Both the position numbers and the translations under genes were made by a program. Below are positions 1-64,000 of a DNA stretch of 64,000 bases, piece by piece. Below the pieces are notes generated by a model, which was given only the letters and a program-made list of their open reading frames with translations, made no database searches and was not told where the DNA came from. The stretch comes from a virus. The stretch is taken from positions 24,747 through 88,746 of the IMG/VR virus record IMGVR_UViG_3300020202_000002; one strand, given 5' to 3'. How positions within the stretch are numbered: the first letter of the stretch is position 1; each line of letters begins with the position of its first letter.

Positions 1-26
1 CTGACCTACGACCAGAGGAATCCCTG

Positions 27-416
27 ATGCCACCGATCGAGCGTGACAGTCGGGCCTGGGAGAAGGTGGTGCTCTGGCCGGTCAAGCCAGGAGAGATGAC
101 GGAAGACGGCAAACCGGTGCTTGGTGACCCGATCGAGATCGATTGCCAGTGGCACGAGGGGCGGAGCGAATCGGGCAGCCCACAACTTGATGGGACCATC
201 GTCGTCGACGCCTGGGGTCTGGTCGATGTGCCAATCGAAATTGGCAGCGGCATCTGGCGCGGCGAGTTGACCGACTGGCACGGCACTGGACCAGCGGCTG
301 ACTCGAATCAGGCCATGCGGGTTTGTGGGTTCCGAGAAACGTGGGACTCGAAAGGTCGCGAAGCGGAGCGACGTGTCGACATGCGGAGGGCGAACGACCT
401 ATGGCCTTCAGCCTGA
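27..416 (+). CDS. Putative head-closure / head-tail adaptor protein
   Basis: 129 aa, GAGG RBS, first gene of the neck-tail operon; assignment is positional. Confidence 0.5.
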   Translation: MPPIERDSRAWEKVVLWPVKPGEMTEDGKPVLGDPIEIDCQWHEGRSESGSPQLDGTIVVDAWGLVDVPIEIGSGIWRGELTDWHGTGPAADSNQAMRVCGFRETWDSKGREAERRVDMRRANDLWPSA

Positions 417-769
417 AGTTCGACAGGGCGAGCGTCGAACGGCTTCGCGCCAAGCTGTTCAACGACGCCAAGAAGTACCGCGACTGTCCCGCGATCTTCG
501 TCGAGTACACGGCCCCTTATGCGATTTGGGTGCACGAGAAGACCTGGGTGCAGCATCGCATCGGGCAGGCAAAGTTCCTTGAGGCGGCGGCCAAGCGTTC
601 GCGCGAGCGCATGAAAAATGCCATCGCGGAGGACTTGAAGGCGGGCAAGAGTTTTCGGCAGGCCAACCGCAGGGCCGCGCAGATCTTGCTGTACGACAGT
701 TCCCGGCTGGTGCCAGTGGACACAGGCGAGTTGCGGCGAAGCGGACGGGTCCGGGTGGAGGAAGTCTGA
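401..769 (+). CDS. HK97 gp10-like neck/tail-completion protein
   Basis: Motifs YTAPYAIWVHE, QAKFLE and VPVDTGELRRSG; ATG at 401 preceded by GGAGG. Confidence 0.7.
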   Translation: MAFSLKFDRASVERLRAKLFNDAKKYRDCPAIFVEYTAPYAIWVHEKTWVQHRIGQAKFLEAAAKRSRERMKNAIAEDLKAGKSFRQANRRAAQILLYDSSRLVPVDTGELRRSGRVRVEEV

Positions 770-1233
770 TGCTGCTCAAGAAGGATACAGCCCGAACACG
801 GGTGTTCAGTTTTGCGAGCGTGACCGGCACGTTGGCCGTCACTGTCTCCAAAGCTGGAGCCGCATTCGCTTCTCCGTCCGGGACCCTGACGCAGATAACC
901 GGCACCTACTACGCGCTGGCCCTGGCTGCGGGCGACACCAATACGCTCGGCGATCTCGCGTACAAGTTCACCGACAACAGCGGCACGATCTTTCCCCACG
1001 GCGACACGGTTGACGAGGTGGTGACCGGCATAGTCGGCGAAGGGGCGACCGGGGCGCTGGAAACCGGCTACAGTTCGGCGGACCTGCTGAAGCTGATATC
1101 GGCGGCAACCTTGGGTCGCGTGAGCATCAGTAACAACATCGTGACGATCCGCGACGTGAACAACACCGCTGACCGGATTGTGGCGACAGTGGACGACGAC
1201 GGGCAGCGAACATCGGTGGTGCTGACTCCATGA
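769..1233 (+). CDS. Virion structural protein, hypothetical
   Basis: 154 aa, Thr/Gly/Ala-rich, TGATG coupling to the upstream gene. Confidence 0.6.
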   Translation: MLLKKDTARTRVFSFASVTGTLAVTVSKAGAAFASPSGTLTQITGTYYALALAAGDTNTLGDLAYKFTDNSGTIFPHGDTVDEVVTGIVGEGATGALETGYSSADLLKLISAATLGRVSISNNIVTIRDVNNTADRIVATVDDDGQRTSVVLTP

Positions 1234-1385
1234 TGCGCGGCAACTACTGGTATCTGGGCTACTGGAACCGCAGCTACTTCGGCGGTACGTGGCTACGCGC
1301 TGGCAGCGCGTTTGGCCCTGCACAACTGGTGTTCGGTATCGGCTATGTTCCCGGCCTGAAACTGGGGGTGGTGCGTGCCGATTGA
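1230..1385 (+). CDS. Small aromatic-rich peptide (51 aa), not in the ORF track
   Basis: ATGA overlap with the upstream stop; reads MMRGNYWYLGYWNRSYFGGTWLRAGSAFGPAQLVFGIGYVPGLKLGVVRAD and fills the gap to the next gene. Confidence 0.55.
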   Translation: MMRGNYWYLGYWNRSYFGGTWLRAGSAFGPAQLVFGIGYVPGLKLGVVRAD

Positions 1386-1788
1386 TTTCGTCGAATGCCG
1401 CTGGCGCGAAAACGGCTCGGCGACCGTCTACGGACTCCTCGTGTCGCGCGACGGATCCGGCGCAACCGTCGACGGGCAAGGCCGCTACCTGAAGCGAGCG
1501 GACATCTCGTCCATCACCTACGCCGTGTGGGACGACGACAACCTGACGACAGCAGTGGCGACGGGGATAGTGACCATCAGCAGCAGCGTGTTCGATACGC
1601 CCCAGACGAACAGCGACGACCCGATCTGGAAATACAGCCATGGATTCAATTTTCGCCACGACCTGGGGCCATCTAATTTTCCGACCGGGGACCACACGTA
1701 CACGGTGGAGTACAAGATCACGGGCGCAGGCGGAACAATCTCGTGGGCGAGGTTTCGCGGGGTAGCGGCAGAGGTTCTGACGGAGTGA
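1375..1788 (+). CDS. Virion structural protein, hypothetical (beta-rich)
   Basis: 137 aa, within the tail operon, GC3-rich codon usage. Confidence 0.6.
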   Translation: MPIDFVECRWRENGSATVYGLLVSRDGSGATVDGQGRYLKRADISSITYAVWDDDNLTTAVATGIVTISSSVFDTPQTNSDDPIWKYSHGFNFRHDLGPSNFPTGDHTYTVEYKITGAGGTISWARFRGVAAEVLTE

Positions 1789-1794
1789 TGATGA

Positions 1795-2268
1795 GTGTCC
1801 AACAGGCTTTATCACTCGCCGGCGCACATCATGCGGCCCATCGTGCAGGGCATCCAGGAGGCGCCCTTCTGGGTGGTGACAGTGTTGCGCCAGCCCGACA
1901 TGAAAGCCGGGACCAATGCCGTGACGGTGTTCAACGCGCCGGGGCTCGGGCAAGAGCATTTGATGATCGGCGAACGCATGGAGCAAAGCGGCGTGCAGGT
2001 GATGGTCAGGGCCAGCGACTACAACACGGGCTTTCGCAAGGCGGATGCCATCGCCAAGGCCCTGGACGACCAATGGCTGACCAGCGTGGTGTTGCGGAAC
2101 CAGAACGGCGAAGCCGTGATCTACCAGCTATGGAGTTTCGAGAGGACGACGAATGTGATCTGCTTGCCGGTCACCAAGATTACCGGCGGCTACGTCGACG
2201 AAAAACATGCGGATGACCAGATTCACTTCGTCGTCAACGGGCTGGCGACGTTGAGCGTGATTGACTGA
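1795..2268 (+). CDS. Putative tail terminator / minor structural protein
   Basis: Directly upstream of the tail tube; VQVMVRASDY..G..KA motif typical of tail terminators. Confidence 0.6.
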   Translation: MSNRLYHSPAHIMRPIVQGIQEAPFWVVTVLRQPDMKAGTNAVTVFNAPGLGQEHLMIGERMEQSGVQVMVRASDYNTGFRKADAIAKALDDQWLTSVVLRNQNGEAVIYQLWSFERTTNVICLPVTKITGGYVDEKHADDQIHFVVNGLATLSVID

Positions 2269-2297
2269 CCACGGAACTTTGAGAGAGGAGCCTATCC

Positions 2298-2771
2298 ATG
2301 GCCGCACCAACCCTGACCGCTCGCCAGGCCCCGGCTGGCATCAAACTGCGCGACGGCTTCGCCGCGTTCTACGCCTTCGCACTCGACCCGGACATTTCCA
2401 TCTGGGAAACCGAGGTGCAACTACCTTCCTTCGACGGTGGCGATCCCATCGACACGACGACGATGTGGAACGACGCGTGGATGACGAAGGCGCTTCAGCA
2501 ACTCGTCGACCACGGCGAGGCGTCCGGAGTCTGCGGCTACGACCCGGCCTGCCTCACGCAAATCCTGTCCATTCTGAACCGAAACGGAAGCGTGACGTGT
2601 CACCTGCCCGACACGTCGACGTACACCTTCTGGGGCGGCTTGACCAAGTTCGAGCCGGAAGCGTTCAAGAAGGGCGAATTCCCCACGGCGAACTTCACGA
2701 TTGTCGTCACCAACACCGACACGTCCGGCAACGAAGCCGGCCCCGTGCTGGTCAGCGCAGCCAATACCTAA
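2298..2771 (+). CDS. Major tail tube protein
   Basis: Strong GAGGAG RBS; DGGDPIDTTTM and FWGGLTKFEP motifs; precedes the chaperones and tape measure. Confidence 0.75.
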   Translation: MAAPTLTARQAPAGIKLRDGFAAFYAFALDPDISIWETEVQLPSFDGGDPIDTTTMWNDAWMTKALQQLVDHGEASGVCGYDPACLTQILSILNRNGSVTCHLPDTSTYTFWGGLTKFEPEAFKKGEFPTANFTIVVTNTDTSGNEAGPVLVSAANT

Positions 2772-2842
2772 GCCCTGCGCGGTCGTGAGGCGCACGGAAC
2801 AGAGCCTCCGGCCGCAGGGCGCTTTCAACCGAGGAGAAAGGC

Positions 2843-3304
2843 ATGGAAGAACCGCTTGTTTTCACGGACGCCACGAAGTATCACGAAGAACCCGTCAAAG
2901 TCGACGGCGCGTTGTACACTTTGCGCGAAGCGTTTGGCGACGCCGCTATCAAGTTCAAGAGCGCACAGGCCCGTGCCATGCGCTTTGTCGACGGCAAGCC
3001 AACCCTGATCGAGGGAGCCGCCGAGGTCGAGCCATTGCTGGTTCACCTGTGCCTTTTCGAGTCCTATGGGGACCCCAACAATCCGCGCGAGCGCAACGTG
3101 TCCATGGCCACGATCAAGACGTGGAAAGCGCACGTCATCACTAAGATTTTCGAGCGCGCCAAGAAGATTAGCCGCCTGGACGAGACGCTTACCAGCGCCG
3201 ATGTCCGCAAGAAGATCGCCGAGTTGCAAAAGCAACTTGAAGACATGGAAAGGGCGGAAGAGGAAAAAAACTCGCCGCCTACCGAGCTGGCTGGTTCCAC
3301 CTAG
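2843..3304 (+). CDS. Tail assembly chaperone (gpG-like)
   Basis: Between tube and tape measure; slippery A-AAA-AAC at 3265-3271 near its 3' end. Confidence 0.75.
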   Translation: MEEPLVFTDATKYHEEPVKVDGALYTLREAFGDAAIKFKSAQARAMRFVDGKPTLIEGAAEVEPLLVHLCLFESYGDPNNPRERNVSMATIKTWKAHVITKIFERAKKISRLDETLTSADVRKKIAELQKQLEDMERAEEEKNSPPTELAGST

Positions 3305-3663
3305 CTCGGGAATTCGGCCTTGACCCGTTCGAGATGCAGAGAACGTGGACCAACCGGCAATACATGGAGGCCATGGCATGGCTTGTGGAGCAGCGCAACC
3401 ATCCGACCGTCGATCAGCAGTACCAGATGCAAATCGCCATGCTGGTGGACAGCATCGTACCGCGGATCTTCGGCAGGACGTATCAGGGCAAGCTGCAAGA
3501 CAAGAAGCTCGTGTGGAGAACGGAAGAGGACGACGACCCGCAATCGCTGGAAGAGCGCAAACGGGTCTTCAGCCAGATGATGCTGGCGCGCTGGAGGGCG
3601 GTGGCCGAAGGTGGCGGTAAACGAGCAAGAAGTCGGACGGATGGTCGTACGATTGCTGGGTGA
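3268..3663 (+). CDS. Tail assembly chaperone frameshift extension (gpT-like, -1 frame)
   Basis: The -1 frame is open from the slippery site: LAAYRAGWFHLAREFGLDPFEMQRTWTNRQYMEAMAW... Confidence 0.7.
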   Translation, partial: KLAAYRAGWFHLAREFGLDPFEMQRTWTNRQYMEAMAWLVEQRNHPTVDQQYQMQIAMLVDSIVPRIFGRTYQGKLQDKKLVWRTEEDDDPQSLEERKRVFSQMMLARWRAVAEGGGKRARSRTDGRTIAG

Positions 3664-6289
3664 CTCCAGCAGTTATGAGGCCATGATGCGCCAAGCGGCC
3701 GCCACCACACGCGCCGCCGTCGCCTCCATGGGAACCGCCATGACGGCTGGCATAACCGCTCCGTTCGCTGGCGCTGGCGTGATGGCCGTCAGCGCTGCCG
3801 CGCAGATGGAACAGGCTCAAGTCCAGTTTTCGACCATGCTGCAGTCCGAAGCCAAGGGCATGCAGATGGTCAAGGACCTCATCCAATTCGCGGCTGCCAC
3901 CCCGCTGACGACGCCGGAAGTGACGACGGCGGCTCGCACGCTGCTGCAGTTCGGCGTTGAGGGCGAAAGGGTCATCGAAACGTTGCGCATGCTCGGCGAC
4001 GCTGCCGGCGGCGACTCCCAGCGCTTCCAGTCCATGTCGCTGGCGTTCGGGCAGATGTCCGCGGCCGGCCGGCTGATGGGGCAAGACTTGCTGCAAATGA
4101 TCAATGCCGGTTTCAACCCGCTTCAGGAGATTTCACGGACAACCGGCAAGTCGATGGGGCAACTGAAAAAGGAGATGGAGGATGGCAAGATTTCGGCGGC
4201 GATGGTGACGGCAGCGTTTCGCTCGGCCACGAGTCAAGGCGGGCGATTCTTCAACATGATGGAGAAGCAGTCGCAGACGGTCACTGGCCTGTGGTCCACG
4301 ATGCGCGACAACGCCAGCCTCTTCCTGGTCACGCTGGGCGACATGATCATCAAGCAGCTTCACGTCAAGGACGCCATCAAGGCCGTATCTGCCGCCGCAG
4401 GGGACGTTGGCAACTGGCTCAAGTCGCTGAGCCCGATGGCTCAGAAAGCAATGTTGGCCGTGGCGCTGATCGCATCAACCCTGGGGCCGCTGCTGATCGT
4501 CCTTTCGGCCGTTGGCCCGGCTGTCGTCGCCGGCTTCGGCTTGTTCATGTCGACTGTCCTGCCCATCGTTGGTGTCGTCGGCGTGGCGGTCGCTGCGGTC
4601 GCTCTCTGGGTTCGCTCAGTGGGTGGCCTGGGGCCAGCGTGGGCGCTCGTAGCGGAGAAGGCAGGGGCGGCGTGGGCGTTGATTAAGGACGCGGCCATGT
4701 CGGCATGGACGTGGATCACCACCAACTTCGGCAGCATTGCTTCGTGGATTGCGCCCCTGTTTGCGGGCGCTGGAATAGAGATACTCGCCACGATCACGCT
4801 GATAATCGCGGCAGTGAAGGCAGTCGGAGCAATCTTCACGTACCTCAAGGGTGTTTTCTTCGAGAACTACGATGCCATCAAGGCAGTCAGCGATGGCTAC
4901 TTGACACTCGCTGGGCGCGTGCTGATGGCTATCGGCATCACCAAACTGTTCCTGTTCGCGGCTGGCCTCGTCATTGGGGTTCTTAAGGCTCTCGGCATCG
5001 TCCAGTTGGCCACGAACATTCTGTGGGTCGGCTGGGCTATCAGTTTGGCGACCGTCAAGGGACTCGTCGCCATAGTCACAGGCGTCATGCTGGTTGCTCA
5101 GGCGGCGACGTGGCTGTGGAACGGCGCTCTGACGGTCATGAACATACTGCTCTCGCCGGTCGCCATTCTTGGAGTGGTTGCGGCGATCGGCGTACTGGTG
5201 GCGATTCTCGCTGTCGCCGGCTCGGCGCTCTACGGGCTGTACAGCGCTGGCCAGCAGCTTATCGGCACGCTCACAGGGCTCAGTAACACCACGCTCGGCA
5301 CGCACCTGTCTTCCGTCTTCGGCGAGTGGAAGACGATCCTCACGGATGTGTTCAACCTCGCCAAGTCGGGCGACTTCTCCGGCGCGTTCGAGATGCTGAA
5401 ACTCGGCGCGGACCTGGCGATCAACCAGGTGAAGGACCTGTGGCCGCCCTTGTGGAACTTTATCAGAGATGGTTTCGGGCATTTGTGGACCATCGTCTCG
5501 ACGACGTTCATGGTGGAAATGCAGCGTGCGCTGATCAACGTCAGCAACAGGACACTTGACTTCCTGACAAGTTGGGACAAGACAGGGATGCTCACGAGTG
5601 GCCTGCGATCCGGTGTCGGCACACTGCTCAATAGTTGGAACGCCGGTCTGTCGCAAAGCGAGAACAACGTCAACCGGTCCACCTTCGCGCTGGGCCAGAT
5701 GGCAAATCAGTTTCAGGCGGTCGAATCAGCCGCAACTCAAGCCTCGCGAGCGAACGTCGAGGTGGCCAATCTCGAACGTGAGTACGCGAACTTCTTCCGC
5801 GATCGCGACGCCGCTGACGACATGAATCACTGGGTCGTCAACGCCACGGAACAGTTCGACGAGTTCGGCAATGTCGTCGCCAGTTCGGACGCAGCAAGCC
5901 AAGCCAGCCGTCTCGGCGCGCAAACCGGCGAAGCACTCGCCACCGGGGTCAAGAAGCATGCCGGCCATGCAATGGACAGTTTTCAGGCTGCAGCAGTCGG
6001 CAGTGCCGAAGCCATCGCCCGCATGAATGCCTACCGGGACACCTTCCGGCAGATGGGTTTCTCCGCGAACGCCCTGGCAGGCGGGACGACGCCAGCGACA
6101 ACTCTGGCGGGAGCGAGCACAGCCGCCAGCCCCACGACATTAGCTAACGTGGTATCGCCTCCGGGACGAACCGACAACACCCAAGAACACCTCGCTGTTC
6201 TCAAGGATATCCTGCATCAAGCCAAGCTGCAGACCGCCATCATGCAGCGCGAAACCGGTGTGATTCTGGAGGAAGTGGACCTGGAATGA
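3611..6289 (+). CDS. Tail tape measure protein
   Basis: 892 aa, Ala-rich; tape-measure domain (FAAATP...GQMSAAGRLMGQDLLQM...QSQTVTGLWST) and long hydrophobic stretches. Confidence 0.95.
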   Translation: MAVNEQEVGRMVVRLLGDSSSYEAMMRQAAATTRAAVASMGTAMTAGITAPFAGAGVMAVSAAAQMEQAQVQFSTMLQSEAKGMQMVKDLIQFAAATPLTTPEVTTAARTLLQFGVEGERVIETLRMLGDAAGGDSQRFQSMSLAFGQMSAAGRLMGQDLLQMINAGFNPLQEISRTTGKSMGQLKKEMEDGKISAAMVTAAFRSATSQGGRFFNMMEKQSQTVTGLWSTMRDNASLFLVTLGDMIIKQLHVKDAIKAVSAAAGDVGNWLKSLSPMAQKAMLAVALIASTLGPLLIVLSAVGPAVVAGFGLFMSTVLPIVGVVGVAVAAVALWVRSVGGLGPAWALVAEKAGAAWALIKDAAMSAWTWITTNFGSIASWIAPLFAGAGIEILATITLIIAAVKAVGAIFTYLKGVFFENYDAIKAVSDGYLTLAGRVLMAIGITKLFLFAAGLVIGVLKALGIVQLATNILWVGWAISLATVKGLVAIVTGVMLVAQAATWLWNGALTVMNILLSPVAILGVVAAIGVLVAILAVAGSALYGLYSAGQQLIGTLTGLSNTTLGTHLSSVFGEWKTILTDVFNLAKSGDFSGAFEMLKLGADLAINQVKDLWPPLWNFIRDGFGHLWTIVSTTFMVEMQRALINVSNRTLDFLTSWDKTGMLTSGLRSGVGTLLNSWNAGLSQSENNVNRSTFALGQMANQFQAVESAATQASRANVEVANLEREYANFFRDRDAADDMNHWVVNATEQFDEFGNVVASSDAASQASRLGAQTGEALATGVKKHAGHAMDSFQAAAVGSAEAIARMNAYRDTFRQMGFSANALAGGTTPATTLAGASTAASPTTLANVVSPPGRTDNTQEHLAVLKDILHQAKLQTAIMQRETGVILEEVDLE

Positions 6290-7692
6290 GCGGCACGTAC
6301 CGAGGACCGTTCGGCATCAGCGGCTCGATCGACGCCGAAGGCTACCGCACGTACAAGGTCAAGCACAGGGTGGAATTAGAACCGGGCGAATCCGCCCTGA
6401 CGGCGCTGCTGACTCCGGGCTTGCCGCTGCCTGGGGCTATCTTCTCTCTTGCCTCCATGGGCGTGGCGTCGTCGGAAGTCGACCCGTGGGTCTGGTGTCT
6501 CCCCGAGATGGAAGCCAGCAAACTCGGCCGTGATACCGAAACCGGCGGTATATGGGTCGTTGAACAGACGTTCTCGAACAAGCCACCCAAGCGTTGCGCC
6601 TCGTTCCAGTTCGACAATCCTCTGCTTGAGCCGCAGAAGGTATCCGGCGACTATCGCATGAACCGGGTCGAGGCCACGCACGACATTTACGGTGACCCCA
6701 TCACCAACAGCGCCCACGAGCAGATTCGCGGCCCGCAAGTCGAGTTTGACGACGGCTCGCCCACCATCAAGATCGAACAGAACGTCGCCATTCTTGATCT
6801 GCCACTACTCACGCAGATGCAGAACGCCGTGAACGCCTTTCCGATGTGGGGGCTGCCGGCGCGGACGATTAAGATATCGAAGATCTCCTGGGAGCGAAAA
6901 TTCCATGGGGCCTGCTTCGTCTACTTCACGCGCAAGTTCGAGTTCGACTGTTCCGAGAGAAAACAGCAGCGAATTAAGGGTGCTCCGGCCACGTCATCGT
7001 TCGACCGCGAGGTGGTGGACGAAGGTACGAAGGCACTCCGGGGAAAGTGGGCCTCAAACGGCACATGGGAACTGATCAACATCAATGGTCAACCACCGGA
7101 CCCGTCGAATCCATCGCACTTCGACCGCTACAAGGATAAAAACGGCGAGAACGCGAAGGTCATCCTTGACGGCCACGGCAAGCCCTACATCCCCGAAATC
7201 GAATACGTCCCCGGCAGCGGCAACTGCTCCGAATGCACGTCGACCCCCAAGTATTTCGTCGTGCGCGGCTTCACCGATTTCGAGGCGCGAAACAGCAGTG
7301 CCGTCACGACAAGCATTCGCGGGACACTGTGGAACGACGTGCAGCTGGAATACGTCAGCGGTTGTGATTGGGTGGCCACCGTCGACATGGGTAACAGCCA
7401 GACGGCTAACCTGCAAATCAGCGTCTCGGGCGACACGGCGACGCTGACGATCAGTTTCGCCGGCTACACCTTCGAGTTCGAGGGCGACTTCTCCTGCACC
7501 GGCCAATTTGCCCTGGACGACATCACGAGCGAGAGCCAGTTCTTGTTGAACGACGTGCCAGACAATTTGCCGACGACGGTGCAGATTTCCTCCCCCGGCG
7601 GCGATCCGCCCGGATCGATCAGCGTGCAGTATTACCAGGAAGCCGACTTCAGCCTGCTACGGATTCCGATGGACCTGCAGGTGCAGATTTAG
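6286..7692 (+). CDS. Putative distal tail / baseplate protein with a Cys-containing inserted module
   Basis: Immediately follows the tape measure with ATGA overlap; 468 aa. Confidence 0.55.
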   Translation: MSGTYRGPFGISGSIDAEGYRTYKVKHRVELEPGESALTALLTPGLPLPGAIFSLASMGVASSEVDPWVWCLPEMEASKLGRDTETGGIWVVEQTFSNKPPKRCASFQFDNPLLEPQKVSGDYRMNRVEATHDIYGDPITNSAHEQIRGPQVEFDDGSPTIKIEQNVAILDLPLLTQMQNAVNAFPMWGLPARTIKISKISWERKFHGACFVYFTRKFEFDCSERKQQRIKGAPATSSFDREVVDEGTKALRGKWASNGTWELININGQPPDPSNPSHFDRYKDKNGENAKVILDGHGKPYIPEIEYVPGSGNCSECTSTPKYFVVRGFTDFEARNSSAVTTSIRGTLWNDVQLEYVSGCDWVATVDMGNSQTANLQISVSGDTATLTISFAGYTFEFEGDFSCTGQFALDDITSESQFLLNDVPDNLPTTVQISSPGGDPPGSISVQYYQEADFSLLRIPMDLQVQI

Positions 7693-7699
7693 GTGAGCC

Positions 7700-8125
7700 A
7701 TGGCCAATGAGATTCAGGCGCGCGTAAGCCTCTTCGTCAGTGCCGACAACGTGCGCTATCAGTCTCCGCAGCAAGCCTTCAATGTGACGATGACGGGACG
7801 CAAGGGGCCGACTCCTGCCCTCGTCGAGGCCACCACGAACGGCACCGACGTGAATCTGAGTTTGCTTGACACTCCCGGTATGTGCGAGGTCATCAACCAG
7901 GACTCGTCGAACTACATCACGCTGGGGCGCTGGGATTCGACCACCAGCACGTTCTACCCCTTCATGGAGGTCGGGCCTGGCGAAAACTACATCTGGAAGC
8001 TGCCGCGCGATATCAACGACGAATACTCCGGGACAGGTACAGGAACAGGCAGCAACACAAGCACGCTTCGCATCAAGGCTGCCAATGCGCCGTGCAGCGT
8101 ACTGCTGAACGCCTTCGAGCGCTGA
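7700..8125 (+). CDS. Tail-associated protein with GTGTGTG tract
   Basis: 141 aa, AGGTGAG RBS, tail operon. Confidence 0.55.
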   Translation: MANEIQARVSLFVSADNVRYQSPQQAFNVTMTGRKGPTPALVEATTNGTDVNLSLLDTPGMCEVINQDSSNYITLGRWDSTTSTFYPFMEVGPGENYIWKLPRDINDEYSGTGTGTGSNTSTLRIKAANAPCSVLLNAFER

Positions 8126-8132
8126 GGACATT

Positions 8133-8549
8133 ATGCCGCGCCTGATCGAAACCGAGGCTATCTATCTCGAAGGCGTGCAGGATGCGCAGCCCGTCGAGCA
8201 CGTCGGCATTTACCAGGTGACCAGCAGCGAACAACTATTCGGCCCGCGGCACATCGTCGTCCTGCAAACGAAGACGGCGCTGCTGGAATTGACCGGTGGC
8301 TGCTGGGTCAAGGATGCGGCAACGTTGCGGATCGCCAACAACACAGGCACGAACCTGCAGGTGCGACCAACAGCGGAAGAGCGCGCCCGTCTCGACGCAG
8401 CCGTTGTCGAGGTGTTTCTGGGTGACGAACTGCTCGGCTACGTTCGCCCTGGCCGTTCGCTGCGATATGAACCGAGTGACTTGTCCCGGCTGTCGTTGCG
8501 GTGCCAGAAGGGCGGCGCGCGCTGTGTCGTGGTCGTCTACCCACGGTGA
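8133..8549 (+). CDS. Tail-associated hypothetical protein
   Basis: 138 aa, GAGG RBS, tail operon. Confidence 0.5.
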   Translation: MPRLIETEAIYLEGVQDAQPVEHVGIYQVTSSEQLFGPRHIVVLQTKTALLELTGGCWVKDAATLRIANNTGTNLQVRPTAEERARLDAAVVEVFLGDELLGYVRPGRSLRYEPSDLSRLSLRCQKGGARCVVVVYPR

Positions 8550-8552
8550 CCC

Positions 8553-8762
8553 ATGGGCAGGAAAAGGCGGCCCCGAAAAGTCCGGATATGGGTGCGCTGC
8601 CTGGGTCCAGGACCGGAACACACGTTTGTGACGAGCGACCCGATAGGCCACCGCATCTGCCGCGACTGCAAGAAGGCAATCGAGGCGAAGCGGATCTGTG
8701 ACCGGTACGAGCCCTACCTGCGGGCGCAGGACGTGCGGAACGGATTCTTCAAGGAAACGTGA
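8553..8762 (+). CDS. Small Cys/His zinc-finger-like protein
   Basis: C...H...CRDC pattern, basic, coupled to the next gene. Confidence 0.45.
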   Translation: MGRKRRPRKVRIWVRCLGPGPEHTFVTSDPIGHRICRDCKKAIEAKRICDRYEPYLRAQDVRNGFFKET

Positions 8763-9556
8763 TGGTGCGGGTACTCACGAGAGCGGACATCGGCAAGCTG
8801 GGGCGCTTTGTGCGCGACCAGCGAACCAGCCGCCCGCGCATGCGCCCGCGTCATCCCGAAGTGCTCGGCTCGTCGCCCGACCGCTACATTGTCGGCACCG
8901 GGGAAGGTATCACGAGCTGTCGCGGTACGGCGGATTGCCAGGTGTACCGGCTCAACGATGGGACGCTGGAGGCTGTTGACGGGCTGACGGTGCTCGTCAC
9001 GAACCCGGACGGAACGGATATTCCGGCGAGCAGCTACGCCTTGGCCGTGCGTGACAAGTTCGGGCAGTGGGTGACGAAGAAGGTGTTCGAGTGCCCGCAG
9101 TGGTATTGCGTGGAGGCACCGGAAAGTACAGGGACAGGTACGGACATCGACTGTGGCAGTCCGACTTGTTGGGTGTTCGTGCTCAGTAGCGACCTTCACA
9201 ACGGCGAGTCGTTTCCCGGCGATTTCCAGTGCGGCAGCGATCCGAATATACCTGGTATCCTCAAGTTCGTCAGCACATGTCGCTGGGGCGGTGGTGGCGT
9301 CTGCCTTCCCTGCAACCAGGTTGGCGGCAGCAATGCGAACCTCCAATACAACTTTGCGGAACTGGTTTGGGAGTTCCAAATCGACACGCTGGTGTACAGG
9401 TTCAGCGGAGAACTGTCGCGATCCACGCAAAACGTATTCACGCTATACTCGACGGGCGTCCCATATAACACGAATCCTGGCGCTTTGGTTCCTAATTTCG
9501 TAACGGTTTATGACGGCGACACCTACCTTGGCAGCAACTGGTGTTCATCTTGTTAG
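8759..9556 (+). CDS. Tail-tip / fibre-associated modular protein A
   Basis: Shares CQVYRL.DG.LEAVDGL...RDKFG.WV with 9566..10075; GTGT linker; Cys-rich C-terminal module. Confidence 0.55.
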   Translation: MMVRVLTRADIGKLGRFVRDQRTSRPRMRPRHPEVLGSSPDRYIVGTGEGITSCRGTADCQVYRLNDGTLEAVDGLTVLVTNPDGTDIPASSYALAVRDKFGQWVTKKVFECPQWYCVEAPESTGTGTDIDCGSPTCWVFVLSSDLHNGESFPGDFQCGSDPNIPGILKFVSTCRWGGGGVCLPCNQVGGSNANLQYNFAELVWEFQIDTLVYRFSGELSRSTQNVFTLYSTGVPYNTNPGALVPNFVTVYDGDTYLGSNWCSSC

Positions 9557-9565
9557 TGGAACACG

Positions 9566-10075
9566 ATGGCCAAAAAGATTCCCGTCCTTACTGACGACGC
9601 CGCGGCAAAACTGCAGGACGCCTACGACCAGTGGGCCAAGTCGCCACCACCGAACATCAACCGCCGAGATCCGGGTTGGGATGATCAGGACCTCCAGGCA
9701 CCCGAAGAATATCTGGCCATCACGCAGACGGCGCTCGTCGCCGCGGAAGACTGCGATACCGGGTTCGACAGTGCCGAATGCCAAGTTTACCGGCTGGTGG
9801 ACGGCGATCTGGAAGCCGTCGACGGCTTGGAGATTACCGCATGGAACCTGCTCTCGGAGGCAATCGCGTCTGGTACGCTCGTGCTCATCAGCCGCGACAA
9901 GTTCGGCTCCTGGGTCATCTCCGCAGTGTATGGCGAATGCGACACCGGAGCTGGCACTGCTACGGCTACCGCCACCAGCACCGATGACGGCTTGGACGCC
10001 GAAGGCGCGTGGTGGGCCGCGACACCTCCGAGCGGCGGTCAGTCTGGTGGGGCGTGGTGGGCGGGGACACCGTGA
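9566..10075 (+). CDS. Tail-tip / fibre-associated modular protein B
   Basis: Central module paralogous to 8759..9556; C-terminal WW motif shared with 10075..10299. Confidence 0.55.
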   Translation: MAKKIPVLTDDAAAKLQDAYDQWAKSPPPNINRRDPGWDDQDLQAPEEYLAITQTALVAAEDCDTGFDSAECQVYRLVDGDLEAVDGLEITAWNLLSEAIASGTLVLISRDKFGSWVISAVYGECDTGAGTATATATSTDDGLDAEGAWWAATPPSGGQSGGAWWAGTP

Positions 10076-10299
10076 TGGAGTGTCGACGGCTGACGATAGC
10101 GGAGAAGAATGCGCTGGTTGCCGATGGGTACACCGTGCTGGGTGGCCCCTACGACTCGGAAGACCTTTGCACGGCAGCATGTGCAGCAGGCACGGCGACC
10201 TCGACGGACGATGGCCTAGACGCCGAAGGGTCCTGGTGGGCTGCAACGCCGCCATCGGGTGGACAAACGGGCGGCGCGTGGTGGGCAGGAGAGGATTGA
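10075..10299 (+). CDS. Tail-tip modular peptide C (74 aa)
   Basis: TGATG coupling; N-terminus resembles that of 10301..12112, C-terminus resembles that of 9566..10075. Confidence 0.6.
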   Translation: MECRRLTIAEKNALVADGYTVLGGPYDSEDLCTAACAAGTATSTDDGLDAEGSWWAATPPSGGQTGGAWWAGED

Positions 10300-10300
10300 T

Positions 10301-12112
10301 ATGGCAGAGTGCCTATTTCTGACGGATCAAGCGAAGGCCGATCTGGAATCTCTGGGCTGGACCTTCGTGGGACCTTACGAATCCGAAGACGCCTGCGTGA
10401 GCCAGAACCAGGAAACCGGCACTGGCACGTCCACTGGCACAGGGCACGTGTACGTCGACCTCACCTGTCCGGGCGAGCAACTGACCGGCGACCAGGAGGT
10501 AACGTTCGCCATCGGCGTCAGTGCCCCACACGTCACGACCCTGGAGGTGGATCTCGTCAGTACCGGCTGCTTCAGCATCACCTTCGCGACCACGACTGGG
10601 ATCTCGTGGAGCGTCGGCGCGAACGGCGGGACGATCCAGTCCTTTCAGGGCAGCGTGTCGGCTGTCGCGAATGCGCTTGCGAGTATCACGGTGGTGACGA
10701 CCACGCCATCGGCTACCGTCGACTTCACGGTCGCCGACATCGAGAACAGCAGCTACGCCTTCGACGAATGCAACGTCGTCATCACGGCGACCGACACGGG
10801 GACGGGAACTGGCACTGGCACTAGTACTGGTAGCCCGTCGTCGGGATGCGGATCGCCAACGGAGCTACCGGCACCACCATTCAGCTACGAAGACAATAAC
10901 ATCGACGCGCAGAAGTGGTACCACGTCGAATTGGACCCTGGTACGACGTATGCGCTTTCGCTCATTGCAATAGCAGGTCACGACACCGTACGGCTGGAAC
11001 TGTACACCGGCTGTGACGGCCACGGACGAGGAACAGGGTTTTTTGGCGCTGTAGACACTGAATTCTCTGGACCCAACGAGTTCAGCTGCGGGGAGATAAC
11101 TGGTATCTCCGACCTATGGATGCTGGCGGTCACTGTTGGAGCTACGTATCGCATCGACATGGATCCTGGCACTTGCGGCAGCCAGACGGGGACAGGAACT
11201 GGCACGCTCACTGGTTGTGAAGAAGCGACCTCACTCACTCTCGGTGCTATCCAAGCTGGCAGCATCACTGGCACGTCGGAGCGTGACTGGTACGTCATGA
11301 CAGGCCTGGACCCTGATACGCAGTACAGCATCAACCTGTGGACACAGGGCACACCAGCTGGCGTTCTGACAGGGGCGCTGTACACGACATGCGAGCGCAC
11401 CGGCGAAGGCTCAGGCGTGGGTGGGGTTCCCCAAATTCTGACGGCCGACAGCAGCGACTACGGCCAATGCTCGAACATCGTCGTGGGCGTGACGACGCTG
11501 TACATCGAGGTGCAGTACAACAACGCCGGCTCTGCGGATTACGAGCTGGCGGTTTACGAGGGGCTTTGCACGGATACCGGGACGGGAACAGGAACGGGGA
11601 GTGATGGGGGTGGCGCTGAGAGCCCACAGGGTCCACTGTTCCCAGGTACTGGCGCTAGCGATGCGTCGGTCGGCGTCACTGCGTGGACCAATCCTGGGAA
11701 TATATCCGCTGATGATGGAGTGTACGCGACGTGTACGTCCAATTCGCCGCAATACCTCAAAGCTACCAACTTCGGCTTCTCCATTCCCGATGGCGCGACA
11801 ATCGACGGTATCGAGGTCAAGATTCAGCTGTTCAGGACCGGACCGCGCGTGCACACCGTGAGCAACGTTCGCATGGTTAAGGCGGACGGATCGATATCGA
11901 CGACCAATCGCGCCTCCGACAACACGGTGATCAACACCACAGAAACTGAGAACACGTACGGCGGCGACTCGATCCTGTGGGGGGAGACATGGACGGCGGC
12001 GGACATCAACGACGCTGACTTCGGAGTCGTTTTCAACTCCGCGCCCGGTGGAGGCAAGGGCATTCCCACGATCAGCGTGGATTGCATCACTGTGAAAGTT
12101 TGGTTCCATTGA
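10301..12112 (+). CDS. Putative tail fibre / receptor-binding protein, beta-domains separated by (TG)n linkers
   Basis: About 603 aa from ATG 10301 (GAGG RBS); four TGTGTG linkers; acidic, Thr/Gly/Ser-rich. Confidence 0.65.
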   Translation: MAECLFLTDQAKADLESLGWTFVGPYESEDACVSQNQETGTGTSTGTGHVYVDLTCPGEQLTGDQEVTFAIGVSAPHVTTLEVDLVSTGCFSITFATTTGISWSVGANGGTIQSFQGSVSAVANALASITVVTTTPSATVDFTVADIENSSYAFDECNVVITATDTGTGTGTGTSTGSPSSGCGSPTELPAPPFSYEDNNIDAQKWYHVELDPGTTYALSLIAIAGHDTVRLELYTGCDGHGRGTGFFGAVDTEFSGPNEFSCGEITGISDLWMLAVTVGATYRIDMDPGTCGSQTGTGTGTLTGCEEATSLTLGAIQAGSITGTSERDWYVMTGLDPDTQYSINLWTQGTPAGVLTGALYTTCERTGEGSGVGGVPQILTADSSDYGQCSNIVVGVTTLYIEVQYNNAGSADYELAVYEGLCTDTGTGTGTGSDGGGAESPQGPLFPGTGASDASVGVTAWTNPGNISADDGVYATCTSNSPQYLKATNFGFSIPDGATIDGIEVKIQLFRTGPRVHTVSNVRMVKADGSISTTNRASDNTVINTTETENTYGGDSILWGETWTAADINDADFGVVFNSAPGGGKGIPTISVDCITVKVWFH

Positions 12113-12113
12113 G

Positions 12114-12749
12114 ATGGGAGTCGTCGTACCAGTCGTAGGACCGATGAGGAGCGGCACAAGCCTCGTCAGCAGCATCGTCCATGTTCTCGGCGTCTGCATG
12201 GGCGAGCGGTGGATAACCGAAGACCCAGAGTGGTGCAGGGACGGCTTCTGGTGCGATGACGAGTTCCACGAGCTATTTGTCGAGGTGCTCGGAGGATATC
12301 CCGGCCACTTCACCGTCGACACGTTCAACCGCGATGCGCTACCCAAGTTGAAGGACCAGGTAGCCAAGAGGGAGGGGACCTACGTTCGCTGGGGCGTCAA
12401 GAGTCACCTGCTGTCCTTCGTCTGGCCTCACTGGTGGCCGCTGTGCTCGCACGAGATTCGAGCTATCTTCCCGTGCAGACCGCCCGCCGAGTCGATTGCG
12501 TCACTGGCGGCTAGAACCGGACACACCGAAGAATGGGCTGCGGACTACCTGCAACCCTTCTTCGCGTCAGTGGCAGAAGCCAAGAGATTCCACGGGGAAA
12601 AGCTGTTCGTCGACTACGACACGCTCTTGGCTGACCCGGTAGCCGAGGTGGGCCGCATAGCGGAGTTCCTTGGCGTCAGCGTGACGCAGTACGCCATCGC
12701 CAGAGTCAAGCCGGAGTTGAGGCGATTCAATCAGCGCCTTCACATTTGA
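12114..12749 (+). CDS. Sulfotransferase-family protein
   Basis: N-terminal GPMRSGTS (PAPS-binding-like loop), WGVK, and VDYDTLLADP...RIAEFLG motifs. Confidence 0.7.
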   Translation: MGVVVPVVGPMRSGTSLVSSIVHVLGVCMGERWITEDPEWCRDGFWCDDEFHELFVEVLGGYPGHFTVDTFNRDALPKLKDQVAKREGTYVRWGVKSHLLSFVWPHWWPLCSHEIRAIFPCRPPAESIASLAARTGHTEEWAADYLQPFFASVAEAKRFHGEKLFVDYDTLLADPVAEVGRIAEFLGVSVTQYAIARVKPELRRFNQRLHI

Positions 12750-13517
12750 CGACGATCGTGCTGCCGCCGGACGCGCGAGACACCTCGAAACCGTCGACGA
12801 TCACGACAACGTCCTTCTTGCGCGATCCGGACGCCTCCGCGATCACCATAAACGTGAAGCACGCGAAAGCGAGCAAAAGAGAGATCCACCAGGATTCGGC
12901 TTTCAGATAGGTGAGCATAGATCCTCCAAGTCGGGCAAGTGTGTTCGGCATGGTGACTTCCTAAGTGAATCATTCGAACGTTTCAGACCGGCATTTGCCC
13001 GATGTGGGTTTTCTTGCGGCGCACCGAATCGCGGTCTGTGGCAGAGGCCGAGCGGCGAAAGATTGATTGCATGCCTAGCAGCCGCTAGCCATAATTGGCT
13101 CATGGAATCATGGCTCGCAAATCCAGAGTGCGAATGGTATCCGCAGAAGTGGATCGGATGCCTTCGCTGTGAATGCCGCTACCCCGAGGATCTCGTTGTC
13201 TCCGAGTTGTGTGCGGTGTGCCGATATATTGCCTTGAAACACTCTGGATATCGATTTGGGGCCAATGACAACCGTCTACTTGCCGAGGCTGCGGACATGA
13301 TGCGTCACTATCGCGACAACTCTCCTAACAACAAAGCCGTTCGACTCGCCGAAATACTCGCCGACATGGAGGAAGCCTTCCGCGTAATCAACTGATGTGC
13401 GTTTGTGTCGTTTGGTGTGGTGGCCATCGCATTTCGACAAATTCGAAAAATCGTCCCTGACGCCAGCTGCACGCGCCCGATAGGATAGAGTCAGCGTCGC
13501 AGAATGGATTTCTGCAA

Positions 13518-14288
13518 ATGAAGTGGTCCTACGGCATCACCACCGTCCCGACACGACGGCTGGACCTCTTGCCGCGCACGCTCGCCTCTCTCGCCGCCGC
13601 AGGGTTCGATAGACCACGCCTCTTCGTCGATGGTGGACTTCCCGGAAGCCAGCTCTACCGCGATCTCGGATTGCCGACCACCATCCGGGACCGCATCTCA
13701 CGTGAAGTCAACGACCGCCCAAACACCACGGCCTATGGTCATCCGTTCGGCAACTGGATGCTGGGGCTGCTCGAACTGTACGTCCGCGAGCCGCACGCCG
13801 ATCGCTACGCGATGTTCCAGGACGATATTGTCGCCTGCCGCAATCTGCGGTCATTCCTTGAGGCGTCCCCGTATCCGGACCGCGCCTATCTGAACCTGTA
13901 CACGGTCCACTTTAACTACCGATTTTGCCCCAAGGATTCCCAGAAGTTGCCCCAGCGCGGCTGGTTCGTCACCTCGCAGCGCGGCCTGGGGGCAGTGGCA
14001 ACCGTGTTCAGCCGAGATGCGTTGCTGGCGCTCTTCTCGAACGACCACATGGTCCGCCGGCCGATCGACAAGGGCCGCGGGCACAAGGCGGTCGACGGGG
14101 GAATCGTCGAGTCGATGAAGAAGGCGGGCTGGCGCGAATACTGCCATCACCCAAGCCTCGTGCAGCACATCGGCGACAAGAGCGCCATCGGCAACAACCT
14201 GAAGAACGACGACCCGGACAAGCACCACGCGACCTCGCCGACGTTTCCTGGCGAGAGCCACGATGCCCTGGAATTCCTCAGGGGGTGA
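13518..14288 (+). CDS. GT-A-fold glycosyltransferase-like protein (paralogue 1)
   Basis: DRYAMFQDD acidic motif and PSLVQHIG motif. Confidence 0.65.
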   Translation: MKWSYGITTVPTRRLDLLPRTLASLAAAGFDRPRLFVDGGLPGSQLYRDLGLPTTIRDRISREVNDRPNTTAYGHPFGNWMLGLLELYVREPHADRYAMFQDDIVACRNLRSFLEASPYPDRAYLNLYTVHFNYRFCPKDSQKLPQRGWFVTSQRGLGAVATVFSRDALLALFSNDHMVRRPIDKGRGHKAVDGGIVESMKKAGWREYCHHPSLVQHIGDKSAIGNNLKNDDPDKHHATSPTFPGESHDALEFLRG

Positions 14289-14291
14289 GCC

Positions 14292-14552
14292 ATGGCGTGG
14301 AAGTGGGGCGACAAACTGAAGTCGGCATTCGAGCTGGTGGGCATCACCGAGGATCGCGCCGCGAAGTTTCTGGGCGAGCATTGCAACTGCCCGAAGCGCC
14401 GAGAGGCTCTGAACGCCTTCAGCGACTGGGCCGAACGACTGGCAAGCCGCCTGATGGGCGCGAAAGAGGAGCACGAAAAGGAAATCGTCAAGGATCAGGG
14501 CTTGCAGGAGCTGGAAGTCCTGATGGACCGACCACCGAGGAGCAACAAATGA
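14292..14552 (+). CDS. Hypothetical protein (CNC.KRREALN motif)
   Basis: 86 aa, coupled between the two glycosyltransferase paralogues. Confidence 0.55.
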   Translation: MAWKWGDKLKSAFELVGITEDRAAKFLGEHCNCPKRREALNAFSDWAERLASRLMGAKEEHEKEIVKDQGLQELEVLMDRPPRSNK

Positions 14553-15235
14553 AGTGGGCCTACGGTGTGACCACTGTGCCCGAGCGTCGCAAGGATCTTC
14601 TGCCGCGAACGCTGGCCAGCCTTGAGAAAGCAGGATTTCCGGCCCCGCGGTTGTTTGTTGACGGGGCCACGTCTGGCGTCGAGTGGTCCGGACTGTTCGG
14701 TCTGGAAATCACGTTTCGCCACCCGAGGATGCACGCCTTCGGCAACTGGTTGCTCAGCCTACAGGAGCTTCTCATCCGCGAGCCGGCAGCAGATCGCTAC
14801 GCCATGTTCCAGGACGATCTTGAGGCGTGCCGGGGGCTGAGGAGTTATCTGGAAAAGACCAGCATGGAAGGGCCGGTGTACCTGAACTGCTTCACGACGG
14901 CAGCAAGCGCCAACGGCGACGGCTGGCATCCATCCAAGCGTCCGGGAACCGGAGCTGTCGCCCTGGTGTTCAATCGTGAGACGGTAACGACTCTCCTTCA
15001 GCAGTCCTGGCTGCACGGTCAGCCGCTCGATGGCATCCGCCGCAAGGCTTACATCGACGACTGCGTGAGGCGCTGCCTGCAACCGCTGTTCTACGTCGAA
15101 ATGGTGCACGGCCCGAGCCTGGTGCAGCACACCGGTGCTTTGTGCTCCACAGTCGGCAGCAGTATGCAGCTGGTAGCGGATGGATGGAGCGAGAACGTGT
15201 TGGACGGCGCTGGCGCTTTGGTAGGACAAACATAG
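14549..15235 (+). CDS. GT-A-fold glycosyltransferase-like protein (paralogue 2)
   Basis: MKWAYGVTTVPERRKDLLPRTLASL is nearly identical to the paralogue 1 N-terminus; DRYAMFQDD, PSLVQHTG; GAGGAG RBS. Confidence 0.65.
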   Translation: MKWAYGVTTVPERRKDLLPRTLASLEKAGFPAPRLFVDGATSGVEWSGLFGLEITFRHPRMHAFGNWLLSLQELLIREPAADRYAMFQDDLEACRGLRSYLEKTSMEGPVYLNCFTTAASANGDGWHPSKRPGTGAVALVFNRETVTTLLQQSWLHGQPLDGIRRKAYIDDCVRRCLQPLFYVEMVHGPSLVQHTGALCSTVGSSMQLVADGWSENVLDGAGALVGQT

Positions 15236-15260
15236 GGGGCCGGAACGCAAGGAGTCGCGG

Positions 15261-16058
15261 ATGAGGCTTGGGGTTGTTGGTGGGGGCGTAGTCGGCCACG
15301 CTATGGCGCGGGCGTTCATGGAGCATTCCGAAGGTGGCACTCGTGTCTACGACGTGGTGCCGGAGCGATGCACGCACTCACTTGAAGATGTTCTTTCCTG
15401 CGACCTGATCTTCGTCTGTCTGCCGACACCGGCGAATGAAGACGGGTCGTGCAAGACTTCGTTTGTCGAACAATTCTTTCGGGACGTTGGCACGTCCGCT
15501 TTCGCCGATCGCAACTTTGTGCTGCGGTCCACGGTGCCGGTCGGCACAACCAAGAAGCTGGGCGAACGCTACGGCGTCAAGAATCTGGTGCACTCGCCTG
15601 AGTTTCTGACGGCGCGATGTTCGGTGGCCGATGCGCAGGTACCGGCGCGGAACATCGTGGGCATACCGCACCCCAGCGCGGCAACCAGCCTTCTCGCAGA
15701 GTTGTACAAGCGGCGCTTCCCAGGCATTCCCGTCCACATCACGACGAGCGACGAGAGCGAGGCCGTGAAGCTCATGCAAAACAGCTTTTTCCTTACGAAA
15801 ATCGCCATTTTCAACGAGTTCTACCAGTTTGCCCAGGCGCGAGGGATGAACTGGTCTCGCGTACTGGCTGGGCTACTCAGCGACGGGCGGATTGCGCACG
15901 CCCACACTCAGGTTCCTGGTGTGGACGGCTTATTTGGCGCGGGCGGAGCCTGTTTGCCAAAGGACATCGCGAACCTCGTGCACTGCATGGGTGACGAAGC
16001 TGTCGTCATCCGCGCGGCGATGGAGAGGAATAAGCGGGACAGGGAGAGGGTGGCATGA
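15261..16058 (+). CDS. UDP-glucose/GDP-mannose dehydrogenase family (short form)
   Basis: GGGVVG Rossmann loop, CLPTP, RSTVPVGTT, SPEFL, catalytic GGACLPKD; lacks the usual C-terminal domain. Confidence 0.85.
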   Translation: MRLGVVGGGVVGHAMARAFMEHSEGGTRVYDVVPERCTHSLEDVLSCDLIFVCLPTPANEDGSCKTSFVEQFFRDVGTSAFADRNFVLRSTVPVGTTKKLGERYGVKNLVHSPEFLTARCSVADAQVPARNIVGIPHPSAATSLLAELYKRRFPGIPVHITTSDESEAVKLMQNSFFLTKIAIFNEFYQFAQARGMNWSRVLAGLLSDGRIAHAHTQVPGVDGLFGAGGACLPKDIANLVHCMGDEAVVIRAAMERNKRDRERVA

Positions 16059-16230
16059 CGCTTGAAAATCGCATCGACGACATCCCATACGGTGGTGGCT
16101 GGTGGAAGTCGGCAGGTCGTGACATGTTCCTTGAACTTGCTCGCGAGATGATGCGCAAAGGTCTGACAGAGGAGGATGCCATTGGCATCCTCACATCGGC
16201 TTACTGCACAGTGGCAGCGGAGTTTGGCAA

Positions 16231-17502
16231 TTGAACATCATCACCCACACAACCTGCCGCTGCTGCGGCTCCGAGAACATGACGCCCCTGTTTTCGCTGG
16301 GCGAGCATTTCGTGTCGGATTTCGTGGACCGCGAGCACATCTACGACGGTACCGAGTGCCCGATCGATCTGGAACAATGCCGCGATTGCACGCTGGTGCA
16401 GATGAAGCACACCGCGCCCCAGGAGTTGCTCTACAGCGGCCACTACTGGTACGTGTCGGGCCGGACGCAAACCATGCGAGATGCCCTGCGCGACGTTGCC
16501 GCAGCAGCCGAGCGCGTGGCCAACCTCAAGGCTGGTGACGTGGTGCTCGACATCGGCTCCAACGACGGAACGTTTCTGCGATCCTACGAAGTTTCCGGAC
16601 TGATCAAGGTAGGCGTTGAACCGGCCAAGAACCTCGCTGAAGAAGGGGCGAAGGGCGTCGGCTACTTCTTCCAGGAGTTCTGGCCTCTGTCCGAGAGGAC
16701 GCTGGAGAACATGCGTCTGGGCGGCGTCGATCTCTCCGGGGAGCGGAAGGCCAAGGTCATCACGGCGCTGGGGATGCTTTACGATGCCGAGGACCCGAAT
16801 GCCTTCGTCGCTGGTGTTGCCAGGTGCCTAGCGAAAGACGGGGTCTTCATCGCGCAACTGATGTGCGCCAAGAACATGCTGGCCGTGGCTGACGTTGGCA
16901 ACCTGTGCCACGAGCACCTGCTTTTCTTTTCATTGAGATCCCTCGAATCTCTCTTCGCCAAGCACGGGCTGGAAATCTTCGACATCGAGACGAATGCGGT
17001 CAACGGCGAAAGCTACCGTCTGTACGTTCGGCACAAGGATTCATGGATCGGCGCATCGCCAGAAGCGTCCAACAGGTGGATAGACGCTTTCAACGCCGAG
17101 GCCAGCATTGGACTGAACGGTCCGGACGCGATGATGTTCTTCTACCGGCGCGCGTGCGAGAACCGACAAGCCGTCGTGGACTGCGTGCGCTCGGCTGTAG
17201 CGGACGGAAAGACCGTGGCAGTGCTTGGCGCGAGCACCAAAGGTAACACTTTGTTGCAGTGGTGGAGCTTCGATTCGTCCGTCATCTCGTTCGCAGCGGA
17301 GCGCTCGCCGGAGAAGCACGGCAAGTTCACGATCGGCACAGGCATCCCCATCGTCAGCGAAGAGGAGTTTCGGCGACGGCAGCCGGATTTCGCTTTGATA
17401 CTCCCATACGCTTTTGAGGCAGAGATTCGCGAGCGCGAGCGCGAATGGCACGAGCGGGGAGGCAGGTTTATCTTACCCCTACCAGAAGTGAGGATCACAT
17501 GA
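16231..17502 (+). CDS. NDP-hexose C-methyltransferase family
   Basis: N-terminal CRCCGS and C..C.LVQ zinc site, DIGSNDG, HEHL, GASTKGNTLL, GGRFILPLP. Confidence 0.85.
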   Translation: MNIITHTTCRCCGSENMTPLFSLGEHFVSDFVDREHIYDGTECPIDLEQCRDCTLVQMKHTAPQELLYSGHYWYVSGRTQTMRDALRDVAAAAERVANLKAGDVVLDIGSNDGTFLRSYEVSGLIKVGVEPAKNLAEEGAKGVGYFFQEFWPLSERTLENMRLGGVDLSGERKAKVITALGMLYDAEDPNAFVAGVARCLAKDGVFIAQLMCAKNMLAVADVGNLCHEHLLFFSLRSLESLFAKHGLEIFDIETNAVNGESYRLYVRHKDSWIGASPEASNRWIDAFNAEASIGLNGPDAMMFFYRRACENRQAVVDCVRSAVADGKTVAVLGASTKGNTLLQWWSFDSSVISFAAERSPEKHGKFTIGTGIPIVSEEEFRRRQPDFALILPYAFEAEIREREREWHERGGRFILPLPEVRIT

Positions 17503-17649
17503 TGAGAACCGTGTGCGCGGCGTTTGCCGGTGTCCTACTAGCTAGCCTTTTCGGGTGGCCTAGTGTGCTCGTTCTCATCGTGTTCGTGCTGTGGGATATG
17601 CACAACGAGCTCTCCGCCACTGCGAAACCGACGCGACGGGAGCCGTTGC

Positions 17650-17838
17650 GTGACTGACGCCAGCAACTACGCCTTGGCGCTTAGCAAGGCTCAGCGAGCC
17701 GTCAAACGCTTGTCCAACTTCAAGCCACCAGTTCGCAGGGGCCGGTCGTTGCGAATGATGCAGCGAATCGGGCGTAACGATCCGTGCCCCTGCGGCAGTG
17801 GGGTGAAGTTCAAGCGGTGCCACGGAGCAAGGGAATGA
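17650..17838 (+). CDS. Small SEC-C motif protein
   Basis: [20 protein letters not shown]. Confidence 0.75.
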
Positions 17839-18827
17839 CGCAACGTGCGCTAATAACCGGATGCGGTGGCCAGGACGGATCGTTCCTGTGTGACCTACTG
17901 TTGGAACGCGGCTATGAGGTCCACGGCATCGTCCGCCGTTCGTCCCTGGACAACCTCGCCCGCATCGCCCACTGCCGCGACAAGATCATCCTGCACCAAG
18001 GCGACGTGACGGACGCCAGCTGCCTCGAAGGCATCATTGCTGACGTATCCCCGCATGAGGTCTACCACGAAGCGGACCAGGACTCCGTAGGCTGGTCGCA
18101 CGTCACCCCCGCGTACCAGGTCGAGGTCACCGTCAAGGCCACGGTGCATCTGCTCGAAGCCTGCCGCGTTCAGTGCCGCGAGGCGAGAATCTTCCTGCCA
18201 TGCTCAGCCATGATGTTCGGCGACCCGGCATTTACCGACCTCACGGGCATGCAAGACGAGCAATCGCCGTTGAACCCGCAGAGCCCGTACGGCGTGGCGA
18301 AATGCCACGTCTTTTACATGGGGCGCATGTATCGCCAGCGGCACGACATGTTCGTGGCCAACGGGATCCTGTTCAACCACGACAGCGAGCGTCGTTCCGA
18401 GCACTACCTTCTGCACAAGATCTGCCGCGGCGTGAAACGCATCGCCGCCGGCCAGCAGCACACACTCGCTCTGGGCAACCTCGACGGCCGCGTGGACGTG
18501 GGCTATGCCCGCGATTACATGGAAGCTGCCATCGCCATGTTGCAGTTCAAGAAGCCCGACGACTTCGTGATCGCCACGGCGCAGGCGCATTCGGTGGAGG
18601 ACATGGTGCACTTCGCCTTCCAGCGGGCGGGCATGAAGATCGGGCCGCGCGATCTGAGCAACTACATCACCGTGGATCCGCAGTTTTACTACCAGGCAAG
18701 GGGCATTCTGCGAGGCAATCCGGAGAAGGCGTGGAACTGCCTCAACTGGCGGGCGACAACGCACATCAAGGACCTCATCGGCATCATCATGGACGGCGAG
18801 AGGGCGGAAGGGGGCAAGGCAGCATGA
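17835..18827 (+). CDS. gmd: GDP-mannose 4,6-dehydratase
   Basis: [57 protein letters not shown]. Confidence 0.9.
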
Positions 18828-19098
18828 GTGTTACCCACATCGCGGGGCGACCCGTTGCTCTCCGCGGGCATCTGAACCGTGTCATCCAGCGGTGCGCCCT
18901 GTGCGGAGCGATGATGGACGACCGCAGCATCGGACTGATGATCGTGAAGGCGGGGCATGCGGGCCTGACGCCGTACCCCGAGGGCCACCTGATCCGGTTC
19001 AAGACGGAAGAGGGGCCGACCGTTCGCAGCGACCTGGGGCCGATCAATCAGCGGAACGAGTTGCCGGCCGACTTCTGCCTGAGGGATGTGGACAAGCA

Positions 19099-19890
19099 AT
19101 GAGAGCACTATCGTGTCCGAAGATTATAGTTGATGGTCGCCAAGCAGAAGACTTGAGAGGCCGCGTATTCAACAGATTGACAGTGGAATCGCTGGGAGAA
19201 AGAGACCGACAGGGCAGGCTGCAATGGAAGTCTCGTTGTACGTGCGGCAATGTTGTCGTTTGTCGCCGTGATCATCTTACGTCAGGAAACACGCAAAGCT
19301 GCGGGTGTTTGCAGTACGAAATGTTTGTTAGGCGTATCACCACTCATGGTATGTCTGGAGGCAGGCGCGGCAGGATTCCCGAATACATAGTCTGGAACAA
19401 CATGCACCAGCGTTGCTTCAATCCGGACAACCCGCGATGGCCACACTACGGTGGCCGCGGCATCTCTGTGTGCGATCGTTGGCAATCATTCTCGGCGTTC
19501 TTGGCTGACATGGGGCGAAGACCTGGCAAGGAGTATCAAATAGAACGCAAGGATAATAACTCTGGATATTCGCCAGACAACTGCATTTGGGCAACATCGC
19601 ACAAGCAAACCAGAAACACGCGGCGAAATCTGTTTCTCTCATTTGCTGGCAGAACAATGTGCTTGACGGATTGGGCTAGCGAAATGTCATTGAGACCTGG
19701 ATGCATACGCAAGCGACTTGCTCTAGGCTGGCCCATTGGTGACGCTTTGACATTGCCAGCCAAGCAAGCCGGTCCCCACTGGGAGCAATCGAAACTCAAG
19801 ATTGGTGCAGCACATCGTGGTCGACAGTTAACCATTCGCCACCGAGCAAAACTTCGAGCCTCATGGTTAAGACGTAAAGGAGGCCAGTAA
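19099..19890 (+). CDS. HNH-type homing endonuclease
   Basis: CTCGN...SCGC, YGGRGISVCDRW..F..FLADMG, IERKDNNSGYSPDNCIWAT; more AT-rich than its neighbours. Confidence 0.85.
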   Translation: MRALSCPKIIVDGRQAEDLRGRVFNRLTVESLGERDRQGRLQWKSRCTCGNVVVCRRDHLTSGNTQSCGCLQYEMFVRRITTHGMSGGRRGRIPEYIVWNNMHQRCFNPDNPRWPHYGGRGISVCDRWQSFSAFLADMGRRPGKEYQIERKDNNSGYSPDNCIWATSHKQTRNTRRNLFLSFAGRTMCLTDWASEMSLRPGCIRKRLALGWPIGDALTLPAKQAGPHWEQSKLKIGAAHRGRQLTIRHRAKLRASWLRRKGGQ

Positions 19891-20933
19891 TGCTTCGCGT
19901 GGGGTCCGTGTCATACGCCTGCGAGCAAGGTTTAGGGCGTCTCATGAAGTCGTTCTACGCCGCTGGCATCGTCGACGATGTGATGGTCTACCGCCACACG
20001 AGTCCGAGCCGACCTACCCTCATGTCTTGGTATCCGCCAAGCACATTGGAGCTGGTTAACCGCCCGTTCAACGGTCCGACGGTCGACGCCTTCCTGAAGA
20101 CAGTGGACGTGATGCTGTTCTGGGAGACGCCGTTCGACTGGGGCTTCATGGACTACTGCCGGGCTCGCGGTGTGCGCACGGCTCTTGTGCCCATGAGCGA
20201 GTGGACCCCCCGGCGCCCACCCGCATGGTTCGATATCGTCATCAGCCCCAGCCTGGAGGACCACGACTACTTCAAGGACGGTCGGTTTGCCGGCTTCACG
20301 TTCCGCGAATGCTTCCTACCGATACCCGTTGACCCGTCGACCTGGCGTCAGCGAACCGTGGCGAAGAGGTTTCTGCACAATGCCGGCCACCTGGGACACG
20401 GAGAGCACAAGGGTACGCGGCAGCTGCTTGAAGCCATGAAGCACGTCAAGAGCGACCTGACGCTGACGGTTCGTGGTCAGCACGACAGCGGGCTACAGAA
20501 CGTGCTGCGTCAGGTGTTCGGTGGCAACGGCACGCATCCGAAGGTCGAGGTCGTGGCGCGAGAGATCCCGTACGAGGAGTTGTTCACCGAGCACGACGTG
20601 TACGTGGCCCCGGAGAAGTGGAATCCGATTAGCCTACCGTTGCAAGAGGCGCGCGCTGCAGGAATGCTGGTGCTGACCACCGATCGGTATCCGATGAATA
20701 CATGGCTGCCCAAGGAAGGCTTGATACCTGCCGAGACGATTCGAAGGGGCTGCGTGAGCCGGAATTACCTGGAAGTGTGCGAGGCAGTCGTGCGTCCTGA
20801 GGCGATCGCCGCCAAGATGGACGCCTGCTACGGCACCGATATCACCGCCTATTCGCAATCGGGCAAGGCGTGGGCCGAAGAACATTCGTGGGCGAACATG
20901 GCCCCGAAGTGGAGAGCATCACTGGAACTATGA
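19890..20933 (+). CDS. GT-B (GT4-like) glycosyltransferase
   Basis: HKGT and ISLPLQEARAAGMLVLTTDRYPMN (GT4 C-terminal signature region). Confidence 0.75.
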   Translation: MLRVGSVSYACEQGLGRLMKSFYAAGIVDDVMVYRHTSPSRPTLMSWYPPSTLELVNRPFNGPTVDAFLKTVDVMLFWETPFDWGFMDYCRARGVRTALVPMSEWTPRRPPAWFDIVISPSLEDHDYFKDGRFAGFTFRECFLPIPVDPSTWRQRTVAKRFLHNAGHLGHGEHKGTRQLLEAMKHVKSDLTLTVRGQHDSGLQNVLRQVFGGNGTHPKVEVVAREIPYEELFTEHDVYVAPEKWNPISLPLQEARAAGMLVLTTDRYPMNTWLPKEGLIPAETIRRGCVSRNYLEVCEAVVRPEAIAAKMDACYGTDITAYSQSGKAWAEEHSWANMAPKWRASLEL

Positions 20934-21563
20934 CCATGGAGCGTGCGATGAGCAAGGAACTAGATCTTCTCGCGTCAGGACCTCAGGGAGACTACCAGCA
21001 ATGGTTCGACAGTCTCGCAAAGGCCCATCTTGAAGATCATCCGCCGAGAACCAGAGCGGAAGAGGCCAGCGAAACATACGCAAAGGTGCTTCGCTACATC
21101 GCCTCTCTCCCGTGGTACAGGTGCCTGAGAATACCGTCCATCGTGGACCTAGTGATTCGACGACGGGAGATATTCGACAAGGCTTCCAAGAAGGGGTCAG
21201 GATCTTACTTGGCGTACCTCGAGCTGGCGGCGAAGGGCTACGACAAGTGTCGGTTGACAAAGGAAGAAGCCGACGCCCTGAAGGGGTGTCTGTCATGACA
21301 CCAACAGAAGTCCACGTTCGCAGCACCATGTACACGGCCATCCTGGGATACGTCGCATCGCTCTGTCACGGCGTCAACGCCGCAGTTTATTGGAAGTTTG
21401 GACAAGACGGTGCACTTGCAGGCATATGGCTCGCTGGCTGCATTGCCTGGGGGCCGTCCGCAATCATCAATACGTCGTCCTGGCGTTTCCAGCAAAAATG
21501 GAGAAACGATGACTACATGGCGCAAGTGGCGTCGAAAGTCAACCACATCAAGGTGCATCGGCA

Positions 21564-22316
21564 ATGAAACCCCTCACCGTCTCCGAACAACTTCGCCTGA
21601 TGACCAGCTGGCTCAAGGAGGGCCGTCCGTTCTTCCACACGCGCTACAACGACGGTGAAGCAACCGCCATGTTCGGGCTGAAGGGCGAGAACGACGTGAA
21701 CACGGACGGGCACCGGTACTTCCGTGACATGGGGAGACGGCTAACGCAGACGTATCATCGCGTCTGCTGCGCCTCCGCTTGGAAGGACAATATCATTGTC
21801 GGCTCATGGTGGCCGGAGGATCCTACTCATGAAGCCGCCGAACTACTGCAAGCTGTGGACGCGGCCATATATGTTCGTTGGTGCCACAGCGACCTCTGGT
21901 TCGACGAGCAGGCCGAAGCGATAGGGGAGTGCGCTGGCGAGGAGTTGATGGAGTTCTTGGGCGCTTTGCTGACGCGTCCGCTCGTAGTCGTCGGTTGCGA
22001 AGCGTTGTTCGGCCACGCGGAGCACGTGCCAACTGAGGCTGACAATGCGTGGGACGAACACAACACGATAATCAGAGAGGCTATGCAGGCCGCTAACGGC
22101 ACCTACAACAACGTATTCTTGTGGGCCTGCGGTTTCACTGGCAAAGTAGCGTCCGAAGCGGTATGGAACGCTTACCCGAACACGACCCACATCGACGTTG
22201 GGGCGTTGCTCTCAGCGCTGGCGGGCAACCCGATCCGCGACTGGATGAAGAAACCCAACGGCACGCACTGGCGTTATCTGCAAGACGTGGTGGTGCCGAA
22301 ACTGAGGAGCGTGTAA
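21564..22316 (+). CDS. GT-D-fold-like glycosyltransferase (paralogue 1)
   Basis: PFFHTRYNDGE and IDVGALL motifs (R..DGE ... IDxG). Confidence 0.55.
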   Translation: MKPLTVSEQLRLMTSWLKEGRPFFHTRYNDGEATAMFGLKGENDVNTDGHRYFRDMGRRLTQTYHRVCCASAWKDNIIVGSWWPEDPTHEAAELLQAVDAAIYVRWCHSDLWFDEQAEAIGECAGEELMEFLGALLTRPLVVVGCEALFGHAEHVPTEADNAWDEHNTIIREAMQAANGTYNNVFLWACGFTGKVASEAVWNAYPNTTHIDVGALLSALAGNPIRDWMKKPNGTHWRYLQDVVVPKLRSV

Positions 22317-22962
22317 TGACTATTGTAAGAATCAGCGATGATCTAAAACTCGAAAACACCATAGTGTCGGTAAAAGGTGTCGAGAGCACCAGAAAGGAGA
22401 TTTGCAAAGGTTCTGGTAGTCGGCAGTTACGATATGATGTGTGGCGAGTTTACGGACCTACGATATCGACGGGATGGTTCATTTTCAAATCTTACATAAT
22501 TCATGCGTTGGCTGAAGTCCACATGCATCCAACCGACAAGGAAATCTGGTGCTACGGACGACAACACATTCCTTTATGCCAAAAACTGGCCGAGGCATTA
22601 CGAGACTACGGGGACTTTCAGGTTGTGCTTGTCACAGAAGACGAGCATAAGTGGACGCCAGCAATGCGAGACTGAAACATCGTTTTCCGAAACTGAGGAG
22701 TATGTGACATGAAACTATGGAACATGTGGTCGGCGTTCTTTGTTGTCATGTTCGTCCCGATGATGCTATGCGCGTTATTTGTGGCTGGGTGCTCCAACAA
22801 CAGAGTAACTGATCAAGACTTCGTCGGCGCAGACACCGAGGTTAAGCTAATCTCAGAGTTTGACGGCGTTAAGTTGTATCGCGTCAAACAGACTAAACCA
22901 TACGTGCACTTTTGGTACATCGTGAAAACGGAAAACGGCGTGGCGCTACGATAGAGAAACAC

Positions 22963-23688
22963 ATGATTCACCGCGAAGGCCTATCGTTCTATCTCGACAA
23001 GCTCCGCTCCGGCGAGCCGTTCAGCTCATATCTCTGGGGCGACGGCGAGTTCGCAGTTGCCGCGCGCCAGCGTACTGGCCGCACGATGCAGAACGGCGAG
23101 GTGGTCACCATCCAGCTGGAAGACGAGCTACGCGCCGCCCTGGCCATCGACGAGCCCAACGTCCTGCACGCCACGGACCCATTCCTTGCCGAGCCGTGGA
23201 CGTACGCCGGCAACGACAAGCATTCGGTCAACAGCATCGCCGCCATGGTGCCACCGCATCGCGACTGGTACGACGGAACGATCTGGGACACGGCGTCAAG
23301 GGAGGGGACGCTGGGGCCGCTACTGAAGGTGCTCAACGAACGAAAAGTTGTTTTTATCGGGAACAATGCACTCTTGAAAGCGCGGCCATTCGAGTACGGC
23401 GTATGGATCCGCGTGCCAGACACTAACGCTTGTTCACATAACTTTGAGCCGCCATTCAAGTGGGACTGCTTTCAAAACGACTTGGTGTTTGTTGCTTGCA
23501 TGGGAATCAGCGCCATCCCAACTCTTGCCAGGATACGCAGGTTGCGCCCAGGCTGTACCTTCCTCGACCTCGGCTCCACCTTCGACGTGTTCGCCAAGAT
23601 CGGGGCTGAACGCGGCTGGAGGCAGGAATTGTACCGGGACGAACAGCGCTGGCAGGAACTGATCGCCAAGCACCGGGAGGGCGCATGA
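22963..23688 (+). CDS. GT-D-fold-like glycosyltransferase (paralogue 2)
   Basis: PFSSYLWGDGE and FLDLGSTFD motifs. Confidence 0.55.
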   Translation: MIHREGLSFYLDKLRSGEPFSSYLWGDGEFAVAARQRTGRTMQNGEVVTIQLEDELRAALAIDEPNVLHATDPFLAEPWTYAGNDKHSVNSIAAMVPPHRDWYDGTIWDTASREGTLGPLLKVLNERKVVFIGNNALLKARPFEYGVWIRVPDTNACSHNFEPPFKWDCFQNDLVFVACMGISAIPTLARIRRLRPGCTFLDLGSTFDVFAKIGAERGWRQELYRDEQRWQELIAKHREGA

Positions 23689-23890
23689 TCGACTTTCTAA
23701 CCAAGAGCGATGCCGACAAGCTGTACGCACCAAGTAAAGCGTGGATTGGCGATTTCGTGTGCATCTATGCGCCACTGTTAGTCGTTCTGTTTGCAAGTAT
23801 CGCTAAGCTTGAAAAGAGCGTCCAAGACATCGAAGAGCGTATCGAGAAACTGTCAGCGGAGGTGGCTAAGTCGCCACAAAGGGAGGGCAA

Positions 23891-24586
23891 GTGATGCCCA
23901 TGGTTCGTATGCTCGACGGCAGCACGATGGACACCATGGATCCTGTTTTCGACCCGAACAACGCGGATCCGTCGCAGTTCGACCCGTCTCCTGAAGATCC
24001 GCTGGGCGTGCTGGCACCGTTCCTGACGCATTCGCCGAAGTGGGTCATTATGGCCGGCCTGGGTGATGTGGACGAAATCGGCCCGGCGCGAAAACGGTGG
24101 CCGCGGGCAAGGTATCTGGGCATCGAGCCGGACCCGCGAGCGATCACCTGGCAGCGCGAGCGCAGCTGGCCACCGGAGCAGCCCATCGTCTGCGCGGCTC
24201 TGTCCGGCAAGATAGGCACAGCGACCATCCGCATGGACTCGATTTGCTGCCCAAGCATGCACCCGGAAAACATCGCTGCCGCGCCGCCGGAGCAGTTGCA
24301 GACGGTGACCACGACGACACTGGACACATTGGACCGCGAATATGGTCCGTTCGTTCGCGCCATTCTCTGGCTCGACTGCGAAGGCTGGGACTACACGGCA
24401 CTCTTGGGAGCAAAGAACCTGCTCGCGTCCGGGCGCGTCGACATGGTGAACGTGGAGATCTGGTATCGCCAACCAGAGACGAACGAGAAGATGCGACGGC
24501 TGCTGGCTGACGCTGGGTATGTGCGGGTGTTGACGTGGTTCCGCCAGTGGTGGGGGTGCAACGAAGCGTATCGGAGGGTGCCGTGA
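23891..24586 (+). CDS. FkbM-family methyltransferase
   Basis: GIEPDP, AALS, TTTLD, LWLDCEGWD...L.GA motifs. Confidence 0.75.
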   Translation: MMPMVRMLDGSTMDTMDPVFDPNNADPSQFDPSPEDPLGVLAPFLTHSPKWVIMAGLGDVDEIGPARKRWPRARYLGIEPDPRAITWQRERSWPPEQPIVCAALSGKIGTATIRMDSICCPSMHPENIAAAPPEQLQTVTTTTLDTLDREYGPFVRAILWLDCEGWDYTALLGAKNLLASGRVDMVNVEIWYRQPETNEKMRRLLADAGYVRVLTWFRQWWGCNEAYRRVP

Positions 24587-25056
24587 TGGACCGGTGGACA
24601 GTCGGGTTCTGGCACGAACGAATTCGCGCTGCCATGCAAGGCGGCAAGGGACTGCGCGAGGCGATCAGCGATTGCGGATCGGATGTCAACTACTGGAAGC
24701 GCATTGACGGACAGGCACAGGCGATTCTTGCGGAACACGTCCAGCCCGGAGACAAGGTTCTCGATGTCGGCTGCGGCCTGGGCGACTTGTCGGCGCTGTT
24801 GCCTCCTGACGTGGTGTATGTGGGCGTGGATTTTGTCCCTGAGTTCGTGGCCGAGGCCGAGCGGAGATTCCCGAGCAGAGAGTTTGTTGGCGGCGACCTT
24901 CACGACTTGAGCAGGTTTGCTGACCGCTCGTTTGACTGGGTCATCGCCAGAGGAGGCACCAGCGAAGTCAACCCCGAGATGCGACGGGTGGCTTGTGGAG
25001 CAGTCCTGATGTCGTTTTCGGATCCGGTGCAAGCTGATGTGGCCAGGTGGGGGTGA
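24586..25056 (+). CDS. Class I SAM-dependent methyltransferase
   Basis: VLDVGCGLG...YVGVDF...SFDWV. Confidence 0.8.
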   Translation: MDRWTVGFWHERIRAAMQGGKGLREAISDCGSDVNYWKRIDGQAQAILAEHVQPGDKVLDVGCGLGDLSALLPPDVVYVGVDFVPEFVAEAERRFPSREFVGGDLHDLSRFADRSFDWVIARGGTSEVNPEMRRVACGAVLMSFSDPVQADVARWG

Positions 25057-25059
25057 CGG

Positions 25060-25710
25060 ATGCTGAACGGAATCAAAAAAGCCGCCGCCTTCTTCTGCCA
25101 CCAGGACGACGAAATGGTGGCGGCTGGCACGCTTCATCGCCTTGCCAGCGCCGGCTGCGAGGTGCATGTCGTATCGTTCTCGCCATGCGCCACGATTAAT
25201 GACCGCATGGGAACCGAAGTATCGTCTCGTCTTGTTCTGCCGGAATGGCACCTATCGATGGACCTGATCGGCGTAGGGCAGGAGCAACGGCACTTTCTCA
25301 ACTACACGCCAAGCGTGAGCATTGCTGATCGTCGTCAGGACGTGGCCAACTATGTATTCGACTTCTGCGAGCGCGAGCGGCCGGACGTGGCGTTCGTCTT
25401 GTCGCCAGAGGATGAAAACACGGCGCATGCAGTGGTCGGCGTCGAGTGTGAGCGGGTCATGCGCGGCCGCGTTCCCATGGTGGTTCGGTGTAACTTCGCG
25501 TGGAACTATTCCATCGGCAGGCCGAACCTGTTCGTGGCGCTCTCGGACAAGGACCTGGACATCAAGCGGCGCGTGATCAATGCCTACCAATCGCAGAAAT
25601 TTAGGTACGACTACGGTGCCATGTTGATGGCGTACTGCATCGGCGATGGCAAGAGCGTCAAGGTCGCGGCGGCGGAGCGTTTCGAGATCATCAGGAGCGT
25701 CGTTACATGA
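25060..25710 (+). CDS. PIG-L/LmbE-family deacetylase
   Basis: HQDDE motif, AH, K...INAYQSQ. Confidence 0.75.
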   Translation: MLNGIKKAAAFFCHQDDEMVAAGTLHRLASAGCEVHVVSFSPCATINDRMGTEVSSRLVLPEWHLSMDLIGVGQEQRHFLNYTPSVSIADRRQDVANYVFDFCERERPDVAFVLSPEDENTAHAVVGVECERVMRGRVPMVVRCNFAWNYSIGRPNLFVALSDKDLDIKRRVINAYQSQKFRYDYGAMLMAYCIGDGKSVKVAAAERFEIIRSVVT

Positions 25711-26366
25711 GCCACATCGTCATTGCCGGCGCATCCGGGGCCATCGGCACGGCTCTCGTTCGGAAGTATCTGGACGAAGGGCATGTGGTGACGGCACTGA
25801 TCAATAGAAGCTACCTTGAATTCGGACACAAGCATTTGCACGAGAGGCTTATCAACACTGACGAGATTGACGTGCCCCAAAAGGTAGACGCTCTGATAAC
25901 GCTGACTGCCGACACGAGGAACAAGAAACTTGGCAAGATGGACATCAACGAGTGGGAATCGGTGCTACGCTCGACTCTGACATCACCGTTTCAGTGCATA
26001 AACGCGCTGGCGTCAACGTTGGTAACCGGCGCGTCCATTGTCGTCGTCGGTTCTATTGTCGGCAGCCTTGGGGGGTACGGCTGCGCGAACTACGCCGCGG
26101 CCAAGGCCGGACTCGTGGGCCTTGTCCGCGCGGCTGCAAACGAGCTGGCCGGCCGCAAGATCCGCGTGAACCTGCTTGAGTTGGGCTACGTCAACGCCGG
26201 CATGGGCGAGCGTCTGTCGGACGACATCAAGGCCAAGGTGACCGAGACGATTCCGCTGAAGCGGTTTGCTGAGGTTGACGAGGTGTTGCACGCGATCGAG
26301 TTCTTGAGGACGGCCACGTACATGACTGGCAACACGCTAACTGTAGCAGGAGGGCTAAGGGCATGA
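25707..26366 (+). CDS. SDR-family (FabG-like) oxidoreductase
   Basis: GASGAIG, NYAAAKAG (YxxxK), IPLKRF, YMTG. Confidence 0.85.
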   Translation: MSHIVIAGASGAIGTALVRKYLDEGHVVTALINRSYLEFGHKHLHERLINTDEIDVPQKVDALITLTADTRNKKLGKMDINEWESVLRSTLTSPFQCINALASTLVTGASIVVVGSIVGSLGGYGCANYAAAKAGLVGLVRAAANELAGRKIRVNLLELGYVNAGMGERLSDDIKAKVTETIPLKRFAEVDEVLHAIEFLRTATYMTGNTLTVAGGLRA

Positions 26367-27132
26367 AGGTATATGTAGCAACCGAGGGATCGTATGCGGA
26401 TTATCACATCAGCGCCATCTTCTCTTCGCGGGAGAAGGCGGAAGAGTACATGGGCAACATGCCCGACCGGTTCAACGAGATCGAAGAGTATGAGCTGGAC
26501 TCTGAGCCGCCGCGAGTGTTCGGTCAACAGTGGGTTGCGGCATTGAAACTGGATGGGAGCGTTGATGCGCACTACACGCATATGTATATCACGGACGTTC
26601 CGGTTGAACACAGACAAGGCGAGCGGGGCTGGGGTGAGACGAAGGATTATGGGTTTATGAAGGCTGACCGGTTTAACTATGCGTGGTTCAGCGGACGTTC
26701 GTTCGTCAGCGCTGAGCACGCCCACAAGCTTGCCGTCGAGCAGCGACAGAAAGCCCTGGTGGAGCATCCGGAATGGTTCGAGGGTGTCAAGTAGATGACC
26801 TCCCCCACCACCTTAGGTAAAGGAGCAGCCATGAATAAAAAACCGACAACTAAGCCTCTGAATGTCACCATAAAAGGCAAGACGTTCAAGATGTCGGCTG
26901 TGAAGAATGTTTACAACACAACCAGGGACTGGTGGGAATGCGCACCGTTCTCGGTGACGCGGTGGTTAGACACGCGAAAGTCCGGCTTACCGCCATGGGA
27001 AATAACCATGTCCGGACCCTGGTACGGCGACAGCGATCCGCAAGGCATGGGAGCTACATTGGAAGAGGCTGTCTCAAACTTTGAAGATGCCATCGACCGT
27101 TGGGTCAGCTATTTGCAGACATTAGGCCAGAA

Positions 27133-27714
27133 ATGAACAGCCCAGCCACCGTCGAATTCTGGCTAGACCGCATCCGCGCGGCCGTCGCTGAAGACCGCCA
27201 CGACCCCGTACGTGCCGCGCTGGGCTACGCTGGTGCTGCCGAGACGCTGCGCAACGTCAAGAACAGCATTCGCATCCTGGACCGCTACGTTCGCCATGGG
27301 GACCGCGTTCTCGAAATCGGCTGCGGCTGCGGTGACCTGTATCCGCTCATGCCAGAAGGCGTGGACTACTGGGGCATCGATCTTGTGCCGGACTTCATCG
27401 AGGAAGCGAGGAAAGCCTACGTCGAGCCACGATCGCTGCACATGCGCGACTCGTGCCGGTTCGACGTAATCGACATCGTGAAGGACCACTGGGACTTTCG
27501 CGACAACCTGAACAGCCACAATTGGGACGTGGTTGTCGGCAAGATGGTGGAGGCAACCATCGGCGGGTCAGTCGGCAAAGATACGTGGCACGAGGTCATG
27601 ACGACGCTAGTCTGCGTCGGCAGAAAGGTGATCTTGTGGTCCAGCCATCACACGGTTCCCAGCGTGTTCGTCGCGGCCGGCGGCAAGCCGATTCAGACGC
27701 AGGAGGCGAAATGA
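27133..27714 (+). CDS. Class I SAM-dependent methyltransferase (paralogue of 24586..25056)
   Basis: TVEFWLDRIRAA versus TVGFWHERIRAA; VLEIGCGCG...YWGIDLVP. Confidence 0.75.
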   Translation: MNSPATVEFWLDRIRAAVAEDRHDPVRAALGYAGAAETLRNVKNSIRILDRYVRHGDRVLEIGCGCGDLYPLMPEGVDYWGIDLVPDFIEEARKAYVEPRSLHMRDSCRFDVIDIVKDHWDFRDNLNSHNWDVVVGKMVEATIGGSVGKDTWHEVMTTLVCVGRKVILWSSHHTVPSVFVAAGGKPIQTQEAK

Positions 27715-28595
27715 CGACGGAGCATTATCCCGGCATGGCCATCTCGCCCGGCAGCGTTCGCACCGTCTACCGCCCGCAGGTTCGCTCGGGCAAGTTCCAC
27801 GCCGGCAAGGATTGCACCATCGGCGAGAACGTGGTGGTCGACGTGGCGGAAGAGTGCGTCATCGGGGACCGCTGCGTCATTCCGGACAACGCCTACCTGT
27901 GCGGGCGGCGAATCGAAATAGGCAACGATTTTTTCGGCTACACCCACTGGAACCGTCGTCTCGAAGTCGGTCTGGGGCGGCGCGACGACGAGTTTGCCAT
28001 TCTCAAGGTCGGCTCACGATGTACGTTCCATGACAACCGAATCGACCTGGCCCGCGAAGTGACCATCGGCGATGACGTTGGGCTGTCGCCCGAAGTGACT
28101 CTGTATACGCATTTTTATTGGCTCTCGGAATTGGAAGGGTTTCCGGTTGGCTATGCCCCAATCGAGGTTAAGTCCGGGGCCATCATCGGCTATAGGTCAA
28201 CTTTGCTGCCAGGCTGCGTTGTGGGCATGAAGTGCGTCGTGGGTGCAGGCAGTATTGTCAAAGGGCACCTTGCCGACGAAACAGTCAACGCTGGAAACCC
28301 GGCACAATACATTCGGCACATCGACACTCCGGACCTTGGCTGGCAGAAAGCCACGATGATGAGGATTCTCGACGAATATAAAGCCTCGTGCGAATATAGG
28401 AAATGCGGCCACCATGTGCAGATGGACGAATGGCCGATCGTCAAGTCCGGTGCGGCGTCGTTCGATGTTAAGGCATGCAAGATCGTGAGCGGTCACGAAA
28501 ACGACCTTACGGATGATCTTCGCGACTGGCTGTTTCGGCATGGAATTAGGATATACACACAACGACCTTTTCGGAAACTATCAAAGGTGTCATGA
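27711..28595 (+). CDS. Left-handed beta-helix (hexapeptide) acyltransferase
   Basis: Hexapeptide repeats IGENVV/IGDRCV/IGDDVG, VVGAGSIV, AGNPA. Confidence 0.8.
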   Translation: MTTEHYPGMAISPGSVRTVYRPQVRSGKFHAGKDCTIGENVVVDVAEECVIGDRCVIPDNAYLCGRRIEIGNDFFGYTHWNRRLEVGLGRRDDEFAILKVGSRCTFHDNRIDLAREVTIGDDVGLSPEVTLYTHFYWLSELEGFPVGYAPIEVKSGAIIGYRSTLLPGCVVGMKCVVGAGSIVKGHLADETVNAGNPAQYIRHIDTPDLGWQKATMMRILDEYKASCEYRKCGHHVQMDEWPIVKSGAASFDVKACKIVSGHENDLTDDLRDWLFRHGIRIYTQRPFRKLSKVS

Positions 28596-29344
28596 TGGTA
28601 GCTTTTAAGGAAGCAAATGGATTCCCCGGATATCGTGTCGGTGACGATGGCAGCGTGTGGACGTGCTGGAAAACTAATGGCCAAAAACCATCTGTGATGT
28701 CGAATGCATGGAAGCGAATGCGTCCTGGTCATCTCAAGAACGGATACCTGCAAGTGGCGCTTTCCAGAGGCGGCAAGAGGTTTCAAAAGAAGGTCCACCA
28801 TCTTGTTTTGGAGGCGTTCGTCGGCGTTCGCGCCCATGGGCAGGAAACGCGGCACAAGAATGGCATCCCAAGCGACAATCGATTGGACAATTTGTGCTGG
28901 GGCACGCATTCCGAAAACTACCAGGATCGTGTTCGACATGGCACCGACAATAGAGGCGACAGAAACGGTCCATCTATACTGACGGACGATGATGTGAAGG
29001 ACATCGTGGCGCTTCTTAGAACCACAGACCAATCTCAAGAACAAATAGCCAAGACGTTTGGTGTGACGCAAGGAACCATCGCTCATATCAACAATGGCAG
29101 AAGTTGGGGCCATCTCACCGGAGCGTCTCGCGGGCCACTCGTGAGTCGACGGAGGCCTCTTGGCACTGGAGTCGTGGCAAAAATGCTGGGCGTCGGTTCC
29201 ACCGCAGTGCAACGGTGGATGGACACGGGAATACTTCAGTCATGGCGTGTCAACTCTCATCGGAGAACGTCGCTAGATCACGTTCGGGCGTTTGCCAAAC
29301 AGCGAGGCATCGTGATCCAGGAGGGCGCGTTGTGCCGCGTGTGA
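28592..29344 (+). CDS. NUMOD4/HNH homing endonuclease with C-terminal HTH domains
   Basis: FPGYRVGDDGSV, VHHLVLEAFVG, RHKNGIPSDNRLDNLCWGTHSEN. Confidence 0.85.
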   Translation: MMVAFKEANGFPGYRVGDDGSVWTCWKTNGQKPSVMSNAWKRMRPGHLKNGYLQVALSRGGKRFQKKVHHLVLEAFVGVRAHGQETRHKNGIPSDNRLDNLCWGTHSENYQDRVRHGTDNRGDRNGPSILTDDDVKDIVALLRTTDQSQEQIAKTFGVTQGTIAHINNGRSWGHLTGASRGPLVSRRRPLGTGVVAKMLGVGSTAVQRWMDTGILQSWRVNSHRRTSLDHVRAFAKQRGIVIQEGALCRV

Positions 29345-30204
29345 TGCTAGCTACGCTCTGTCTAAACGAGATGGAGTTTTTGCGTGTTTTGGTCGAACAA
29401 CATCGCGACTGGCCGGGCCTTAGCCGCTGGATCTTCGTAGAAGCCTGCGACGGCGCGTACGGGAGCGCCAACCCCGACATGGTGACCAACGCTGGCCTAT
29501 CGGTCGACGGTACGTCGGAGTTCCTCGCCGACCTCGCTGCGAAAGACTCGCGCGTGACCTACATCCCGTACGGTTACAGCCACAGCTTCGCGTTTCCCGG
29601 CGAACCGGAGAAGGGTAAGTGCGGGGCGCGGCAGGCGTATCTTGACGTGGCGGAAACCATCCGGCCGGATTACGTCATCAGCATCGACGCCGACGAATTT
29701 TACACTCGCGACCACCAGCACCGCATCATCGAGGTGATGGATGCCCACCGGGACTACGATTCGTTCATCTTCAACCGCCGCGAGATTTGGCGACCGCCGC
29801 TATGCTCCGAAATGGCCCTGTTCAGCTACGAGGTCGTGGGTGGCTTCTGGTCGATCCCATGCTGTCACTGGTGGCGCTGGCAGCCTGGCATGCACCATCG
29901 CACCTGCCACAACACCCCGCACACGGCAGACGGCAAGCCGATGAACGACCGCATCTTCGACGCGCGCGAGCATCCGGGCATGCCCGAGATGATCCACATG
30001 GGATTCGCGGCGTCTGCGCGAACCAGGCTGGCGAAGAATAACTACTACGCCCAGCGCGGAGAGTCTGCGGATCCCAAACGACGCTGGTACGTGGAGAGCC
30101 GCGCGGCGTGGGCACGCTGGCACGCGGGGAAGACGCTGCCGCGGGATGCGAAGGTTTTGCCGTTTGTGGGCGATATCCCGGAATGTTTTAGAGGAATCGC
30201 CTGA
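29332..30204 (+). CDS. GT2-like glycosyltransferase
   Basis: LNE, SVDGT, ISIDADEFY (DxD), HMGFA; GTG start after GGAGG. Confidence 0.75.
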   Translation: MPRVMLATLCLNEMEFLRVLVEQHRDWPGLSRWIFVEACDGAYGSANPDMVTNAGLSVDGTSEFLADLAAKDSRVTYIPYGYSHSFAFPGEPEKGKCGARQAYLDVAETIRPDYVISIDADEFYTRDHQHRIIEVMDAHRDYDSFIFNRREIWRPPLCSEMALFSYEVVGGFWSIPCCHWWRWQPGMHHRTCHNTPHTADGKPMNDRIFDAREHPGMPEMIHMGFAASARTRLAKNNYYAQRGESADPKRRWYVESRAAWARWHAGKTLPRDAKVLPFVGDIPECFRGIA

Positions 30205-30614
30205 TTCCAGAGTGTTGTCTGGCAAGGGAGATAGCACATGGCCAAGTTGCTTCTGATGTTTGGGTTCTGCGCCACGATGGTCGTAATGTGGAGGCATAGA
30301 GAATACAAGGACGAGTTTTACACAACGGAGTTGTCCCACAAGGTTGTGTCTCTTATGAAACAGCCTGGGTGGAAGCTCGACGGAGACATTTGCCGCAACG
30401 CCTCCATTGGAATGTCGGTCGTGGCATCGCCAACTCGATTCTGGAATTTCGAACAAGGAACGCTTTACGCCGTAACCGTAACTGTCGACGGCCAGGCGGA
30501 GATCAACCTTGTCGACGGCAGAGCTGCCGACAGCAGAGCCATTCTCAAAGAGTACAAACGCTTGGTTCGCGAACTGCAGCAGGACGCTATCAACAAACTC
30601 CACGGCGAGCCAGA

Positions 30615-31529
30615 ATGAGAGTTTTCTTCCCCCGCTACCTGATCGAATCCCACCGCGAGCCGTGGCAATCGGCCAAGCTGGTCTGCGAACTGGCCAAGCT
30701 CGACGTGCATTGCCTGCTCGAAATGGACCGCTCGATCGACGTGGTGTTCTGCGGGGGCATCTCCGTCGTCGAAGATGCAGCCAACGGGTTCAAGAAGGAT
30801 CCCTACGGACGACTGGTTCCCGGATATCGCGATTTCCCCAAGGTGCCGGTAGTGCACTACTGCTGGGACCTGTACCCGTGGGTGGTGACAAACAAGGACT
30901 ACCCCGACCATCGGCGCTGGGTCCACTACATGCGGGAACTGCGGCGGGCCAAAGAGGTCTGGGTGCCGACCACGCCGGTAGTGAAGCGCGTCGAGCAGTT
31001 CCTGAAGCGTGACGCGCACGTGGTCAAGTGCCCGGTGCCGTTCTGGGATCCTGACGAGCCAGCCCGAGACGGCGGTTACGTTGTCGACGTGATGAGGCGA
31101 TACCCGAAAGAACCGAATGTGGGCCTGGTGACCAAGGTGTGCGCCGAACTGGGCATACCGCACGCCGAGACGGGGGCCTCGCTTTCCTGGGACGACTACC
31201 GCCGCACGATCGCCAACGCGAGGCTGCTGGTGTCGTCGTACTACGAGGCGTCAACGGGGAGCCTGGCGCTGCTCGAAGGCTACCGGCTGGGGAAACCGGT
31301 GCTGCTGTCGGATTCGCCATGGCATGGGGGGCGGGACTTGTTCGGGGACCGGGCGACGTATTTCCGGTGGGATGACGAGCAGGAGTTCGCCGCGACGCTC
31401 AACATCGTGTACCAGGCTGGCGTCACAGCGCCCGAGGACTCTGCCTACTGGGCTGAAGCAACCTACGGCGAGACGGCTTTCGCGCACCGGATGGCGGAGA
31501 GGCTGCGGGAGGTGGTAGGTGGACGGTGA
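30615..31529 (+). CDS. GT-B (GT4-like) glycosyltransferase
   Basis: YCWDLYPW and EASTGSLALLEGYRLGKPVLLSD. Confidence 0.75.
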   Translation: MRVFFPRYLIESHREPWQSAKLVCELAKLDVHCLLEMDRSIDVVFCGGISVVEDAANGFKKDPYGRLVPGYRDFPKVPVVHYCWDLYPWVVTNKDYPDHRRWVHYMRELRRAKEVWVPTTPVVKRVEQFLKRDAHVVKCPVPFWDPDEPARDGGYVVDVMRRYPKEPNVGLVTKVCAELGIPHAETGASLSWDDYRRTIANARLLVSSYYEASTGSLALLEGYRLGKPVLLSDSPWHGGRDLFGDRATYFRWDDEQEFAATLNIVYQAGVTAPEDSAYWAEATYGETAFAHRMAERLREVVGGR

Positions 31530-32010
31530 GGAAGTTCCTCTGATTGGCTGCAAAAGGCATGGAGGATTCTGGCTGAAGTTCGCGCCAGCGGTCAAGATCA
31601 ATGGCAACTGGCAATGCTCGCTGTGCCCGGAAGTCCTCTTTACCAAGGTCGAACCTTATGAGGGCTGCGACTTCATCAATGATGTGCGCGGCTACATCGT
31701 CTGGCGGCGCGGCACTGGCGACAACACCGAGCTGCTGCACATCAAGACGACGGAACACGGCAAAGGTTACGGCCGGCAACTGGTGTACGGGATGCTCGAC
31801 AAGCTGCGCGAGCGTCCCCCTTACCACTCTGTCTACGGCTTCACGCGCGTCAGCAACACGGAGGCCCAGGCGTTCTACGGGGCACTGGGGTTCAGTTTGC
31901 AGGAGATTCAAGGCGTCTACGCCGACGGCCGGGCCGTGCTGTTCTGGGCGGCGTACAAGGACCTGCTGGCGAAGCGAGAGGAATGGGAGAATGAGCAGCG
32001 ACGATCTTGA
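31519..32010 (+). CDS. GNAT-family acetyltransferase
   Basis: HGKGYGRQLV (acetyl-CoA motif A) and N..AQAFYGALGF. Confidence 0.8.
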   Translation: MDGEEVPLIGCKRHGGFWLKFAPAVKINGNWQCSLCPEVLFTKVEPYEGCDFINDVRGYIVWRRGTGDNTELLHIKTTEHGKGYGRQLVYGMLDKLRERPPYHSVYGFTRVSNTEAQAFYGALGFSLQEIQGVYADGRAVLFWAAYKDLLAKREEWENEQRRS

Positions 32011-32164
32011 GCCAGGTGACATCGTTGCCCTTCGCTCTGGCGGTCCGGACATGACCGTCATGGAGATTTACCAGGATGGCACGGTTCGCTGTTTCTGGAT
32101 GAACGATGAAGGCGAAACGGACCACGATGTGTTTGCCGTGGCGTGCTTGGAGAAAAGCGAATGA
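31991..32164 (+). CDS. DUF2158/YodC-like small protein
   Basis: GDIVALRSGGPDMTV...VRCFW. Confidence 0.75.
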   Translation: MSSDDLEPGDIVALRSGGPDMTVMEIYQDGTVRCFWMNDEGETDHDVFAVACLEKSE

Positions 32165-33078
32165 CACCTCTCCGCATCGTCTACATTGGGCGCCATGGGC
32201 AGGTCGGCTCAAGTAACGACGACGAGGGCGCTGTCGCCTACGCCCTTCGGCAGCTGGGGCACGAGGTCGTCTGCGTTCCAGAGCAGCCCGCCCGCAAGGT
32301 GTTCGACGGGCCACCAGCAGACCTATGCCTGTTCAACAAATGGTCCGACTGGGAGGCGATACGGCAGATTCAGTGCCCCAAGGTCTTCTGGTACTGGGAC
32401 CTCGTGGACTACCCGAAAGACCCCTCGCTCGCCCGGCGCTGCGCCCAGCGTCGTTCCTGGATGCAACAGGCCACAGCGATCGCAGACCTTGGCTTCTGCA
32501 CTGATGGCGACTGGGTTGCCAAGGACACGACCGGCAAGCTGCACTGGCTCATGCAGGGCTTCGATGAGCGGCTGCAACCTGCGGAGCGGACCACGGAGGA
32601 CATTGATATCCTGCTGCCGTGCAGCGTCATCAAGTGCGGCGAGGGCAGGGCACGCTTCGTGGCGGCGATGAAGGAACGCTGGGGGCCGAGGGTGCACCAT
32701 GTCGAGGGCGGGGTGCACGGCAAAAGACTGGCCGAACTGGTGGCGCGGAGCAAGGTGGTGGTTTGTCCGGATGAGCCACATGGGGCGCGATACTGGAGCA
32801 ACAGACTGTATTTGATGTCTGGCCTTGGTGGCGTGATTGTGCATCCGTTATGTGTCGGGTTTTGGCCTATGTCGCCCGATGCACTCTTCGCCGTGCAAGG
32901 TGTCTCCTACTACATTCCTGGCAGCAATATTCGCGACGACATCGCGCACCTGCTTGAGTATCACGACGCTCGCATTGAAGGTGGGCAAATCGCCAGAAAA
33001 GACGTGCTGGCTCACCACCTTTACCGCCATCGCTGCGAGCAACTGATTCAGACAGTCCGGGACAGGCTCAAGATTTGA
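32161..33078 (+). CDS. CgeB-like glycosyltransferase
   Basis: ALRQLGHEV, YWSNRLY...G.GG, and the C-terminal VLAHHLYRHRCEQL signature. Confidence 0.7.
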   Translation: MTPLRIVYIGRHGQVGSSNDDEGAVAYALRQLGHEVVCVPEQPARKVFDGPPADLCLFNKWSDWEAIRQIQCPKVFWYWDLVDYPKDPSLARRCAQRRSWMQQATAIADLGFCTDGDWVAKDTTGKLHWLMQGFDERLQPAERTTEDIDILLPCSVIKCGEGRARFVAAMKERWGPRVHHVEGGVHGKRLAELVARSKVVVCPDEPHGARYWSNRLYLMSGLGGVIVHPLCVGFWPMSPDALFAVQGVSYYIPGSNIRDDIAHLLEYHDARIEGGQIARKDVLAHHLYRHRCEQLIQTVRDRLKI

Positions 33079-33089
33079 GGAGGATACGG

Positions 33090-34220
33090 ATGAGGACGAT
33101 TCAGGGAGCGGCGTGCTGCATCGTGGGTGGTGCTGGATTTTTAGGCAGCCATGTTGTCAACCATTTGGTGAACGACAGGTCCTGCAAAGTTCTCGTCATC
33201 GACAACCTGGTGGCCGGTCGGCGTGAATTCGTGCACCCCAAGGCAACGTTCAAGCACGCCGACATCACCGCGAGCGAGGAGTACCTTCGTCAGTTGTTCG
33301 AGCAGCACAAGATCAAGTATGTCCTGAACTACGCCGCTTGGCCGTACGTCGTTGATTCATTCTCGCGGCCGCTGCACGTTTTCAACGTGAATGCGACCGG
33401 AGCGCTCAAGATCATCAACGCAGCGCAGGCGGCCGGGTGCAAGGGCATCCTCCAGATCAGCAGTGCGGAGATCTACGGTGATGCTGGACAAGTTCGCCAC
33501 GCCACTATGCGTGGCAACCCGTTGGACCCTGACTCGTGCGAAATCGTTGGATATAAGTACGAAGGCATCAAGATAGGCGAGACATCTCGCGTTGCGCCCC
33601 ACAGCAGCTACGGCGCAGCCAAAGCCGCCATTGATGCCATGGTCCAAGTTCGCTGGCGAGAAGCGAAGACGCCCTGCATTGCGCTCCGCCAGTTTAACGC
33701 AGTGGGGGAGCGCGAGACGCACGAGTACGTGGTGCCAGAGATAATCCGGCAACTCGATAAGCAGCGTCGACTCATAAGGTACACAAGTGCGCGCGCTGGC
33801 AAAAACAGATTCGCAACGCCAGAGAACGCCACCGTCAACCTTGGCAATGACAGTCTTCGTGACTTCATTTACGCCGGCGACCAGGCCCGCATGGCGGTCG
33901 AACTGCTCGAAAAGGGCCAGTTCGGCGAGGTCTACAACCTGGGAAGCGAAACCGGCATCAAGATCTACGACCTCGCGAAACTTATCGGCAAACTGATGGG
34001 CTTCGAGAACGTGACGGTTGAGAAGGATCCCTCCCGCGTGCGACCCTGGGAAATCTGGCATCTCCAGAGCGACAACAGCAAGATTCACAGCGTCATCGAC
34101 GCGCGGCCGCAGGTGGACCTTGAGGAAGCGCTGCGCCGGACGATCGCGTGGTATGAGAGCAACGGCCGACGATGGCCATGGGAAGCAAGGAGCGCGGATG
34201 GAATCCTATCAGCGTCTTGA
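33090..34220 (+). CDS. NAD-dependent nucleotide-sugar epimerase/dehydratase
   Basis: GGAGFLGSH, SSAEIYG, YGAAK, RDFIY, GEVYNLGS, LEEALRRTIAWY. Confidence 0.9.
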   Translation: MRTIQGAACCIVGGAGFLGSHVVNHLVNDRSCKVLVIDNLVAGRREFVHPKATFKHADITASEEYLRQLFEQHKIKYVLNYAAWPYVVDSFSRPLHVFNVNATGALKIINAAQAAGCKGILQISSAEIYGDAGQVRHATMRGNPLDPDSCEIVGYKYEGIKIGETSRVAPHSSYGAAKAAIDAMVQVRWREAKTPCIALRQFNAVGERETHEYVVPEIIRQLDKQRRLIRYTSARAGKNRFATPENATVNLGNDSLRDFIYAGDQARMAVELLEKGQFGEVYNLGSETGIKIYDLAKLIGKLMGFENVTVEKDPSRVRPWEIWHLQSDNSKIHSVIDARPQVDLEEALRRTIAWYESNGRRWPWEARSADGILSAS

Positions 34221-35247
34221 GCGCGCTTTCGCCGAGTGGAACAACCTCGATCCAGTCGGCATGGTCGCCTGCAGCTCGGGTTCGAGCGCGCTCCACCTCG
34301 CCCTCGAATCACTCCGCCTGCCCAACGGCTGCGAAGTCCTGACGAGCGACTTCAATATGATCGCCGTGCCGCGCGCCTGCACTCTGGCCGGTCTGACTCC
34401 GGTGCTCGTTGATTGCACTGACGATTTGCTGATAAGCACGGAATTGATGGTACAAGCCCTCACCGAGGGAGGGTCCAACTGGGATCGCGACATCCGCAGC
34501 ACTGGATTCGGGCTCCCTCGCAAGCAGGCCATTGGGGCAATCGTGCTTGTCCATATTTATGGTCGACGGTACGAATGGCAGCGACTCACGTCCGAGTTGC
34601 CGTTTTACGGGCCACGCATCATCGAAGACCTCGCCGAAGCCCACGGCGTGCGCCCGCACCCGGAAACCGACGCGGCCTGTTGGTCGTTCTTCAAAAACAA
34701 GATCATCGCCGGACATGAAGGCGGGGCCGTCTGGTTCAAGAACCACGAGCACGCCGCGCTCGCCCGCCAGCTCCGCTGCCTGGGTTTCACGGACAAGCAC
34801 GATTTCATGCATGTTCCAAGAGGGCACAACTACCGCATGTCGAACGCCCACGCCGAACTGATCCTGGATTCGCTGGCCAAGGTCGACGAAAACGTGGCCC
34901 GACGGCGCGAAGCCGAAAGCTGGTACGACGCGGAGTGCCCGGACCAGTGGAAGATGCCCGCCCGTACGTCGCCTTGGGTGTACGACCTCAGAATCCCCGG
35001 CATGACAGCCGAGCAGCAGGACCACGCCGTTCGGCTCTTGCAAGAGCACGGCATCCAGGCGAGGCACGCCTTTCGGCCCATGTCTTGGCAGGAAGAGTAC
35101 CGCAACGGCCGATTGGTGCGCGGCCCAGAGCACGTTGCCGCACGCATGGGGCGCGAGGTGATCTACCTGCCGCTGATGGGGGTTATCGAGGAAGACGCGA
35201 AATTGGCTTTCCAGATATTGCGTGGGTTGCTCGGTTCACTAGAATAA
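34198..35247 (+). CDS. DegT/DnrJ/EryC1/StrS sugar aminotransferase (perosamine synthase-like)
   Basis: SSGSSALHLAL, VHIYG, IIEDLAEAHG, SFFKNKII..EGG (PLP lysine), GHNYRMSN. Confidence 0.9.
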   Translation: MESYQRLERAFAEWNNLDPVGMVACSSGSSALHLALESLRLPNGCEVLTSDFNMIAVPRACTLAGLTPVLVDCTDDLLISTELMVQALTEGGSNWDRDIRSTGFGLPRKQAIGAIVLVHIYGRRYEWQRLTSELPFYGPRIIEDLAEAHGVRPHPETDAACWSFFKNKIIAGHEGGAVWFKNHEHAALARQLRCLGFTDKHDFMHVPRGHNYRMSNAHAELILDSLAKVDENVARRREAESWYDAECPDQWKMPARTSPWVYDLRIPGMTAEQQDHAVRLLQEHGIQARHAFRPMSWQEEYRNGRLVRGPEHVAARMGREVIYLPLMGVIEEDAKLAFQILRGLLGSLE

Positions 35248-35745
35248 CGGTGAAGAAGCCGTGCCATCTGGGCCGTAAGCTCTACGTGCAGGATGGCTGG
35301 TTTCGGCAAGACACTCCGAATTGGGCCAGCCGCAGTTAGCACGAGCCCTGCCGCTGACCAGCACCTTGTCTTCCCATTTCTTCGTGGGCCTCTGCCCGAC
35401 GGTGGAGGTTCCATTCGCGCAGCTAGTTACGAGCCAAAAGGCAAACGCTTTACAGCCGTGGTTCTTTTCATGCGTTTCCTGCCCGGCTCGCTACGTCAGC
35501 GCCCAAACGCGCGCTGAGGGTTCACGAGGGAAACGGCCTCGCCAGCCGTCGATTTGCCGGAAGCGAACGCATTTGAATCTCGGGCAACGTCCCACCGTGA
35601 CGACCCGGCCTCACGAATGCTTCCGGACCGGCCATGCTCGCCATGGTTTGAACTGCGCGGAGAACTGCGAAAGCGAGTGCCCTTTTCGGCTTAGCCCATT
35701 CTTTTGGCTGAGGTGAGGGTAGACGGGGGCGGTGCGCCTTAGGCG

Positions 35746-36039
35746 TCATGGTACGATCTCGACGCCAAGACGTGCCAGATCGGCCTCGTCAGCTTCGCCG
35801 TGCCAGTCAATTTCCCAGCCGTCTAGACCGGACGGCTTGAATCCCCAGCCAAGAACGTGACAGATGCGCTCGACATTGGGCCTCGTACCGCACCCGTAGC
35901 CGATGTCCTGGCCGGTCAGAGCGAAGAACAACCCACGGATCCGGCCTTCACGGTGTGCGATCTGTGCCTCAGTCGGTCCGACCTTGGTCAGAAGGAGTGA
36001 GGCGAGATGGGTTTTCAGAATGCTCGCTGGGGGTGTCAT
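35746..36039 (-). CDS. Hypothetical protein
   Basis: Third gene of a leftward ATGA-coupled operon. Confidence 0.55.
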   Translation of the reverse strand: MTPPASILKTHLASLLLTKVGPTEAQIAHREGRIRGLFFALTGQDIGYGCGTRPNVERICHVLGWGFKPSGLDGWEIDWHGEADEADLARLGVEIVP

Positions 36040-36311
36040 CGGCTGTCCTCGTTGTTGACGACGTGCTCGACCAATTCCAGGACTTCCCCGTCAGCCGTGA
36101 TGGTCTTGTCGAATCCGATCGACAAATCGTAGGTGCCACTCGGCTCGAAAACACACGCTGATCGGTTTACGTTGAGGCCGCACCATACGTGCCCTGGGGA
36201 AACGCATTTTTGGTTGACGGCAGTAACGATGCCAAGCTCGCCACTGGCGCGGTGGCGAACCTTGTCGCCGGTCGTAAACGTGGCGCTCGTGGTGCGTTCG
36301 GGTTCGGTCAT
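36036..36311 (-). CDS. Hypothetical protein (SH3-like F..GDKVRH..SGE.G.V)
   Basis: ATGA-coupled with a GAGG RBS. Confidence 0.55.
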   Translation of the reverse strand: MTEPERTTSATFTTGDKVRHRASGELGIVTAVNQKCVSPGHVWCGLNVNRSACVFEPSGTYDLSIGFDKTITADGEVLELVEHVVNNEDSR

Positions 36312-36499
36312 GTCTTTTTCCTCTTCGGATCGTCTTGCTCGGCCGCTTTCTCAAGCATGAGCCTGGCGTATTCCGACACGCTTGACGCGCCAGCTGCGAG
36401 CGAGGCCCGCGTAAGGCTATCAAGCCATTCCAGCGACGGAATGCGGATCTCAAGTCTCAGATACTTCTTCTTCTTGCCCGGCTTTCGCGATGCTGGCAT
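36308..36499 (-). CDS. Ribbon-helix-helix DNA-binding protein
   Basis: LRLEIRIP strand followed by two helices (SVSEYARLMLEKA); GGAGG RBS; divergent from the promoter at 36579. Confidence 0.6.
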   Translation of the reverse strand: MPASRKPGKKKKYLRLEIRIPSLEWLDSLTRASLAAGASSVSEYARLMLEKAAEQDDPKRKKT

Positions 36500-36578
36500 A
36501 GTTCCTCCACACGAATTGTAGCCGCAAGTGCTTGTACGGACAAGAGAAAATATTTCTGGGAAAACCACCGCTTTTCTA

Positions 36579-36607
36579 TTGACTTTGTACGTACACCATG
36601 CGATACT
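36579..36607 (+). promoter_or_regulatory. Sigma70-type promoter with palindromic operator
   Basis: TTGACT-17 nt-GATACT with extended TG; TGTACGTACA in the spacer (36586-36595) and a second copy TGTACGGACA at 36533-36542. Confidence 0.7.
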
Positions 36608-36841
36608 AGAAGCATGAAGAACAACGAACACAACAACGGAGCGACGAACATGACCAGCACGACGATTCGCGAGCAGATCGAAAACGGGACGTTCATCGCG
36701 GTCGACCTGATCTACCGCGTGGTCTGTGCGGTGGTCGTGATCAGCTTCGTGTGCTGGATTCTTGGCTAACGAGAAAATGTTGGGCTCGGCGCGACTGGTA
36801 CTCGCCCGAGCCCTGGTCCCAACTGGTAAGGAGTCAGGACA

Positions 36842-37297
36842 ATGACCATGTTATCGACGATCCCGGTGGACGTGAAGGACCTGGTGGCCGTGGCGATGAC
36901 GAAGAAGCTCGACACCGAACCGCTGCCCGCGGGAGAATACACGATTCAGGGCGTGGCTCTGGTGAAAGTGGACGTTACGATCAAGAAGGCCCCAGCGACC
37001 ACCTACCGGCCGACGTGTCACCTGCCGCTGAAGGCCGTTCTGGCGGTTGCTCTCCGCAAGGCCGGCGTCCAGGCGGGGAACATCGCTGCGGTGATCGCGG
37101 AGGCAGCACAGGAAGCCCTGGCGCTCGGCGAGAAGGTTGGCGAGGAGCTGGAGGCGACCGAAGCGGCCATCAAGCAGGTCGAGGCGATGCTGGACAAGTT
37201 GCCGCCGCAGAAGCGGGAAGGGGCTACGCGGGTCGAGGGCAGCGTGCAGGTGGTCGGGATGGTCGATGCGGACAGCGATGTGCGGCAGGTGGCGTGA
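36842..37297 (+). CDS. Hypothetical protein
   Basis: 151 aa, AGGA RBS, GC3-rich codon usage. Confidence 0.65.
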   Translation: MTMLSTIPVDVKDLVAVAMTKKLDTEPLPAGEYTIQGVALVKVDVTIKKAPATTYRPTCHLPLKAVLAVALRKAGVQAGNIAAVIAEAAQEALALGEKVGEELEATEAAIKQVEAMLDKLPPQKREGATRVEGSVQVVGMVDADSDVRQVA

Positions 37298-38578
37298 TGA
37301 GCCGTCGCAGAATGACGCTTGACGCGGAATAGCTAGTGCGTGGCCGGCGCGTTACAAAATCTCTTTGGAGGGTAGGACAATGGCAAAGCGGAGAACATGG
37401 CGGGTGAGCGGAACAAGGCGAGGCGAGCGCGTTACTGTTGACGTTGAGGCGACGGACTGCAATGAAGCCACCAAACTCGGCAGCCACGCTCCGCATATGC
37501 TGGTCATCGACGAGGTTGTACTGCTGACCAGCGGGCACACCGAAACATTCTTCGGCCTCACGATACCTGCAGAGCAAGCTGACGTTTAGGCGAAACGCTT
37601 TTATGGCCAGCGCGTTACACTGGCCGAACCCGACCCGCCTCGGGTGTTGTAGGCGGGAGGACGCTTTTTCGGAGATAGGACCATGGCTCAAGACATCATC
37701 ATCAAAGCTCGTGCGAAGGCTTTCAGCGGCGAGAACATCCGCCAGCACAAATTTGCCGTGGCCAGCGACGGGACCGTCCGCGTGTGGGATTCGATCGCGG
37801 GCCATTACACGACCTGCCACTCGATGACGCCTGCCACGCAACGGCGCATCCGCAAATTGGCATCGGCCAAGTGATACTTGCCGACTGATCTCCGAAGTTC
37901 CGCGCCACCGGCCCCGTCCAGGAGCGGGCCAGCGCAAGCAGCTCGGCGGGGGCGTCCTTTGGAGGGCCAGCACAATGGCACAGCAATTTCAGGCTGGCGA
38001 CGTGGTGAAGTGCCTGGACGACAACAACCATGCGTGGTTTCTCAAGGTTGGCAAGCTATTCACCGTCGAATCGACGCAACTCGACTCGCACGGCAATCTG
38101 CGGCTCAATCTCGTGGGCATGGCGCGAGCGTGGGAAGCTGAGAGATTCGTGCTTGTGCGCGAGGCGTGATACGGGCCAGCGTATGGCCTGGGGGTTTCTC
38201 TAGCGAGCGAGGGGGAGGACAGTGAACCATGGACACGTTTATCGACCCAGACAAGGTCCCGAAGATGCCTACGATGGACGAGTTGCTTGAGACGGCTCGC
38301 AAAGGCCGCGAACTGGCCGATCATCACCGGATGGAGATGGCTCGCGCGTTGCTGATGGGCGGCATCCAGTTGATCCCGAGCGACTTGCTCAATGACAACC
38401 AATTTATGGTGTCGACAGCCATCTACGAAGCGGCGAAGAAACTGCCGTCCGCGCATGTGGCACACAAAACTGCATAGCTCTTCGTTGCGCCCGGTCTGCG
38501 CCGTACCGGGAAGTAAGCACACGGCCCGCGCGCCGCTCCGAAAAGTGTGGCGCATCACCATCGGCAGTCACTCCTGAA

Positions 38579-38805
38579 CATTTCCCCCGCATTTCTCCCG
38601 ACATTTCAAATTCGACGTAAGTCATTACCCCCGACAGGACTCGAACCTGTGACCGACGGTTTAGAAAACCGATTCGGCACGCGACAAACGTTCAGAGCGC
38701 ACAAGTGAGCACTTCATTTTACCCATGTTTTTTGGGGTGAATGCGCTTGCCAAGCATCCGCTCGCGCGGCATTATCAACCAAAACATTTCCCCGCGCATT
38801 TCCCC
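38579..38805 (+). repeat. Candidate integrase arm-type sites (CATTTCYCC direct repeats flanking the att core)
   Basis: CATTTCCCC at 38579, CATTTCTCC at 38590, CATTTCCCC at 38785 and 38797. Confidence 0.65.
38626..38673 (-). other. attP core: 3' half of tRNA-Arg(UCU)
   Basis: Minus strand reads ATCGGTTTTCTAAACCGTCGGTCACAGGTTCGAGTCCTGTCGGGGGTA (anticodon arm with TCT, T arm, 3' acceptor strand); no 5' half; about 140 bp from the integrase start. Confidence 0.85.
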
Positions 38806-38816
38806 GGTGAAGCAGG

Positions 38817-40007
38817 ATGTCGAACCGACTCGCGTTCACGCAATCGAATATCGCAGCAATCAAACCGCCCGAAACTGGGCGCGCGTTCGCCTACGACGCG
38901 AAGACGCCTGGACTGGCGCTCGTCACGACCAGTGGTGGCGTCAAGAGCTTCTACTTCATCCGGTGGGTTCAGGGGCGATCGCTCAAGCTCTTTCTCGGCC
39001 ACTTCCCAGCCATGACGATCTCGGCCGCACGCAAAACCGCCACATCCATGCTCGACCAGGCGAACCGCGGGCAGGTTCCGAAGAAGATCGGGGCCGGCCA
39101 GCTGACGCTCGGCCAGCTGTGGGCCACGTTCGAGAAACACTGGATGCCCTACCTCCGCGAACGCACGCGCAAGACCGACACCGACCGCTACAACGCCTGC
39201 CTGAAGTCCTTGGAAAGAAAGAGGCTGAGCGCTATCACTCGTGAGCATGTGGTCACGTTGCATTTGAAGCTCGGGGAGGCCCGCGGCCATGTCATGGCGA
39301 ACCGGGCCATCCAGCTGCTGCGCCGGCTGTTCAATTACGCCATCGTGGACCTGAAACAACGGACGCTCGACAACCCGGCCCGAGGCATCCGACTTTTCTC
39401 GGAGGAGAAACGCGAGCGATTCCTTTTGGCCAAGGAGATGCCAGCCTGGTTCGCCGCGCTGGAGGCCGAGCCCGAGCATATGCGCGATTTCTTCCTGCTC
39501 TGCCTGTACACCGGGGCCAGAAAAACGAACGTCCAGCAGATGCGATGGTCTCACCTCGATCTGGGCGAGCGAATCTGGACGATCCCCAAGGAGGAGTTCA
39601 AGACGGGCAAGGCGAAGGTTGTCGTCCTGTCCGCGCCGGCCGTGGAAATCCTGCTGCGCCGGCAAGCGTCAGCTGCAAGTGACTTCGTTTTTCCGAGCCG
39701 CAGCGCCAGCGGACACCTAGTGGAGCCGAAGAAATCCTGGGCGGCGGTGTGTAAGAGAGCAGGTATAGGCAATCTACGCATTCACGACCTTCGGCGCTCT
39801 CTGGGAAGTTGGCAGGCGAGTCTTGGCGCTTCACTGCCAATCATCGGCAAGAGCTTGGGGCATGATTCCCCGGCATCGACCGCCATCTACGCTCGCCTTG
39901 AGCTTGATCCCGTCAGGGCTTCCGTAGAGGCCGCGACAGCGGCGATGCTGGCGCACCGGACGCCGAAGCAAATCGAGGACAAAACGGATCGGGAAAGACC
40001 AGCATGA
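38817..40007 (+). CDS. int: Tyrosine integrase (P4-like, N-terminal arm-binding domain)
   Basis: YD...PGL.L....G.KSF arm domain, YTGARK, HDLRRS, LGH...T.IY catalytic motifs. Confidence 0.95.
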   Translation: MSNRLAFTQSNIAAIKPPETGRAFAYDAKTPGLALVTTSGGVKSFYFIRWVQGRSLKLFLGHFPAMTISAARKTATSMLDQANRGQVPKKIGAGQLTLGQLWATFEKHWMPYLRERTRKTDTDRYNACLKSLERKRLSAITREHVVTLHLKLGEARGHVMANRAIQLLRRLFNYAIVDLKQRTLDNPARGIRLFSEEKRERFLLAKEMPAWFAALEAEPEHMRDFFLLCLYTGARKTNVQQMRWSHLDLGERIWTIPKEEFKTGKAKVVVLSAPAVEILLRRQASAASDFVFPSRSASGHLVEPKKSWAAVCKRAGIGNLRIHDLRRSLGSWQASLGASLPIIGKSLGHDSPASTAIYARLELDPVRASVEAATAAMLAHRTPKQIEDKTDRERPA

Positions 40008-40398
40008 ATTCTCATGTCTGACGAGAACAAGAATTTTCACGAAATCAAGCCCAATTCCTATATCTTTTAGATTAAGATTCGGTTATGATCAGCCCTACCC
40101 GGATGCACGGCCGCGTCGGGATCGCTCCCTCACTTTTCCGTCAACCTTGACGCTGCCAACCTAGAAAACCTCTAGCCCGTTCGGTACATTTGTACAGGTA
40201 TTCGCGCGGCCCCAGCTGCGCTCCCGCCATGTCGGTTTGTTGAGGATGCCAGTCCGCTAGAAAGAAGTGATGTCCTGATTCGCGACGAAAAAACGATTGC
40301 AAAAGTGAGCACATTTCGCGGCGCAATGATTGCGCGCAGCCATGGCTTCCGGGACGCTCAGAGAGGGGCTGCCGGCAAGCAAGGAACGGCACGGCACC

Positions 40399-40836
40399 AT
40401 GGAACCGCTTCTCGACAAACTGTTCGATAATTTACGAGAGGTCCTTGCCCTGAACCACCCTGGATTTCAAGGTGAAGAAATCATTGTTCTCGGACGAGGT
40501 GTGCGCCGACGTGTGCGATGGTCCATACCGGACTGTATGCCGAAGCCCCAGCGAGCCTCGTCGCCGGAGTGCACGCACTCTCCCGATTTTCGGACGGTAA
40601 AGTTCCGCGGCAAACAATACATCTTCACTCAGACTCAGGCCGCTGTCGTCGCCAAGCTGTTCGAAGCGTGGGAAGACGGATTGCCAGGCGTCAGCCAGGT
40701 CGAACTCCTGCAGGCGGCTGGATCCGAAAGCAAGCGACTGCGCGACGTGTTCCGGGACAGTGAAGGCGAGATGCATCCAGCCGTTGATGTGATGATCGTG
40801 AGCGCCGGCAAGGGCATCTATACGATCGCCGATTGA
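40399..40836 (+). CDS. Hypothetical protein with winged-helix-like C-terminus
   Basis: FTQTQAAVVAKLFEAW...ELLQAAGS...RLRDVFR...GKGIY. Confidence 0.5.
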   Translation: MEPLLDKLFDNLREVLALNHPGFQGEEIIVLGRGVRRRVRWSIPDCMPKPQRASSPECTHSPDFRTVKFRGKQYIFTQTQAAVVAKLFEAWEDGLPGVSQVELLQAAGSESKRLRDVFRDSEGEMHPAVDVMIVSAGKGIYTIAD

Positions 40837-41012
40837 GAAGTTATTCTGAGTTGCGCACGAAATTCGACGCAATTTCGTGAAAACCCCCACTTCTACCCCC
40901 ACGTTTACCCCAGCTCGGTTAGGTACCCTTCACCTTCCTCGCTTAGCGAGGTGTTTCCAAGGTGACAGGAGCCAAGGACGGCTCCTCTTCTTTCCGGGTA
41001 CTGACGATGGGA

Positions 41013-42065
41013 TCAGCGACCAACAAGCTCGTGAATTCTGTACGTCCGCCATCCCGTTCGGAGTGTGACGGCTTTGAATCTCCACGTCTCTCCGTCGCCC
41101 AAGTTGGTGACGTTGGTGAGCACCTCATCTACCAAAGCCCCGTTTTCGTCGTACAGCTTGAAAGTGATTTGCGCGTAGCGGACAGTCTTGCCGCGTCGGT
41201 TCACGACCAAGCCAGTGATCTCGCCAGTAAACTGGCGGGTGGTGGCCTTGACGCTCTTCTTCAGAAGCACCAATCCATCGACCTCGTATTCTTCCTCAGC
41301 CCGGCGCGCCGCCTCGGCACGCTCCCTTTCTTCTGCGATGTCCTCCGGCAGTCGTACCGGTTCGACCTGCGCCGGTGGGGCCGGCAACGCCAGCTTGGGC
41401 TCGATCGGCTGGACCGGACGATCGGGAACAGGCGGAACCTCTCTTGGCGTCACCGTTTTCCCGGCAAGCAGTGCCTTCGCGTCGGCGGCCGCTTTCGTGT
41501 CGGGATACTTGGAAATGATCGTCTGGTACTGCGTCCGGGCGATTTCGAGCACGAATTTGCTGGCCCCAGGCTTCGTTCGTGCGGATCGCAACGCCTTGGC
41601 CGCGTCGTGCTCCGCTTTCGCGTCGTCGTATTCGTCCTTCGCCTTCCTGTAGCTCTTCATCGCAGCACTGTAGGTAGTGACTTTCGCCCTGTGCTCGGTT
41701 TCCAGCCTGAACACTTCGGCGTCGTAGGCTTCCTTGTTCGCCTTGTTCGTGGCGTCGGCGTCGGCCCTTGCCTTCGCTCGGCGTTCCTCTCTCGTCGGTT
41801 CTCGCGGATCCGGGACACTTGGTGCTGGCCGTTCTTGGCGTGCGACCGGGACAGGCTTCCGTTCGGGCGTGGGCGGAGGGGTGACCTTCTTCTCCGCGAC
41901 CACCGGTTGGGGCGCCGGGGCAGGCTGATTGGGCTTCATCAAGCCAGGCATCAGCAAGCATCCGCCGCAGCCGCAACAGGCTACGACGAACATGACGCCG
42001 CCTGCCAGGATGCCGGCTGCGACCTTCACGGCTGGGGACGGACTGGTGTTGTTGAGCTTGCCCAT
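41013..42065 (-). CDS. Membrane-anchored FxLYD-domain protein
   Basis: Hydrophobic N-terminal segment with ACCGCGGC, Pro-rich linker, coiled coil, C-terminal ITG.VVN...ITFKLYDENG...NLGDGETWRF. Confidence 0.7.
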   Translation of the reverse strand: MGKLNNTSPSPAVKVAAGILAGGVMFVVACCGCGGCLLMPGLMKPNQPAPAPQPVVAEKKVTPPPTPERKPVPVARQERPAPSVPDPREPTREERRAKARADADATNKANKEAYDAEVFRLETEHRAKVTTYSAAMKSYRKAKDEYDDAKAEHDAAKALRSARTKPGASKFVLEIARTQYQTIISKYPDTKAAADAKALLAGKTVTPREVPPVPDRPVQPIEPKLALPAPPAQVEPVRLPEDIAEERERAEAARRAEEEYEVDGLVLLKKSVKATTRQFTGEITGLVVNRRGKTVRYAQITFKLYDENGALVDEVLTNVTNLGDGETWRFKAVTLRTGWRTYRIHELVGR

Positions 42066-42110
42066 GGCGCACCCGAAGAATTGGTGGCTTGTGATAGGCA
42101 AGCAGACGGA

Positions 42111-42320
42111 CTAGCTGGACCCAGGCCACGGATAGTTGTTCTCCTTCGCGTACAGACGCAACGCGCGAAGAACGATCGTGGTGATGGTTCTGTCTTCTTT
42201 CTCGGCAAGATCGTCCAGAGCTTGGCCGACTTCCTTGGGAAGACGGATGGTCTTTTTCGGGTTCAGGTGGCGATCCTTCTTCGGCTCACTCTGAGGCTGC
42301 TGCTTTGCCATAAAAGGCAT
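42111..42320 (-). CDS. Ribbon-helix-helix (CopG/Arc-like) regulator, candidate repressor
   Basis: KTIRLPKEVGQALDDLAEKEDRTITTIVLRALRLY. Confidence 0.7.
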   Translation of the reverse strand: MPFMAKQQPQSEPKKDRHLNPKKTIRLPKEVGQALDDLAEKEDRTITTIVLRALRLYAKENNYPWPGSS

Positions 42321-42380
42321 TATCGTGTCCCGTTTTCGTAACGCAACGCCAATTGCCGAGTTGCGACGGCCACAAGGCAT

Positions 42381-42409
42381 ATCGTAGGCACGTGTGACAT
42401 ATTTGTCAA
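42381..42409 (-). promoter_or_regulatory. Leftward sigma70-type promoter
   Basis: Minus strand TTGACA-17 nt-TACGAT. Confidence 0.7.
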
Positions 42410-42426
42410 ATTTTTAGCGATTTGTG

Positions 42427-42455
42427 TTGACTTGTGGACGGCCACACGTTAATAT
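42427..42455 (+). promoter_or_regulatory. Rightward (early) sigma70-type promoter with operator
   Basis: TTGACT-17 nt-TAATAT; inverted repeat TGTGG-ACGG-CCACA in the spacer; related copy GACGGCCACA at 42365-42374. Confidence 0.75.
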
Positions 42456-42533
42456 CAGTACATCAACGCCCAATTGCAGCCCCGAGTCCTCAGGCGGTCT
42501 GAGGGCCGGGGCATTCGAAAACGAGACACCGCC

Positions 42534-42860
42534 ATGTCCGCCATCCCTCAAGAAGTCCTGATCGACGCCGAAGGGGAATACCCCGACGAACTGGAGCCAG
42601 TCATCGAGGCCCTGTGGAAGGCCGCGAACGATCAGGTCGACATGGAAAGTCGCGAATTCGAGGGATACGAGGGCACGACTGACGCCGCGTGGGTCATCGT
42701 TCAGAACGAAGTCACCCTGAACGTGACCGCCTTCCCGGCGCTGCCGCAAAAGGTGTACGTCCATGTCGGTCGTCCCGGAGTGTACCTGACGCTGGCCAAA
42801 ATCGTCAGCCACGGCGCGAAGCGGATCGCAACCTACTCGGCGAGCATGTGGAGAGACTGA
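42534..42860 (+). CDS. Hypothetical early protein
   Basis: First ORF after the rightward promoter; TGATG-coupled to the next gene. Confidence 0.6.
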   Translation: MSAIPQEVLIDAEGEYPDELEPVIEALWKAANDQVDMESREFEGYEGTTDAAWVIVQNEVTLNVTAFPALPQKVYVHVGRPGVYLTLAKIVSHGAKRIATYSASMWRD

Positions 42861-43249
42861 TGCTTCCCATTCATTCACCGGCCTGGCACGAAGACATGCA
42901 GGCGAAACTTGACCTTGCTGGCGAGATGCACCGCATCGGCATGATCGCGAACGACCGCGAACGCGACATGTTCTTTGCGGCGCCGTGGCGATGGACGCCG
43001 GAATGGGAACGCTTTCGCCGCGGGCTGCCGCTGGATGGCAGCAAGGACAAGGACAACGAATTGCCAGCTTACATGACCCCGGTCGAAGCGTCTGCGTACT
43101 TGCGGATCCCAAAGGGGTCTCTCGACAACATGCGTTACGTTGGCGACGGTCCGGCGTACGTGAAGATCGGCAAGTCGGTGTACTACCGCAAGACCGATTG
43201 CGATGCGTTCATGGCAGACAACCTCGTGAACCTCGTGAACGTGGGATGA
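42860..43249 (+). CDS. Excisionase/AlpA-like HTH protein
   Basis: MTPVEASAYLRIPKGSLDNMRYVGDGPAYVKIGKSVYYRKTDCDAFM. Confidence 0.75.
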   Translation: MLPIHSPAWHEDMQAKLDLAGEMHRIGMIANDRERDMFFAAPWRWTPEWERFRRGLPLDGSKDKDNELPAYMTPVEASAYLRIPKGSLDNMRYVGDGPAYVKIGKSVYYRKTDCDAFMADNLVNLVNVG

Positions 43250-43789
43250 GGATTCCATGCGTTGCTCCATCTGCTCGAACGCAGCGTCCGTCGAATGCGT
43301 CGACTGCCACCGGCTGGCGTGTCGAGAGTGCCGGTCTGTGTGGGACGTGTGCGATCGGTGCTCGTCGCGGCGGCAGAAGATCGACGATTCGCGTCGGGAA
43401 CGGGAAGCGAAACGGAAACCTGTTTTGAAGGAAAGCGGAGTGAACCCATGCGTCTTGACTTATCCAACGGCCTGGTCCAGATGATCGCCGAGAACCCGGC
43501 TGACGGTCTGTCGCTAGGCTGCCTCGCGAACATGCTGCGGCTGCAGCCAGACGTGACGAGCCGCGATGTTCGTTTGGTTCTAGCGACGGTGCCAGCAGCG
43601 AACGGATCGCTGACGTGGCGGAAGGAGCGCCCCAACGCTCCTGGTTTCTGGATGGCTCGATACCCATCAGGCACGATGGACGGATGGGACTATCCGCGAG
43701 AGAGGATCCCTGAGTATGCCGACGTTCTCTGGGCCGGGCCGGTCGTAGTCGAAGACGAAATCAAGATCACGGTTCCAAAGGAGTAAGCC

Positions 43790-44128
43790 ATGGTCGCTCA
43801 AGGTCGCTCTGTTCGTATCTGCCATTGCTGCGGCAGTCCTGTTCAGGACGCCTTGTCGCACGAAGCCGCGGTCGTGCTGGGAGAACTGCGTGGGCTGATG
43901 TCGGAGATTCGCCAGCAGATCGAGCCGCAACCCGAGGCGACGACCATCATCGATAACGTTCGCAAGCTGTCGGCACGACTTCGCGCCGCTGCTGATTCGA
44001 TGGCGGTCAGCCGTGACATCATGTCCGACAACCCGGACGATCTGATTTCCGACTGGATCGCATCGAATCGGTCGCTGGCCGAGCAGTTGTTGGCGGTAAC
44101 GGTCGAGACGAAGACGTTGGTGTTTTGA
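43790..44128 (+). CDS. Hypothetical protein
   Basis: AAGGAG RBS, CxCC N-terminus, helical. Confidence 0.55.
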   Translation: MVAQGRSVRICHCCGSPVQDALSHEAAVVLGELRGLMSEIRQQIEPQPEATTIIDNVRKLSARLRAAADSMAVSRDIMSDNPDDLISDWIASNRSLAEQLLAVTVETKTLVF

Positions 44129-44142
44129 AACCCGGTGCACGG

Positions 44143-44199
44143 CCTGCCCCCGATCGGCAGGAGTCCGAGGCTCGGATGCGACGGGGGCAGGTTCTTTTT
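44143..44199 (+). terminator. Possible intrinsic terminator / structured element
   Basis: CCTGCCCCC (44143-44151) pairs with GGGGGCAGG (44183-44191), followed by TTCTTTTT; large loop with an inner hairpin. Confidence 0.5.
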
Positions 44200-44635
44200 C
44201 ACGAGAGCAACAGGATGGCCGGTAGCGGTATTAGCGGGCGAGTCTCGCGCCCATTCAGTGGCGAGTTAGTCTCGCTGGATGGCGTGGCAACAGACTGCGG
44301 TAACGACGTAAATAAGCACACCGGACCGGCAGGTTCGGGTGTCCCTCGTCGTCCAGTCGCCACGCACGAAGGCGATGCACTCTCGCTTAAGGCCACGCCC
44401 TCAGGGGCAAAACACGCGGGAGATGTGTCGATGGCCTCCCGCAACCATCACCGACCGCGCCGGCCATCCTATTGCTCTCGACGGAAGCGTGGTGCGAGGA
44501 AGTTTTCTCTTCCATGCCTTTACTGTGACAAGCCAGTGTCCATGAATGCTGGCCGTTTCATCGAGTTGTTCGACGCCGACAAGCGTCCGGTATGCAGAAG
44601 GTGCCTACCTTACAGTTTCTATTTGGAGGCTTTTC

Positions 44636-45178
44636 ATGACAGCAACAGCAGCAAAAGTGGCGAAGTTGAAAGACCTGGCTGGTAAGGCCGGCCAGTCGAT
44701 CTACGAGAGACTCGGCATCGTGCAGGAAGTTCTCGCCGACAAGGAATACGTCGCGGCCCACTACGGAGACGAGTCCAAGGCATTGGAAACTCTCGAAGCC
44801 GATGTGTTCGGCGACTTGTGCGGCTCGCGGTCCCTGACGGAACTTCTGGAAGTTCGCAAAGCGTTTCCCAGCGCCGAGCAGTGGAAGCAGCACAAGTGGA
44901 ACCTTTCGCGGCTACTGGCCGAGTGGGACGAACGCCGTCTTGCTGCTCGCGACGAGAGCGAGAAGCCGGAACGAAAGTCGCCCGTATCTCGCAAGGAACA
45001 CGAGACGGTCTTGCAGAAGCTTGCCGAGACGGAGCACGTCGCCGAGCGAAACGCCAAGACGGTCGACGAGCTGCGCGAGAAGCTTCGTCAGGTCGAGCAC
45101 GAGAACATCGCATTGCGGGCCAAGGTGGAGGAACTTGAGAGGCTGCTACAGGGCAGTTTGTCGCGAGCGGCAAGGTGA
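44636..45178 (+). CDS. Hypothetical protein with C-terminal coiled coil, directly upstream of the tracrRNA/CRISPR locus
   Basis: GGAGG RBS; 180 aa; heptad pattern ELREKLRQVEHENIALRAKVEELERLL. Confidence 0.75.
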   Translation: MTATAAKVAKLKDLAGKAGQSIYERLGIVQEVLADKEYVAAHYGDESKALETLEADVFGDLCGSRSLTELLEVRKAFPSAEQWKQHKWNLSRLLAEWDERRLAARDESEKPERKSPVSRKEHETVLQKLAETEHVAERNAKTVDELREKLRQVEHENIALRAKVEELERLLQGSLSRAAR

Positions 45179-45179
45179 T

Positions 45180-45339
45180 GGACCAAACCCAGGTAGTCGC
45201 TCGCGTTTCGCAAGAGACGTGAGCGACTACGATTGTGACTCGCACTGGTCTCACAGCTATCGGAAACGGTGATGAAAACGCTGGGCTCTCGCGACGTGAC
45301 GACAAAACGTGGATGGCAATGCGGTGGCGACAGGTGGCC
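45180..45339 (+). ncRNA. Predicted tracrRNA / scaffold RNA
   Basis: 17-bp stem with GCAA tetraloop and two G-U pairs (45193-45230); anti-repeat GTCTCACAGCTATC (45248-45261) complementary to the repeat 3' end GATGGTGAGAC with a 3-nt bulge; GAAA-loop hairpin next to it. Ends are approximate. Confidence 0.65.
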
Positions 45340-45666
45340 GTAGCAGAAGGTTGAGATCAGCAGGTGATGGTGAGACGCTAAGGCGATTCTGACGACCTCG
45401 CAATTCCTTGAGTAGCAGAAGGTTGAAAGCAGAAGGTGATGGTGAGACTAGGACAAGCACGCAAACCTACAGGGAAGGCAACGGTGCAGAAGGTTGGGAT
45501 CAAAAGGTGATGGTGAGACGGTCATGAACAAGGCTCTCGAAGCGACAGGCGCGTTGGGTGCAGAAGGTTTGATCGAAGTGGTGATGGCGAGGCTCGGGCC
45601 GACAGTTTGCAGGACAGTCAGGCGGTTGGTATCGCAGAAGGCTTAGTGAAAAGGTGAGAGCATGGG
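45340..45666 (+). CRISPR. CRISPR array part 1: 5 repeats (last degenerate), 4 spacers
   Basis: 37-bp repeats at 45340, 45412, 45483, 45557 and a degenerate copy at 45631; consensus GGTGCAGAAGG-N11-AGGTGATGGTGAGAC; unique spacers of 35, 34, 37 and 37 bp. Confidence 0.9.
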
Positions 45667-47047
45667 ACAACCTGAAACGACAAAGTGTGTCCTGAAGCTG
45701 CGCCTTGGTGCCAGCCTGACTGGTCCGACCAAGCGGATGGCACGCGACCTACACCAAGCGTCCCTTCTGTACAACCAGTGCCGAAATGCTATCGTGCGGG
45801 CCTGGGAACGCAGTGCGGAAGACAACCCAAGCGAAACGTTCGCGATGTTCGTATGCCGTTGTGGTGCTGCCGAAAGGCGAGCCTCTCGCAAGGCCGCTGG
45901 AGAATCCAAGGTCCGCGAGCACTGTACTTGCGAAGACAACCCGTGTGAGGTGGCCAGACAAGCGTGCCCATTGCTGGCTGCCAAGATCACCACGTCTTGC
46001 GCCACGCAGGAAGTGTCGGCCAAACTGCGGTCCAAGCTCCCCTGGAACCGACCGAACAAGGCACACCGTTACATATGGCAGGGCATACTCGCCAACCAGG
46101 TTGCGCGGCCATGCTATCGCGGCTCGGAACTGCCGGTGCCTTGCCAGGACGCCAAGCTTTCGCTCACGGATAGCGGATACACGCTCAGTTTCCCGGTGTG
46201 GTCCTTGGCATCCGGTCGGCAGCACCGTAATTTCCTGTGCCGCATCCCGACGAAGCGGCTCACTCGCGGCTACAAAAGAATCCTTTTCAACATCGTCAAG
46301 GGCGAGTGGAATCTGTGCGATTCTCGCTTGCAGTTCCACGAACCCAGATCGCGGCAAAAGAAGGGTTTCTGGGCCATCCACCTTGTCTACGATCGCAAGC
46401 AGGATCCGATCGCCGGATTGGACAGCAAGCAGGTCGCCAGGCTTACTCTCCAGCCCAAGGACGCCAAGAAGCCTTTCGATGTCAGCACGGATGGTGTTTT
46501 CAAGCCATGGCTGCTGGGTGACGTGGATGTGTATCTCGGCTTCCTGTCTCGTTTGGAGACTCGCCGATTGGAGATGCGCCTACGTCACAAGGAGAAGGGG
46601 TCGGGGCGGCGTGGCCATGGGCGAGGTCGAACCGAAAAGGCGATTCGTCCGGCGACTCGCAAGGCGCGCAACATCGCTCGTCTGTTCCAGTGGCGCATCG
46701 TCGCGCAACTCGTGCGGTTCTGCGAGCGGTACGGATGTGGCGTCGTTGAGTTTAGCGAGCCGAAACAAGGGCAGAAGAATGCCAGCTGGTTTGCAGTGCC
46801 TGGTCGGCCGTGGACATGGGCGGACTTTATGAGCCGGCTGAAGCACAAGCTGTGGGTGAACGGCATCGATCTACGCGAGAGCGAAGGTGGTGAACAGAAA
46901 CAGGCACGTCGCTCGCGTGGCCCAAAGGTTAATGGTGGCACTGGTAACGGCAAGATGCCACACAATGGAGGCGAAGTGGCGAACGGAAAGAATGGGGTCG
47001 CTCGCAAGACGGGGCGAAAAGCTGGACGGGGACGCGACGAAAAGTAA
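45662..47047 (+). CDS. cas12f: Nuclease-dead Cas12f-like (type V-F / TnpB superfamily) protein
   Basis: Collinear with AsCas12f1 as recalled: GILANQVARPCYRG, KRILFNIVKGEW, WAIHLVYD, LETRRLEM...GSGRRGHGRGR, YGCGVVEFSEP, WTWADFMSRL...GI. RuvC-I Asp is Thr262, RuvC-II Glu is Ser365, zinc ribbon and RuvC-III are absent. Confidence 0.85.
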   Translation: MGQPETTKCVLKLRLGASLTGPTKRMARDLHQASLLYNQCRNAIVRAWERSAEDNPSETFAMFVCRCGAAERRASRKAAGESKVREHCTCEDNPCEVARQACPLLAAKITTSCATQEVSAKLRSKLPWNRPNKAHRYIWQGILANQVARPCYRGSELPVPCQDAKLSLTDSGYTLSFPVWSLASGRQHRNFLCRIPTKRLTRGYKRILFNIVKGEWNLCDSRLQFHEPRSRQKKGFWAIHLVYDRKQDPIAGLDSKQVARLTLQPKDAKKPFDVSTDGVFKPWLLGDVDVYLGFLSRLETRRLEMRLRHKEKGSGRRGHGRGRTEKAIRPATRKARNIARLFQWRIVAQLVRFCERYGCGVVEFSEPKQGQKNASWFAVPGRPWTWADFMSRLKHKLWVNGIDLRESEGGEQKQARRSRGPKVNGGTGNGKMPHNGGEVANGKNGVARKTGRKAGRGRDEK

Positions 47048-47052
47048 TGGCA

Positions 47053-47238
47053 GGTGCAGAAGGTTGGAAGCAGAAGGTGATGGTGAGACGAACACGTCGA
47101 ACACGGTCACGTACTTCTCCGAGGATGGTGCAGAAGGTGTCGAGTCAAAGGTGATGGTGAGACGGCCTGATTGCGCAGCCAAGTAAATGAACGCAGAGGC
47201 GGGTTCAGAAGGTTTCGAGTCAAAGGTGATGGTGAGAC
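47053..47238 (+). CRISPR. CRISPR array part 2: 3 repeats, 2 spacers
   Basis: 37-bp repeats at 47053, 47127 and 47202, same family and orientation as part 1; spacers of 37 and 38 bp. Confidence 0.9.
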
Positions 47239-47351
47239 GTGTATGAGCAACGACAAACGAACCTGGCTATCCACGTTGGCCAGAGTGGCCAGCGCCTTGC
47301 GATGGATAGCGAAACTGTTCGTGTGGTGAAGCCGGAAATGGAGGTCCCAAC

Positions 47352-47558
47352 ATGCTGGTTCTGGCGCGTCGAATCGAGGAAGAGTTGATCATCAACAACA
47401 ACATCACTGTGAAGGTGATCGAGTTGGGCCGAGGCCAGGTCAAGCTGGGCATAACCTGCGACCGCAACATTCCGGTTTATCGCAGGGAACTGGTCAAGAC
47501 GCAGGACCAGGTGAAGACGCTCTGGGGAACGGTTCCCGTTGGAGACGCCGATGCCTGA
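47352..47558 (+). CDS. csrA: CsrA/RsmA-family RNA-binding regulator
   Basis: MLVLARRIEEELIINNNITVKVIELGRGQVKLGITCDRNIPVYRREL; GGAGG RBS. Confidence 0.85.
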   Translation: MLVLARRIEEELIINNNITVKVIELGRGQVKLGITCDRNIPVYRRELVKTQDQVKTLWGTVPVGDADA

Positions 47559-47862
47559 CCTAAGCCGCCTAACTGAACGTCAGAAGGCCATCTACGAGTT
47601 CGTGCGCGGCATCATCATCAAGCGCGGCTACGGACCAACGGTGCGCGAAATCGGCGATGCGTTCGACATCAGCTCGCCAAACGGAGTCAGCGTTCATCTT
47701 CGATCGCTCCAGAAGAAGGGTTTGATTCATCGCAACAAGGGCGAGGCCCGCGCCATAACGATCGTCGGCATGGAACTGAGCGCCGCGCCGCCGTGCCGGT
47801 GCCCCAGGTGCGGCCACGTTATCGGAGAGCCGGTGGAGATGGCGGAGGTGTCCGGTGTCTGA
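47551..47862 (+). CDS. LexA-like DNA-binding domain with C-terminal CxCxxC, no peptidase domain
   Basis: LTERQKAIYEF...GYGPTVREIG..F.ISSPNGV..HL.SLQKKGLI.R....RAI; about 103 aa. Confidence 0.8.
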   Translation: MPDLSRLTERQKAIYEFVRGIIIKRGYGPTVREIGDAFDISSPNGVSVHLRSLQKKGLIHRNKGEARAITIVGMELSAAPPCRCPRCGHVIGEPVEMAEVSGV

Positions 47863-48193
47863 CCTGCAACGAAATCTGTTCGGCAACGACCCAGACCTGA
47901 CGCCGACGGTGTTCGCGCAGCGGCACAGCCGGACCAGCGTCGAAGCTGGCGAGAAGATCAAGCCGGTGCTGAACTTCCTGGAGCGGAAGGTGCTGGAATT
48001 CTTCCAGGCAAAGGGAGATGCCGGCGCGACCGACGAAGAGGCCCAGGAAGGCACCGGTCTGGGAGGTAGCACAGAAAGACCGCGGCGGACCTCGCTGGTT
48101 GAGCACGGTTTACTCAGGGACAGCGGACGAACGAGGAGAACTCGGAGCGGAAGGCAGGCGGTGGTGTGGATCTACATCGCTCAGGAGGAATGA
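47855..48193 (+). CDS. Winged-HTH phage protein
   Basis: TSVEA...VLEF....GATDEE...RPRRTSL...GLLRDSG.TR.TRSGR.AVVW. Confidence 0.65.
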   Translation: MSDLQRNLFGNDPDLTPTVFAQRHSRTSVEAGEKIKPVLNFLERKVLEFFQAKGDAGATDEEAQEGTGLGGSTERPRRTSLVEHGLLRDSGRTRRTRSGRQAVVWIYIAQEE

Positions 48194-48462
48194 CCATGAG
48201 CAGGAACGGCCAACGAACCCCGGAACAGATATTCGGCATCAAGCCGGAGCACGCGGCTGAACTGCTGGAGAAACTGACGCCGCGCGAGAAGGAAGTTGCG
48301 GCACTGATGGCGGCCGGCTGGACGAACTCGACGATCGCAGCGCGGCTCGACATCAGCAAGAAAACGCTCGACATCCACAGGGGCAAGGTGAAGCGCGGCC
48401 TTGGCTGTCCGATCAACGGCATCGGTCGCATCGTATTCGCGAGCATGTTTGCGCAGGAGTGA
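48190..48462 (+). CDS. LuxR/GerE-type HTH protein
   Basis: LTPREKEVAALMAAGWTNSTIAARLDISKKTLDIHRGKVKRGLG. Confidence 0.85.
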   Translation: MTMSRNGQRTPEQIFGIKPEHAAELLEKLTPREKEVAALMAAGWTNSTIAARLDISKKTLDIHRGKVKRGLGCPINGIGRIVFASMFAQE

Positions 48463-48617
48463 GTGAAGCAATCCCGGCGCCTACCGGTCTGTCTCCATCG
48501 GCAGGAGGGGGGAAGCAGCGGACGCCGGCTCTCCGCGTGGAAACCGGCAACCTAGTTGTTACCCCGCCATGTCAGCCGGGGTGGTCCCGGCGACATTGGC
48601 GGGAGGGACTGATTGTC

Positions 48618-49760
48618 ATGACGACCGTGCGTTGTAGCCGTTTGCCTCTGGTCGCTCAATGCGCCGCGTCCGTCGTGGCTCCGCAAATGTCGTTTGCCGA
48701 CGGTGGTCCAGATGCCGACCTGGGAACCGCCGTGCATGAGGCGATGGCGCACCACATCAACGGACGATCGGTCGATTTCGATGACCTGGCCGAACGCTAT
48801 CGCGTCGACGCCGACGAACTGTCGTTTCTCGTGTGGCGCGGCAAGGAAGCCTGGCGGCAGGTCGAGCACGAATTTCCCAATCCGGTTACCGAGGAATCCA
48901 TCAAGGCTGTGTTTCCTCCTGGGGCGTTCAGCGACGACCTCCTCGTCATCACTGGCCATCCGGACGTGTATGCGATCACCGACGACGGCAAGGCGCGAGT
49001 GCTTGACTTCAAGAGCGGAAGATCGGATGAGTCGGCAGAGGACCAGGTGCTCGGCTACAGCATCGGCATCATGGACGAATACCAATCCGTGCAGGAGGTC
49101 TGGGTGGGAGTGGCTCGTCTTCGCGACGAGATCATCGACGGCGTGACATGGACCCGCGACCAGGTGATGCGCCGGTGGCAGAAGATGGGTGACCACATCC
49201 GGCGTGGAGCGTACCACCCAGGCCGCTGGTGCGGACATTGCCCACGCAACCACGAATGCGACCACGCGAAGACCATGGTTGTCCGCTACATCGACGTGCT
49301 CCGTCATGCCAACGGAGAACTGACGACGGCTGGCGTAGCGGCACTATACGACGCTCGCAAGGTGCTGTCCCCTCTGCTTGACGCCGCGAACGACATGATT
49401 CATGCCGAGGTCGAAAAGGCCGGCGGAACGCTTCCTCTGGGCGACGGCCGGGAACTTGTGCTCGAACAATGCCAGAAGACGGCGATTGATTTTGGTGCTG
49501 GTGCGGATGTGTTACGCGCCGTCCTGGGCGACAAGCTGCCCGAGGTAATCACCGTGTCGAAGACGAAGGTCGAAGCGATCGTGAAGGCCAATGCAGGCCC
49601 AAGGCAAAAGAAAGCCGCGGTCAACGACCTTCTCGAAAAGTTGTCCGAAGTGGGTGCACTGAGTAGTCACCCGTACCAACGATTGGAGGCAAGACGTGGT
49701 TCAGCAAGCAACGCAGCAATCGAGGATTCCGCATCAGCAGACGTATCCGGAGCCGGGTGA
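48618..49760 (+). CDS. PD-(D/E)XK exonuclease (RecB/Cas4-like phage recombination nuclease)
   Basis: GTAVHE, TGHPD, VLDFKSG, PGRWCGHCP...C. Confidence 0.8.
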   Translation: MTTVRCSRLPLVAQCAASVVAPQMSFADGGPDADLGTAVHEAMAHHINGRSVDFDDLAERYRVDADELSFLVWRGKEAWRQVEHEFPNPVTEESIKAVFPPGAFSDDLLVITGHPDVYAITDDGKARVLDFKSGRSDESAEDQVLGYSIGIMDEYQSVQEVWVGVARLRDEIIDGVTWTRDQVMRRWQKMGDHIRRGAYHPGRWCGHCPRNHECDHAKTMVVRYIDVLRHANGELTTAGVAALYDARKVLSPLLDAANDMIHAEVEKAGGTLPLGDGRELVLEQCQKTAIDFGAGADVLRAVLGDKLPEVITVSKTKVEAIVKANAGPRQKKAAVNDLLEKLSEVGALSSHPYQRLEARRGSASNAAIEDSASADVSGAG

Positions 49761-50970
49761 CGAGCTGCTCGACCAGGTGCTGTCGAACACCGAGCAGGCC
49801 ATGGTGAGTCAGGACGCCTTGTCCCAGATCACCCGCGCCGAGATCGACACGCAGGTGGCGACGGCGCGCAAGCACGGTCGAAGCATCAGGGAGTTTCTTC
49901 GCAAGGCCAAGGAGATGGCCACGCTTGACGAAGAGATCGCCGCCAGCTGCATGTACTGCCTGCCGCGCGGCGGCAAAAAGATCGAAGGTCCGTCCGCACG
50001 CCTTGCCGAAATCGTAGCCGTCGCCTGGACGAATCTTCGCTCTGGCGCCCGCGTTATCAGTATGGACAAGTCGTTTCTCACCGCGCAGGGGTTCGCCCAC
50101 GACCTCGAATCGAACGTGGCCACGACCATCGAGGTTCAGCGCCGCATCACGGACAGCAAGGGCCGGCGCTACAACGACGACATGATTGTGGTGACCGGCA
50201 ATGCGGCCAGCTCGATTGCCCTTCGCAACGCGGTTTTCAAGATCGTGCCGAAAGCTTATTGGAGCCAGGTGTACGCAGCGGCTCGCGCCACGGCGATCGG
50301 CGATGCGAAGACCCTGGTGTCCCGCCGCCAGGCCGCAGTGGACTACTTCGCCAAGATGGGCGTCAGCCTGCAGCAGATTCTTGACGTGCTGGGCCGCAGG
50401 GGTCTGGATGACGTGACTCTGGACGACATCGCCATCCTTGCTGGCATCAAGACGGCCATCAAGGATGGTGACACCACCATCGAAAACGCCTTCACTCCGA
50501 AGCAGGACGCCGAACAAAAGGCAGGCCTTCCCAACGGGCGGCAGAGCATCAGGCCAAACGGCAACGGCTCGAAGAGTGAGGACATGAGCGAACCGGCCAG
50601 CGTCCCGAAGAAGAAGCACCGCCCCGCCGACCGCGACGCCTTCGTCGACGAACTGATGAAGGAAGTCAAGGCCAGCACGGATGACGACGTGCGCGAGGCA
50701 CTTCTGAACGAGGCGCGTGCTGCGGAACAACTGATTGGCCCCGAAAACCTGGACCTGATCACGGAGACGATCGCCGCGATGCGGACGCCTGCGAAGAAGG
50801 AGCAGGATCCGGAACAACTCGTCGACAGGCTCAAGAACGCCATTCGCGCGACCAAAGACACGAAGAAACTCGCCGAGCTGCGCGAGGAGACGCAGAGCTA
50901 CGGTCAACTCATCGACGCCAAGACGATGGAGTACCTGCTGAGCCTCATCGACGCGCGGCTGAAGAAATGA
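49696..50970 (+). CDS. Putative ssDNA-annealing / recombination protein
   Basis: Follows the exonuclease; AEIDTQVATA...Y.LPRGGK.IEGPS.RLAE phage motif; function and start codon uncertain. Confidence 0.5.
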   Translation: MVQQATQQSRIPHQQTYPEPGDELLDQVLSNTEQAMVSQDALSQITRAEIDTQVATARKHGRSIREFLRKAKEMATLDEEIAASCMYCLPRGGKKIEGPSARLAEIVAVAWTNLRSGARVISMDKSFLTAQGFAHDLESNVATTIEVQRRITDSKGRRYNDDMIVVTGNAASSIALRNAVFKIVPKAYWSQVYAAARATAIGDAKTLVSRRQAAVDYFAKMGVSLQQILDVLGRRGLDDVTLDDIAILAGIKTAIKDGDTTIENAFTPKQDAEQKAGLPNGRQSIRPNGNGSKSEDMSEPASVPKKKHRPADRDAFVDELMKEVKASTDDDVREALLNEARAAEQLIGPENLDLITETIAAMRTPAKKEQDPEQLVDRLKNAIRATKDTKKLAELREETQSYGQLIDAKTMEYLLSLIDARLKK

Positions 50971-51117
50971 CGATACGCCACCTGCCCTGAAGCGACGCGG
51001 GGACGGGTGGCGTTTGGCTGGCCATCGACAAGGGCCTGCGACGTGGAGGATCGAGGGAGTAACGACCCATGGTAAAGAGCTTTCCTCCTCGGCCGCCTTC
51101 GGTGAAGAGGCGGCAAC

Positions 51118-51268
51118 GCTACCTGGGCGGGCACGGTGACCCGCTCCTATCAAGGTGGACCCCGGCTCAATAGAGCCCTGGGCAATGCCCATGAAGGCCA
51201 CGAGCGGCAACGCCGCGGCAACCGCCAGCGATTGACAGGGGGAGCCGGTTCGACTCCGGCAGGTAGCA
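51118..51268 (+). ncRNA. tRNA-like RNA with a 78-nt structured insert replacing the anticodon loop
   Basis: Acceptor GCTACCT/AGGTAGC plus A; D arm GCGGG-CACGGTGA-CCCGC; T arm GCCGG-TTCGACT-CCGGC; stem TCCT(A)TCAA/TTGA(C)AGGG enclosing 51154-51231. Confidence 0.7.
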
Positions 51269-52045
51269 CTTATGACCAAACCTGCGCATCCCGAACGCGA
51301 AGCCGAACGCGAGAGCGATGACGACGACTGGGCGCCGGAAGAAGCGGGAATGTGACCACCGAAAGGCCAGCTTCGGCCTTAGCGTGCCTCCATCCAGGGC
51401 CGCAGAGCCGAGAAGCCGTGAGTCTCGCGGGAAAGAATCTCGACCGGAGCAACAGCAGGCCATGCTCTCCCCAACCACTGGCGGCCTGCAATACACGAAG
51501 TTGATTGGGGGCCAATGATGAAGTACCTCATAGACGTGAAGCAGTGCGATATCAGTCATGGTGTGCCCAGATTGATGGGCTCCTGTCCGGTAGCTTTGGG
51601 CATAAAAAGGGCACTACGTTCCAAGCACGTTAGGGTGATCAGTACATTCATAACTGTCGACGGCAAGAGAGGCAGATCGCCAAAGAAGGTAGAGAACTTC
51701 GTTTATGACTTCGACAGCTATAAGCCCGTCAAGCCTTTCTCCTTCACGGTGGACATGAAATAGCCATGCGAATCATCACGTGCCCATACTGCAGCCGCCG
51801 ATTGAAAAGGTTCTTTCTGCACAACTCTCCGGCGCGCGTGCCAGAGCACCTGGAACGAGGTGGCTATCGCCAGTGCCGTGGAAGCGGACAGGTGTGCTCC
51901 GAGGACGAACGGTGCCGCAATACGTGGGCACTGAAGTCATTCAAGCGTCTGTGGGACAAGGTGCCAGGTGAACAACGAATCACGTTTCTGAAGTGGGCGG
52001 AAAAGAGCGAAAGGATAAAGAGCAGTGGCATGAAACCGTGACGGG

Positions 52046-52933
52046 ATGAGAAATACGCCGGCTCAAGGTGGGCCGGCAGTCATGATGGCGAACGCGCAAG
52101 GACACCCCAGCGCAATGGAATTTCCCTCGTTTCCCCTGTATCCGAAAGACTTTCTTTCTGACAAGAACGTGGTCCTTATGACCACGGAAGAGATTGGTGC
52201 GTACTTCCTCCTGCTGTGTTACTCCTGGCAGAGTGTGCCACCCGGTTCCTTGCCTTTTGACGATACGGTGCTCGCCCGCATTAGCCGGCTCTCACCCGAT
52301 CGTTGGAACGCTTGTCGCCCGGCGCTGCTTGCCTGCTTCTCGGAGTCCAAAGACGGGACGATGCTCTACCAGAAACGCTTGCAGAAAGAGTACCGGAAAC
52401 TGACGGAGAAACGAAGCCGCAGATCGGAGGCAGGCCAAAAGGCCGCCGAAGAACGTTGGGACCAAGACTGGGAACAAGAGCGCGCAAAGCTCGAATGCGA
52501 ACGCATTCGATTGTTATGCGATTCGCATGCGATTAAATGCGATTCTGGCTCTGGAAATGGATTAAAGGGCTCTTCCAAGGAAGGGGGTTTGGGGGAAGGA
52601 AATCCTGCGCTCCGAGATTTTCTCAATTCGCCAGCTGGGCTTGCGCAGGAGTTCTGTTTCTACCAGAAGCCGCACGGCAGGGACAACGAGCGCAAGGTAT
52701 TGGACGCCATCGAAGAGCTTGTGCGCGAAGGTGTGCCGATCGAGCGAATCGCCAGCGAAATCCGCAATCGCAAGAGCAGGCGTCTGTATTTCTGGCAGAT
52801 TGAGAAGCAGCTTGACCATGAGCGTGATAAGCGCCTGGAGAGCAAGGGACCTAGCGAATCAGACGCCGCAAAGTCTGCGGACGAAAAGATAGCCGAACTC
52901 AGGAAACGTGTACCCGAAAGGACATCGAAATGA
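52046..52933 (+). CDS. DUF1376/YdaU-like replication initiator
   Basis: PSFPLYPKDFLSD...MT.EE.GAY..LLCYSW...LP.DD..LARI; directly upstream of the helicase; start may be 52082 or 52115. Confidence 0.75.
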   Translation: MRNTPAQGGPAVMMANAQGHPSAMEFPSFPLYPKDFLSDKNVVLMTTEEIGAYFLLLCYSWQSVPPGSLPFDDTVLARISRLSPDRWNACRPALLACFSESKDGTMLYQKRLQKEYRKLTEKRSRRSEAGQKAAEERWDQDWEQERAKLECERIRLLCDSHAIKCDSGSGNGLKGSSKEGGLGEGNPALRDFLNSPAGLAQEFCFYQKPHGRDNERKVLDAIEELVREGVPIERIASEIRNRKSRRLYFWQIEKQLDHERDKRLESKGPSESDAAKSADEKIAELRKRVPERTSK

Positions 52934-54327
52934 GCGACCACCGGCACATCGAGGAGCGCCTTCCACCTAACAGCCGAATTGCCGAAAAGGCGGTTCTTGG
53001 CTGCGTCCTGCGTGACAAGTCGGTCTTGAACGACCTTACTCTGATCCTCCGAAGCGACGATTTCTACCTGGGTGCCCATCAGAAGATCTGGTCTGCGTTC
53101 ATCGCTCTTGACCGTGATGGGAGTCCGATCGACATGGCAAGCTTGGCAGACCGCCTGAAGGCCGACGCCATCGTCGAAGAGATCGGCGGCTACTCGTACA
53201 TTCTTGAACTTTGGGAAGACGCTCCGACGACAAGCGCGGCCGAGTACCACGCCAACATCGTCAAGCACATGGCCATTCGTCGCGAGATCATCCACGCCGC
53301 GAAAGCCATGGTGAAGAACGCTTTCACGCCTGGCGAGGATGCCAGCGGCGTCATTGAGGATGCCGAGCGCCGCCTGTTTGATATTTCTCAGCGGCGTTAC
53401 TCGGCAAACAACATCATCGACATGCCCAAGGCCGTTGACGCTGCATTGGAGATCCTCGACCGCCGCTCAGGCCGGCACCCTGGGGGCGAGATCGAGGAGT
53501 GCATCGAAACCGGGTGGATCGATCTCGACCGTCTACTCGTCGGATTCCAGAAGTCCGAGCTAGTCGTGGTAGCCGCTCGCCCTGGCATGTGCAAGACGCT
53601 GTTCGCGCTGCGAGTCATCTGCCACGCAGCGAACGAAGGTCGGGCCGTGTTCTTCGCCAGCCTTGAACAGCGCAATACCGAGCTGGTCCACCGAATGTTG
53701 GCGCGTGACGCACAAGTCGATAGCCACCACATCCGCCGCGGCGACCTGAACGACGACGAGTCGAAAAGGATCCTTGACACAGCCGACGAACTGCGAACGA
53801 AGAGGATCTTCTTCGACGACTGCGGAACCCAATCAGCAGCTCGCATCGTATCCAACGCTCGGCGCTTACACGCGAAGCACGGACTCGACCTTGTAGTCGT
53901 CGACTACCTGCAAATCATGGAACCTGAGGACCACCGCGACATGGAGACGCGCCAGGTGGGCAAGAACGCCTGGCGTATGGCCCAACTCGCCAAAGAACTG
54001 AATGTGCCGGTTCTGCTTCTCTGCCAACTGAATCGCGACCTTGAGAAGCGTGCCGACGCGCGCCCGAAGCTGGCGGACCTTCGTGGGTCCGGCAACATCG
54101 AAGAGCACGCCTACACGGTGCTTCTTCTGCACAAGCCGGAACCGGTGAGTGAGCTGCGCGAGAACGACATCCTCGAAGTGATCGTCGCCAAACAGAAGAA
54201 CGGCCAGAAGGCGGACGTGCCGTTACTCCATCGCAAGCGATACATGGACATCGTGAACTACCAGCCGGAGTCGGATTTCCGCAGCCACGAACGGAAAGCA
54301 CGCAATGGCTACTCGACCACCAACTAG
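52930..54327 (+). CDS. dnaB: DnaB-like replicative helicase with atypical catalytic motifs
   Basis: PPNS..AEKAVLG, AARPGMCKT, SLE, VVDYLQ, AKELNVPV..L.QLNR, P.LADLR.SG.IE. Confidence 0.9.
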   Translation: MSDHRHIEERLPPNSRIAEKAVLGCVLRDKSVLNDLTLILRSDDFYLGAHQKIWSAFIALDRDGSPIDMASLADRLKADAIVEEIGGYSYILELWEDAPTTSAAEYHANIVKHMAIRREIIHAAKAMVKNAFTPGEDASGVIEDAERRLFDISQRRYSANNIIDMPKAVDAALEILDRRSGRHPGGEIEECIETGWIDLDRLLVGFQKSELVVVAARPGMCKTLFALRVICHAANEGRAVFFASLEQRNTELVHRMLARDAQVDSHHIRRGDLNDDESKRILDTADELRTKRIFFDDCGTQSAARIVSNARRLHAKHGLDLVVVDYLQIMEPEDHRDMETRQVGKNAWRMAQLAKELNVPVLLLCQLNRDLEKRADARPKLADLRGSGNIEEHAYTVLLLHKPEPVSELRENDILEVIVAKQKNGQKADVPLLHRKRYMDIVNYQPESDFRSHERKARNGYSTTN

Positions 54328-54550
54328 CGCCGCCCTGGGAATCGACTACCTCGAACTGGTCAACCAGGTGCGTGGGCTGAGCTACCGTGTCCAGCGTGAC
54401 GCGGGAATGTTCTACGTGCTCTTGGACGGCAAGCACGAGGCCAGCGGTCCGAATCTGCACGAGGCGGCGCAGAGAGCAGTGAAGATCGCGGAGGAGAACG
54501 GTGATCCACGAGAACAAGGCGCTCCTGAAGGCTATGAGCGGAGACACTAA

Positions 54551-55153
54551 ATGAACCTGACACACGGACACGCGCGGCATTTCAGGCACACGAAGGCGTA
54601 TTCTTCGTGGCACCAGATGAAGGCCCGTTGCCAGAACAGCAACAACCCAGGATTCGCCGAATACGGTGGTCGCGGTATTACCGTATGCGAGCGGTGGCAG
54701 ACATTCGAGAACTTCTACGCCGACATGGGAGAGCCACCACCGGGATGCACCCTGGATCGATACCCAGACATGAATGGGAACTACGAACCGAGCAACTGCC
54801 GATGGGCAACCGTCAAGGAGCAGAACAACAACACGCGAGGTAACAAGCGGCTCACATTTCGAGGTGAAACGAAGACTCTAGCGGAATGGGCCGATCGTCT
54901 CGGTATCAAGTCGAACACAATCCTCTACCGATTGCGTCGAGGCGTATCTGTCGAGGATGCACTGTCGGCCCAAGTCAACAAAAAGGTCAAGTTTCGCCCT
55001 GCCCGAACGCATTGCCCGCACGGCCACCCTTACGACGAAGAAAACACCTTCCGTCAAAGAGATGGCAGTAGGGGGTGCCGGGAATGCAGTCGGGTGTCGA
55101 GTCGCGAATACCAAAGACGCAAAGCGAGGGCGAAACGTGATCTATCGGTGTGA
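54551..55153 (+). CDS. HNH-type homing endonuclease
   Basis: YGGRGITVCERW..FENFYADMG...TLDRYPDMNGNYEPSNCRWAT; C-terminal THCPHGH...CREC. Confidence 0.85.
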   Translation: MNLTHGHARHFRHTKAYSSWHQMKARCQNSNNPGFAEYGGRGITVCERWQTFENFYADMGEPPPGCTLDRYPDMNGNYEPSNCRWATVKEQNNNTRGNKRLTFRGETKTLAEWADRLGIKSNTILYRLRRGVSVEDALSAQVNKKVKFRPARTHCPHGHPYDEENTFRQRDGSRGCRECSRVSSREYQRRKARAKRDLSV

Positions 55154-55568
55154 AGCCACCTTGGTTTTGTTTCGCGGGTCTGGAAATTGCGCCTTCTGCA
55201 AGAAGGCCGTGTCCAGGAGGGAGCCGCACCACGTCAAGCGTCGTGGCATGGGATCTTCCGGTCGTCTTGACTTGAGCATCAACATTATTCCGCTCTGCGC
55301 CGTCTTCACAGGCGGGGAGAACTGCCATCACAACGCGGAGCACGGTTTACCACCGAGCGACGAGGACTGCTTCACCATCATCGCCAAGAGAGAGGGAACC
55401 AACGTCCACGCGATAGAGGAAGTCTTGGCGCTGATACTTCGCATGGATGGCAAGCAATCGTGGCCGTTCGAGAGATTGGAAGCGGTTGTCGAGGAGCTGA
55501 GGGAGCCTGGCTCGCGGGAGTTAGCTGGCAGGGTGTTTCTGGAGATGGGGCTGGATTGGCGCGGTTAG
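55137..55568 (+). CDS. HNH-like zinc nuclease (DUF968/Ref-like)
   Basis: CAFC...EPHH..RRGMG...IIPLC...CH...H. Confidence 0.55.
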   Translation: MIYRCEATLVLFRGSGNCAFCKKAVSRREPHHVKRRGMGSSGRLDLSINIIPLCAVFTGGENCHHNAEHGLPPSDEDCFTIIAKREGTNVHAIEEVLALILRMDGKQSWPFERLEAVVEELREPGSRELAGRVFLEMGLDWRG

Positions 55569-55581
55569 CGATGGAGAGGGT

Positions 55582-56118
55582 ATGAAGCCGTACTACGAGC
55601 ACGACGGGATTAGCATTTTCCATGGGGATTGCAGGGAAGTGTTGCCGACGCTGGGCCACACCATTGCTGATTTAGTGCTTACTGATCCGCCCTACGGCAT
55701 CGGCTACGTGACCTCCAGGAGGTCACGTAGCCACAAGCTCACAAAACCTATCGCAAACGACGAGTCATTGGGGGTCGTAGCGGCAGCGTGGCCAATGATC
55801 TTGATGGCGTTGAAGGAGAATCGTCACTGGTATGCCTTCGCGTCGCCACGAATGATTGCTGACGCTCAAGATGTGTTCGGTGGCAAGCACGTACTCGCCT
55901 GGGATAAAGGCGATGCTGGCACGGTTGGTGACCTTGAATGCGGATTTGGGGAAGCGTGGGAAGCAATCTTTTATGGCATGAAGGGGAGACGGCCGCTGAA
56001 CGGAAAGAGGCCAAGAACAGTCATCAGACATGATTGGTCATCAACTCGTGACCCAGTTCATCCGACTGTCAAACCTGTGCCGTTGCTCGCGAAGCTGATT
56101 GGAATGTCGACCGCATGA
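55582..56118 (+). CDS. N6/N4 DNA methyltransferase, C-terminally truncated
   Basis: GDCREVL, LTDPPYG, HPTVKP, then a stop before the expected VLDPFxGSG motif. Confidence 0.7.
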   Translation: MKPYYEHDGISIFHGDCREVLPTLGHTIADLVLTDPPYGIGYVTSRRSRSHKLTKPIANDESLGVVAAAWPMILMALKENRHWYAFASPRMIADAQDVFGGKHVLAWDKGDAGTVGDLECGFGEAWEAIFYGMKGRRPLNGKRPRTVIRHDWSSTRDPVHPTVKPVPLLAKLIGMSTA

Positions 56119-56173
56119 GCGATGTGCGGCCGAGAGATGGGGCTGGATTGGAGAGCGAAAGAGTAAGGAAGCG

Positions 56174-57526
56174 ATGACGACGAGAATCCTACATGGTGAT
56201 GTGCTTGACGTGTTGCCCTCGCTCGAATCGGGCAGCGTCGACGTGGTAGTGACCTCGCCGCCTTATTGGAATCTTCGCTCTTATCTGCCAGCGGACCATC
56301 CGCTGAAATCATTGGAGCTTGGACTCGAAACTACGCCCAAGAAATATGTCGAGAACATGGTTCGCGTGTTCCGCCTGGTGCGAACCGTATTGGCGAATCA
56401 CGGAACGTGCTGGCTGAACATCGGTGACACGTACAGCGCTACTGGGAAGTCTGGCGGGCACAGTGGCAACCTGAACGCTCACTCTGCAGCTGGTGGTATG
56501 GACGAAATCCGTTCCCGCCGCGGCGGACACTGGATTCCGGCACCCGACGGTATCGGGGCTGGCAACCTGTGCCTGATCCCTCAGAGGTTGGCGATCGCCT
56601 TGCAAGACGACGGGTGGATAGTGCGCAGCGTAGTTATCTGGCACAAGCCCGCGCCGATGCCGACAAGCGTATTCGGTTGGCATTGGGCCAGATGCCGCGT
56701 TCAGTCTGAGGCCTCCGCTCGCGCCCGTGACAAGAAAGGCGAACCAACCGGCCAGAAGCCGCATGGTGACAGGAACGGCAAGGCATTCGCATCGACAGCC
56801 ACGTGGCTCGACTGCCCAGGCTGCAAGAAGTGCGAACCCCACGGCGGCTATCGCCTTCGCCGAGGTTCCTGGCGTCCCACGTCCAGCTGGGAACCGGTCC
56901 TCATGCTGGCAAAGTCGGCCGACTACTTCTGCGACGGCGAAGCGGTGAAGCAGGCGTCGGCCGAAGCGACCATCAGCCGTGATCATTACACGCGCATCAT
57001 TGACGACCCCGACGAGCAATTCGCTGTGAAGCACGACCACGAAACCGTCTGCGATGGGGCGAACCTGCGCGATGTGTGGACCATCGGTAGCGAGCCGCTG
57101 AAGGAGAAGCACTACGCAGCGTTCCCGTCGGAACTGGTCTACCGGTGTCTGAGGGCAGGCACCAGCGCACGGGGCTACTGTCCGACCTGCGGTAAGCCGT
57201 GGGTCAGAGTCCTCGAGAAGACGCAGCGGCCACATCCGAATCCTGGATCACCTCAGCGCCCCGAGGTGAACTTCAAGGGCGGTGGCCAGGCCAACGGCGC
57301 CTGCAACCTAGCCCCGGAAACGAAGACACTTGACTGGTGGCCAACGTGCTCATGTACGCCAGCGGAACCAAGGCCGGCGAAGGTACTTGATCCTTTCTCT
57401 GGCAGTGGCCGCACCGGCATCCAGGCAACTCGCCTCGGCTGCGATTTTATCGGGGTCGAGTTGAACGAAGTCTATGTCGAGATGAGCGAACGGAAGCTGC
57501 GAGAGGAGAACCCTCTCTTCTCATGA
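56174..57526 (+). CDS. N4/N6 DNA methyltransferase (beta class) with Cys-rich insertions
   Basis: VTSPPYW, HYAAFP..L, VLDPFSGSGRTG, GVELN..Y. Confidence 0.9.
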   Translation: MTTRILHGDVLDVLPSLESGSVDVVVTSPPYWNLRSYLPADHPLKSLELGLETTPKKYVENMVRVFRLVRTVLANHGTCWLNIGDTYSATGKSGGHSGNLNAHSAAGGMDEIRSRRGGHWIPAPDGIGAGNLCLIPQRLAIALQDDGWIVRSVVIWHKPAPMPTSVFGWHWARCRVQSEASARARDKKGEPTGQKPHGDRNGKAFASTATWLDCPGCKKCEPHGGYRLRRGSWRPTSSWEPVLMLAKSADYFCDGEAVKQASAEATISRDHYTRIIDDPDEQFAVKHDHETVCDGANLRDVWTIGSEPLKEKHYAAFPSELVYRCLRAGTSARGYCPTCGKPWVRVLEKTQRPHPNPGSPQRPEVNFKGGGQANGACNLAPETKTLDWWPTCSCTPAEPRPAKVLDPFSGSGRTGIQATRLGCDFIGVELNEVYVEMSERKLREENPLFS

Positions 57527-58207
57527 GAAAACCAATGCCCCAGGACTGGCCCAGGTCGGCGGCTCCTGGGGCGGGTGATGCGGGAAGTGGGGCTTTGGAA
57601 GAAGCGGGCGACCCAGGGATGAAAAGGAGATCAGTATGAGCGAGCATACGATTCAGCAGTTGCGCAAGGAAGTGGGCATGTTGCAGCAGTCGTGCGACGA
57701 ACACATTCGCATCCGCAACGAAATGGGCGACCGCATCGCAGACCAGGAACGCGAACTACAGGCCCGCCGAGAAATCCTCGACACGATCATGGCTAGTTGC
57801 GGCGACACCGGGAAATCGTGGCTAGCATGCGCTGACTGGCGACAGCGAGCGCGCGATTTCGCGAACGACCGCGAGCAGCATCAATTCCGCAAGTCAGCAT
57901 GGACTCTGAATCGCGGCCACGGGATCACGTTGTACGCCAAGAACGGCTTCTTCGTGGCCTACTACGACGATGCGGCGGAAGTGTGGAAGCATGCCGACGA
58001 CGACAAGCCAATGTATCACGTCATGTCGGACAGCGACCGGCCACATCGGGCCGTTATCCATCCGTTGTTCCTCGTGCCGTGGCTGGAGCACTTCACCGAG
58101 ATATTCCTGCCTGTTGAGGTTTGTGGCTGGGGCGTTCTTGTCGATGAGTAACCGCCTGACGGCACTTTAGGCCGTCCGGGGGCGGCCCAAGGATGAGGTA
58201 GGAACCG

Positions 58208-58945
58208 ATGCGGCCACGATTACTGGATCTCTTTTGCGGCGCAGGCGGCGCGGCCATGGGCTACTACAGGGCCGGATTCGAGGTGGTCGGCGTCGATGTG
58301 AAGCCGCAGCCGCGCTACCCGTTCGAGTTCGTCCAACAAGAGGCGCTGTGGATCATGGATGTGTTGCTCGGCAAGGGAAGTCTGTGCCCGAGCGAGACGA
58401 GCCGTTACTGGCTCAAGGACTTCGCGGCCATTCACGCGAGCCCGCCGTGTCAGTCCTATACGACCCTCAAGGCGCTGCACAAGGATCGCAGTTATCCCGA
58501 CCTTGTGGCCCGCGTTCGTGAGACGCTGCAAGTGAGCGGCTTGCCGTGGATCATCGAAAACGTCGTCGGCGCTCCGTTGGTGAGGCCGACCCTTCTCTGT
58601 GGCTCTTACTTCAACCTCGGCGTTCGTCGTCATCGCCATTTCGAGACGAGCTACAGGCCGCGCACGGTGCCCTGGTGCCGTCATTCGCAGCAGCCGCATC
58701 CAATCGACGTAAGTGGGACCGGATCGTTTCAGCATTCGCCGCGACGGAAACCGACCGGCGGACTAGGCCGCAAGCCGCGAGATCTCGCAGAAGCAAGGGC
58801 AGCTATGGGCATCGACTGGATGGAGCGGAAGGAACTGGCGCAGGCGATCCCGCCCGCTTACACGGAATATTTGGGCAGGCAACTGCTCGCGGCTCTCGCC
58901 GAGGCCCCAACCGCCCCCGGAGGCCGCCAGGAAGCAAGGACATGA
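58208..58945 (+). CDS. C5-cytosine DNA methyltransferase (short phage type)
   Basis: LDLFCGAGG, HASPPCQ, IENV, R.R.FE, AIPPAYT. Confidence 0.85.
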   Translation: MRPRLLDLFCGAGGAAMGYYRAGFEVVGVDVKPQPRYPFEFVQQEALWIMDVLLGKGSLCPSETSRYWLKDFAAIHASPPCQSYTTLKALHKDRSYPDLVARVRETLQVSGLPWIIENVVGAPLVRPTLLCGSYFNLGVRRHRHFETSYRPRTVPWCRHSQQPHPIDVSGTGSFQHSPRRKPTGGLGRKPRDLAEARAAMGIDWMERKELAQAIPPAYTEYLGRQLLAALAEAPTAPGGRQEART

Positions 58946-59787
58946 GCGAGATAACCGCATTGGCTGGATGGTTGGGGAGTAACCGGATGCTGGCCAGTCA
59001 CGTAGGCGAGGCGCTGCAAGGCTGCTACTGGGTCGGTATCCCGTTCGCCGGCAGCATGTCCGAGGTGCCGCACATCAAGGCCAGCAGCATTCTCGTCAAT
59101 GACCTGCACCGGCACATCATCAACCTGGCCCGCGTCGCTCGCGATAACGATCTGCGGGCAAAACTCATTCGTCAGGCGCGGCGAAACTCTTTCCACCCAG
59201 ATGAGCTGGCTGCCGCACAGGTGTTTTGCAAGGCGAACCAACCAGCTACTACGCCGGACCTCGCAGCGGCCGAGAGGTATTTCGTCTGCTGCTGGATGGG
59301 ACGCGCCAGCAAAGCCGGCACCGACGACGAGTTCAACGGCCGCACGTCAACCAGGTGGAGCGCATCGGGCGGCAGCTCGGTCACCCGCTATTTCACGGCC
59401 CTGCGATCGCTGGCTCTGTTCGCGAAGTCGCTACGCCGCTGCGCCTTCGAGACGATGGACGCTTTCGACTTCCTCGACCGCTGCGAGGACTTGCCCAAGA
59501 ACGGCATTTACTGCGACCCGCCTTTTCCTGTCGCCGGACGCCGCTATCTGCACAACGCCGGCCAGACCGAGGCCGAGGAAACAGCGTGGCATACGCGCTT
59601 GCGGGATGCGCTCGCTCGCTTCGAGCACACGCGCATCGTGTGCCGGTTCTACGACCACCCGCTCATTCGCAAGCTGTACGGGGCAGGCTGGGAATGGCGA
59701 GCGCTCGAAGGCGGCAAGAAGCAAACGAACAGTGATGCGCCCGAGGTGTTGGTGATGCGCAACATGCCCCAGCGAGGTCTGTTCTGA
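58942..59787 (+). CDS. Dam-like (D12 class) adenine methyltransferase
   Basis: PFAGS, VNDL...INL, IYCDPPF, EVLV.N. Confidence 0.75.
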   Translation: MSEITALAGWLGSNRMLASHVGEALQGCYWVGIPFAGSMSEVPHIKASSILVNDLHRHIINLARVARDNDLRAKLIRQARRNSFHPDELAAAQVFCKANQPATTPDLAAAERYFVCCWMGRASKAGTDDEFNGRTSTRWSASGGSSVTRYFTALRSLALFAKSLRRCAFETMDAFDFLDRCEDLPKNGIYCDPPFPVAGRRYLHNAGQTEAEETAWHTRLRDALARFEHTRIVCRFYDHPLIRKLYGAGWEWRALEGGKKQTNSDAPEVLVMRNMPQRGLF

Positions 59788-61957
59788 TGACCCCGGAGGC
59801 CGCCCGTGACGGCCCAAGGAGAGAGTAAGAACCCATGAGCGACGAAATCCTCGAAATCCGCATGCAGTCGAACATGATTGACTGCTACATCTGCGGCGAA
59901 CCAGACGCATACAAGTGGGGCGTGCCGATTTTCAACGGCGACATTGTTAGCAACGACTTTCCCGATGAGTTGTGGAATGGAAACGGAGGCGGCGTTTCGG
60001 TCTGCCGCGCCTGCTATGAGAAGCACGAACGCGGCGAGATACCGACGTTCGACCGTTATTACCTGCACCTGGCCGGCAAGTTCATCGACGGAGCTGGAAT
60101 CTAAGGCCCCCCAGAGAACCCATGAGCGAGGTAGGACGATGAACGAACTGAAGCTTCGCAAGCGAATCGAACGGCGCACCCGTGTGCTGTGGTGGGGCCA
60201 ACCGCGATACATAACGCCACGTTTGGTCGCACGGACGTTCGGCGACGGCAAGCAGTGGATCGGTCTTGCACCGATCATGTATCGACCCAACCACTTCATC
60301 GTCCGAATCGACTCCGCATGGAGCTTGAGTAACTGGGACACGAGCGGAGCGGTGCTCCTCATCGATCACATTGACGAGATTTACGACGCCATCGAGGAAG
60401 AGTTTTACGAATGGCCATGGGCAAGATACTACGGCCTCAGCGGTGACGAGAAGAGAATCGGTTTCGCCGATGGCTCGGTGTGGTGGGGAATCGAACATCC
60501 CCGCCGCACGACCCCACAGAGCGAGGTAGGACGATGAGCGTAGGCTACAGAAGCGCATGGGACGATCCGAACGTCACAGCGGCATTGAAACAGCGAGACG
60601 CAGGCCACATCTGCCTGATCTGCTGTTATCGGTGCGGCAACTACGGCTACTACAACGAAGGCTCGCACTTCACTTGCTCGGTGGAAGGCTGCGGCTGGTC
60701 CTGCTCTGGCGATGAGTTGGACGGCATCATCGACGCTGGCGACGTGATCACGTTGGACGACTACACGGACGCGCAGGTCAACGGCGAGGACTATCCGTGA
60801 CCCCCAAGGCCGCCAAGCCCCGCCGCACGACCACAACCCGCCGCTGGCTGCGCTCGCCGGCGCCGTTGGCGATCCGCATTGGCCGCTGGTCCTGCAAGGA
60901 GACGGTCGATGTGTTCGAGGGGAAAGAAGGGGCGTGAACCGGGGGCTGGGACAGCGAGGGGGAAATAATGAAGTGGCAGCACCGAAAAGAATGCACGGAA
61001 ACCGAGTGTTTCTGCGCCGATCCAGAGCAGTCCGACCCGATATGCGATTGCGGCGCGCCGGGATGGGCTTGCCAGTGCGATCGGGACGAAGACCGCAGAG
61101 ACATAGACCGTGAGACGGCGCAGCGGCTCGGACTGGAGTGGGAAAAGCTGTGAACCATAACGCGGCTGGGGCCGCAGGAGCGTGAACCGTGAGTGACGTG
61201 AAGCACGAGTGGCGGCGCGAAGGTGCCACCATTTACCAGTTGCAAAACTGGACGACGGAGAAGGGCCGCGAGATCGTTATCAATAGGTGGCTCGCACATC
61301 TAATTCCTGGACGGGGCACGACGCCGAAAGAGGTCGAGAAGGTGGCCACGCTGATGCAGGCTGCCCAAGACATGCTCGCGGCTCTGAAACGTGGGCTCTC
61401 TGCGCTTGAGGTGGCTGTGGAAGCTGGAGGCGGCAACCCCGAGACGCACGAGTGCTGTTGTCAAATGAGGCAAGCCATCGCCAAGGCGGAAGGACGGCAA
61501 TCATGACACCGGAGCAACTGAAAGACCTGGCGGCGGCACCGTGGGAAGCAAAGACCGTCAACCTTGATGGCCATGTGGTAGACGGGGAGAGACTGTCGGG
61601 CATCCGTCACATGCTGCTGAGAAAGTGCTGCGATGAGCAAGGGCGACGAGTAACCGAAATGCTCGCTACGGTGCGAGATGCTGTTACCAACGAGTTTATC
61701 GCTCTGGCGAGAAATGCGTTTGACGTGATGCAACGGCGCGGGTGGAGCGTCAAGCTCATCAACGGCAGTTGGACTCCGTGCGAGTCGACGCCAGCGGAGT
61801 ATCAGTTTTGGCAGAAGCCGCAATTCTTGAAAAGCATCTGCTGTGATGTTCGCGGCTGGCCCGACCCATTCACTGCCCTTGTCGAAGCCGATCGCTGGTA
61901 TTCCGAGCACGTTGAGCCCAGCGAGAGCCACCGGGGCGACGAGACGAAAGCGAAGGA

Positions 61958-62341
61958 ATGAGCATGATCCGCGTCGACAAAGCGACAGCCGCGAAGATCG
62001 CCGCCCAGCTCGGAGAGGCGGTGCCGAAGCGAAAGCACAAATATGGAGCGCGCCGAACAACAATCGACGGCACCGTGTTCGCTTCGGCACGCGAGGCGAA
62101 CCGCTACGGCGAGCTGAAGCTGCTCGAAAAGGCGGGGCAGATCAGGTGCTTGCGGCGGCAGGTGGAGTACGAGCTTCACGCCTTCGGAGGAAAGGTGGTC
62201 GGCAAGTATGTGGCAGACGCCGTTTACCTCGAAGGTGGCAGAGAGATCGTGGAAGACACGAAAGGCGTAAGGACAGAAGTCTACCGCTGGAAGAAGAGGC
62301 ACATGCTGGCGGAATACGGAATCAGGATTCGAGAAACGTGA
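61958..62341 (+). CDS. DUF1064-family nuclease-like protein
   Basis: KYGARRTTIDG..FAS..EA.RY..L.LL...YVAD..Y......VEDTKG..T..YR.KK. Confidence 0.8.
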   Translation: MSMIRVDKATAAKIAAQLGEAVPKRKHKYGARRTTIDGTVFASAREANRYGELKLLEKAGQIRCLRRQVEYELHAFGGKVVGKYVADAVYLEGGREIVEDTKGVRTEVYRWKKRHMLAEYGIRIRET

Positions 62342-62360
62342 CCACCGAAAAGGATGAAAC

Positions 62361-63401
62361 ATGGGCGCTGAAACCAAGATCGAGTGGACTCACCACACTT
62401 TTAACCACGTTCGCGGCTGTACGAAGGTCAGCCCAGGTTGTGCGCATTGCTATGCCGAAACCATGTCAGGCCGCAACCCCGGCACTCTCGGTGTATGGGG
62501 GCCGCAAGGCAAGCGCGTCGTTGCTGCGGAATCGTATTGGCGTCTGCCGGTGAAGTGGAACAAAGCTGCGGCGAAGGCGGGTGAGCGGCATCGCGTGTTC
62601 TGCGCGTCTCTGGCGGATGTGTTTGAAGACTGGAACGGGTCGGTGCATGACGCGCAGGGCGACGTGAAGACGTGCCATGTCAGCGGCATACCGATCGACC
62701 TGGATGCCGTGCGCCGGCGTCTGTTCGACCTCATCGACGCCACGCCGAACCTTGACTGGCTGCTGCTGACGAAGCGGCCGGAGAACATCCGAGGCATGTG
62801 GCCGCAGAATGGAATGGGAGAACACGTCAGAACCCATCCGAGCGGCTTCGTCGTGCGGAACAACGTCTGGCTCGGCGTGAGCGTCGAGGATCAGCAGCGG
62901 GCCGAAGAACGCATTGAGCACCTGCTGAAGACGCCGGCAGTGGTGCGGTTCTTGTCGATCGAGCCGCTATTGGGGCCGGTGGACCTGTCTGAGTGGATGT
63001 ACACACTTCGCGTAGAGCACAACGGCGACGGCGACACCCAAGAGGTTCCGTGCAGACCGGACATCCATTGGGTAATCGTTGGCGGTGAGAGTGGCCACGG
63101 CTGCCGTCCGTGTCGTCCAGGATGGATACGCTCACTCGTCAAGCAATGCCAAGCCGCGAATGTTCCGGTGTTTGTCAAGCAGCTCGGCGGCAACGTCGTC
63201 ACGCGGAACGACATGGTTTCCGAATGGCTGGACGAGTGCCACGCCGAGATGGACGTTGAGCACGACATTCACGGATTCCGCGAGGACTACCAAGGGGCGG
63301 ATTGCCGGGTGCGGCTGAGAGACAAGAAGGGCGGCGACATGGCGGAATTCCCGCCGGACCTCAGAATCAGGGAGTATCCAGAAGCGAGGAGTACCCGATG
63401 A
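62361..63401 (+). CDS. Phage Gp37/Gp68 (DUF5131) family protein
   Basis: TKIEWT..TFN...GCTKVSPGC.HCYAE, VFCASLADVF, LLTKRP, FLSIEPLLG, WVIVGGESG, FVKQLG. Confidence 0.9.
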   Translation: MGAETKIEWTHHTFNHVRGCTKVSPGCAHCYAETMSGRNPGTLGVWGPQGKRVVAAESYWRLPVKWNKAAAKAGERHRVFCASLADVFEDWNGSVHDAQGDVKTCHVSGIPIDLDAVRRRLFDLIDATPNLDWLLLTKRPENIRGMWPQNGMGEHVRTHPSGFVVRNNVWLGVSVEDQQRAEERIEHLLKTPAVVRFLSIEPLLGPVDLSEWMYTLRVEHNGDGDTQEVPCRPDIHWVIVGGESGHGCRPCRPGWIRSLVKQCQAANVPVFVKQLGGNVVTRNDMVSEWLDECHAEMDVEHDIHGFREDYQGADCRVRLRDKKGGDMAEFPPDLRIREYPEARSTR

Positions 63402-64000
63402 CACCGACACAACCAGAGTACAAGGATGTCGAACGGCTACTGAAAGAACTGGACGACCCCAACTCGGAGGCGTCAAAGCTGTTCGAGAAGCTTCGGGAGA
63501 AGTGGGACAAAGAGACGAAGCCGTTGCGAGACGCCATTGCGCAATCGGAGGGCAGAATGGTGGACGGTGCCGCACGGACGCCAAGCCCGGAGGAGAGGAT
63601 CGCCGCAGCCTACGAGGACATGAAGCAGGCTTTTCTCCATCGCAAGGCTGGTGATTCACCATTCTCGACGGCCAAGTTTTTCATCCAAGCTGTCCGTGCC
63701 GCCGAGGCTGACGCACGCCAGCAAGAGGCGAGACAGTGGGCCGCACTGATTGAATCGTTCAGGGGCAAGGGGCGAACCGGATCATGCTGCTTCAGTCATT
63801 GGCAAGATCACCTCTCACGGCAATGGGTTTTCTCACGCGATTGTGGAGAAGTGGCGAACGAAGCCCCAAGGAGACTGACGATGACACCGACACAACCAGA
63901 ACGGAAGCCGAGCCCGGAGGAGAACCGACGCGTCTCTGAAATATGCGTAGCCCTCTTCGGCCATCGCTACATGGACGATGAAGAATGGGGCAATGAGAAG

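Follow-up and report, generated by a model that had tools for sequence, protein, structure and literature searches.

To date, work on naturally occurring nuclease-dead Cas12f has treated these proteins as transcription devices of bacteria. Members of the Cas12f family bind DNA, and their loci usually, if not universally, carry cas1 and cas2. Naturally dead forms, including a bacterial cluster linked to CRISPR arrays, have already been published, as the available part of PMC13472631 documents. As described there, the array-linked cluster pairs CRISPR arrays with a Cas12f-like protein that is dead and shortened at its C-terminus, has a conserved and structured RNA ahead of the array, and is proposed to repress by binding; the phage locus reported here resembles it in all of these points. 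The published cluster comes from bacterial genomes (a Chitinophagaceae MAG), and its guides are directed at an efflux promoter, whereas our locus lies in what is likely a phage early operon. Compared by description rather than by tree, and against the same part of that source, the phage locus further differs in having arrays on both sides of the gene, two conserved partner genes and a fast turnover of guides. Judged from its sequence, it is a phage-borne, interference-defective type V-F-like CRISPR module that comprises a zinc-ribbon protein, a coiled-coil protein, a dead Cas12f and two arrays, each following a conserved RNA module. The first-pass annotation of this DNA had called the arrangement a configuration it did not recognise. 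That view has to be given up, as the arrangement recurs across phage and metagenome loci and the bacterial array-linked form is in print (PMC13472631, in the part available). Our literature search found no account of a dead Cas12f that a phage carries together with arrays and both partners; the supplements of PMC10691335 and PMC13472631 may list such loci.

The window analysed, a stretch of 64,000 nt, belongs to a soil phage genome of 88,746 nt that is complete (direct terminal repeats; CheckV 100%). Contigs identical to it occur in two DNA runs from soil, which may be where this DNA originated, whereas no RNA run was listed as containing it. Module coordinates (Table 1) are window positions, and those of the sigma-70 family gene discussed below are contig positions. 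The lack of cas1 and cas2 first noted for the window extends to the complete 88.7-kb genome, where Pfam searches with working positive controls gave no match to either.

Table 1. Features of the phage module and its surroundings (window positions)
Feature	Position	Strand	Remarks
Divergent promoter-like pair	42381-42455	leftward 42409-42381, rightward 42427-42455	sigma-70 consensus scan only
Zinc-ribbon partner gene	44431-44685	+	84 aa, CxxC...CxxC; 50-nt overlap with start of next gene
Coiled-coil partner gene	44636-45178	+	180 aa from ATG 44636; GGAGG 7 nt upstream
Pre-array module 1	45175-45339	+	candidate tracr-like or leader RNA
CRISPR array 1	45340-45661	+	R1-R3, degenerate R4, truncated R5; four spacers
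37-nt repeats, array 1	45340-76, 45412-48, 45483-519, 45557-93 (9 mismatches)	+	
Truncated eighth repeat copy R5	45629-45661	+	aligns with other seven; 15 invariant columns
Dead, C-terminally shortened Cas12f-like gene	45662-47047	+	461 aa
Pre-array module 2	46887-47052	+	within codons of the ORF's disordered tail; aligns with module 1
CRISPR array 2	47053-47238	+	R6-R8; two spacers
37-nt repeats, array 2	47053-89, 47127-63, 47202-38	+	
Small ORF	47243-47329		28 codons; abuts last repeat of array 2
CsrA gene	47352-47558		downstream of array 2

The central open reading frame proved to be real, and its product is, by sequence comparison and a predicted structure, a Cas12f fold without the RuvC active site. 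Residues 1–405 are folded and the tail (411–461) is disordered. HMMER reproduced the alignment to AsCas12f that had earlier been drawn by eye (phmmer against the AsCas12f chains, E 1.8e-7). At RuvC-I, IMGIDLG of AsCas12f is matched by VARLTLQ, with Thr262 in place of the Asp; at RuvC-II, GCGTIQMED is matched by GCGVVEFSE, with Ser365 in place of the Glu and Glu366 adjoining; and GGHGR pairs with RGHGR, so that the GHGR motif is common to both proteins. Searched against the PDB, a profile of the family found its best sequence and fold relatives in Cas12f1, spanning profile residues 16–419 (OsCas12f, E 2.7e-26; AsCas12f, E 3.5e-26). Structural comparison, a check named in advance, also identified a Cas12f/TnpB fold: the AF2 model (pLDDT 86.6, pTM 0.80) matched AsCas12f in Foldseek (8j12_A, E 9e-18, TM 0.53–0.57). 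The NCBIfam model guided_TnpB scored 22 bits against a cut-off of 100. In both sequence and model the RuvC-III segment and an in-chain zinc ribbon are absent, and the disordered tail has no CxxC. The earlier statement that both had gone is right for this chain, but the system still has a zinc ribbon, encoded by a separate gene.

The same losses run through a large family. At least 225 protein clusters match the 461-aa protein, and of 140 family proteins that were aligned 138 are without the acidic pair at RuvC-I and RuvC-II (three have D at RuvC-I and two are acidic at both positions); a zinc ribbon with a RuvC-III tail is found in one, and the residue corresponding to Glu366 is conserved in 111. 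The loss of acidic residues first read from Thr262 and Ser365 is thus a property of the family. Selection in the family is purifying, with dN/dS of 0.06–0.40 over the 12 gene pairs with measurable dS, a set that leaves out the close relatives of the 461-aa protein (P0002–P0005). These observations bear on whether the locus is merely the decaying, functionless remnant of a captured Cas12f locus. Decay would explain the lost catalytic residues and truncated protein, the degenerate R4 and R5 and the presence of six spacers only, but it is largely refuted by the dN/dS values, by the recurrence of identical losses across the clusters and aligned proteins, by the conservation of the partners and by the confident AF2 model, and we give it next to no credence. 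Repurposing rather than decay, as the first-pass annotation had proposed, is upheld by the dead-site fold, the purifying selection in the family and the multi-spacer arrays in an early operon.

Among 29 related loci, 19 have an array adjoining the gene, and arrays reach 32–40 repeats; as in the window, they occupy both sides of the gene in L002, L033 and L046. The family loci collected yielded 116 unique spacers. A contig of a Planctomycetota MAG encodes one family member, and this MAG was the only one of 401 Planctomycetota genomes to match the family profile. The phage capsid protein matched none of the 401. No family member was found in cultured phages by tblastn with three members, the only hit being a weak transposase match in Bacillus phage Mgbh1.

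A Hamming scan of the whole contig on both strands, allowing up to 14 mismatches in 37, located seven 37-nt repeats, all on the + strand and nowhere else, hence no solitary repeat in this phage. Together with the truncated R5 these bear out the earlier description of eight repeats and six spacers around the open reading frame. The spacers are unique and 34–40 nt long, and the arrays flank the gene on its own strand with five repeats upstream and three downstream. Since both arrays are embedded among the genes of a single operon, the protein could conceivably act at the level of RNA, by binding the repeats in its own early polycistronic transcript and influencing processing, stability or translation, with the 'spacers' as linkers. 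The truncated R5 places AAGGTGAG immediately 5′ of the ATG of the dead Cas12f gene, and in G403, a 61-kb relative, solitary repeats are scattered over the genome shortly 5′ of purine-rich stretches and ATG codons, both of which would suit such a role. We nevertheless hold it to be very improbable, given that spacer lengths are kept within the CRISPR-like range, that the spacers are unique and turn over, that the phage studied here has no solitary repeat and that Cas12f relatives are established DNA binders.

The scattered repeats of G403 would also fit an anti-CRISPR decoy that soaks up host type V-F guide RNAs or tracrRNA, or that shields phage DNA from an active Cas12f. Viral cas homologues that act as anti-CRISPRs are known, as the available part of one preprint describes (bioRxiv 10.1101/2023.06.24.545427), but according to the same part array-linked cas genes were taken out of its set. 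Moreover, a decoy would not need long, diverse and fast-changing spacer sets, and no repeat similar to ours was found in the 401 Planctomycetota genomes searched, so that this explanation too has very little to recommend it.

Each array follows an RNA module. Module 1 contains a 17-bp hairpin with a GCAA loop (45193–45230), and repeat search and alignment show it to be paralogous to module 2, in which GTCGCTCGCG (46908–17) and GTCGCTCGCAAG (46998–47008) are found. The second module, inside the tail of the open reading frame, was not among the features of the first-pass annotation. For the upstream non-coding stretch the first-pass annotation had claimed both structure and an anti-repeat. The structure stands (45175–45376, fold z −2.96; module 2 is of ordinary stability, z +0.31), whereas the anti-repeat is weak: it amounts to a 7-nt complement, GTCTCAC at 45248–54, and a CTCTCGC box at 45286–92, and the stretch is not among the 12 best windows of a duplex scan. 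In 9–11 of 11 loci from relatives, base-pairing is possible between TGCGAG, the repeat end, and a conserved CTCGCA box that precedes the array, though there is no covariation. An nhmmer profile of the family's pre-array region matched the whole genome only at the two modules and weakly (45195–45236, E 0.016–0.022; 46909–47012, E 0.36; window matches span E 0.016–0.38), and Rfam gave no match in 44000–48000. Taken together, these signals weakly point to a candidate tracr-like RNA in the window.

Two further genes upstream of module 1, both absent from the earlier description, accompany the dead Cas12f. Zinc-ribbon open reading frames are present in 26 of the 29 related loci as well as in the window, and an HMM built from those of the related loci picked out, among 1333 open reading frames of the genome, only the frame listed in Table 1 (E 2e-9). 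In their alignment A6, C29, C32, R42, C55 and C58 are invariant. Pfam, PDB and fold searches with the zinc-ribbon protein returned nothing beyond generic zinc fingers. That it might be the detached domain of Cas12f was considered and is unsupported by sequence or fold searches. In 13 of the 29 loci (tblastn) a homologue of the coiled-coil protein is encoded immediately 5′ of the gene for the dead Cas12f; the coiled-coil protein matches no Pfam or PHROG family, and its nearest Atlas clusters are viral hypothetical proteins.

A consensus scan of 42000–48000 found sigma-70-like sites only at the divergent pair, with no + strand promoter-like site between its rightward member and 48000. The sole + strand terminator-like site up to 48000 is weak (44022–44039), which is fewer than in shuffled sequences. 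From these signals the pair is likely a switch region, from which a rightward early operon including the module would be read; the scans bear out the early-operon setting that had been proposed. The same operon encodes CsrA, a LexA DNA-binding domain and a GerE HTH protein (98 aa).

Guides turn over between near-identical phages: in L025 and L031, whose genes differ by a dS of 0.016, the pre-array module is common and the first spacers are different. Searches for the targets of the guides covered several collections. No spacer of the phage matches its own 88.7-kb genome, and none matches G403. The array region of the window gave nothing above chance in the 401 Planctomycetota genomes and negative or chance-level results in 50,697 phage and 72,556 plasmid records. 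Clustered matches of 21–25 nt to spacer S3 in dxr and queA were read as chance, because these are unrelated genes. Four exact seeds, two of them 21-nt seeds from the window, yielded no targets in IMG/VR, where the last seed found only its own arrays, so the scan works. The 36 spacers of L002 matched nothing in G403, the phage records or the 401 Planctomycetota genomes; in the latter, matches to the L002 arrays fell in genes only and never in spacers. Partial spacer matches among related loci (17–19 nt, GC-rich, covering 23–26 of 36–37 positions) were likewise set aside. The differences in guides between near-identical phages, together with the absence of self-matches, suggest that the targets most likely lie outside the phage and are variable.

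A fixed RNA-guided transcription factor in the style of TldR or dCas12f-sigmaE, which would repress or activate set host or phage promoters during infection, would account for a nuclease-dead protein in an early operon among CsrA, the LexA domain and GerE. The phage also has a sigma-70 family protein (contig 10863–11069), and published dead relatives act on transcription (PMC13472631, in its available part). However, guide turnover is better explained by variable outside targets than by fixed regulation, as are the arrays of 32–40 repeats in relatives, and no part of the phage genome is matched by a spacer. The sigma gene, the only one of its family in the phage, is at least ~29 kb from the module on the circle; only 10 residues follow its region 4, leaving no C-terminal extension, and no sigma factor is found in four of four related viral contigs (53–70% complete). 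The GerE gene, too, has no homologue in related loci by tblastn. We therefore regard a fixed transcription factor as unlikely.

It is instead somewhat probable, in our judgement, that the module is an early-expressed RNA-guided DNA binder with targets outside the phage, for example competing elements or genes of host defence. The loading of RNA, the binding and silencing of DNA and the kind of target are what we infer, as follows. The module would be transcribed within the rightward early operon, and the array transcripts would be processed to guides, each retaining the conserved 3′-terminal repeat sequence. These would be loaded onto the dead Cas12f, probably along with the pre-array RNA. The complex would then bind matching double-stranded DNA and, because it has no RuvC site, remain bound, blocking transcription or replication of the target, which could be a rival phage, a prophage, a plasmid or a host defence gene. 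As Cas1 and Cas2 are absent, new guides would have to come in trans or through recombination. A bolder picture, which we offer as a tentative and rather doubtful one, is that a family-wide, three-protein machine for RNA-guided DNA binding is carried by tailed phages from soil and water, has its guides reloaded in trans and is fired early against host defence genes or rivals, amounting to an offensive 'CRISPRi', to which the partner proteins might contribute a further activity besides roadblocking.

This locus suggests that dead Cas12f proteins have a large phage-borne branch of their own, so far unannotated, with multi-spacer arrays, a separate zinc-ribbon gene and a coiled-coil partner, and it raises the question of what use a non-cutting CRISPR system is to a virus. 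If outside targets are indeed bound and silenced, the module would serve the phage as a weapon that binds its targets without cutting them, and would be a very small programmable DNA binder (~400 folded residues) with natural multiplexing.

Several known systems resemble the phage module in part. Cas12k of CRISPR-associated transposons has Tn7-like genes beside the effector, whereas no Tn7-like transposition genes came up here when 20 open reading frames, neighbouring and large ones, were scanned against Pfam and PHROG. Cas12m (type V-M) is a larger protein of its own lineage, which processes its guides with a retained RuvC site and is not known to use a tracrRNA. It is only a distant match in fold (8hhl, Foldseek E 5.8e-6, rank 36), but its guide-directed binding, which blocks transcription or replication of mobile elements, is the mode proposed here, and it too occurs on mobile elements, according to the part of PMC11656645 available. 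TldR proteins, as far as the available descriptions go, are likewise nuclease-dead and RNA-guided, belong to the TnpB/Cas12 superfamily and are put to use by temperate phages, some being phage-encoded; they descend directly from TnpB, and their only guide RNA overlaps the gene at its 3′ end, whereas the guides of the phage module come from arrays and its family profile is nearest Cas12f (~1e-26), with only 6.6e-7 for TnpB (9nzp). Cas12f1 nucleases (AsCas12f, OsCas12f, SpCas12f1; PDB 7wju, 8j12, 9nzq, 9i8y) share with it repeats of 36–37 nt and the GHGR motif, but the phage module is without the RuvC triad, in-chain zinc ribbon, RuvC-III and adaptation genes and has separate zinc-ribbon and coiled-coil partners. 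Finally, dCas12f-sigmaE (PDB 9n9c, 9n9m), in the available part of PMC13472631, is also a Cas12f fold whose RuvC site is partly lost by C-terminal truncation, and 9n9c is matched by the family profile (E 1.4e-14) and by Foldseek (E 1.6e-13). It has an operonic ECF sigma factor with a C-terminal extension, which the phage module lacks, and single chimeric guides in contrast to arrays of five and three repeats here and up to 40 in relatives; the match of the family profile to active AsCas12f and OsCas12f (~1e-26) is much stronger than that to 9n9c.

The 461-aa protein drew no match from a Pfam scan, and the NCBIfam guided_TnpB model gave it 22 bits against a cut-off of 100. With phmmer, AsCas12f chains matched residues 141-404 (E 1.8e-7); the alignment replaces the RuvC-I Asp with Thr262 and the RuvC-II Glu with Ser365 and retains the GHGR motif, reproducing what a first-pass annotation had read by eye. 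A profile of 140 relatives recovered OsCas12f and AsCas12f at about 3e-26 over nearly the full length, the σE-type dead Cas12f chain 9n9c at 1.4e-14, Un1Cas12f at 3e-12 and a TnpB at 6.6e-7. The Cas12f assignment also holds in structure: the AlphaFold2 model is confident over residues 1-405 (pLDDT 86.6, pTM 0.80) and disordered from 411, and in Foldseek the top match is AsCas12f (E 9e-18), with 9n9c in twelfth place (E 1.6e-13). The chain ends at the point where Cas12f enters its zinc ribbon.

In an exhaustive search 225 cluster representatives matched at E ≤0.001, 70 of them at E ≤1e-30; six clusters that we looked up are all named 'hypothetical protein'. In the alignment of 140 proteins, three have Asp at the RuvC-I position and 80 have Arg at RuvC-II; the two positions that follow are Glu in 111 and Pro in 137. 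Both catalytic positions are acidic in only two proteins, and the usual zinc ribbon plus RuvC-III tail occurs in one, a fringe match. Between related genes dN/dS was 0.06-0.40 (15 gene pairs, three with saturated dS). The missing catalytic residues and these ratios together argue that the loss is old, common to the family and maintained under selection, and is not decay. Repurposing over decay, as the first-pass annotation preferred, is thus borne out, and a relic is largely excluded.

Related loci were found by a scan with a degenerate pattern from two family motifs, which sees only members keeping both. It yielded four IMG/VR viral contigs, one Planctomycetota MAG contig and 24 metagenome contigs, some of them identical DNA filed twice; 29 of 30 loci encode a family member. 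Repeats adjoin the gene in 19 of the 29, most others having little flank, and arrays flank it on both sides in L002, L033, L046 and the window. G403, the viral contig of L002, carries 40 repeats in the vicinity of the gene, a four-repeat mini-array on the opposite strand, and six solitary repeats, several of them a short way upstream of ATG codons and purine-rich stretches; none appeared in shuffled controls, and the window's phage has no solitary repeats. In L036, which encodes a distant member, the stop codon is immediately followed by the array, and the gene has no zinc-ribbon ORF behind it, both as in the window.

In 13 of 29 loci the gene immediately upstream of dead Cas12f is a homologue of the coiled-coil gene. 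In 26 of 29 a small ORF, in a different frame and with its own ATG, spans the dead Cas12f stop codon; it specifies a CxxC...CxxC zinc ribbon, the zinc part evolving as coding sequence (omega 0.10-0.40, high synonymous change). The window's copy of this ORF sits just before the coiled-coil gene instead of behind the dead Cas12f gene; there the zinc-ribbon profile found its single matching frame among 1333 phage ORFs (E 2e-9; the alignment agrees). Such a conserved separate ORF argues that the ribbon is split off, not lost. The earlier statement that it is gone holds for the dead Cas12f chain but overlooks the separate gene. We found no sequence or fold link between the zinc-ribbon protein and the Cas12f zinc-ribbon domain. 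At the second CxxC, the codons of the window's gene look like the CRISPR repeat's 5′ end; those of relatives contain TGCGAG, the sequence at the repeat 3′ end, and form pairs with the first conserved box of the pre-array module.

Seven 37-nt repeats, with conserved ends and a variable 11-nt core, lie on the plus strand of the window, four before and three after the 461-aa ORF. A truncated eighth aligns with them and ends at the ORF start codon, and no further copies occur elsewhere in the genome on either strand. With six spacers of 34-40 nt between repeats, the original count of eight repeats and six spacers is correct.

The gene-to-first-repeat distance is 265-305 nt in most relatives, and the distal part of this stretch bears two boxes with a CTCGC core and shows less synonymous change than the zinc part. 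In the RNAalifold structure the first box pairs with the second-CxxC codons, one pair covarying (CG in eight, AU in two), and the CTCGCA of the second box pairs, in 9-11 of 11 loci and without covariation, with TGCGAG at the end of the repeat. The window has the boxes twice, each just before an array. The second copy falls within the codons of the disordered tail, where the box, as read from the sequence, is in a different frame from relatives, which suggests that it acts at the level of RNA or DNA. When the 88.7-kb genome was searched with a nucleotide profile of the family's module, these two copies gave the only matches, both weak (E 0.016-0.022 for the first, 0.36 for the second). Just one of 200 shuffles folds as well as module 1 does (z -2.96); module 2 does not fold better than shuffles (z +0.31). 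The structured upstream stretch with an anti-repeat, noted at first pass, is therefore upheld in its fold, but a duplex scan did not single it out. A tracr-like RNA is likely for the family; given the weak profile matches, the unstructured module 2 and the unselective duplex scan, it is proposed only tentatively for the window. Each module starts with a half-repeat-like sequence. In L034, L035 and L044 a full repeat copy is inserted between the two boxes, about 190-260 nt after the stop, and is absent from the near-identical L045, indicating that repeats can invade the module.

Coordinates of features in the window unless another contig or locus is named
Position	Strand	Feature
42381-42455		Divergent promoter-like pair
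44022-44039	+	Terminator-like site, weak
44431-44685		Zinc-ribbon gene
44577-44602		Second-CxxC codons (…GTATGCAGAAGGTG…)
44636-45178		Coiled-coil gene
45170-45183		Half-repeat-like AAGGTG(A/G)TG(G/A)AC, overlaps coiled-coil stop codon
45175-45339		Pre-array module 1
45340-45661		Array 1
45520-45556		Spacer 3
45543-45568	+	Repeat 5′ end resembled by second-CxxC codons
45629-45661	+	Truncated eighth repeat
45662-47047	+	Dead Cas12f gene
46882-46895		Half-repeat-like start, same motif
46887-47052		Pre-array module 2
47053-47238		Array 2
47352-47558		CsrA homologue
47539-47862		LexA-domain gene
48166-48462		GerE/LuxR HTH gene
G000:C1:10863-11069		Sigma-70 family gene (phage's full contig)
G403 25678-25927	-	Four-repeat mini-array
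G403 33478, 36118, 38264, 49847, 57871	+	Solitary repeats
G403 59206	-	Solitary repeat
L019 14544-14693		CsrA homologue in G403
L036 3079-4200		Distant member, 638-codon open frame (gene orientation)

The window is the final 64 kb of a single 88,746-nt contig whose first and last 127 nt are the same; its viral record is classed as having direct terminal repeats, with completeness 100%. Taken with genes for a tape-measure protein, an integrase, a DnaB-type helicase and DNA methyltransferases, this indicates that the source is a temperate tailed phage whose genome is complete. The DNA derives from soil metagenomes, identical contigs in two DNA runs being a possible source. In a consensus scan of 42000-48000 the divergent pair comprised the only promoter-like sites, with no plus-strand site after it, and one weak terminator-like site was seen on that strand; the module thus seems to belong to a rightward early operon. 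Downstream lie genes for CsrA, a LexA DNA-binding domain, a GerE HTH and a PD-(D/E)XK nuclease. CsrA (Pfam E 1.1e-16) directly follows array 2; its homologue in G403 (42% identity over 50 residues) does not adjoin that contig's module. The 107-aa LexA-type protein consists of the DNA-binding domain, without the protease part, and shares the early operon with the 98-aa GerE/LuxR protein; no homologues of either gene were found in the related loci.

The genes of L025 and L031 are almost identical (dS 0.016) and their pre-array modules fully so, yet their first spacers differ; arrays also differ among the close relatives L034, L035, L044 and L045. Spacer differences between near-identical loci imply that guides are renewed quickly. 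Cas1 and Cas2, reported missing from the window at first pass, were not found anywhere in the phage genome, so that renewal must occur in trans or by recombination. A fixed regulator would suit the gene neighbourhood, is at odds with this turnover, and seems unlikely to us. On balance we favour an RNA-guided DNA binder, made early by the phage and aimed at variable outside DNA. An anti-CRISPR decoy is improbable, less credible than a fixed regulator, and we rate a role at the RNA level just as low. No spacer targets were found in the phage's own genome, G403, the other loci, 401 Planctomycetota genomes, phage and plasmid records or, with four exact seeds, IMG/VR. Matches to the first 21-25 nt of spacer 3, each with one mismatch, fall in dxr of two Planctomycetota genomes and in queA of another; we attribute these to chance, the search being large and the two genes unrelated.

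A review of CRISPR on mobile elements (PMC11656645) does not mention such a system in its accessible text, and we found no account of the phage-borne form, a dead Cas12f with two partners, in the main-text portions of the literature searched. Large Cas12f branches with altered catalytic sites are described in the available part of PMC10691335. The accessible part of PMC13472631 reports a dead, C-terminally truncated Cas12f tied to σE. The phage does encode a sigma-70 family protein (region 2, 24.9-27.3 bits; region 4, 43.4 bits), its gene lying just after a putative portal gene, about 13.8 kb before the window start, far from and unlinked to the module. As that protein lacks an extra domain and no such gene was found in the four related viral contigs (53-70% complete), the σE model does not apply: dCas12f-σE systems are sigma-linked, whereas the phage module has no linked or extended sigma. 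The same portion of PMC13472631 describes a distinct dead Cas12f cluster near bacterial CRISPR arrays, with a conserved RNA upstream of the array. Arrays and a conserved, here putative, pre-array RNA are shared with the system described here, which differs in being phage-borne and in having two partner genes.

What the first reader, a model, noticed from the sequence alone, without database searches (positions are those of the whole stretch)
45631..47089. The cas gene sits inside its own array like a giant spacer, and a degenerate repeat supplies its ribosome-binding site
Seen: repeat 5 (45631, ATCGCAGAAGG-CTTAGTGAAA-AGGTGAGAGC-ATG) occurs at normal spacing after a 37-bp spacer. Its 3' end has lost GATGGTGAGAC, and its AAGGTGAG acts as a Shine-Dalgarno just before ATG 45662. 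The stop codon (47045-47047) is 5 nt before repeat 6. Inference: pre-crRNA and cas mRNA are one transcript, so crRNA maturation at repeats 4 and 6 would cut out the mRNA and couple protein level to guide processing. Loss of the tracrRNA-pairing end in repeat 5 would also avoid a guide against the start of the gene itself.
Basis: partly seen in the sequence, partly recalled or inferred. Interest (0 to 1): 0.7.

Follow-up and report, generated by a model that had tools for sequence, protein, structure and literature searches.

The report
Phage dead-Cas12f gene embedded in its array
A soil phage carries a small, nuclease-dead Cas12f-like gene that sits between two halves of its own CRISPR array, directly behind a decayed repeat that provides its ribosome-binding site, and related phages keep the same repeat-then-gene layout, so it looks like a built-in way of expressing guides and protein together.

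Summary
Seven 37-nt repeats (four upstream, three downstream) flank a 461-aa ORF (45662-47047). An eighth, decayed repeat (45631-45661) lies in phase, abuts the ATG and supplies an AGGTGA Shine-Dalgarno. The stop codon is 5 nt before repeat 6. Two Logan assemblies reproduce the locus without a difference, so it is not a misassembly.

The protein is a C-terminally truncated Cas12f-like protein. It lacks the RuvC-I Asp, the zinc finger and RuvC-III, as does its whole family (142 members aligned). The window is part of a complete 88.7-kb phage record without Cas1 or Cas2.

Four of five distinct homologous loci (29-62% protein identity) have repeats 0-24 nt upstream of the start codon and more repeats downstream. 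Only one locus is one-sided, so a single loss is the most parsimonious history. In one relative, solo repeats and mini-arrays also precede other phage genes.

Co-transcription of guides and mRNA is therefore well supported by comparison. No RNA data exist, so processing-coupled dosage and the tracrRNA argument remain untested; no anti-repeat exceeded shuffled controls.

I rate it a new variant of a known kind (CRISPR-associated dead Cas12f), with an unusual gene-in-array architecture. This scan noted the same stretch before, but only in first-reader notes on this same genome, none followed up, and none on other DNA.

The parts
44125..44685 (+). ORF (P0155) whose C-terminal part is a small Cys4 zinc ribbon (LPCxxC...RPxCxxC). 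It is the counterpart of the small zinc-ribbon ORF that overlaps the 3' end of the cas-like gene in L002, L003, L006 and L019.
   Evidence: tblastn of the L006 and L002 zinc-ribbon peptides hits G0 69243-69350, which is window 44497-44604 (E 1.9e-5 and 0.003). Translation. No Pfam family.
44636..45178 (+). Conserved coiled-coil protein gene, the upstream neighbour of the dead-Cas12f-like gene in all five loci.
   Evidence: Alignment A5 of four loci at 25-30% identity. L019 is 60% identical to L006. Start 44636 has a GGAGG SD at -9.3 kcal/mol, against -3.1 for 44546. No Pfam or PHROG family.
45179..45339 (+). Non-coding pre-array region. Its last ~60 nt (45282-45339) are homologous to the element that precedes the main array in L002, L003 and L006. 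It could be a leader, a tracr-like RNA or a processing element; this is unresolved.
   Evidence: Alignments A3 and A6. RNAalifold predicts 16 pairs, 9 with a compensatory change, in 4 sequences. A 17-bp hairpin at 45193-45230 appears in the fold. No Rfam match.
45340..45593 (+). Array half 1. Repeats R1-R4 lie at 45340-45376, 45412-45448, 45483-45519 and 45557-45593, with spacers S1-S3 of 35, 34 and 37 nt. R4 has 2 changes in its last 14 nt.
45594..45630 (+). Spacer S4 (37 nt) between R4 and the decayed R5.
   Evidence: No self-target in the phage genome beyond chance.
45631..45661 (+). Decayed repeat R5 (31 nt), in phase with the array. Its AAGGTGAG serves as the Shine-Dalgarno for ATG 45662.
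45662..47047 (+). Gene for a 461-aa, C-terminally truncated, nuclease-dead Cas12f-like protein (P0001).
   Evidence: PADLOC Cas12u3 1.6e-11 and Cas12f 9e-11. PDB Cas12f chains at 1.8e-7 with the single sequence and 9.3e-18 with the profile. Catalytic positions.
47053..47238 (+). Array half 2. Repeats R6-R8 lie at 47053-47089, 47127-47163 and 47202-47238, with spacers S6 (37 nt) and S7 (38 nt).
47239..47329 (+). Sequence in the spacer position behind the last repeat. A 28-codon ORF starts 4 nt after R8 (ATG 47243) and runs to a stop codon ending at 47329. The CsrA gene follows at 47352.
   Evidence: Read. SD-like pairing at -10.0 kcal/mol. Not conserved or tested further.

Best explanation
The locus is a compact, phage-borne derivative of a type V-F CRISPR system.

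The effector is a truncated Cas12f-like protein that can no longer cut DNA. It has no RuvC-I Asp, no zinc-finger or target-nucleic-acid-binding domain, and no RuvC-III. It therefore most likely acts as an RNA-guided DNA binder, a silencer of target genes.

In this family the guide arrays are not a separate unit. They lie in the leaders and intergenic gaps of one co-oriented operon: zinc-ribbon protein, coiled-coil protein, array, effector, array, CsrA and so on. Genes occupy 'spacer positions', each starting 0-35 nt behind a repeat.

Guides and effector mRNA are therefore made from one precursor transcript. In the window, the gene-proximal repeat is the decayed trailer end of array half 1. A short deletion has brought its AGGTGA to SD distance from the ATG.

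Shown: anatomy, family-wide loss of catalytic parts, conservation of the layout, and absence of Cas1/Cas2.

Inferred: single transcript, DNA binding without cleavage, and silencing of other phages or of own genes.
For: Protein:
- It matches Cas12f chains over residues ~140-404 and PADLOC Cas12u3/Cas12f.
- In 142 aligned family members, the column that pairs with the RuvC-I Asp holds D in 3 of 142.
- The tail behind G401 has a median of 31 aa (maximum 100), and 0 of 142 tails have two CxxC motifs.
- GHG 318-320 and E366-P367 are conserved.
- The family is large: 159 representatives at E<=1e-30.

Phage context:
- The record is 88,746 bp with direct terminal repeats and is rated 100% complete.
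- Neighbours are an HTH protein, CsrA, a LexA DNA-binding domain and an exonuclease.
- No Cas1 or Cas2 in 3 of 3 phage records.

Layout:
- 4 of 5 loci are split.
- The identity matrix makes one loss in L003 the most parsimonious history.
- In the L006 phage, 6 of 8 repeats that are not internal to an array are followed within 40 nt by an ORF of >=100 aa. Random positions do so 29% of the time (P=0.009).
- Two of its arrays sit just behind a TATAAT-like box and in front of a gene.
- The window has no promoter-like or terminator-like site inside the locus.

Non-cutting use:
- One spacer of the L003 phage matches its own genome 38 of 38.
- Window spacer S3 has a 21-nt seed match inside a large ORF of an unrelated viral contig.
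Against: - There is no RNA evidence of any kind. No RNA run was listed, so a single transcript is inferred only.
- The promoter scan covers sigma-70-type sites only, and the host is unknown.
- L003 works with a one-sided array, so the split is not obligatory.
- Gene order in the window is permuted relative to the other four loci (zinc ribbon upstream, leader-like element before half 1). The window has therefore been rearranged at least once.
- Only five DNA loci could be fetched for a family of more than 150 clusters.
- Nuclease death is inferred from sequence.
- E366 may be a retained RuvC-II Glu.
- Only 1 of 3 window spacers probed gave a partial hit, so the targets are essentially unknown.
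Confidence: 0.62

Rival explanations
1. Autogenous control. The repeat in front of the gene makes the effector's own mRNA look like a crRNA, with the 5' handle followed by the SD, AUG and first codons in the guide position. Excess effector binds this leader, hides the ribosome-binding site (or alters mRNA stability), and so titrates its own synthesis to the number of free guides. The decayed R5 is then a deliberately weaker copy of the binding site.
For: A repeat ends 0-24 nt before the start codon in 4 of 5 loci, so the SD and AUG always fall within the first ~30 nt behind the handle. The same arrangement precedes the coiled-coil gene and other genes in the L006 phage. In L019 the upstream repeats differ from the downstream ones in the 5' half but keep the 3' 19 nt, which is the part expected to form the handle.
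Against: No binding or expression data exist. L003 lacks any upstream repeat; its gene is coupled to the coiled-coil gene through an overlapping TGATG. The repeat's 3' end is intact in some loci and altered in others, so no consistent 'weakened operator' pattern emerges. Plain co-transcription explains the layout without any feedback.
Confidence: 0.2
2. Neutral by-product of recombination. CRISPR repeats recombine easily. The gene, or half an array, was moved by repeat-repeat recombination, and the layout has no function beyond being tolerated. R5 is simply the usual degenerate terminal repeat of an array.
For: Terminal repeats of arrays commonly decay, and R4 and R5 decay progressively towards the gene. 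Gene order differs between the window and the other loci. L003 is one-sided. Repeats within the window differ a good deal in their cores, suggesting an old, non-acquiring array.
Against: The split is kept across 29-62% protein identity in 4 of 5 loci. The repeat always lies close to the start codon and in the same orientation. In the L006 phage repeats precede several unrelated genes.
Confidence: 0.13
3. Anti-CRISPR decoy. The dead Cas12f-like protein soaks up crRNA or tracrRNA of a host type V-F system, and the arrays are bait or remnants.
For: Phage-borne cas homologues can inhibit host CRISPR systems (preprint 10.1101/2023.06.24.545427; only two passages seen, on type I-B). The protein is nuclease-dead.
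Against: Each lineage has its own co-varying repeat and up to ~40 unique spacers. A conserved three-gene module accompanies it. The host and its CRISPR type are unknown.
Confidence: 0.04
4. Assembly artefact. The two array halves were joined wrongly around the gene.
For: None found.
Against: Two Logan contigs (9.8 kb and 88.6 kb) span 44900-47600 with no difference, joint or gap. Relatives show the same layout.
Confidence: 0.01

Closest known systems
CRISPR-associated nuclease-dead Cas12f (dCas12f) cluster mentioned by Hoffmann et al., Nature 2026 (PMC13472631; passages of the Results and the Extended Data Fig. 1 legend read)
   Same: Cas12f-like proteins with C-terminal truncations that remove part of the RuvC site. 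They are encoded next to CRISPR arrays and proposed to repress transcription.
   Different: Those examples are described from bacterial genomes, for example a Chitinophagaceae MAG targeting an efflux promoter. The passages I read do not mention a phage origin, a gene inside the array, a coiled-coil or zinc-ribbon partner, or solo repeats before genes. I could not compare sequences because supplements are closed, so whether this is the same clade is unknown.
dCas12f-sigmaE RNA-guided transcription activators (same paper; PDB 9n9c)
   Same: Truncated, dead Cas12f fold. The profile hit to 9n9c has E 1.8e-8.
   Different: No sigma-factor gene was found among the ten neighbouring ORFs scanned. Here there are multi-spacer arrays. 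Similarity to active Cas12f (9nzq, 9.3e-18) is stronger than to 9n9c, which suggests a separate inactivation.
TldR, TnpB-like nuclease-dead repressors of temperate phages (10.1101/2023.11.30.569447 and PMC13418256; search listing and abstracts only)
   Same: Phage-borne, nuclease-dead members of the TnpB/Cas12 superfamily, used as RNA-guided transcription factors.
   Different: As I recall, TldRs use one fixed omega-RNA-like guide next to the gene, not a repeat-spacer array. P0001 scores only 22 bits against the guided_TnpB model, whose cut-off is 100.
Regulatory mini-arrays / cr-like RNAs with a degenerate distal repeat (Shmakov et al. preprint 10.1101/2023.03.03.530964; passages read)
   Same: A repeat-like element with a decayed partner next to a cas gene, proposed to autoregulate effector expression.
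   Different: Those guides act in trans on the cas promoter through partial spacer-target pairing. Here the gene itself lies in the spacer position of a full array, and no partial self-target was found.
Phage-encoded compact type V systems (Cas12j/CasPhi, Cas-lambda, Cas12r, phage Cas12m; listings, passages on MvCas12m)
   Same: Single small effector plus array on a phage genome, with no cas1/cas2.
   Different: As recalled or read, those effectors keep the RuvC triad (MvCas12m: D305, E463, D555) and have an array beside the gene, not around it.

Membership tests
Cas12f (type V-F effector) | Sequence similarity of the WED/RuvC core to known Cas12f | tested here: met
   PDB Cas12f chains: 7wju 1.8e-7 with the single sequence; 9nzq 9.3e-18, 7wju 4.7e-13 and 7c7l 1.2e-11 with the family profile. 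PADLOC Cas12u3 1.6e-11 and Cas12f 9.1e-11. No Pfam hit.
Cas12f (type V-F effector) | RuvC catalytic triad (Asp-Glu-Asp) | tested here: not met
   The RuvC-I Asp aligns with T262, and D occurs there in 3 of 142 members. The RuvC-II Glu aligns with S365, or one position over with the conserved E366 (115 of 142), so that residue is ambiguous. The RuvC-III region is absent.
Cas12f (type V-F effector) | C-terminal zinc-finger (target-nucleic-acid-binding) domain followed by RuvC-III | tested here: not met
   The tail behind G401 has a median of 31 aa and a maximum of 100. None of 142 tails has two CxxC motifs. P0001's tail is Gly/Lys/Arg-rich and has no Cys.
Cas12f (type V-F effector) | Adjacent CRISPR array with lineage-specific repeats | tested here: met
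   5 of 5 loci have arrays of 36-37-nt repeats.
Cas12f (type V-F effector) | tracrRNA with an anti-repeat | tested here: inconclusive
   The best repeat-to-flank duplexes are not better than those of shuffled repeats. A conserved pre-array element with a covarying stem exists, but its role is open.
Cas12f (type V-F effector) | Adaptation genes cas1/cas2 (present in many, not all, V-F loci) | tested here: not met
   PF01867 and PF09827 are absent from 3 of 3 phage records, while the control genomes were detected.
Naturally nuclease-dead Cas12f (dCas12f, Hoffmann et al. 2026) | C-terminal truncation removing part of the RuvC site while keeping a Cas12f-like core | tested here: met
Naturally nuclease-dead Cas12f (dCas12f, Hoffmann et al. 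2026) | Operonic association with an ECF sigma factor (rpoE), for the sigmaE-linked clade | tested here: not met
   No sigma-factor domain in the ten neighbouring ORFs scanned against Pfam.
Naturally nuclease-dead Cas12f (dCas12f, Hoffmann et al. 2026) | Same clade as the published CRISPR-associated dCas12f cluster | not testable with these tools
   Their sequences are in figures and supplements that I could not see.
TldR (TnpB-like nuclease-dead repressor) | Single fixed omega-RNA-type guide, no CRISPR array | tested here: not met
   Multi-spacer arrays in all five loci. The guided_TnpB model scores 22.2 bits against a cut-off of 100.

The most novel reading that the evidence does not exclude
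In this phage family, CRISPR repeats have been recruited as punctuation and control elements of messenger RNAs. Genes, including the effector's own, are expressed as 'giant spacers' of pre-crRNA-like transcripts. The dead Cas12f-like protein, perhaps with its coiled-coil and zinc-ribbon partners, binds the repeat-derived handle at the 5' end of these mRNAs to set their maturation, stability or translation. Under this reading the system is an RNA-level regulon and autoregulatory loop as well as a DNA-targeting silencer.
Probability: 0.2. Interest if true: 0.85.

Novelty: new variant of a known kind. Interest (0 to 1): 0.7.

Why it matters
If the layout works as inferred, it is a natural design in which one promoter delivers a miniature (about 400-460 aa) programmable DNA binder together with a multiplex guide set. 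The guide repeats double as 5' leaders of genes.

That would bear on three questions. First, how phages use CRISPR parts offensively or for self-regulation without cutting; a 38/38 self-matching spacer is tolerated in a relative. Second, how effector and guide dosage are balanced. Third, how compact multiplex CRISPRi cassettes could be built.

It also marks out a large, uncharacterised clade (159 clusters at E<=1e-30) with two conserved partner proteins of unknown function.

Tried and rejected
Leads that gave nothing or could not be followed:

- RNA evidence. No RNA holder was listed for 45180-47350, so expression, ends and processing could not be examined.
There is no fold of P0001 and no test of binding to the coiled-coil protein.
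Loci came only from the search for related loci.
  - Viral scans: one search gave none, 30 gave L003-5, 31 gave none, 61 gave L006, and 113 gave L019.
  - Genome scans gave none.
  - The metagenome scan 21 gave L002.
  - These scans depend on short peptide patterns, so absence from genomes is weak evidence.
- Other databases. No match for the locus in 50,697 GenBank phages. No Rfam family in 44000-48500.
- tracrRNA. Repeat-to-flank duplex energies were not above shuffled repeats in the window, L002 or L003.
- Self-targets. None of the window's spacers or of the pre-array element has one.
- Spacer seeds. S6 and S1 had no exact 20-nt match in IMG/VR. The S3 hit is a 21-nt seed only. Its ORF has no PHROG family and no homologue in the three phages.
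- Zinc-ribbon ORFs have no Pfam family. The Atlas gave only viral hypothetical clusters and a weak DUF3102 lead for the coiled-coil protein.
- Literature. Searches found no paper describing a cas gene in the spacer position of its array. That is the extent of my claim that it is not in print. Supplements were closed.
- Misassembly is rejected.
- The idea that the repeat is itself a promoter is rejected. No -10/-35-like box lies in the window's repeats, and in the L006 phage a separate TATAAT box precedes arrays.
Full report
**What is there**

Window 45340-47238 holds seven copies of a 37-nt direct repeat on the + strand. The consensus is GGTGCAGAAGG, then an 11-nt variable core, then AAGGTGATGGTGAGAC. 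Four copies lie at 45340-45593 and three at 47053-47238, with a period of 71-75 nt and unique spacers of 34-38 nt.

Between the two groups lies a single ORF, 45662-47047 (461 aa, P0001). Exactly one period (74 nt) after repeat 4, behind a 37-nt spacer, lies a 31-nt decayed copy, R5 (45631-45661). It keeps GCAGAAGG and AAGGTGA but carries a 5-6-nt internal deletion in the 3' part.

A combined repeat pattern finds R5, the seven true repeats and only one other site on the + strand of the whole 88.7-kb genome. Shuffles give 0-1 hits. R5's alignment score is reached by 0.37% of random 31-mers.

R5 ends at the base before ATG 45662. An in-frame TGA at 45647-45649 excludes an earlier start, and homologues align from about residue 5. 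AAGGUGAG pairs with a generic anti-SD at -8.5 kcal/mol. The random mean is -4.4, and other genes of the window score -2.2 to -13.5.

The stop TAA 47045-47047 is 5 nt before repeat 6. The only nuance is that the 3' end of R5 is shortened and altered rather than cleanly lost.

**Not an artefact**

The window is bases 24747-88746 of an IMG/VR virus record of 88,746 bp. The record has direct terminal repeats and is rated complete.

Logan contigs of two soil-metagenome runs from two studies span 44900-47600 in one piece with no difference or gap: 9,810 nt at depth 64 and 88,643 nt at depth 17. They may be the source samples, but they come from a different assembler.

**The protein**

- Pfam finds nothing.
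- NCBIfam's guided_TnpB model gives 22 bits, against a cut-off of 100.
- PADLOC gives Cas12u3 1.6e-11 and Cas12f 9e-11.
- The single sequence hits AsCas12f-type chains at 1.8e-7 over residues 141-404.
- A ten-sequence family profile hits Cas12f chains at 9.3e-18 (9nzq), 4.7e-13 (7wju) and 1.2e-11 (7c7l). It hits the sigmaE-linked dead Cas12f 9n9c at 1.8e-8.

In these alignments the RuvC-I Asp pairs with T262. The protein ends about 55 residues after the helix that precedes the zinc finger in Cas12f, with a Gly/Lys/Arg-rich, Cys-free tail.

An exhaustive profile search finds 850 representatives at E<=1e-3 and 159 at E<=1e-30. I aligned 142 of the 154 proteins held, dropping 12 outside 360-560 aa. 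The results:

- The RuvC-I column holds Asp in 3 of 142.
- The tail behind G401 has a median of 31 aa and a maximum of 100.
- None of the tails has two CxxC motifs.
- GHG (318-320) and E366-P367 are conserved.

E366 may be the retained RuvC-II Glu; the alignment is ambiguous by one position.

The whole family is thus a truncated Cas12f-like protein lacking two of the three catalytic elements.

**Relatives and their layout**

Four further distinct loci were found. Their proteins are 29-32% identical to P0001. Among themselves, L002-L003 are 47% identical, L006-L019 are 62%, and the rest are about 40%.

1. L002 (metagenome, 3.1 kb). One decayed and two good repeats lie at 1062-1237, followed by a 16-nt leader and the gene at 1254-2675. 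After a 190-nt gap come at least four identical repeats from 2864.
2. L003-L005 (one 37.7-kb phage, identical in three samples). The gene overlaps the stop of the upstream coiled-coil gene (TGATG). There are no upstream repeats, and 15 identical repeats follow a 285-nt gap. This locus is one-sided.
3. L006 (61-kb phage).
   - Three repeats, then a 35-nt leader and the coiled-coil gene.
   - A half repeat plus 13 repeats follow. The last has an altered 3' end (TAACGAG for TTGCGAG).
   - Then come a 24-nt leader, the gene at 3995-5278 and an overlapping zinc-ribbon ORF.
   - At least 24 repeats follow.
4. L019 (9.1-kb contig).
   - The coiled-coil gene is followed by six repeats with 30-nt spacers.
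   - Then come a 20-nt leader, the gene at 2654-3913 and the zinc-ribbon ORF.
   - Two repeats follow, then a 30-nt leader and a small ORF.
   - The upstream repeats differ from the downstream ones in the 5' half but share the 3' 19 nt.

So four of five loci have the gene between two array parts, with a repeat ending 0-24 nt before the start codon. Given the identity matrix, one loss in L003 is more parsimonious than three gains.

The SD is supplied by the repeat itself only in the window; elsewhere it lies in the short leader.

**A wider pattern in one relative**

In the L006 phage (record G002) the repeat also occurs away from the main locus on the + strand, at 33478, 36118, 38264, 49847 and 57871. 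A four-repeat mini-array lies on the - strand at 25678-25927.

Gene starts follow at +8, +21, +3/+15 and +11 nt for four of these. A 45-codon Cys-rich ORF starts at +20 behind 36118.

With a crude ORF criterion, 6 of 8 repeats that are not internal to an array are followed within 40 nt by an ORF of >=100 aa. Random positions do so 29% of the time (binomial P=0.009).

A TATAATAGGGAG box lies just upstream of the 36118 repeat and of the minus-strand mini-array. In the latter case it is followed by a 3' half repeat. In that phage, arrays and single repeats therefore sit between promoter and gene. No such extra repeats exist in the window's phage or in the L003 phage.

**The module around the gene**

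- Coiled-coil protein. A coiled-coil protein gene (window 44636-45178) precedes the locus in all five cases.
- Zinc-ribbon protein. A small Cys4 zinc-ribbon ORF overlaps the 3' end of the gene in L002, L003, L006 and L019. In the window it forms the C-terminal part of ORF 44125-44685, upstream of the coiled-coil gene. The window's gene order is therefore permuted.
- Pre-array element. The ~60 nt before the window's first repeat (45282-45339) are homologous to the element before the main downstream array in the other loci. RNAalifold predicts a stem of 16 pairs there, nine with a compensatory change, though from four sequences only. Its role as leader, tracr-like RNA or processing signal is open.
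- Anti-repeat. Duplex energies between repeat and flanks never exceeded shuffled repeats.
- Adaptation genes. No Cas1 or Cas2 is encoded in the three phage records.
- Operon context. The neighbours are regulators and recombination genes on the same strand: an HTH protein, CsrA, a LexA DNA-binding domain and an exonuclease. No promoter-like site, and no + strand terminator-like site, lies between 44040 and 48000.

**What it targets**

The window's spacers have no match in their own genome beyond chance.

Of three 20-nt seeds searched in IMG/VR, S3 matched one unrelated 44.6-kb viral contig. The match is 21 nt and then diverges, but the reading frame stays similar (VMNKAL...), inside an ORF of more than 1,700 aa with no PHROG family. 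S6 and S1 gave nothing.

In the L003 phage one spacer matches its own genome 38 of 38, on the opposite strand, inside ORF 4222-4803. A perfect self-match is what one expects to be tolerated only by a non-cutting effector.

**Most likely mechanism**

I read the locus as a phage-borne, type V-F-derived, nuclease-dead guide system. Its arrays are interleaved with the genes of one operon, so guides and effector mRNA come from the same precursor. The window's R5 is the decayed trailer repeat of array half 1, and it has been co-opted as the ribosome-binding site.

- Shown: the anatomy, the family-wide loss of catalytic parts, conservation of the layout, the lack of adaptation genes, and the absence of assembly error.
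- Inferred: a single transcript, DNA binding without cleavage, and silencing of other phages or of own genes.

The more specific idea is that the effector binds the repeat-derived handle on its own mRNA and so controls its own synthesis, and in the L006 phage that of other genes. This fits the constant position of SD and AUG just behind a repeat, but it is untested; I give it about 0.2. A neutral recombination by-product remains possible (about 0.13). A decoy role or an artefact is unlikely.

**Comparison with what is known**

Hoffmann et al. (PMC13472631; passages read) mention a cluster of CRISPR-associated, C-terminally truncated dead Cas12f proteins in bacteria that may repress transcription. 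This family is of that kind. I cannot tell whether it is the same clade.

It is not a sigmaE-linked dCas12f, since no sigma gene is nearby. It is not a TldR, since it has arrays and a weak TnpB score.

Regulatory mini-arrays with a degenerate distal repeat (preprint 10.1101/2023.03.03.530964; passages read) are the nearest idea for R5. Those act in trans on promoters.

My four literature searches found no description of a cas gene in the spacer position of its own array, nor of repeats used as gene leaders. Supplements were closed and most subscription papers are not in the library.

**Verdict**

I class it as a new variant of a known kind, with interest 0.7.

Noticed in passing
G002 (record of L006/L020): 33478, 36118, 38264, 49847 and 57871 (+); 25678-25927 (-): Solo repeats and a four-repeat mini-array lie outside the main locus. 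Most end 3-21 nt before a gene start. One of these genes is a Dam-like methyltransferase, named by my recognition of its N-terminal motif, not by a search.
   Followed up: partly
G002: just 5' of the 36118 repeat and of the minus-strand mini-array: A shared TATAATAGGGAG box, which looks like a -10 element. In the mini-array it is followed directly by a 3' half repeat, as if the transcript started with a ready-made handle.
   Followed up: no
G001 (record of L003), reverse-complement coordinates 21431-21468 and 4702-4739: One array spacer matches the phage's own genome 38 of 38 on the opposite strand, inside ORF 4222-4803. Two other spacers of the same array are identical to each other (37 of 37).
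   Followed up: partly
Window 44497-44604; L006 5251-5571; L019 from 3880; L003 ~6290-6420; L002 ~2566-2700: A small Cys4 zinc-ribbon protein (LPCxxC...RPxCxxC) is conserved in all five loci. In four it overlaps the 3' end of the dead-Cas12f-like gene in another frame. It may be a split-off remnant of the Cas12f zinc finger, but that is speculation.
   Followed up: partly
Window 45282-45339 and the regions before the main arrays of L002, L003, L006 and L019: A conserved ~60-nt element (..CTCGC.A....G.CG..AA...GCGA..) with a predicted covarying stem lies directly before the first repeat.
   Followed up: partly
Window 45520-45556 (spacer S3) and L015 869-889 (-): A 21-nt seed match lies inside an ORF of more than 1,700 aa, of unknown function, on an unrelated 44.6-kb viral contig. 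The protein sequence stays similar beyond the match.
   Followed up: partly
Window 45340-47238; L006 array: The repeats have conserved ends but a variable core, about 11 nt in the window and about 5 nt in L006. The L003 array has 15 near-identical repeats. The variable core suggests old arrays that no longer acquire spacers.
   Followed up: partly
L019 2268-2633 versus 4211-4319: The upstream array has a different repeat 5' half and 30-nt spacers (66-nt period). The downstream array has 37-nt spacers. Only the 3' 19 nt of the repeat are shared.
   Followed up: no
Window 47243-47329: A 28-codon ORF starts 4 nt behind the last repeat, before the CsrA gene (47352-47558) and a LexA DNA-binding-domain gene (47539-47862).
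   Followed up: no
Window 45860-45960 (P0001 residues ~64-95): A Cys-rich insertion (CxC...CxC..C) in the N-terminal part is absent from most homologues in alignment A1.
   Followed up: no
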